64,000 nucleotides of DNA from Eledone cirrhosa (Eukaryota). Below are positions 1 through 64,000 of the stretch, piece by piece. Made by a program: the position numbers and the translations under genes. The notes below the pieces were generated by a model that was not told where the DNA came from, searched no databases, and saw nothing but the letters and a program-made list of their open reading frames with translations. Positions within the stretch are counted from its first letter, which is position 1. The number at the start of each line of letters is the position of its first letter. The DNA is taken from NCBI GenBank assembly GCA_964016885.1, contig OZ024742.1, positions 72,974,001-73,038,000 on the forward strand, read 5' to 3'.

Positions 1-1880
1 AGTGTATGATATAGTGTTGGTTCACTGTTAGACCATGTAATACTGTGACAGTGTAAGTTGTCTGTTGGCCCATGTAATTTTATGGCAGTGTATGGCGCAG
101 TGTTAGTTGTCTGTTGGTCCATGTAATATTGTGACAGTGTATGACACAGTGTTAGTTGTCTGTTGGTCAATGTAACACTGTGACAGTGTATGACACAGTG
201 TTAGTTGTCTGTTGGTCAATGTAACACTGTGACAGTGTATGACACAGTGTTAGTTGTCTGTTGGTCCATGACACAGTGTTAGTTGTCTGTTGGTCCATGT
301 AATACTGTGACAGTGTATGACAGTGTTAATTCACTGTTAGTCCCTGTAATACTGTGACAGTGTATGATACAGTGTTAATTGTCTGTTCGTCCATGTAATA
401 CTGCGACAGTGTATGACACAGTGTTAGTTCACTGTTAGTCCATGTAATACTGTGACAGTATATGGTACAGTGTTAGTTGTCTGTTGGTCAATGTAATACT
501 GTGACAGTGTATGTTAGTTGTCTGTTAGTTCATGTAATACTGTGACAATGTATGACACAGTATTAGTTCACTGTTAGTCCATGTAATACTGTGACAGTGT
601 ATGATACAGTGTTAGTTGTCTGTTAGTCCATGTAACACTGGGACAGTGTATAACACAGTGTTAGTTGTCTGTTGGTCCATATAATATTGTGGCAGTGTAT
701 GACACAGTGTTAGTTGTCTGTTGGTCCATGTAATACTGTGACAGTGTATGACACAGTGTTAATTGTCTGTTGGTCCATGTAATATTATGACAGTGTATGA
801 CACAGTGTTAGTTGTCTGTCGGTCCATGTAATACTGTGATAGTGTATGACACAGTGTTAGTTGTCTGTTGGTCAATGTAATACTGTGACAGTGTATGACA
901 CAGTGTTAGTTGTCTGTTAGTCCATGTAATACTGTGACAGTATATGATACAGTGTTAATTATCTATTGGTCCATGTAATATTATGACAGTGTATGACACA
1001 GTGTTAGTTGTCTGTCGGTCCATGTAATACTGTGATAGTGTATGACACAGTGTTAATTGTCTGTTGCTCAATGTAATACTGTGACAGTGTATGACACAGT
1101 GTTAGTTGTCTGTTGGTCCATGTAATACATTGACAGTGTATGGCACATTGTTAATTGTCTGTTGGTCCATGTAATACTGGGACAGTGTATGACACAGTGT
1201 TACTTCACTGTTAGTCCATGTAATACTGTGACAGTGTATGCCAGTATATGACACAGTGTTAGTTCACTGTTGGACCATGTAATACTGTGACAGTGTATGG
1301 CACAGTGTTAGTTGTCTGTTGGACCATGTAATACTGTGACAGTGTATGATACAGTGTTAGATGTCTGTTGGTCAATGTAATACTGTGACAGTGTATGACA
1401 CAGTGTTAGTTGTCTGTTGGTCAATGTAATACTGTGAGAGTGTATGTCACAGTGTTACTTCACTGTTAGTCCATGTAATACTGTGACAGTGTATGACAGT
1501 GTATGACACAGTGTTAGTTCACTGTTGGACCATGTAATACTTTGACAGTGTATGACACAGTGTTAGTTGTCTGTTGGACCATGTAATACTGTGACAGTTT
1601 ATGACACAGTGTTAATTGTCTGTTAGTCCATGTAATATTGTGACAGTGTATGACACAGTGTTAGTTGTCTGTTGGTCAATGTAATACTGTGACAGTGTAT
1701 GACACAGTGTTACTTCACTGTTAGTCCATGTAATACTGTGACAGTGTATGACACAGTGTTAATTGTCTGTTGGTCAATGTAACACTGTGACAGTGTATGG
1801 CAGAGTGTTAATTGTCTGTTAGTCCATGTAATACTGTGACAGTGTATGACAGTGTATGACACAGTGTTAGTTCACTGTTA
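1..1880. repeat. Tandem satellite, ~49-bp unit (GACAGTGTATGACACAGTGTTAGTTGTCTGTTGGTCCATGTAATACTGT)
   Basis: Unit recurs at 49-bp spacing (e.g. 182 and 231), with internal palindrome ACTGT-G-ACAGT. Array runs off the window start. Confidence 0.95.
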
Positions 1881-2329
1881 ACTCATTCATTTTGGAAATT
1901 GTAAACATTTACAGTTGAAAATTTCACACATGGTCAAATATTCATTTTTAACTAATGTGAAAGGATTTCCAGTTTTTTCTCTTTTTATTGTTGTTTTCAG
2001 TATTAAACAACATTAATTTATTTGGGGTCACTGCAAAAATATGGCTCTTCCGGATTTTGAATGTTGTTGTTCTTTATCTAAACATCGATAAAGAAAACAA
2101 ATAATGCTTTTAATCAAACGACACATATTCAATGATATCCGTGAGTGTGATGATATAACGTTGCGTCCCAGATTTTGCCGGCGTGTCCTAGTTTTCCGAC
2201 CCTTGTATTACACTATTGCGTTTTCTCTCTTCCACCCTCGATGTGTTATAGAATGGAATGGAACTCCGTCCAATTCGACGATGATTGTTTCAGTTTTTCT
2301 TTATCAACGAAACAGCAAGCTCGTGAAAT

Positions 2330-2607
2330 TAACGTGTAAGTGACTGAGAATTCCACTGACGCGTGTACCCTAATTGTAATTTCCAAGGAGATTCTGCTTG
2401 ATACAGTGTGGGACGAGGCTGACCCTCGAATTACAAGGACAATCAATCCGACGGGCTTCCAAACAGTTTCTGTCAACAAAGTTTTACTTACACGGCATGT
2501 ATCGACCCGGGGCTATAGTAAATAACATTTTGCCAAGATATCACGCAATGGGATCGAACCCGGGAACTAATGATTGCGAAGCGAACTCCTTTACCATTCG
2601 ACCACAA
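2330..2607 (-). mobile_element. tRNA-derived SINE (diverged)
   Basis: Minus strand reads GTGGTCGAATGGTAAAGG (A-box-like) ... GGGTTCGATCCC (B-box), then ...GAAACTG...GAAGCCCGTCGG. Similar bodies occur at ~30840-31180 and ~37980-38210. Confidence 0.7.
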
Positions 2608-2879
2608 TTCACCCACGAGATGACTCACGAAGACGTTCACAACTGAAGTCATTTTAAGATAAAGCAAGAATAGTGGAATGATGCAATACCACATGGCGTG
2701 TAAAACGCCATGTGGTATTTATGTTTACGATTTGAGTTCAAAATACTCTACTTACAATGGACTAATATTTGTAATTCTTTAATAATTGGCTTTAATATTC
2801 ATTTTCCAGTCTATTTTTGTACATGTAAATGTATTTTAATATTTTCCGTCTCAACTTCCACCCCACCTCTTACTCAGCT

Positions 2880-3750
2880 TCCACTACTGAACCTATACTT
2901 ACCCACTCCTCTCACCAACACACCATCATCGGCCCAAACAGACTGTTTCACAAGTTTTAGTTGCCGACAATCACAGTGGACGCCGAACTCTGAGCAGTTA
3001 AGCACTTGTTGCACATTTGTAGAGACTTGCCGACATACTTTGAACCGCTTCAATTTCCAAAAGCACTCTCATTGCACCAACCTCACTTATGCAGAATTCT
3101 CCGCTCTGCGCAGCCTACGGCACCACGATGACATTGTCATAAAACCCGCTGATAAATGTGGTGCCGTGATGGTGTAGCGCGCAGACCTCTAAAGTACTGA
3201 GGCCATCCGCTAGCTTCACAACACCCAATTTTATTGGCCTTTATTCTCTGACCCCACCCCAGCCTACCAACAGCTCATGTCCTCCACCATTCGCCAACTA
3301 ATCTTCTCTCCTACTAATCTTATAGTACGCACCCTCGTACACCCAATATACAGAAACCGATTATCCCAGCAGCCCTATCGTTTCCGCCTGTAACTGCCCT
3401 ACAGAAATAATCTCCGAATATCTTGACACCCTCCCTTCCCACATTCACAACACTAATCATGTTTAACTCCTTCTCCTCTTCTGTTTAACTCCTTCTCCTC
3501 TTCTGATCCCTCTCGTCTTCTCTATACCTTGTACATCAACACTCTACACCGTCATCCCTTACCATCACAGTATTCACGCTCGCGGATATTTATTTTAGAT
3601 TTACGCCCTACACTCTATGCTAGTACTTCTACTCTTCTCCGCCTTGCTGAACTCCTTCTCACTCTTAATGGTTTTTCCTTTTCTGGAGAGTTTTACCAAC
3701 ATGTCTGGGGGAGCTATTGGTGCCAGAATAGGCCCTAACTACGCCAACTT
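2880..3750 (+). pseudogene. Decayed Penelope-like element RT fragment
   Basis: NLTYAEFSALRSLRHHDDIVIKPADKCGAV matches the PLE DKG motif. Downstream LLRLAELLLTLNGFSFSGEFYQ precedes a degenerate GxAxG motif. Contains stops and frameshifts. Confidence 0.8.
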
Positions 3751-4054
3751 AATAATAATAATAATAATAATGATAATCTAAACTATAATAAAGTAAGAAG
3801 CGCGGGACTGCGTACGGTTTATAATTTTTTATCACCTTAGTAAAATAAGTTGGATTAATTTGAATAAATAATGAATGAATATAACATAATTTATCTACTA
3901 AATTTAGTGGCTGTTCATTAAATATATTTTATTACTTATTTAAAGATTCACTTCTTTAAAATTTTCAAATGTCAACACTTCCGGTTAGCGATAGTTTAAA
4001 TAAATATTCATATATTTCTGTCACTAATTTTCTCCTAATGCAGTTTATATATAA

Positions 4055-4785
4055 CTAGCAGTGTATCCCAGCGTGGCACGAGTAAGAACATTGGTAAGAG
4101 CCCCCCCCCCCCCCCCCCCAATGAGAAACGTTTATTTGTGAGTGCCTGTTAAACACTCACGAAATTATACCGACAGGAAACTTGTTTTATTTGGAGAAAA
4201 TTAAGAAGTTGAAAGTCCAGATTAGCTGTCTACGTGCATTGTTCATAGAAATATTGTTGAGTCCCTTCTTTCCATACTCCTCTGTTTTTGGCCTTTTAAA
4301 GTAAATGTAAAAGAGAAAGTCACAGGTTAAGTTGGAAGAAGGCTCCAGTGTCGTAGCAGTAAGGCGTAGGCTACTTACCTCAAAAGTTCATTCGCACTCT
4401 TTCCACTAAGTTACTGTTTCTCTCTATCCCTCTCGGTGCAGTCCCTTGCGAATTTCTCGTGTAGGCCTCGTGTAGGATTTGCACCTGATCCATCTACCCG
4501 ATGCACATGTCCGCTTTGTACGGCTTTTGGAGGAATGAGTGACCAGCAGTACGTTGTTCGGTATTATTACGAAAAGGTGTAGCAGAGAATCCCGCGTGAA
4601 CTAACAGCTCGGGAGGAAACTGCTTACCTCGAAGATTCATTCGCCATCGTTCTTGTCAACGCTCCGTTTACTTGGTATTTGTTGGTCTACAGTTAGATGA
4701 AGGGCGCACAATGGGTTAATGTTTATTGGCAAGAAGTTTTTTTAATAATAAAAGACGGGGTAAAGCGATCCACAATGTATTTGTG
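4055..4785 (-). mobile_element. Probable non-autonomous Helitron (3' terminus at 4055)
   Basis: Minus strand ends ...CTCGTGCCACGCTGGGATACACTG-CTAG|T, an imperfect GC hairpin followed by CTAG and T, which is the canonical Helitron 3' end. The 5' boundary is uncertain. Confidence 0.5.
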
Positions 4786-4884
4786 TATATATATATATAT
4801 AAAGGTAAACAGAAATAACAACACAATCGGTACAGTATATGGAAGGTATATATTAGGTTAACGCTTGATATAGCAGGAAGAGGG

Positions 4885-4920
4885 TCTTAACGTTTCGGAC
4901 GCTAGTCCTTCATCAGAAGA
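4885..4920 (-). ncRNA. Minimal type I hammerhead ribozyme in a Penelope-like pLTR remnant
   Basis: Minus strand: TCTT CTGATGA A GGAC-TAGC-GTCC GAAAC GTT AAGA. Full core, stem II, palindromic stem III (AACGTT) and stem I TCTT/AAGA are present. Confidence 0.8.
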
Positions 4921-5021
4921 AAGAATGAGAAATAAAATAGATTAAGGGGACGGGCGGGATGGAATTGGAAAAAATGTCTTTAGATAAAAATAATAGGTCC
5001 ATTCATGTTGACATCTCTTAT

Positions 5022-5056
5022 GTGTGTATGTATGCATATATACATGTGTGTGTGTG

Positions 5057-5099
<43 letters not shown>

Positions 5100-5280
5100 A
5101 TATATACATATATTTTTATGTGTATATTTATATATATGTATATGTGTATATATATATATGTGTGTGTGTGTGTGTATATGTGTTTGTATATGTGCTTGTA
5201 TATGTATATATATATATATGTATATGTGAATATATGTGTGTGTATATGTATATATGTGTATATATATATGTATATATAAG

Positions 5281-5312
<32 letters not shown>
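5022..5312. repeat. Compound (TA)n/(TG)n microsatellite
   Basis: Direct inspection. Confidence 0.95.
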
Positions 5313-5577
5313 AATGTAGCGAAGATAATACGTCAGCATTGACGTGTTCGTCAGAATGTCGTAATGCAGACAGTCAGACATTATGAGGGCTCGACGGAGA
5401 TCGATAACGGGCGCATAACACCCCTTTAACAACAGAAAATTGAATAATAAAAGCTGAAGTTAATATCTTTAGACAAGGAATATATAAATGCAAGTTTGAA
5501 GTCAATCGGAGTAGAAATGTGGATTTGTATAGACTTTGCAAAAATGAGGACACACACACAAACAACTACAGTTTTAT

Positions 5578-5934
5578 ACATATAGATATCGTCTTTTTTT
5601 AATGTATCATGGATTACGTTACTGATTACATATGACAGTGTAACACAGTCTTCGTTCAATTTCTGTATATTGTTAATTACAAATTTATTTGATCATATCT
5701 ACATGCATATATACTTGCGTATAATATCATATACACACTACACATGCTAGCAGATATATAATATCGTCTTTTTTTAATGTATCATGGATTACGTTATTGA
5801 TTACAGATGACAGTGTAACACAGTCTTCGTTCAATTTCTGTGTATATTGTCAATTACGGTTTTATGTGATGTATCATATCTACATGCATATATACTTGCG
5901 TATAATATCAATATACACACTACACAAGCTAGCA
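5578..5934. repeat. ~177-bp tandem duplication ending in a CTAG hairpin
   Basis: ATATCGTCTTTTTTT...TACACACTACACA(T/A)GCTAGCAGA occurs twice, at ~5585-5754 and ~5761-5934. Confidence 0.85.
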
Positions 5935-6453
5935 GAAAACCACCCGAAGGGTGTTTTTCTGCTAGTTATATTACATGAGTTTAAAAAAAAGAGTTAATAA
6001 ATAAATAAAACGTTATACTTGTTTTACCCTCCCATTTCCAATTAAATCGAACGCTATCATGACTGTATGTGTTTGTTTGTGTAAATGTATATGTGTGAAT
6101 GTATGTATGTTTGTGTGAAAGTATGTGTGAATGTATGTGTATTTGTGTGAATTATGTCCGTGAGTGTGTATTTTTATAAGTTTGTGTTTGCGCGATTATA
6201 GCTATATACTCATACATATAGATGTATGTGCACACTCATACGCATCACTGTGTAGAAAATCATAATCTCTCTATCTCTCTCATCACACACTCTCTCTTTA
6301 TATATCTGTTAGAACACGAAAAGTGTGAAACAACAGAATGTTCACTTTTCGTGTTCTAACATATATGCGTAACTTCTTCATAAATTTTCCGGGGATAGCC
6401 GTGGTGGTGGTGATCGTATGTCATTGGCTAATTTTCAACCAATCAGAGTAAGT

Positions 6454-6509
<56 letters not shown>

Positions 6510-7890
6510 TATTCCCCCTCTCTCTATATATATCTTACGCTTTCGCTTTACACTCCTCCCCTTCAATAACATATTTCCCCCTCTCTATATATCTCTTATA
6601 CTGTTACACTTATATTTCCATTTATTTATTACCCCCTCTCTCTATATCTCTTCCACTGTTACTTACGCCTGTTTCTCTCTATCTGTTCCGTCTCTATATA
6701 TATCTCTCTTACTCTTTCGCTTTGCACTCCTCCCCTTCAATACCATCTCTCCCCCTCTCTATATATTTGTTACTCTATCGCTGCACGCTCCTCTCCTTCA
6801 ATATATCAATTACACACTTACGCTTTACACTCCTTTATCCCCAGCGCCCCTATATATACCCCCCCCCCCGCATCTATATTTTAATGTTCCGTTGCACCGT
6901 GAATATATGTGTCTATATATATATACATATATATTGTATATACACATTCATGTATGTGTATACACACTCATGTACACTGGTTTTATGTGTGTATTGTAAA
7001 TTTGTACTGTTAAAACACGAAACTAACATTCGATTGACACTTTGATTACCTGTACAGGCAATAGTTATTAGAATGCTGTTGAAGTGTGTATATATTTTTG
7101 GGGGACATCCTGTATATACACACATTATATATAATACAATAAACAGATAAATACACACATATATATATGAGCTTATTTAATTATAAATATTGTGAATTTT
7201 TAACTCAGTTCAATTATATATATAAATGGCTTCTACAGGACTAGAACTGTTTCATTCGAAAGAAATCATCATAATATTGAGAGGGGGGACTAGATAAAAT
7301 ATTTCAAATCAAATGTGTATAAGTTATAAGTTAAAATGTATAAATAGAGACGATAGTGGAGGTATATATGTTTAGTGGAACAGTAGACGATAGAATTAAA
7401 TACAGACGAGAATCTCCCTTTAATGAAACAGCAGACGATAGAAGTAAGGCAATTTAAATTTTAAGCATTTGCATTTTTGCCTTTCATCGTTACGGGGTCG
7501 ATAACATAAAGTACCAGTAATACACTGTCACTATAAGTAGACGACTTTCAAATTGAATTGTTGGTTCCATTTCTTTAGTATTTTCAATTGTAGTTATCTA
7601 CTTAAAAAGCGTTACACGGTTAGAGACATAATTGGTAAGTTATATCTTCCCTATTAAACCATTGCATTATTTCGCCTACAATAGAACAAAAATGAAATGT
7701 TCTTTAAAGAAACAGGAATATAACTTTATAAAAAAAAAAAGTTGCATCCGCTTCTTTTATCATTGATAATTTTTTCGTTTTAATATTAATTGTTTTTTGT
7801 AGTTGTTTATATTAAAAATCTTACTGTAATATTTACTTAAACGAAGGCAGACATCTAAACTTATAGATTAATCTTGAGCGAAGGACTAGA

Positions 7891-7955
<65 letters not shown>

Positions 7956-7956
<1 letters not shown>

Positions 7957-8169
7957 AACGAAGAATGATAAAATTTCAAGCAAAGAGTTTAATTAGGTAA
8001 TGACTTACAAATTTGTTTCAGTATATATTTAATATAATATTAATATATTTTGTAATATTATTAACTAATTATTATAATTAGCGCTTCAGGCTTTGTCTAT
8101 ATACTGAAACAAATTTGTAAGTCATTACCTAATTAAACTCTTTGCTTGAAATTTTATCACTCTTCGTTT
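7956..8169. repeat. 72-bp inverted repeat (7956-8027 / 8098-8169) between (TA)n tracts
   Basis: AAACGAAGAATGATAAAATTTCAAGC...GTATATA is mirrored by TATATACTGAAAC...TCTTCGTTT with 1 mismatch. Confidence 0.9.
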
Positions 8170-8257
8170 TGAATTTCTCATAAGTATTCAATACTCTGTT
8201 GAGAAATACATTTTACATAAACAGTCTTTGTACCATTTATACGGTATTAATTACTTA

Positions 8258-8304
<47 letters not shown>

Positions 8305-8388
8305 CGTATGATTAGAACTGTGTTTATTATTAATATTTTAATGGATTTAATGAAAAATTTTAGGTGTTCATATATATATTCTAAAAAT

Positions 8389-8444
8389 GCGCGAAATCGT
8401 GAATCCGCGATAGTTGAACCGCCAAGTAGCGAGGTATCACTGTA
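8389..8444. mobile_element. Tc1/mariner Tigger/pogo-like terminal inverted repeat remnant
   Basis: Reverse complement TA|CAGTGATACCTCGCTACTTGGCGGTTCAACTATCGCGGATTCAC resembles Tigger TIRs (CAGTGGTCCCTCG...TCGCGGATTC), with a TA target. Confidence 0.6.
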
Positions 8445-8470
8445 TATATGTTTAAATATATAGTGTAGCT

Positions 8471-11400
8471 GTGATGTATCTCGCGAGTGAATCGAGACCT
8501 GTCACTGATTTTGGTGTCCCCACTGCCGATGTGAATGAGCAACGCTGCACTTGTGAATTGGGTCTTGATGTTGCAGGCAGTTCATATACTTACAAAGATG
8601 CGGTCCCACAAGCTTGTTCACATTCCTGTGCTAATAATCTAGATGGGCGTATTAAATCGGATGTGAAAGCAGCTTACCGGATGCGGAATCGGGAGAAGTT
8701 GAGACAAAAACAGGCCGATTATAGAGCTGTGAATTTTGCTAAATTAACACAAAAACAGGCCAAGTATAGATGTTCAAAACGGTATGAGTTGGCAAACAAG
8801 CAGGCCAAGTATAGATCTGCAAATTCAGCTATTATATCTCAAAAGCAAGCCGAGCGTAGAGCTTCTAAACGTACCGAGTTGGCTAAAGAGCAGACCAAGT
8901 ACAGATCTGTAAATCAAGACAAAGTATTACAAACAAAGGCTATGTATAAAATTCACCATAAAGATAATATACAGTCTTATGAGAAAACATACTATAAAAA
9001 AAAGTTTCTTCATAAGCGGTCTTTGTATCAAATGAAGAAACTAAATAAAATGGTTGACTTCCGGATGCAGCATCAGATCTTGATGTCCCAATTTGTTAAG
9101 TCATATAAAAAGACAATAACAGATACCAATCTTCGCAACGACGCACATAGTCACGTGCTGAGTGTGTTCTCCAGATCTGTTGGGATGCGAAATTTTGTGT
9201 GTGCTCAATTAAAAATAAATGTTAAAGCTGTGCATACATTGATGGAAAAGGTCAATGCTAACGGTTTGTTGCATTATTGGGGAAATCAACATTATCACAG
9301 TTCCACCAATGAGCTTCCTAATTTTGACAAGAGCACTGCAAAGTACATGAAAATGGATGAGTTTAAAAATCAGTCCGTTGAGAAAGTCCGAATAGTCGTT
9401 ATCAATAATGAGGAGACAGACAACATTGTGAATGACATGGCTAATGCTGACGAGCAGAATGATGATAATGATGTGTCTAAATGTTTGGTTAGACCTTGCG
9501 GGTCTTCCATATTAGATACATGTCCAAATGACTCAGCTGCTCGTCTAACTTTGTGCCAAAGAATTGATGATAAACTTCCAAAACTCAATCCCGATATGAC
9601 AGTTGCTGAAATAAGGCAGTTGATCGAGAAATATGAGTTTTGCAATGTTACTCATGATAATGATCAGCACTGCATCGGTCAAACTGGCTGCACCAGTGAA
9701 TTTGGCTTTTTAAAATTCATAGCAGTTCACTCGCCAAAGTTGCGCACATTGCTGAGGAAAATTTATAAAGTTCGGTCCTTATGTATTTGGCTCAACAAGT
9801 ACAATGAAGCTGTTTTCAATGGCGATTGGACCAACTTTGAGAATTTGACAGACGTTGCCAACATTGAGCGTGCTATTGCAGTTAAATTCAATAATATGTG
9901 CACTGGTTTCAATGATGTCGAACACACTGATGCAGATGTCATTCATAAATATGGTAATCAAGTTCAAAGATTTCAATCTGAAATTACCAACTATAAAATC
10001 CAACATTGTCATATCTGCAAACTGCGCAAATATAGCAAGGAACTAAAAGTTTGGGATAATTGGAACTCTAGATATTTTAAAACGGCCATTGCAAAGGATG
10101 CAATAACTGCCAACTACTCTTTGCCTTGCACAGTCTGCACAACATGCACTACACATTTGCGCAACAGTGGGGTGCCTTCAATGGCCTCAATAAATGGCTT
10201 GGGCGTTGCTGCCGTTCCCAAAGAACTTGCTGATCTTAATACATATGAGCGAATACTTGTACAACGGGCCAAATGTTTCGTCAATGTAATAAAACTGGTG
10301 CCATACTCATTCAAAGGCAATATTTCAGCATGCATTTCCGCTATTAAAGGAATTGCAATTCACTTGCCTTTGCCTATGGACGGAACTATTAACCGCACCA
10401 TGGATACGTTACCTGCGCTTCAAGACGACATGCTTAAAATAGTCGTTGATAGCTTGCCTTCGCGGAAACAAATTATCTGGCGTTCAATGGTAGACATGAG
10501 TAAAGTATTGAAGGCACTTGATTGGCTTGCAGCAAACAATGTAATGTATGCCGATGTTAAGATCAATCGCTACGCCGATACGGAAAATGAAAACATTGTC
10601 GAGTGCTCGGGAGTTAATAATGCCAAATTCGATAATCTTTTACTTAAATCGAATGCTGGCATTACCTATGAGCATCACACTGTTAAAGACATGAATCTGT
10701 GTCTCCCTGCAGACACTGACTTGGCCTTGTACAAAATGAAAAGAGTGGAAGGCGATTTAATTGCAGACAATGATAAAAAACTTGAGTTGTTGTGCTTTCC
10801 TTGTCTTTATCCAACTGGTCAGTTTGGCATTTTCGTGGACAATAGACCGTTTGGCGCTGTAAAGCCATACATGTTCATAAGAAACAGACTGAATCATAGC
10901 GACTCTAGATTTCGGCGAGATATACAATATCTCATGTTTTGTCTTGATAAAGCCGACAAGAGAGGCATTGATTCTGGTATATATGCCATCATGAAGACCA
11001 CCAAAAACAGCCGCATGACTATAAGCGAGTTTAGAAGGCGGCTTCATGAAAATGACAGGCACCTAGAGGGCAATTTAAATATGATGATGGCCAATGTCCG
11101 TGGTTCCAAGCAGTTTTGGTCTAGAAAATGTTCAGACTTGATGGCTATGGACGAGAAATTTGGCCCGGCCCACTTGTTCTTAACTTTGTCTTGTGCAGAG
11201 TACTTTTGGCCTGATCTGAGAGAGTTCCTGGAAAAGTTGAATGCTGACATACCAGACATTTCTAGAAAACGCACCAATGAGTTGTGCGCGGATGACGTGG
11301 TGGCTGTTAGCGAACATTTTCACCATCGGTTCACCACCTTTATGAAAGAAGTTGTTAAACATACCAATTCTCCGTTTGGTATTGTCGAGCACTTTTTTTG

Positions 11401-14400
11401 GAGGTTGGAATACCAAATGAGAGGTGCTCCGCATGTTCACATGAAATTATGGATTAAAGATGGCCCTATTATGGACAGAGACGACAAGTATGCTATTCAG
11501 ACGTTTATACAGTCCATGATCACATGTCGCATGCCGTCCAATGTAGAAAGCCCCGTTTTGTCAGACTTGGTGTTGCGTTTTCAACGACATGTCTGTAGTG
11601 GATCCTGCAAAAGGCAAATATTTTCGAGTGGTCGTTTTTACACTCGATGCAGGTTTGGATTTCCTCGTCCTATCGGGAATTTCAATTTGCTTAGCGTCAA
11701 CGAGTGCATAAAATCTCGACACAAAGGTAGAGCTGTCAAAAAGTTGTACAAGCTTGACAGACGACAAGGGGAAGAGTGCATCAATGACTACAATCCTGTT
11801 GTTCTGTATGTCTGGAAAGCTAATGTCGATATCCAATACATCGGTGAAGATAGTATGATTCTAAACCGATATGTTACTAGTTATCAGACAAAGTCCGAAA
11901 AGACTGAAACTGAAGGTATTTGGGCTGAGATTGACAAGTCCAAGTCCATTTACTCCAGATACAAGAGTGTCGGACTTAAGCTGATGGGCAAGCGTGATAC
12001 AGGTGCCTATGAGGCTGCAGACAAATTGCTTGGCCACCATTTTTATGGATGCTCTGAAAACCTCATTTGGATTGGAGCCGATTTGCCTAGTTACCGATCC
12101 CACAGGTTCAGGCCTCAGTATGAACTGGATAAATTGAAACCGTATTCTACCGATCTTTATTACGAGAATATGGTCGAAAATTGGTATCCAAACAGGCCTG
12201 ATTCGATGGAGCACATGTGTTTGTATGAACTTGCGAGTAAATACGAACATGTGAATCCAATTGATACTAGCAATTTTGATGACGACTTCAGGTTGAGAAA
12301 TAATCTTGGCTATTTCAAATCTGTGAAAGAGCGGATTGTGAAGTCGCCAAACATTAGATTGACTGCAGATACCTGTGAGCGCTATCACCACAACCTGCTT
12401 ATGCTCTTTAAACCTTGGCGAGACGAGGAAAAAGACTTGCTGGGAGGTTGTGAGACTTATAAAGAGTCTTTTGAACAGTGCGCAAACCATTTATCTGAAA
12501 TGGTCAAGTTCCAGAATGTGCGCAAACGTTTGGAGAATGCGCTGGAACAAGCCAAACATATTCCAAACGAACCTCAGTCTCATGATAATGATGACCATTC
12601 TTGCGGTGATCACATGGAGGCGTTGGCAGTTGATGATGCTAATGTCGATTTGCCTTGCATGAGAGATGTCGCTGAGGATGCACTGAGGCATAAAGAAAAT
12701 AAACTGAATGAAGTGCAAAGAAAAATTTATGACCATATCGTTGCCGGTATTGACAAACAAGACAAACATTGGGACAACAGCAAACCTTATCCGAGATGTA
12801 GTTGCGATGATTGTCCACAAGTCTTGAAATTTGTTTCAGGTGTTGGTGGCACGGGCAAGAGTTTTTTGATAAATGTACTGGCTGATAAAATTCAGTACAT
12901 GTATCCAAATGACAATGGCCCGAGCGTAGTGATATCGGCACCCACAGGAATGGCTGCTTTCCAACTCAACGGCATGACTGTTCATCGAATGCTAAAGCTC
13001 AAAGTGCAGTACGGTAAAACTCCCGTGTACGATGATCTACCAAAGGACTTTTTGAAAATGCTGAGGATGGGGCTTCAATATGTCCGACTGATCATAATCG
13101 ATGAGATTAGCATGGTCAGTCATTTGCAGTTGGCATTCATTCACTTGAGATTGTGCCAATTGTTTTGTGACTTTGCCCAAGGCATTTCTCCTTTCGGGCG
13201 AATGAACATTGTTGTTTTGGGAGATTTGCTTCAATTACCGCCTGTTAGAGAAAAGCCGGTGTTTAACAAAGTTACTCACCAAGATGCACAAAGATCATGC
13301 ATAGGCGTCAGCAGCCACCATTTGTGGAGGTACTTCAAGTACGACGAGTTGACAGTCAACATGCGTCAGAAAGAAGACTTGGATAATTATGTTGACATGC
13401 TCGGCCGAATAAGGCTGGGTTCACCACTTGATTCAGATATTGAAATTCTAAATAAGCATAGAATTGATCTCAACGGCAAAGCTTCCATTGATCAGGTTGC
13501 TTACAAAATGTGTGGGCTGATACAGACTTCTAATTTGAGTATCGTCTGTATCATGCCTCTAAACGAGTCAGTAGAAAAGTTTAACGCTGCAATGCTCAAT
13601 AAACTTGGCATTAATACCGTTGAACTTATGGCTATTGATTCGAATATGAGGCAAACCAAATGTCAAAAGAAAACAAAAAGAAAAAAGCTGACCACTAAAA
13701 AGACTTCTGATACTGCTGGCCTTGAAACTGTTCTTAAAGTTGGCGTTAATGCTCGAGTTATGCTTAAACGCAACATCGATCTTGAGAAAGGCTTGTGCAA
13801 TGGTGCAATGGGAACTGTAAAGCAACTCAATTATGAGTTTGGAAAAATTACTTCCATTGACGTTCTCTTTGAGAGTACAAACCAAATTGTTGCCATCAAA
13901 CGTGTCAAAGCCGATTACGAATTGTCTCCTAGTGTTTTTATCACTAGAGAACAATATCCCTTGTGCATTGCATATGCAATTTCCATCCACAAATCACAGG
14001 GAATAAGTGTCGATGGAGTCGTTGTTGATTTGGGCACTGGCGTTTTTGCAGACGGTATGGCCTATGTAGCCTTGTCTAGAGCCCGCAAACTGTGCAATGT
14101 TTACTTGATTGATCTTGATCCAACGAGTTTGATCATGTGCGACTCTAGTGCTTGGAGAGAATACAATTATTTGAGAGAGACCATTAATATGGGACCGCTT
14201 CCATTGTGTAACGTGAGGCCCAACAGTATTGGACAGGCCAAAAAAGCAACTAAAAAAAGTAAATTTGCTATTAATATTGACAGTGGAATGGTCAACTTGG
14301 CGAATCCAAAAAAGGCCAGAACTGAGAAAACGGTTGCAAAGCCGTACATTTCGCTGATCAATGAGAGAAATGCTTGCTTTGTAAACAGCACCATGCAAGT

Positions 14401-15193
14401 TATACGCCAGCTGGTGTTGTTGGTTGAACACATTCAGTCCACCGATGATGTTGCTATTCGTGAAATTAGCGATATTATATCGTCATCTGGAACTAAATCG
14501 GTCGCAAATTTGAGAAATATCCTCGGCGGCAGGTTTAATGATGGTACCCAACAGTGTGCGCACGATTTTTGGAAGCACATTTATCAGTTGTTCTCTAAAA
14601 AAATTAAACAACTATTCACCTTTGAGGAAAATACTTGGCTCAGCTGCACTAGAAAACACGAGCACAATTGCCCCAGATTGCACAATGATGAATGTTATTG
14701 TGCATCGATCAACGGCTGTGGCACTTGCACACATATAACTGATGTCAAGTCTGATCTGACGTTGCAGCCTGTTAATGGTCGGCAGCAATTCAAAAGCTTG
14801 CTCAAAACTGATGTTTCGCTCATTAAGAGATGCGATCTGTGTGGCATTGACACCGAGCACTTTGGTACAGTTAACCATGTATTTCCAAACACAATGCGTT
14901 ACTTGGTTGTTTATTTGAATAGATTCGAATATACAAACAATCAGATGATCAGAATTGATTCTGAGTTGATGAATTTCTCTCCGAACAAGCAGAGCATTTA
15001 CGGCCAAAAATTCCGACTAATCGGCTCCGTCTTGCATTCACTGGCTAGTGCAGACTCCGGGCACTACACCAGCATCGTCCGCAATCAGGACAGATGGGAC
15101 ATTATTAACGATGCCGTCTTTTCCAAGCAGTATATAGGTTTCCCGTCGAAACTGCTTAACAACTACATGTTGTTTTTAGAAAAGTTGAATTGA
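8471..15193 (+). CDS. Helitron/Helentron RepHel transposase (HUH Rep + Pif1 SF1B helicase) with C-terminal ubiquitin-specific protease (peptidase C19) domain
   Basis: Rep motifs: GPAHLFLTLSC (~11162), EYQMRGAPHVH (11408-11440), YVTSYQTK (11870-11893). Helicase motifs: GVGGTGKS (12839), APTGMAA, IIDEISMV (~13100), GDLLQLPPV, NMRQ, GLCNG, HKSQG (13988), YVALSR. USP motifs: LINERNACFVNSTMQ (Cys codon at 14375), QQCAHDF, LNRF, HSLASADSGHY, WDIIND, YMLF. No stops over 6.7 kb. First ATG at 8474. Confidence 0.93.
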   Translation: MMYLASESRPVTDFGVPTADVNEQRCTCELGLDVAGSSYTYKDAVPQACSHSCANNLDGRIKSDVKAAYRMRNREKLRQKQADYRAVNFAKLTQKQAKYRCSKRYELANKQAKYRSANSAIISQKQAERRASKRTELAKEQTKYRSVNQDKVLQTKAMYKIHHKDNIQSYEKTYYKKKFLHKRSLYQMKKLNKMVDFRMQHQILMSQFVKSYKKTITDTNLRNDAHSHVLSVFSRSVGMRNFVCAQLKINVKAVHTLMEKVNANGLLHYWGNQHYHSSTNELPNFDKSTAKYMKMDEFKNQSVEKVRIVVINNEETDNIVNDMANADEQNDDNDVSKCLVRPCGSSILDTCPNDSAARLTLCQRIDDKLPKLNPDMTVAEIRQLIEKYEFCNVTHDNDQHCIGQTGCTSEFGFLKFIAVHSPKLRTLLRKIYKVRSLCIWLNKYNEAVFNGDWTNFENLTDVANIERAIAVKFNNMCTGFNDVEHTDADVIHKYGNQVQRFQSEITNYKIQHCHICKLRKYSKELKVWDNWNSRYFKTAIAKDAITANYSLPCTVCTTCTTHLRNSGVPSMASINGLGVAAVPKELADLNTYERILVQRAKCFVNVIKLVPYSFKGNISACISAIKGIAIHLPLPMDGTINRTMDTLPALQDDMLKIVVDSLPSRKQIIWRSMVDMSKVLKALDWLAANNVMYADVKINRYADTENENIVECSGVNNAKFDNLLLKSNAGITYEHHTVKDMNLCLPADTDLALYKMKRVEGDLIADNDKKLELLCFPCLYPTGQFGIFVDNRPFGAVKPYMFIRNRLNHSDSRFRRDIQYLMFCLDKADKRGIDSGIYAIMKTTKNSRMTISEFRRRLHENDRHLEGNLNMMMANVRGSKQFWSRKCSDLMAMDEKFGPAHLFLTLSCAEYFWPDLREFLEKLNADIPDISRKRTNELCADDVVAVSEHFHHRFTTFMKEVVKHTNSPFGIVEHFFWRLEYQMRGAPHVHMKLWIKDGPIMDRDDKYAIQTFIQSMITCRMPSNVESPVLSDLVLRFQRHVCSGSCKRQIFSSGRFYTRCRFGFPRPIGNFNLLSVNECIKSRHKGRAVKKLYKLDRRQGEECINDYNPVVLYVWKANVDIQYIGEDSMILNRYVTSYQTKSEKTETEGIWAEIDKSKSIYSRYKSVGLKLMGKRDTGAYEAADKLLGHHFYGCSENLIWIGADLPSYRSHRFRPQYELDKLKPYSTDLYYENMVENWYPNRPDSMEHMCLYELASKYEHVNPIDTSNFDDDFRLRNNLGYFKSVKERIVKSPNIRLTADTCERYHHNLLMLFKPWRDEEKDLLGGCETYKESFEQCANHLSEMVKFQNVRKRLENALEQAKHIPNEPQSHDNDDHSCGDHMEALAVDDANVDLPCMRDVAEDALRHKENKLNEVQRKIYDHIVAGIDKQDKHWDNSKPYPRCSCDDCPQVLKFVSGVGGTGKSFLINVLADKIQYMYPNDNGPSVVISAPTGMAAFQLNGMTVHRMLKLKVQYGKTPVYDDLPKDFLKMLRMGLQYVRLIIIDEISMVSHLQLAFIHLRLCQLFCDFAQGISPFGRMNIVVLGDLLQLPPVREKPVFNKVTHQDAQRSCIGVSSHHLWRYFKYDELTVNMRQKEDLDNYVDMLGRIRLGSPLDSDIEILNKHRIDLNGKASIDQVAYKMCGLIQTSNLSIVCIMPLNESVEKFNAAMLNKLGINTVELMAIDSNMRQTKCQKKTKRKKLTTKKTSDTAGLETVLKVGVNARVMLKRNIDLEKGLCNGAMGTVKQLNYEFGKITSIDVLFESTNQIVAIKRVKADYELSPSVFITREQYPLCIAYAISIHKSQGISVDGVVVDLGTGVFADGMAYVALSRARKLCNVYLIDLDPTSLIMCDSSAWREYNYLRETINMGPLPLCNVRPNSIGQAKKATKKSKFAINIDSGMVNLANPKKARTEKTVAKPYISLINERNACFVNSTMQVIRQLVLLVEHIQSTDDVAIREISDIISSSGTKSVANLRNILGGRFNDGTQQCAHDFWKHIYQLFSKKIKQLFTFEENTWLSCTRKHEHNCPRLHNDECYCASINGCGTCTHITDVKSDLTLQPVNGRQQFKSLLKTDVSLIKRCDLCGIDTEHFGTVNHVFPNTMRYLVVYLNRFEYTNNQMIRIDSELMNFSPNKQSIYGQKFRLIGSVLHSLASADSGHYTSIVRNQDRWDIINDAVFSKQYIGFPSKLLNNYMLFLEKLN

Positions 15194-16683
15194 ACTTTCA
15201 CCGCCAATGTACAGCAGCAAGCATTTTTTGAAAAATTTGCTTGATCCTAAGAAAAAGTAACAGAGGTTGAGAGATGTCTTGTTATCTCTAACTATTGCTT
15301 TATTTCTATTTCTTTAGGGCATTTCTGAATTTATTGGAATATGAATCCAGTCCCACCATTGAGATATATTATCTTCATGGTGAATGTCTGCTGTTTTTTT
15401 ACCCTCGGGAAATTGTGAAATTGGTTTGCAGCTACTATGGCCTTTTGAGATATAATATTGAAAACACATGTCACTCAACCATATTCTTGTGTCTATTTTG
15501 TCACTGAACTATACTCTCCGTATGATATCAATTTTTATGTATTATAATTTTATCAATATTTTATCTTAAATTAAGCATATTTTTATCTATTATTATCTAA
15601 TTTTATAAATCTTTTATTTTTTATCCATTATATCAACTACTTTCAATGTTGTATTATATTTTAAATTCCAATGTATTAATTTTTGTACCAGAAACTCTCT
15701 AGCGCTTTAGCATTTAAAGAGACCATATCCGACCATAATTCTCTCGCCTCTTTCTATTCAAACTGGCCATAATTAGCCACTCATACTGATAGTAAGGTAT
15801 TTTTCTCAAAATAAATAACATAAAACTCTCGTAGATTCAATATTATATGAGATAATTATATAAGGTAAAGCCTTTTATGTGAAAATACATACACTATTTT
15901 TGTGCCTTTTTTATCAACACAAAAATCCTCTGATACTTTGGATTAATATGGCTGACTAAAATTATATATCTGCACATTGTGTGGTGTCAACTATATTTTG
16001 TTTTGTATTTTATGCTTTCTTTAAACATTTTTTTTTTAGTCTTATATTTTAAAAATATATTAAAATAAATTATAAACGTTTTTTATTTACATATCTTTAT
16101 AATGCACCTTCCAATATTGATTGTAACGTTTATTTACTTTTATATGAATGATATAGTTAATAGTTACTTGTCCATTTGCCAATATGCTTTTGTAAAAGTA
16201 ATTATTAACTATTATATATTAAATTACAAGATTTATTTATATAACATGCTTATAATATTGGTTGTATCATATTTACTTGTATATTTGTCTATATTGTTTG
16301 TTTTGTGTTAAATTATTTTATTATTATTATGTTGGATTATTTTTTTTATTATTATGTTAAACTATTTGTATGTAATATTTAATTTTTTTATTAATTCAAC
16401 TATAATAATCGACATATGAAATTTAAATCAACAATAGGAGAAAAAAAAATATCTTATTGCACAAACAATAATTCTGCACAAATGTTGCTCCATTATTAGA
16501 TCTAATGTTGCAACGATACAGTTAAATGTTGTCTGTGTATTTTAAAAAAGATTTGCTTATAATCTTTTCAAATTTCATTACGCCAATGATTCAAGCTCAA
16601 ATTGACATTATCTAAAAAATTGTACAAACAGCGGTGGATTAGCAGTAGTGAACAGATAAATCAGTCAATTTATTAAGATTGAC

Positions 16684-17335
16684 TTGGCATCAATCAGCAA
16701 AACCTTCATTAGCTGCTCTCCAGCCATCTATTTAAAGCTGTATACATCTATGGTACGAATACACTTGGAGTTCGCGTCATCAGTCTGGAACCCCTATCTT
16801 GCTCAGAACATTGACCTCCTGGAAACTGTTCAGAGACATGCAACCAAGCGCATACCCTCCATCAGACACCTACCATACCCTGAATATTTTGCTTCCCTCT
16901 GGCAATGGACTTGGTAAACACCCACAAAGTTATTAACCATCCGACCAACAACAACCCCGAACACCTTTTTGATCTCCATGTGTCTAACACGTGGACATGC
17001 CTACAAAGTCAGAAAACAACACAGCTCCCATGACTTTAGGAAATATTTCTTCATGCTCAGAGTTGCTGAAGGATGGAACAAACTTCCTGCATCAGTTGTT
17101 AGCTGATGACACACTGCATCCTTTAAAACCATCATACATTCCGAAATACACCAAAACTACACCTGATGTCCCCCTTCCATACACATGCACATATGTGTAT
17201 ATCATGACTCATGCACTGTTCTTTTTTCCTGACGTTTTTATATTACCCTATGTATTATATATGCACTTTTGATGAGTTGTAGTGCACCTCAGCATTGTAC
17301 ACAATATTTTCATTATTATTATCATTATTATTATT
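16684..17335 (+). mobile_element. 5'-truncated CR1-clade LINE (C-terminus plus 3' UTR)
   Basis: LYTSMVRIHLEFASSVWNPYLAQNIDLLETVQRHATK matches the CR1 ORF2 C-terminal consensus. Ends in an (ATT)n tail. Confidence 0.85.
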
Positions 17336-17794
17336 ACACTCATTGATCCATTTTGCACTAACTCTGCATCAAGCACCCTCACCTAAATATTAACCAATCA
17401 AGGATCCAATACAGCTATCTGTTGGATGAGTATTGTATAGTGCCAAAAACGAAACCAATCAGTTTAGCAGAAAGTTTCCAGACAAGAAACACGCATATTT
17501 TGCTATCCTCAAACACGTTTACACATGGCATGAAATATAACTAATCCGAGATGGCTAGGTTTCATCTTCTAACTGGATATACGAAATCCATTATGTCTTG
17601 ACAACAACATGAGGTAACATTATGTTATTCACAGACACACTTTGTACACTGTTCCATATCAGAATGTATTTCCTTCGTCACATTCACAAACAGTATTGAA
17701 AATATGTTCTTCGGCAAATAAAAATGTTTTGTTCATAATATTTCAACTAGCGATTGCTCTACTCCACGCACGACCACCATAAATTAATGACCAG

Positions 17795-17975
17795 CTCAAC
17801 ACAAGTATTGGTAGAGCGTCAGACACCATGCTTTGCAGTATTGTTATGGTCCTTTGCATTCTAAGTTCAAATCCTGCCGAGGTTAACTTCGACTTTCATA
17901 CTTACTAATTCGATAAAATAAAGTACCAGTAATGGACTGCCGTAATGGATTTGTGCCGAAAAATAGAAACACTAT
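17795..17975 (+). mobile_element. Diverged tRNA-SINE copy
   Basis: AGTTCAAATCCTGCCGAGGTTAACTTCGACTTTCAT...AAAGTACCAGT; same family as 18610. Confidence 0.7.
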
Positions 17976-18334
17976 TAATGTGCAATAAGAGCAACATATT
18001 ATTAACTAAGTGAAATAGCGTAAAAATAAAGGCTTCGTTGGTTTAAGCTATTTTTATAAAGGATGCCACAGATGTACGATATATAATGATTACAATATTT
18101 TTTAGCAACAACTCTAGTCCCACACTTTTGAAGGTTTATTATAACATTCTGTGGCACTTTTGAGCTTGCGCATTTTTCATGTCTAGTATATATATATATG
18201 GTAGTTGAAGTGGTGGTGGTGGCGACGATATACCGGAAGTGCAACTTTGAAAAGAAGTCAATTTTAGATTATTTATTTTTACGAAATTTTTTGTTTACGA
18301 AATTTAGCACATAAATTATGTAATATTCATTCAT

Positions 18335-18466
18335 TGTCCCTTTATGATCTGAGTTCAAATCCCGCCGAGGTTGACTTTGCCTTTCATCCTTACGGGGTCG
18401 ATAAAATAAAGTACCAGTAATGCACTGGGTAATTGCTGGCCTTGTGCCTAAAGTAGAAACAATTAT
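18335..18466 (+). mobile_element. 5'-truncated tRNA-SINE
   Basis: Near-identical to the 3' part of 18610-18798. Confidence 0.85.
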
Positions 18467-18609
18467 TTATTCAAAGTAATCCAATTTATTATACGAACTG
18501 GATTAAAAGAAATAAACCGTACGCAGTCGCGCAGCCCTTGCTTTATTATAGTTTGGATGATTTTAATAACCTCTGTCATTTTCGTTCTACTAATTTATTT
18601 ACATTATTC

Positions 18610-18798
18610 TCGGTGGATTGGCAGTATCGGTAGAGGGTCGGACGCCATGCTTTCCAGCATAGTTACGTCCCTTTACGATCTGAGTTCAAATCCCGCCGAG
18701 GTTGACATTGCCTTTCATCCTTACGGGGTCGATGAAATAAAGTACCAGTAACGCACTGGGTAATTGCTGGCCTTGTGCCTAAAGTAGAAACAATTATT
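18610..18798 (+). mobile_element. Full-length tRNA-derived SINE
   Basis: A-box TGGCAGTATCGG, B-box GAGTTCAAATCC, conserved body GCCTTTCATCCTTACGGGGTCGAT, (ATT) tail. Further copies or fragments at ~7473, 23277, 23715, 45445, 45561 and 48001. Confidence 0.88.
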
Positions 18799-19110
18799 CT
18801 TAACTCTGAAGCCGAGAATCATTCGGTTTCCTAAATAGAATATTAGTCTACGACTCCATTTATACCATAAGCGTGGTTTTGTCTTTGCGTGTATTTGTTC
18901 TCAATGTTCCACATAACGACGTATTATCTTCGCATTTTTTCGTTCATTGCCGAGGAACGTCTTCACGAACCAAAGTATCGTCTTCCTATTTTCCTTCGGT
19001 TGCAACGTTTTTCGAAATATTTACTTCTGCGTTCACAGATTGATTTTTTTAGTCTCAGAAGATCCCGTTAAGGGTGAAAGGATTTTAGTCTTCAAATTTA
19101 TTATTATTAC

Positions 19111-19219
<109 letters not shown>

Positions 19220-19268
19220 ATATATAAATATATATAAGCAGACACACAGAAATTCATATACATACATA

Positions 19269-19854
19269 CATGGTGGCTGCCAACTCGTTTTTGAGTACGG
19301 CCACTACTTTATATCCATGTAGGAAAACCCCTACCGATGCGCTGAACAAGTGTGACTTTTTTGTCCAGCCAGCGACTTGAAAACTCTGGTACAAACACTA
19401 CACTTGTGACAATTATTGACACATAGTGCTGGGCCCATGGTACCATGTGATGACAAGTGCAGAGAGATCTCCAGATATAAAGCAATGCCTGTGCCGTGAA
19501 GCTTTTATAGTGAGCAGAGGCACTGCACAAAGCCAGTCCCACTCTCTTAACCAAGATGATATTTACCAAAAAGAAGAACAAGTCAACATCATTGGATACC
19601 ATCAGGGTTGCAGATGTTATATCATAGTTTTCCTTCTCCTAGAATTCTGCCTTGACAAAGGCTAAGGGGTCATCTCTCCCGGTGATTTTGGATGGCCATT
19701 GACTCTTAAGAGCTCCTTTGCCCTTTGACAGGTTTTGTTTTTAGTCCTGCAGGATGTCCAAAGTCACCCTCCTCACCAAGAAACCTTGGTGGGGTTGCCA
19801 GTTTAGTCGCCAACGACCCGACCATGGGACAGGTTGTACTGGAATACATGTTAC
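19269..19854 (-). mobile_element. Non-autonomous RTE-like element (~610-bp family)
   Basis: Minus strand contains AGCCTTTGTCAAGGCAGAATTCTAGGAGAAGGAAAAC (RTE 5'-UTR-like) and ends CTCGAAAACGAGTTGGCAGCCACC plus (ATGT)n in the family consensus (RTE-like 3' end). Multiple copies in the window. Confidence 0.7.
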
Positions 19855-20087
19855 ATACATACATACATACATACAAGCATACATATTTCTGATATCAGGT
19901 GTTTTTCAAAAGATTAAGAAAGGAAATAGAATGCAACACTGACACAATTTTTATTTTTTTAAAACCTTTATGTTGATCAACCCATAACTTTTTATTAAAG
20001 CCCCTTGGTCTATACAAGACAATGAAAGACGAAAGATTTATATAATTCCCAAAACTGGGAACAATATAGTGAATATAGACCGGTAAA

Positions 20088-21566
20088 TCACAGAGAAGTC
20101 TGTTTAAATGGTAACACTTTTGATTTAAAGGGTCTTGTACAACTATTCCAGTTACTTGGCGATATATTCCTTCCAGTTTCATAAACATATCTAGAATTTT
20201 TGTCATTTGGATTTACAATAATATTTGTATTTTTGTCTTTGCTGTTAAAGTTCAAGTCACATGATCTATTGTCATGGGTATCTGTTGAGAACCAACTGGA
20301 GTCTGAATATATGCTTAATTGTCGCCGTCCTCTAGGTGTGCTAGCAACTGACGCTCCGTAACCCTCATCGGAAGTGAAACTAAGATTATCTCCCTTTGCA
20401 ATATGGAAACTTCTATTTTTGTCATTGTCCATTTGAGAAGGATGTTTTGTTGGTGTTCTGCTATTCTCGTATTTAAAAATATTCTGATTTTTCAATTCTT
20501 CGGGATAGCGTTGTGTATTGTTGTTTATCATGTCTCTCTTTCTCATATATTCCGACATATTGTTCTTGTCAAGACTTCTTGTATTTCGAGAGGCAGAACT
20601 CTCTAGAGGAATGTTCTTTTTGTTCTCTTCCTCGAGTTTTGAATTTTGTGAAAATTTTTGTGTCTGACTTAAATTTTCTTTAGAATTGAACGTGCGATCA
20701 AATGGTTTTCTACTTAAATCACGACTTTCAGAGTCTTTATCAACGTGTCGCTTAGTCCTATTAATATCACTTTGCGGCGTATATCTATTTGTGTGTCTAT
20801 CATTTACTTGTGCAATATTTACTTGTTGTGTTACTGTTTTTGGTTCTTCTGGAGTTGATTTCATTTGACAAGGCGAAGACTCAAATCTTCTACAGCTGAG
20901 TTTCTTGAAACTAGAACTGCTGGCTCGCCTTTGTAAAGATTCTGGCTGAGAAACTCGATAATCCTTGTTATAGTTCATACCCACAGTAAATGAGCTCCGT
21001 CTGTTAATTTTAACCTCTTTAGAGACCCCAAGACAGTTGCAGATCTGGTTTTTTGTCTTCGTACTGCTTACATCTCTCTGGCTGTTGGTGCCGTCGGCGT
21101 GTCTTTTGTCATCCTCGTCAATCTTCAAATGATACTGACGTAAAACAGCATGCATGGGACTCGGGTACTCCCTGCTTGCTGTCAAAGGAGACATTTCTCC
21201 TTTTTGCTTCGTAAGTACAGCGTGACATTGAAAACTAGCTCTGCGCATAGTAGAGAAAGTCTCTGATTGGCTGTGAATATTCTCCAAAGGATTCCTCCAT
21301 TCTACCAGTTTGTTCGATTCACGTCCTAAATCATAGCGGAAACTATCAGATCTCCGAGAATGCTCCAGTCCGGGATAACCGGAAACACTGACTGGTCGTT
21401 TCATGTGACGTCGATAATTCACTTGAATATTGTTATTTGTTGTCTGCCATGATGGGTTATGTGTCACAGTTGACCGACTGCTTTCTTCTTTCACAGATTC
21501 CTCACTAATTCTCTCCAGGTTCGTCACAGACAGACGATTGCGGCAGTTGGACAACCATTCGTAAGC
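20088..21566 (-). CDS. Large terminal coding exon of an unidentified host gene (disordered S/R/K/N-rich tail ending KQTSL)
   Basis: ~490 stop-free non-repetitive codons preceded by a strong acceptor (CTCTTTTTTGTTTTCTTGTTTTTCTTTGCAG|GCTTAC, phase 0). Stop at 20088. The ORF extension through (TTA)n is intronic. Confidence 0.8.
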   Translation of the reverse strand, partial: AYEWLSNCRNRLSVTNLERISEESVKEESSRSTVTHNPSWQTTNNNIQVNYRRHMKRPVSVSGYPGLEHSRRSDSFRYDLGRESNKLVEWRNPLENIHSQSETFSTMRRASFQCHAVLTKQKGEMSPLTASREYPSPMHAVLRQYHLKIDEDDKRHADGTNSQRDVSSTKTKNQICNCLGVSKEVKINRRSSFTVGMNYNKDYRVSQPESLQRRASSSSFKKLSCRRFESSPCQMKSTPEEPKTVTQQVNIAQVNDRHTNRYTPQSDINRTKRHVDKDSESRDLSRKPFDRTFNSKENLSQTQKFSQNSKLEEENKKNIPLESSASRNTRSLDKNNMSEYMRKRDMINNNTQRYPEELKNQNIFKYENSRTPTKHPSQMDNDKNRSFHIAKGDNLSFTSDEGYGASVASTPRGRRQLSIYSDSSWFSTDTHDNRSCDLNFNSKDKNTNIIVNPNDKNSRYVYETGRNISPSNWNSCTRPFKSKVLPFKQTSL

Positions 21567-21674
21567 CTGCAAAGAAAAACAAGAAAACAAAAAAGAGTCA
21601 ACTAAGGATTTAAAAAATAGTATATAATCGACTGTAAGGCGTGTCTGAGGACTCTGCTCCCAAGGACTTCTCGG

Positions 21675-21726
<52 letters not shown>

Positions 21727-21727
21727 T

Positions 21728-22712
21728 TCTTTATTGGCCACAAGGGCTGACATCAAGAAAAACATCACAGACGGAACAGGACGGTACGATGTGGGTTTTG
21801 TGCGTGTAAATATTTTTATTATTTATATAAGAAAAGAAACAAGACATAAAATATATATATAAGACATAAACAATAAAATGAAAATTGAAACAATGAAAAA
21901 TTCCCCAATAGGGGGGAAACCTCCGAGGGTTACTCGTGGCGAAAACCACACAAAAGACCACGGCCACCCTGACTACCAGGGCAAGCGCCCTCTCTCAATT
22001 TTCCATCTCTCAAACTACAGACGTATATTCGGACCATTCTCGCTACATTCACCCACCTTTCAACAAACTTGCCTCTCCACCCTGATTTTCCTCTTCAAGT
22101 GAAACTTGAAAAAGTTAATCAGGGATTCGCCGAAGAGGAAAGTGTTTGTTTTTAATCCTTTTAACCTTGTCCACCACACAATCTCTTTCGCCATGGCCAC
22201 CAGGCAGATGAAAACCGCCTGCCCTTCCTCCTCAAAGGAAGACGGCGAGACCAACTGCACAATGGACTCAGTCGACAACTGGATCAGTCCCACACGTGAC
22301 AGCAACTGTTCGACATAGCTCCACAAGTCAGCAATGCTCGGGCACTGAACGAGTGCGTGCACAACGGTTTCGTCGCTATGCGCGCATCTCGGACAGGCTC
22401 GGCTGACGGCACTACCGTGCCTGTAGAGCTTATCTCGAACCGGCAGCGCTCCCGGGTAGCACTGACTGCCAGGCCAGGGATTTTTGGAAGTTATCCATAG
22501 GCCCCGGGCTGAAAGTTCTCCGGAAGAGAGCAAGCAGCTGATCTTCTTCGGCACCCAGGATCTCTCCGAGAACGTCGTCGCTCTTCCCCTCCACTAGTCC
22601 TCTATAGAACACCGAGGTGGATGTTCCACCGATACTGGTGCCCAACTGGGAGAGGGCAGTGAGCGCCTGGAGACATTCCAGTTTCCAAGCGCTATCCCTC
22701 GGTCTTTTTCTG
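21728..22712 (-). mobile_element. 5'-truncated Tx1/L1-clade LINE (zf-RVT C-terminus plus 3' UTR)
   Basis: ALPVRDKLYRHG...CPRC...ETVVHALVQCP (CCHC knuckle). AATAAA precedes the (TTA)n tail; (TAA)n on both sides. Confidence 0.85.
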
Positions 22713-22737
22713 ATAATAATAATAATAATAATAATAA

Positions 22738-23262
22738 TGGTGATCCACTGCAACCTATGCAAAGTAAACAATTTACCACATTCTGAGAAGTGGTATGAGC
22801 ATAAGCCAGAGTCGGTGATAGAAAACGATCAGGTGAAGGTGCTATGGGATTTTAGTATACAGACGGACAAGAAACTGGAACACAATAGGCCTGACCTGGT
22901 GGTTTTGGACAAGGAAAAAAGATTGTGCCTGATTGTAGATGTAGCCTGCCCATTTGACACGAGAGTGCAAGAAAAGGAGAGGGAGAAAATTAACCGATAC
23001 CAGGACTTAAAGTGGGAGGTAAAAAGGATTTGGAACTGCCATGATTGTCATAGGCGCACTAGGTACTATCTCAAAGAGTTTCCAAGGATGGTTAAAGAAA
23101 ATTAGTCCAGCTCGCTTTTTGGAACACTTCAAAAGGCATGCTTGCTGGGAACAGCAAGAGCCCTCCGATACGTCCTGAATATCTGAGGCTGCAGGTAGCG
23201 GCTTGATATTCATTTCAACAAACTTTCCAGTTAAATAACATCAATGACTGAGACTCAAAGAA
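22738..23262 (+). mobile_element. 5'-truncated R4/Dong-clade non-LTR element (restriction-like endonuclease)
   Basis: KWYEHKPESVIEND..VLWDFSIQTDKKLEHNRPDLVV...IVDVACPFD..EKINRY matches the PD..D RLE. Flanked by (TAA)n. Confidence 0.88.
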
Positions 23263-23321
23263 CAATAATAATAATAATTGTTTCTACGTTAAGCACAAGG
23301 CCAGCAATTACCCAGCAATCA

Positions 23322-23443
<122 letters not shown>

Positions 23444-23444
23444 T

Positions 23445-23700
23445 GGTTGCTACTTCTTGTCAAAAGAGTGCCATCTCACAAGTGGATCGATTTCTCTCTG
23501 ACTCGTATGATTTCAGATGGTTGACAAATCCAGCTCTTGATAGACGAGATCGGCCACATACATTGCACCTCAATTCCTGCTGGACTTTTGGAGATACTGC
23601 ACTCGGGTCCCTCTTACGAAGTGAACGTTTCAAAACACCATGTTCCACTCGCGTTTTCTCAAAGATGTCACTTCCATACTTGATCGCTCTGGCTTTGTGG
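23445..23700 (-). mobile_element. RTE-clade LINE 3' fragment
   Basis: CNVCGRSRLSRAGFVNHLKS is a C2H2-like terminal finger typical of RTE ORFs; adjacent to a (CA)n tail. Confidence 0.65.
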
Positions 23701-23878
23701 GTATCCTGTATTCAAGTCGCTCTGAGGCCAACTTTGCCTTTCATCCTTCTGAAGTCAATAAAATAAATTACCAGTAAAGTTCTGAGGTTGATTTGTCCTT
23801 CCCTCGAGTCTGCTGGCCTTGTGTCGAAACTAGAAATCAATTCATGTCAAATTATCATTTCTGGACAACTATTTCTGT

Positions 23879-26600
23879 CACACACACATACAGATATATA
23901 TTACACACACACACACATACAGATATATATTACACACACACACACATACAGATATATATTACACACACACACACATACAGATATATATTACACACACACA
24001 CACATACAGATATATATTACACACACACACACATACAGATATATATTACACACACACACACATACAGATATATATTACACACACACATACAGATATATAT
24101 TACACACACACATACATACATACAGATATATATTACACACACACATACAGATATATATTACACACACACATACAGATATATATTACACACACACACACAT
24201 ACAGATATATATTACACACACACACACATACAGATATATATTACACACACACACACATACAGATATATATTACACACACACATACATACAGATATATATT
24301 ACACACACACATACAGATATATATTACACACACACATACAGATATATATTACACACACACATACAGATATATATTACACACACACATACATACAGATATA
24401 TATTACACACACACATACAGATATATATTACACACACACATACAGATATATATTACACACACACATACAGATATATATTACACACACACATACAGATATA
24501 TATTACACACACACACACATACAGATATATATTACACACACACACACATACAGATATATATTACACACACACACACATACAGATATATATTACACACACA
24601 CACACATACAGATATATATTACACACACACATACAGATATATATTACACACACACATACAGATATATATTACACACACACATACAGATATATATTACACA
24701 CACACATACATACAGATATATATTACACACACACATACAGATATATATTACACACACACATACAGATATATATTACACACACACATACAGATATATATTA
24801 CACACACACATACATACAGATATATATTACACACATACAGATATATATTACACACACACATACAGATATATATTACACACACACATACATACAGATATAT
24901 ATTACACACACACATACAGATATATATTACACACACACATACAGATATATATTACACACACACATACAGATATATATTACACACACACATACAGATATAT
25001 ATTACACACACACATACATACATACAGATATATATTACACACACACATACAGATATATATTACACACACACATACATACAGATATATATTACACACACAC
25101 ATACAGATATATATTACACACACACATACAGATATATATTACACACACACATACAGATATATATTACACACACACATACAGATATATATTACACACACAC
25201 ATACAGATATATATTACACACACACATACAGATATATATTACACACACACACACATACAGATATATATTACACACACACACACATACAGATATATATTAC
25301 ACACACACATACAGATATATATCACACACACACACACATACAGATATATATTACACACACACATACAGATATATATTACACACACACACACATACAGATA
25401 TATATTACACACACACATACAGATATATATTACACACACACATACAGATATATATTACACATACACATACATATATATATTACACACACACATACAGATA
25501 TATATTACACACACACATACAGATATATATTACACACACACACACATACAGATATATATTACACACACACATACAGATATATATTACACACACACATACA
25601 CAAATATATATTACACACACACATACAGATATATATTACACACACACACACATACAGATATATATTACACACACACATACAGATATATATTACACACACA
25701 CACACATACAGATATATATTACACACACACATACAGATATATATTACACACACATACAGATATATATTACACACACACATACATACAGATATATATTACA
25801 CACATACAGATATATATTACACACACACACACATACAGATATATATTACACACACACATATATATTACACACACACACACATACAGATATATATTACACA
25901 CACACATACACATACAGATATATATTACACACACACATACAGATATATATTACACACACATACAGATATATATTACACACACACATACATATATATATTA
26001 CACACACACATACATATATATATTACACACACACATACAGATATATATTACACACACACACACATACAGATATATATTACACACACACATACAGATATAT
26101 ATTACACACACACATACAGATATATATTACACACACACACACATACAGATATATATTACACACACACATACAGATATATATTACACACACACATACAGAT
26201 ATATATTACACACACACATACAGATATATATTACACACACACATACAGATATATATTACACACACATACAGATATATATTACACACACACATACAGATAT
26301 ATTTTACACATACATACACATACAGATATCTATTACACACACATATATATATATTACACATACACAAATATCCATTACACACACATACAGATATCTATTA
26401 CACATATACACACATGAGATATCTATTACACCCACATACAGATAGCTATTACACACAGAAAGACATCTATTAACACACAGTGAGACATCTATTACATCAA
26501 TTTAGATATCTATTACTCACACACACACAGATATCTATTACACACACAAAAAGACTATCTGTTACACACACACGAAGCATATCACACACAGTATCTGTTA
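23879..26600. repeat. Minisatellite, unit (AC)4-6-ATACAGATATATATT, decaying at its 3' end
   Basis: Direct inspection. Confidence 0.95.
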
Positions 26601-26776
26601 CAGAATATCTATTATATACAGTATTTACTGCAGATAATATACACGATGAAAGAGGATTAAGGTTGAATGTAGTGGAGAGAGAATTTAAATATTCAACACA
26701 GAAGACAAAGATTAGGGCTTTAAGAAGGATCTAGAAAGATTACTGTGTAAAAGATTAACATCTATCTTAAACCCAC

Positions 26777-26927
26777 CTTTCCTTTTTGGAAGTACTCGTA
26801 TGTTTCTAATGTTTGAGATTATCTGATCTGAGGCGATTGTAAAGACAAAGGTACGGTTTCTAATCCGGAATACATCAATCTCTAAACGATTAACAACAGA
26901 CTTATAAGAACAAGTTTGGTATCGACC
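26777..26927 (-). CDS. Possible internal exon (151 nt)
   Basis: TTTCCAG|GGTCGA...GGAAAG|GTGGGT with one open frame (GRYQTCSYKSVVNRLEIDVFRIRNRTFVFTI...). No family recognised. Confidence 0.3.
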
Positions 26928-27235
26928 CTGGAAACTGGATGTAACATCCTTCTTCGTTATATTTATATTACTGTTATAAATACACACATAATACATGTAT
27001 AATACACATACATAGGCGAACACACTTTTACATATACATAAAAACAGTCATATGTACATATGAATTTAAGCGCGTCTGTGTGTGTATGTACATACGTATG
27101 TATATATGTTCTTCTGGTTTTATAATTTCACAAATTTTTACCAATAGAGAGAGAGTCGGTTTCTAACATAGACACAAGACTCTCTCATTGGAATTTACAC
27201 AACATCAACTAGGTAGATTATGTATTCATGTGTAG

Positions 27236-27266
<31 letters not shown>

Positions 27267-27268
27267 TG

Positions 27269-27833
<565 letters not shown>

Positions 27834-28139
27834 GGAGATAGATAGATAGCTAGATAACTAGAAAATGCAATCTGGTAGTTATGGTATCGTTCTCTTTATA
27901 TCGAAGCGCTAAATTACGGGACTTAAACACAGATCCAGATACAAATGTAAATGTACACACACACATATACAAATCTCCTACGACAACTAGAATTATCTTG
28001 AAGTTGTTATGTGGTATTGATCACATTCGTACAATTTCGATCTTCAAGTTTACTCTTTTACCTGTTCCAGCCATCCGGCTGAGGCCATGCTGGGGCATCG
28101 CCCTTGTTAGTTTGTATATTTTGTTATTTTTTTCAATTT

Positions 28140-28800
28140 CTTTCAAAGCAATGTTTTGCCCTCATGGGATGGTAACATTAATACTCTGGCGTTCACGACT
28201 ATTTCTGAGCATAACCACAATATCAGGTCCATTGTGTTCAAGTTTGTAGTCTGTTGGGATAGGGAATTCCTCGAATGTCCTGGGTTTCTCTCTGCCATCA
28301 AGGACCCGTTCCTGGGACATGCAGATACCATTTATTGGACAACCTAATATCCATATTTTTTGTACATTGACCAATAAAGGTAAATACAGAGATTGTCATG
28401 TCTTCTTTTTTCTCTTTTTACACGCGTTCATTGTGTAGATGACAGTTGCTGTATTATTTCCACACAGATGATACTTTACACTTTCACCAAAATGATATAT
28501 ACCTTTAGCACTAAAAGCTTGGACTTAGGTTGATATGAACAATGCTTCAGTCACGTTTTTTAGATCACCGGAGGAGAACCAATCCTTTAAATCTTTAATT
28601 CAGACGGTTATTGCTCAAAATAGTCATGTAATTCCTTTCCAGTTAATGCTTCTCTTTTCTCCACAGAGACTTACGCTCTTCAATTTTTCCCTGTGCTGAG
28701 GCACACCATAAAATCCTTTTGTTAGTATTTATCAGAGGAAATTAATAGCTAACATCTCATTTTCAATCCATCCTGTAACATCAATCCCCTTCCTCCAGCC
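28140..28800 (-). pseudogene. Decayed R4/Dong-like LINE fragment
   Basis: IPTDYKLEHNGPDIVV and upstream HDNL-like motif resemble 22738-23100; multiple disablements. Confidence 0.6.
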
Positions 28801-29199
28801 ATGCATTTCATGTACAGCCAATTTACACTTGCTTTGCATGGTCACCATTTTCTTTTGTTCTGCGGTCTATCTCATTAACCTCAACCTTAGTCCACTTGAC
28901 GATCCCAACATTTTACCGTATCACAGAATCAGTTTGGACTTAGGTAGACATTTTAGCTTGTGTAGATATATTGTTTTTTTTTACATTGTTTTTCATTGGT
29001 TCATTCAATATCTCATCAATCAATTATGGTCTTTAAATCTAACGTTTTGAATATATTGATAAACTCCTTCCTTACAGCATTCATTGAACAAATACATATG
29101 TGGCGTGTTTTCTAACGTTGTTTTCGCCAACCAATATTGTCAGTACAATGCAGTGAAATGTCTTCAAACAGCTCTTATGTTGCGTGTTGTTAGTTCTTT

Positions 29200-30310
29200 C
29201 CATGATTCATAAATATTTCCAATGACATCTTTTATAATATTCTACCATTGAAATCACATTTTTTCTCTTTCTAATTTTAATAGTCTGAGAAAAGGTTCTT
29301 CGTAAAAAGTGAACCTTTAAAGTAGCAATTATTCCTAGGGTACGAAAATGATGTAATATTTGGTGGGAAAATATGATACTTTTTCTCATGTCTCTAAGTT
29401 CAGTATGGGAACCAGAGTGATTAAAATTATCAAAACAACCAACATAACATTATCCATCTAGTCGGGCAAAAATAAAGTAAAAACCAACCTTCGAATGTGG
29501 TTTTGGTAGCACATACTTCTTCATTAATACGCTAAAGTACTGTTGTACTATTAGAGATCGTTGATTGTAGCCTTTAAGAGGCTTGGGATTCTATCAGTAA
29601 TACGCGAGTATGGGTTACTTTAAAGTCATATTTTCCACCCTTCAACATTTAATATCCATTTTCCTATTTTTTTCTTTTTAATGCATTATTTTTCAGAACC
29701 CCGACTCTTCCATCTTCATCGATTATTTTTCTATTGCCACAACATTTTCATCGATTATTATTTTAATGTTTTCTTTAAACATTGGTCTGATATTTCTGCG
29801 TTGTAGTTTTATCTGCACTTTCAGCCTCTCTCACCTGTTATACGAACATTGTGAATTCCTATTCGAGTTTTGTATTTCTCGAACCGACCAGAACTAGCAG
29901 TAAATGTTTCTTCAGTTCTTGCTAGAATTCCATTTTTTGTTTGTTTGTTATATTTTCATCAATTTCAGAGAATATATCGAGAGTTTTTATTTAATAGTCT
30001 GAGTATTTATGGGAACTCGTTTTTCAATAGCAATTTTCTATTCCATGTTGCCTGCTTATCTAAGTCAGCCTATGAACTTTTCAGTCCATCCACGTATCTA
30101 AGTCACCCCCCCCCCCTTATTACCAAGTATTTTATTTTTTATTGTTCTTACTGTCACTTATTCATTCCCAGATTTTGCTCTATTTTTTGTTCAGCTGTCA
30201 CCATATTCATATCTTTTTATAACCTCCAATTTATCATTTAAACTTAAAACCTCTTTCTTCTTAACACCAGCATTTTCTTCGCCAATCTTCCTTTTACCCA
30301 TAGTCATTGA
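29200..30310 (-). pseudogene. Decayed Tigger/pogo (CENP-B-like) DDE transposase
   Basis: KKKEVLSLNDKLEVIKRYEYG (N-terminal HTH), FTASSGRFEKYKTRIGIHNVRITGE (second HTH), FEGWF, and LGIIATLKVHFLRRTF (DDE C-terminal motif) occur in order; frameshifted. Confidence 0.8.
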
Positions 30311-30839
30311 AGGTAAATTACGTATTATATTTAGATGGAGTGGAGAAACATGATCACTACAAGAGACATAGAGTTTACCATAGTACCACATTTATAAAGA
30401 CGTAACAATTGCCTAATTTGTTCTTTGAAAAACGACTGTAGTATGGAACGCGAGGTTCATACGTACAATCACTTACGAAATATAACCGTATAACTCCAAA
30501 TGAACGTTTTCGGAGCTGCATCATTTATTCGGTAACCTAGATGGGTGTATATGCTACAGATACCTTTACAATTGACATATAATTAAGACTACTACTGAGA
30601 GTGACCGAAGTTTTTATTACATCATTACAACGTCAAAACAATTTTCCATATGACATTTGAAAATATTACCGTGCTAATCGCATTACGTCCGTGTTATTAA
30701 TTTACACACCGTGTAAATTTGTGAATTTTGTTATTTCAGGTCGTTTTAATTGAGGGGTTTGCACTATCTCTCTATCAGTATATATATATATATATATATA
30801 TCTTTCTTTCTCTCTCTGCTCCGTTCTCTTTCACTCTTT

Positions 30840-31180
30840 CTATGTGGTAACATAATTCGCTTCCTATCCACATGGTTCTAGGTGGAGTTCGCTGCATGGC
30901 ATCTTTGGCAAGTCTCTTCTATTATGGCTTCAGGCAGACCAATGATCTGTAAGTGGAATTTACCCGAGGGAAACTGCAGAATATATGTGTGTGTATATAT
31001 GTGTGCGTGTTTACGTTTGTGTCTGTGCCTATGTTTATATCCTGTAACTTAGCAGTTCAACAAAAAGAGATCGATGAAGTTAATACCAGACTTGAAAAAT
31101 AAAGTACCTGGGGCGATATGGTCGACTAAATCAAGGTGATATCTCAGCATCATGGGCAAAGTCAAATGACTGAAACCAGT
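30840..31180 (+). mobile_element. Diverged SINE with internal (TG)n
   Basis: TTCGCTTCC...GGCATCTTTGGCAAGT..CTATTATGGC...GGAAACTG; same type as 2330-2607. Confidence 0.6.
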
Positions 31181-31184
31181 AATA

Positions 31185-31272
<88 letters not shown>

Positions 31273-31277
31273 CATGT

Positions 31278-31312
<35 letters not shown>

Positions 31313-31385
31313 CATACATGTACACACACACACATATATATATATATATACATACATGTATATATATATACATACATGCATGTAC

Positions 31386-31447
<62 letters not shown>

Positions 31448-31482
31448 GCATGTACATATAAATATATATATATATATATACA

Positions 31483-31544
<62 letters not shown>

Positions 31545-31627
31545 CACATACATACATATATATATATATATACACATACATACATATATATATATATACA
31601 CATACATATATATATATATATATATAC

Positions 31628-31660
<33 letters not shown>

Positions 31661-31760
31661 CACATACATACATACATATATATATATATATACACATACA
31701 AACATACATACATATATATATATACACATACATATATATATATATATATACACATACATA
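31181..31760. repeat. (TA)n/(CATA)n microsatellite
   Basis: Direct inspection. Confidence 0.95.
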
Positions 31761-32376
31761 CATGGTGGCTGCCAACTCGTTTTCGAGTACGGCCACTACT
31801 TTATATCCATGTAGGAGAACCCCTACCGATGCGCTGAACGAGTGTGACTTTTTAGTCCAGCCAGCGACTTGAAAACTCTGGTACAAACACTACACTTGTA
31901 ACAATTATTGACACATAGTGCTTTGCCTTTGGTACCATGTGACGACAAGTGCAGAGAGATCTCCAGATATAAAGCAATACCTGTGCCGTGAAGCTTTTAT
32001 AGTGAGCAAAGGCACTGCACAAAGCCAGTCCCACTCTCTTAACCAAGATGATATTTACCAAAAAGAAGAACAAGTCAACATCATTGGATACCATCAGGGT
32101 TGCAGGTGTTATATCAGAGTTTTCCTTCTCCTAGAATTCTGCCTTGACAAAGGCTAAGGGTTCATCTCTCCCAGTGATTTTGGATGGCCATTGACTCTTA
32201 AGAGCTCCTTTGCCCTTTGACAGGTTTTGTTTTTAGTCCTGCAGGATGTCCAAAGTCACCCTCCTCACCAAGAAACCTTGGTGGGGTTGCCAGTTTAGTC
32301 GCCAACGACCCGACCATGAGACAGATTGTACTGGGATACATGTTACCAGTAGCACCAAGTGGTGACCTGACATACA

Positions 32377-32412
<36 letters not shown>

Positions 32413-33096
32413 TACACATACATACATACATATATGGTGGCTGCCAACTCGTTTTCAAGTACGGCCACTACTTTATATCCATGTAGGAAAACTTCTACCG
32501 ATGCGCTGAATGAGTGTGACTTTTTAGTCCAGCCAGCGAGCGACTTGAAAACTCTGGTACAAACACTACACTTGTGACAATTATTGACACATAGTGCTTT
32601 ACCTTTGGTACCATGTGACGACAAGTGCAGAGAGATCTCCAGATATAAAGCAATATCTGTGCCGTGAAGCTTTTATAGTGAGCAAAGGCACTGCACAAAG
32701 CCAGTCCCACTCTCTTAACCAAGATGATATTTACCAAAAAGAAGAACAAGTCAACATCATTGGATACCATCAGGGTTGCAGGTGTTATATCAGAGTTTTC
32801 CTTCTCCTAGAATTCTGCCTTGACAAAGGCTAAGGGGTCATCTCTCCCAGTGATTTTGGATGGCCACTGACTTTTAAGAGCTCTTTTGCCCTTTGACAGG
32901 TTTTGTTTTTAGTCCTGCAGGATGTCCAAAGTCACCCTCCTCACCAAGAAACCTTGGTGGGGTTGCCAGTTTAGTCGCCAACGACCCGACCATGAGACAG
33001 GTTGTACTGGGATACATGTTACCAGTAGCACCAAGTGGTGACCTGACATACATACATACATACATACATACATACATACATACATACATACATACA

Positions 33097-33132
<36 letters not shown>

Positions 33133-33816
33133 TACACATACATACATACATATATGGTGGCTGCCAACTCGTTTTCAAGTACGGCCACTACTTTATATCC
33201 ATGTAGGAAAACTTCTACCGATGCGCTGAACGAGTGTGACTTTTTAGTCCAGCCAGCGACTTGAAAACTCTGGTACAAACACTACACTTGTGACAATTAT
33301 TGACACATAGTGCTTTACCTTTGGTACCATGTGACGACAAGTGCAGAGAGATCTCCAGATATAAAGCAATATCTGTGCCGTGAAGCTTTTATAGTGAGCA
33401 AAGGCACTGCACAAAGCCAGTCCCACTCTCTTAACCAAGATGATATTTACCAAAAAGAAGAACAAGTCAACATCATTGGATACCATCAGGGTTGCAGGTG
33501 TTATATCAGAGTTTTCCTTCTCCTAGAATTCTGCCTTGACAAAGGCTAAGGGGTCATCTCTCCCAGTGATTTTGGATGGCCACTGACTTTTAAGAGCTCT
33601 TTCGCCCTTTGACAGGTTTTGTTTTTAGTCCTGCAGGATGTCCAAAGTCACCCTCCTCACCAAGAAACCTTGGTGGGGTTGCCAGTTTAGTCGCCAACGA
33701 CCCGACCATGAGACAGGTTGTACTGGGATACATGTTACCAGTAGCACCAAGTGGTGACCTGACATACATACATACAAACATACATACATACATACATACA
33801 TACATACATACATACA

Positions 33817-33852
<36 letters not shown>

Positions 33853-34400
33853 TATATATACACATACATACATACATATATGGTGGCTGCCAACTCGTTT
33901 TCAAGTACGGCCACTACTTTATATCCATGTAGGAAAACTTCTACCGATGCGCTGAACGAGTGTGACTTTTTAGTCCAGCCAGCGACTTGAAAACTCTGGT
34001 ACAAACACTACACTTGTGACAATTATTGACACATAGTACTGGGCCCATGGTACCATGTGACGACATGTGCAGAGAGATCTCCAGATATAAAGCAATGCCT
34101 GTGCCGTGAAGCTTTTATAGTGAGCAAAGGCACTGCACAAAGCCAGTCCCACTCTCTTAACCAAGATGATATTTACCAAAAAGAAGAACAAGTCAACATC
34201 ATTGGATACCATCAGAGTTGCAGGTGTTATATCAGAGTTTTCCTTCTCCTAGAATTCTGCCTTGATAAAGGCTAAGGGGTCATCTCTCCCGGTGATTTTG
34301 GATGGCCATTGACTCTTAAGAGCTCCTTTGCCCTTTGACAGGTTTTGTTTTTAGTCCTGCAGGATGTCCAAAGTCACCCTCCTCACCAAGAAACCTTAGC
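31761..34400 (-). mobile_element. Head-to-tail array of four non-autonomous RTE-like units (31761-32370, 32434-33046, 33154-33762, 33880-~34397)
   Basis: Near-identical ~610-bp units separated by (CATA)n spacers. Confidence 0.88.
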
Positions 34401-34438
34401 GGGACACATATATACACATACATACATACATACATACA

Positions 34439-34472
<34 letters not shown>

Positions 34473-34510
34473 CACATTCATACATACATACATATATATA
34501 TATATTACAT

Positions 34511-34563
<53 letters not shown>

Positions 34564-34564
34564 C

Positions 34565-35099
34565 ATGATGGCTACCCCCTCGTCATCGAGTATGGCCATT
34601 GCACGATATACCATTATTAATAATTATTAATTAATTCTATCGTGCAATGCCTGTGTATGAAGATATTTTTTTAAAGTGAGGAAAGACTGTGCACTGAGCC
34701 AATCCCACTCTCTGGGCGACAGTAGCTATAACTCGAAAAGAAGAAAAGATCAACATCATCGGTAACTACTGAGCCGCAGGTTTTATATCGGAGTTATCCC
34801 ATTTTCCTGAGTTGCCTCCTCCTAGAAGAATGCCCTGACAAAGGCTAGGGGTCCTTCACTCCCAGTGGTTTAACTGTGCGGTACATGTGTATATACATAA
34901 TTTACACACTTTCGGATGGCCGTTGAATCTTATGAGTTCTTCCGCCCTTTGTCAGGTTTTGTTTTTTGTCCTGCGGGGTGTCCCAAATCACCCTCCTCAC
35001 CAAGTAAACTTGGTGGGGTTGCCGGTTTAGTCGCCGACGACCCGACCATGCGATAGGTTATACTGGGTTACATGTTACCAGTAGCACTCAAAAGTGGCC

Positions 35100-35101
<2 letters not shown>
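34565..35101 (-). mobile_element. Diverged sister family of the RTE-like non-autonomous element
   Basis: Shares both termini (ATGGCTACCCCCTCGTCATCGAGTATGGCCA ... CACCCTCCTCACCAAG...TTTAGTCGCC..CGACCCGACCATG...CATGTTACCAGTAGCAC) with a different interior. Confidence 0.75.
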
Positions 35102-35169
<68 letters not shown>

Positions 35170-35507
35170 TAAACGGAATAGAAAATGCTGACAAATTGTT
35201 CACAGTGAAAAATAGTTTAATTAGGAATAAGTGAGAATTAGTAATTGTATTGGTTAGTATTCAGTTTTGGTTTTAAGTTTTACCGGTTGCGCATTTCTAA
35301 ATGCTTTTCAAAAATAATTTTGAGATAGAGCGTCCGTGATATACACATACATACATATAATATATATATATACACATACATATAATATATATATATATAG
35401 ACATACATAGATATAATATATATATATATATAGACATACATAGATATAATATATATATATATATAGACATACATAGATATAATATATATATATATAGACA
35501 TACATAG

Positions 35508-35583
<76 letters not shown>

Positions 35584-35585
35584 CA

Positions 35586-35616
<31 letters not shown>

Positions 35617-35871
35617 CATGGAATAGAATGAAACGAAATTTCATTTCTCACTCTTAGTACGGCAGTTACTTAAATGTAAGTATGTATGTATGTATACGTA
35701 CATACATATATGTATACAGACGTACAGTAGTATGTATACATACATGCACACATATACATATGCACGTATCGGTTTACCGAACATTTATTATAATGCTCGG
35801 TTTGTTGGTAAACAAACAAACAGCCCGAATAAATAATTATTAATCAGAGCTATATTAAAATTATAAATTTG

Positions 35872-35925
35872 AAGAAATAATAGATAAATGTTACCAATAT
35901 TGGTAACATTTATCTATTATTTCTT
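35872..35925. repeat. Perfect 54-bp palindrome
   Basis: AAGAAATAATAGATAAATGTTACCAAT|ATTGGTAACATTTATCTATTATTTCTT. Confidence 0.9.
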
Positions 35926-36562
35926 TAAACTTACATTTAAACTTAACTCCGTTTAATTGATTATTTATTTAGTTAATTTCTACGGACTAAGAAGAAAAAT
36001 TAGGTAAATTTTATCTGACTGTTCTTCTAACTTATAATTAATATATATATATATATATAAGTATGTACACGTACATACATATATGTATATAGACGTACAG
36101 TAGTATGTATATATATATATACATACAGGCATACGGTTTACTTAACATTTATTATAATGTTCGGTTTGTTTGTAAACAAACAGCCCGAATTAAGCCGTAC
36201 AGTGTTCGGCAACCACCGTTGCCCTTTTGTTCAACACTGACAAAGGAACGATGAACTAGTTTCAACCTTATTAGCTATCGCCAGCATCGTATACCTTCCT
36301 GTCAGATGATTGAACGTTTGAAAGTATATACTTTCCTTATGCATATTAACGGCTGAGCAGCCTAATTTGCATATCGAGTGAGTTAGTCGGCAGGGTGTAC
36401 TGAAAACGATAAATGGAAAAGAATGAAATGAAATTTCATTTCTCACTCTTAGTACGGCTGATACTTAAATGTAAGTATGTACACGTACATATGTAAGCAT
36501 GTACACGTATATATATATATACATACTACTGTACGTCTGTATACATATATGTATGTACGTGT

Positions 36563-64000: not shown

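Follow-up and report, generated by a model that had tools for sequence, protein, structure and literature searches.

According to the 2024 HELIANO survey (PMC11417382), UCH (PF00443) is a stably captured domain of HLE2 elements and a marker of subgroups c and d; the survey puts it among domains 'encoded in different ORFs' and takes DUF6570 as the HLE2 marker domain. Helitron VTD deubiquitinases are active and cleave K48 linkages, and were suggested to spare transposition proteins from proteasomal degradation (Erven 2022, PMC9741609). The HUH Rep forms a covalent 5′-phosphotyrosine intermediate with DNA, and Helraiser, an HLE1 element, transposes in human cells (PMC5876387). In vitro, SPRTN is brought to a viral HUH–DNA adduct through PARP1 (bioRxiv 10.64898/2026.01.09.698661), and DNA–protein crosslinks are cleared via SUMO–RNF4 (PMC8441304).

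Here, we describe an HLE2-type rolling-circle transposon without an AP endonuclease, whose single transposase ends in a ubiquitin-specific protease (USP) domain (Table 1). It lies in a window of 64,000 nucleotides from Eledone cirrhosa (contig OZ024742.1, positions 72,974,001–73,038,000). USP-bearing Helitron-like elements were largely known already: the domain, which the original prediction did not recognise as an established accessory, is recorded as separate ORFs in HLE2 c/d (PMC11417382). What is new here is that USP and transposase are fused in frame, that nested lineages have an OTU or Ulp1 protease in the slot of the USP, and that TC...CTAG ends accompany an HLE2-type transposase. No paper in the literature covered describes or assays an in-frame USP; one may be recorded in subscription journals, Repbase Reports or the HELIANO figures (7, 8, S9–S11).

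Table 1. Features of the element, in window coordinates
Feature	Position	Strand	Basis or remark
Whole element, 5′-TC ... CTAG-3′	6305..18186	+	flanks diverge at identical bases in 11 other copies
Strong 5′-terminal hairpin	6307..6361	+	23 base pairs, −21.3 kcal/mol as DNA
RepHel–USP transposase ORF	8474..15193	+	open from 8456; 2,239 aa from first Met at 8474
Five basic repeats, N-terminal region	8703..8913	+	45 bp (15 aa) each
DUF6570, HLE2 marker domain	10169..10567	+	Pfam E 1.9e-17
HUH Rep endonuclease, Helitron_like_N	10874..11884	+	Pfam E 1.9e-28
Rep motifs	HUH 11420-11440; two-tyrosine 11870-11884	+	motif scan
Pif1-type SF1B helicase	12818..14110	+	Pfam PIF1 E 2.4e-24, Pif1_2B, UvrD_C_2
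Helicase motifs	Walker A 12839; Walker B 13091; motif VI 14063	+	
Basic linker, helicase to USP	14111..14332	+	
Compact USP/C19 domain, 286 aa (thumb, fingers, palm)	14333..15190	+	profile, AlphaFold model, structure matches
Oxyanion Asn codon	14360	+	
Predicted catalytic Cys	14375..14377	+	Cys in 38/45 aligned rows; 39/40 own-genome loci
QQ box	14549	+	motif scan
Four zinc-ribbon cysteines	14645..14842	+	codons 14645, 14717, 14831, 14840
LNRF box	14912	+	motif scan
Predicted catalytic His, GHY box	15062..15064	+	39/42 rows
Third (Asn) and fourth (Asp) critical residues	15107..15112	+	codons 15107/15110
3′-terminal segment, ends CTAG	18001..18186	+	

A single frame joins Rep, helicase and USP

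A single frame of 2,245 codons without a stop encodes the transposase (window 8456–15193, + strand). As originally predicted, a complete USP follows the helicase in frame, with all quoted motifs present in order; the Cys codon was correctly placed at nucleotide 14375, while the residue numbers given for it and its partners were one too high (C1968, H2197 and N2212/D2213, counted from Met 8474). A two-tyrosine HUH Rep fused to a Pif1 helicase—with motifs that, as in this family, we take to be catalytic—dispersed copies and the lack of a target-site duplication place the element among Helitron-like transposons, and DUF6570 within the transposase places it with HLE2. Pfam scans of the window transposase found no Exo_endo_phos (AP endonuclease) domain, the C-terminal hallmark of strict Helentrons; the USP fills that slot, directly after the helicase and up to the stop codon, as had been proposed. 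Since the RepHel–USP frame is intron-free genomic DNA, a gene-model fusion artefact was rejected for the window.

The USP domain has an intact-looking catalytic set

Pfam UCH (PF00443) matched the domain over model positions 3–252 of 254 (E 1.3e-12; 48.3 bits against a cut-off of 23.9). An AlphaFold2 model from a 45-row alignment reached a pLDDT of 90.2 and a pTM of 0.88; a model from the single sequence (pLDDT 33.5) was discarded. The retained model has a USP fold, with USP21 as top Foldseek match (E 2e-19) and a VIA-align superposition on USP2 at Z 26.4 (rmsd 2.1 Å, 259 residues aligned), and VIA-align rows 1–35 were USP-family folds throughout. Profile and structure thus agree with the domain assignment originally predicted.

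Cys, His, Asn/Asp and the oxyanion Asn are all present and conserved, so that the catalytic set looks intact as far as sequence can tell. The zinc-ribbon cysteines are kept in 44/44, 45/45, 45/45 and 45/45 alignment rows, in codon order, the second being counted from a MAFFT alignment rather than the profile alignment. Among relatives, the third critical residue varies between D, N and S and the fourth is Asp in 52 of 60 domains with Cys and His; in several USPs, catalysis can rest on this fourth-residue Asp (PMC10867860). A predicted complex of the domain with host ubiquitin (0.70, with the control at 0.56) speaks neither for nor against binding. The Asp of the QQD box, which contacts the ubiquitin tail, is replaced by Cys in the window USP (intact domains: Asp 44/60, Cys 8/60). 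The window USP is very probably an active isopeptidase.

The element is young and its USP is under purifying selection

The Cys-box region recurs at 98–100% identity in 19 genome places, the window included, and 6 of the 18 other copies have full-length frames, making at least seven with the window. These near-identical places, and the USP following the helicase in the copies fetched from the genome, rule out misassembly or a private accident. The element is young, many-copy, recently active and autonomous. None of the sequencing-run matches listed for the stretch (4 rows, one study) was an RNA run.

Differences among the 19 near-identical copies are few and shared, leaving dN/dS within them uninformative. 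Lineage-fixed USP changes gave a dN/dS of 0.32 (13 synonymous, 15 nonsynonymous; p=0.004), arguing against neutral evolution, which the original prediction had singled out as a check. Private post-insertion changes gave 0.71, not significant, and distant families 0.18–0.22, dS against families of ~50% identity being saturated. By the same lineage comparison, values were 0.09 for Rep, 0.20 for the helicase, 0.30 for the linker and 0.32 for the N-terminus; selection on the USP is thus weaker than on Rep and helicase and no stronger than on N-terminus or linker. Between element lineages, the USP domain is under purifying selection, and Cys, His, oxyanion Asn and fourth Asp are kept in all four own-genome families.

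Element ends and insertion site

The element sits between an A and a T, with no duplication of the target, and TA precedes TC in the window copy and in 11/11 others. The A^T target with TC...CTAG ends rests on one informative empty site, in a tandem array, where the empty-site join gives the commonest unit (97 of 160) solely for TC...CTAG and two other joins match 0 units. A hairpin comparable to the 5′ one was not found at the 3′ end (−6.3 kcal/mol). Inverted matches between the two ends reach no more than 10 nt (6333/18143), a length that chance may explain, as against subterminal repeats of 12–16 nt in HLE2. Other copies have ~1.3 kb that the window copy lacks at 17999/18000; in full-length copies, the 3′-terminal segment is one of the 213-bp inverted arms of a 957-bp unit.

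The slot behind the helicase is also occupied by OTU and Ulp1-type proteases

Using the USP region alone, a word-seeded search for homologs gave no match among 658 candidates; relatives were found by profile and whole-library searches. Of the 63 relatives that have room behind the helicase, 53 carry an in-frame USP, a share inflated by sampling proteins through similarity to a helicase+USP query. The fusion is therefore not private to the window, and within the present sample it contradicts the placement of UCH in a separate ORF. Spacing from motif VI to Cys is fairly steady (median 106 aa, range 87–175, n=75). Of 64 related proteins with the domain covered, 57 retain both Cys and His, the median identity between pairs being 19%; the other seven lack an intact USP. 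The USP co-diverges with RepHel, their identities co-varying across 29 proteins (Mantel rho 0.67, p=0.0002), and its acquisition at the transposase C-terminus was probably ancient. Single database proteins may be gene-model fusions: P0169 seems chimeric, and P0137 is a repeated unit.

A 48-protein Rep+Hel tree (quick LG+G4 search), built from proteins of the present sample, contains a 40-row endonuclease-less clade with 33 USP, 3 OTU, 2 Ulp1 and 2 truncated rows. A tree holding the USP rows together was rejected (p-AU 0.00045, 4 changes), the tested group having been set after a first tree was known. OTU or Ulp1-type proteases occupy the USP's slot in nested lineages. Eight long relatives lack an intact USP next to the helicase: profiles show another USP, OTU or Ulp1 domain in four, and in a fifth a Ulp1-like domain is recognisable by eye; the remaining three have no replacement and look truncated or chimeric. 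In the endonuclease-bearing relatives scanned, VTD/OTU sits N-terminal.

What the tethered USP may do

Proteins covalently attached to DNA are tagged by the host with SUMO or ubiquitin and then cleared through SPRTN or the proteasome. On our proposal, Rep would become covalently joined to DNA via a 5′-phosphotyrosine, and the host would tag the DNA-linked transposase with ubiquitin or SUMO for such clearance. The tethered USP would strip ubiquitin in cis from the transposase, chiefly while the latter is DNA-bound or covalently linked and unwinding the 12–13 kb element, so that it might last long enough to complete strand transfer. We put the whole explanation—an HLE2-type transposon with an ancient, intact-looking C-terminal USP deubiquitinating its own transposase—at about 0.5; given activity, we lean somewhat towards self-protection as the USP's main job. 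It is supported by fold and profile, Cys and His retention, selection, co-variation with RepHel and exchange in the slot, and a crosslink-protection mechanism is plausible, the Ulp1-type proteases in the same slot lending indirect support. Weaker selection on the USP than on Rep and helicase, the QQD Asp-to-Cys change and the relatives without an intact USP count against it. Helraiser, which is not known to have a deubiquitinase domain, transposes, so a deubiquitinase would not be required for rolling-circle transposition.

More tentatively, the large HLE2 clade might have an obligatory isopeptidase slot behind the helicase, ancestrally a USP and repeatedly refilled by OTU or Ulp1, that would erase the SUMO/ubiquitin marks of crosslink repair (SUMO–RNF4, SPRTN, p97, proteasome). 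Were this possibility true, crosslink repair would be an unrecognised anti-transposon defence and the isopeptidase domains a counter-defence.

It is unlikely, in our view, that the USP works on ubiquitin marks of chromatin (H2A/H2B) or replication (PCNA) around the donor or target site, so as to make access easier or direct gap-filling synthesis. A tether to a DNA-tracking helicase would suit this role, and USP16, Ubp8, USP1 and USP12/46 are among the structural matches (Z 23–26), with many USPs within a few Z units; given that SUMO marks silent chromatin, Ulp1-type replacements fit as well. However, the window protein has no PIP box, leaving the PCNA editing put forward in the original prediction without sequence support. 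PIP-like matches occur in only 2 of 40 endonuclease-less proteins; the 12 matches across 48 proteins (6.4 expected) lie mostly inside Rep of endonuclease-bearing elements. Pfam scans found no nucleosome-binding or ZnF-UBP accessory domain, and the USP/OTU/Ulp1 exchange suggests low substrate specificity.

It is quite doubtful that the USP acts in trans, in the manner of herpesvirus tegument DUBs, on factors with which the host signals or silences (innate DNA sensing, control of transposons in the germline). For VTDs, Erven et al. raise such a role and point to domesticated copies expressed in the male germline (PMC9741609), and HELIANO has many captured domains in separate ORFs (PMC11417382), but in-frame fusion in 53/63 relatives and the constrained linker length suggest action in cis, and a benefit shared with non-autonomous copies would be weakly selected.

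It seems improbable that the USP serves mainly to bind ubiquitin or as a structural part, or is a passenger, with catalysis dispensable: dead USPs in 7/64 relatives, zinc cysteines more invariant than the catalytic Cys and the changed QQD Asp in the window's lineage would fit, yet Cys, His, oxyanion Asn and fourth Asp are jointly retained at 19% median identity and in the own-genome families, and dN/dS is below 1. Self-cleavage of the polyprotein at Gly-Gly, as by coronavirus PLpro—which has a common fold with the USP model (Z 12–14)—is hardly credible, as none of the three GG pairs in the window protein lies in the N-terminal region or helicase–USP linker and the Rep–helicase pair is not conserved in relatives where the segment was located.

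If self-protection by the tethered USP is correct, host crosslink repair restricts rolling-circle transposons, and Helitron gene-delivery tools might become more efficient with an added deubiquitinase; if it is false, a minimal USP and a correction to 'UCH in separate ORF' still stand. The ubiquitin/SUMO proteases of Helitron-like elements come from at least four unrelated families (USP, OTU, VTD, Ulp1). With a compact, selected, in-frame USP of 286 aa and copies ~99% identical, the window element makes a survey-table entry a testable case, and a young family with several intact copies offers a natural, non-reconstructed test system.

Comparison with known systems

Cellular USPs (MEROPS C19: USP2, USP12/46, USP21, USP30) have the fold (Z 25–26, rmsd 2.1–2.4 Å), Cys and His boxes, zinc ribbon and ND pair in common with the window USP, which differs by an identity of only 18–22%, great compactness, the lack of accessory domains, the QQD Asp-to-Cys change and fusion to a transposase; SUMO-specific USPL1 matches less well (Z 18.1). 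VTD/OTU Helentrons (PMC9741609) likewise have a deubiquitinase with conserved catalytic residues inside the RepHel ORF, and a similar role has been proposed; their protease family is another one, and activity has been shown for VTD, whereas the window USP is known from sequence and model.

The ends resemble those of Helitron1/HLE1 (Helraiser) in 5′-TC, 3′-CTAG (CTRR in HLE1) and A^T insertion, while HLE1 has a hairpin before CTRR and a transposase without DUF6570, and the window element an HLE2-type transposase with DUF6570 and no strong 3′ hairpin. The 5′ stem-loop described for HLE2-reverse and proto-Helentron is also present, but proto-Helentron begins with TT. Closest are the HELIANO c/d HLE2 elements, mostly from lungfish and axolotl, which combine DUF6570, Rep and Pif1 with stable PF00443 and no AP endonuclease, as here (PMC11417382). 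In the text covered, the survey does not take up the catalytic residues, fold or selection of UCH; their UCH lies in an ORF apart from RepHel and they have a T-T insertion site and short inverted repeats, whereas the window element carries its USP in frame at the C-terminus, between TC...CTAG ends in an A^T site.

The transposase frame ends in a complete USP domain

The Helitron-like element encodes a single uninterrupted frame whose last Pfam domain, behind the helicase, is a ubiquitin-specific protease (USP; UCH/PF00443). All motifs quoted in the original prediction, which had proposed a Rep–helicase transposase fused to a complete USP domain, were found in this frame, with its residue numbers one too high when counted from the first Met. 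Compared alone with Pfam UCH, the C-terminus gave an E-value of 1.3e-12 and covered model positions 3–252 of 254. Structure prediction agreed with the proposed fold: an AlphaFold2 model built on a 45-row alignment (pLDDT 90.2, pTM 0.88) had USP21 as its top Foldseek match (E 2e-19), and exhaustive VIA-align comparison returned USP2 (Z 26.4, rmsd 2.1 Å, 259 residues), SUMO-specific USPL1 (Z 18.1) and viral papain-like proteases (Z 11–14); a PDB sequence search gave weak USP matches (best E 2e-4). The feature is real, and its C-terminal domain is predicted to be a complete, compact USP fold. We put the probability that this domain is active at about 0.85.

Features of the window (window positions, or transposase residues where marked aa)
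Feature	Position	Strand	Remarks
Helitron-like element	6305–18186		ends set by flanks of 11 copies
Inverted repeat	7956–8169		72 bp, 99% complementary, 70-nt spacing; 5′ non-coding part of element
Insert upstream of ORF	8312–8414		~100 bp; common to 4 of 19 young copies, missing in most others
Transposase ORF	8456–15193	+	2,245 codons, no stop
DUF6570	aa 572–704		Pfam
Helitron_like_N	aa 807–996		Pfam
PIF1 and associated helicase models	aa 1455–1883		Pfam
UCH/PF00443	aa 1967–2228		Pfam
Catalytic Cys codon	14375	+
Catalytic His codon	15062	+
Asn/Asp codons	15107/15110	+
LINE-like fragment	16683–17336		3′ part of element; judged by eye, 81% to locus L053
SINE-like repeat	17804–17971		short, 3′ part of element; also 18336–18467, 18611–18798 and many loci
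Site of lost segment	17999/18000		1.2–1.3 kb
Low-complexity open frame	20088–21752	−	554 codons, Ser/Arg/Asn-rich; Pfam scan without convincing match; possibly a host exon
Penelope-like retroelement ORF	56857–59520	−	reverse transcriptase E 1.8e-11, weak GIY-YIG
Partial tandem copy of Penelope-like ORF	60287–61171	−
Satellite arrays	48–1851, 23879–26573, 38295–43350, 50118–53983, 61142–63995		periods 49, 25/54, 21, AT-rich, 28 bp; explain most long spurious ORFs of the window

A young family retains the USP under selection

In the 3.0-Gb genome (1,796 contigs), the first 100 aa of the USP domain matched at least 70 loci. Nineteen, the window included, matched at 98–100% over the whole query, seven of them within open frames of 2,230–2,245 aa, and the fusion thus recurs outside the window. 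The 40 of 70 matching loci retrieved for comparison fall into a young family (~99% DNA identity), one subfamily (~90%) and two or more families sharing 40–55% protein identity. In all these groups the USP follows the helicase; the catalytic Cys is kept at 39 of the 40 and the His at all 36 loci covering that region. A 5′-end query yielded 712 first-look candidates, and all 40 that were scored proved 99–100% identical, which suggests that copies far outnumber those with a USP match.

When the count was restricted to codons at which the ~90% subfamily and the young family show a fixed difference, dN/dS was 0.32 for the USP (13 synonymous, 15 nonsynonymous; p = 0.004), so that neutral evolution between element lineages was not borne out; the corresponding values were 0.09 for Rep, 0.20 for the helicase, 0.32 for the N-terminus and 0.30 for the linker. 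Private post-insertion changes were near neutral (USP 0.71, p = 0.15). For independent pairs drawn from the distant families, USP dN/dS was 0.41–0.57 (unfiltered, broken copies) and, where the pairs were deep (dS near 2), 0.18–0.22. The USP is maintained by selection, less tightly than the Rep/helicase core.

HLE1-type ends on an HLE2-type transposase

One copy lies within a tandem array, where joining its flanks gave the commonest unit (97 of 160) only for TC...CTAG termini at an A^T site; two alternative joins matched none of the 160 units. Because this join, the one informative empty site on which the assignment is based, fits only TC...CTAG between A and T, the element combines an HLE2-type (DUF6570) transposase with HLE1-type end dinucleotides. 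TA invariably precedes the 5′-TC (ends 6305–6361 and 18183–18186; loci L061–L080), and a strong hairpin sits at the 5′ end, whereas the 3′ end lacks one. This combination was not found in the accessible part of the HELIANO text, a survey of Helitron-like elements (PMC11417382).

All ten retrieved copies have an extra 1.2–1.3 kb (1657–2933 in locus L062) that the window copy has lost; in L062, the segment contains the 3′ end repeated in inverted orientation, so that a 957-bp unit flanked by 213-bp arms results.

Related proteins point to an ancient capture and exchange of the slot

The helicase end plus USP was searched against 1.8 billion cluster representatives. Among the best 150 matches listed, 63 relatives continue for 250 aa or more beyond helicase motif VI, and 53 of these matched, in that region, a USP profile built on 24 sequences, namely 23 of the matches plus that of the window. 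As an independent check, Pfam UCH was run on the 17 longest and matched 13 of them (E ≤ 1e-4). A profile search added 40 further long proteins, with whitefly, ant, psyllid, parasitoid wasps, lacewing, ctenophore and bivalves as named sources. Cys and His are kept in at least one domain of 57 of the 64 proteins covering both catalytic columns (median identity 19%). Across 60 domains, Asp (23), Asn (20) and Ser (12) alternate at the third catalytic position, and the Asp after it is kept in 52, a pattern that fits the fourth-residue catalysis described for USP1, 15, 40 and 48 (PMC10867860). Since identity in the USP rises and falls with identity in RepHel (Mantel rho 0.67, p = 0.0002, over 29 proteins; nearest neighbour shared in 15 of 29), the sequences point to one ancient USP capture followed by mostly vertical descent. 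Tandem USP domains behind the helicase occur in P0098, P0159 and P0137; in P0098 (Bemisia tabaci, CAH0382899.1) the catalytic Cys is missing from the first domain but the second one is complete, and in P0140 the N-terminal USP is intact and the C-terminal one dead.

A quick LG+G4 tree of Rep plus helicase covered 48 long proteins, sampled with a USP-containing query and rooted on eight Helentron-type rows (in seven, Pfam or visual inspection shows an endonuclease; the eighth is truncated). The other 40 formed one clade (SH-aLRT 100), in which 33 proteins have a USP in the slot after the helicase, three an OTU and two a Ulp1/C48 domain, with two truncated. OTU and Ulp1 rows are nested among USP rows, implying four changes, and a forced USP grouping, in a comparison whose group was named only after a first tree, was rejected (p-AU 0.00045). 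Eight long proteins have a non-intact helicase-adjacent USP: four carry a second USP, OTU or Ulp1 by profile, a fifth does so by eye, and the remaining three showed no substitute domain and look truncated or chimeric. Repeated Ulp1-like domains located N-terminally in RepHel are seen in P0157, P0164 and P0170 (Pfam C48 match in P0170, the others by eye).

Possible roles of the USP

HUH nucleases bind DNA covalently through a 5′-phosphotyrosine and Helraiser behaves as expected (PMC5876387), a circovirus HUH–DNA adduct recruits SPRTN via PARP1 in vitro (bioRxiv 10.64898/2026.01.09.698661), and another route of crosslink clearance runs through SUMOylation, ubiquitylation by RNF4 and the proteasome (PMC8441304). 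A helicase-tethered isopeptidase might erase such ubiquitin or SUMO marks in cis, a role that fits a slot next to the helicase which takes isopeptidases of either the ubiquitin or the SUMO type. Against it stand the Cys that replaces the QQD-box Asp in the window's lineage and the dead USPs among relatives; moreover, Helraiser transposes and is not known to carry a deubiquitinase domain. Counter-defence against host crosslink repair, as the original prediction envisaged, is a tentative function of the slot isopeptidases, judged less likely than not.

Action in trans on host signalling and editing of chromatin or PCNA marks are less probable alternatives. A search for a PIP box found none in the window's protein. 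Self-cleavage at a Gly-Gly site finds little favour, as the search revealed no conserved site.

Comparison with known elements

The original prediction did not regard a USP as canonical in such elements, a view overtaken by HELIANO. In its accessible parts, that survey names 20 domains as stably captured, UCH/PF00443 and Peptidase_C48 being two of them (Table S11). UCH is nearly confined to HLE2, where subgroups c and d are enriched for it, and is counted with domains in ORFs other than RepHel, on which the preprint agrees; in the window's element, in contrast, the USP is in frame with RepHel. Erven et al. (PMC9741609) showed activity of Helitron VTD deubiquitinases and suggested that these shield transposition proteins from proteasomal degradation. 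Neither an in-frame USP nor activity of that USP was found in the literature searched, in which most subscription journals and Repbase Reports are not represented. Already in print, then, are the USP–HLE2 association and the general protective idea; what the window's element adds is the in-frame fusion, the evidence for selection and slot exchange, the atypical termini, and a young family whose intact copies make USP function directly testable.
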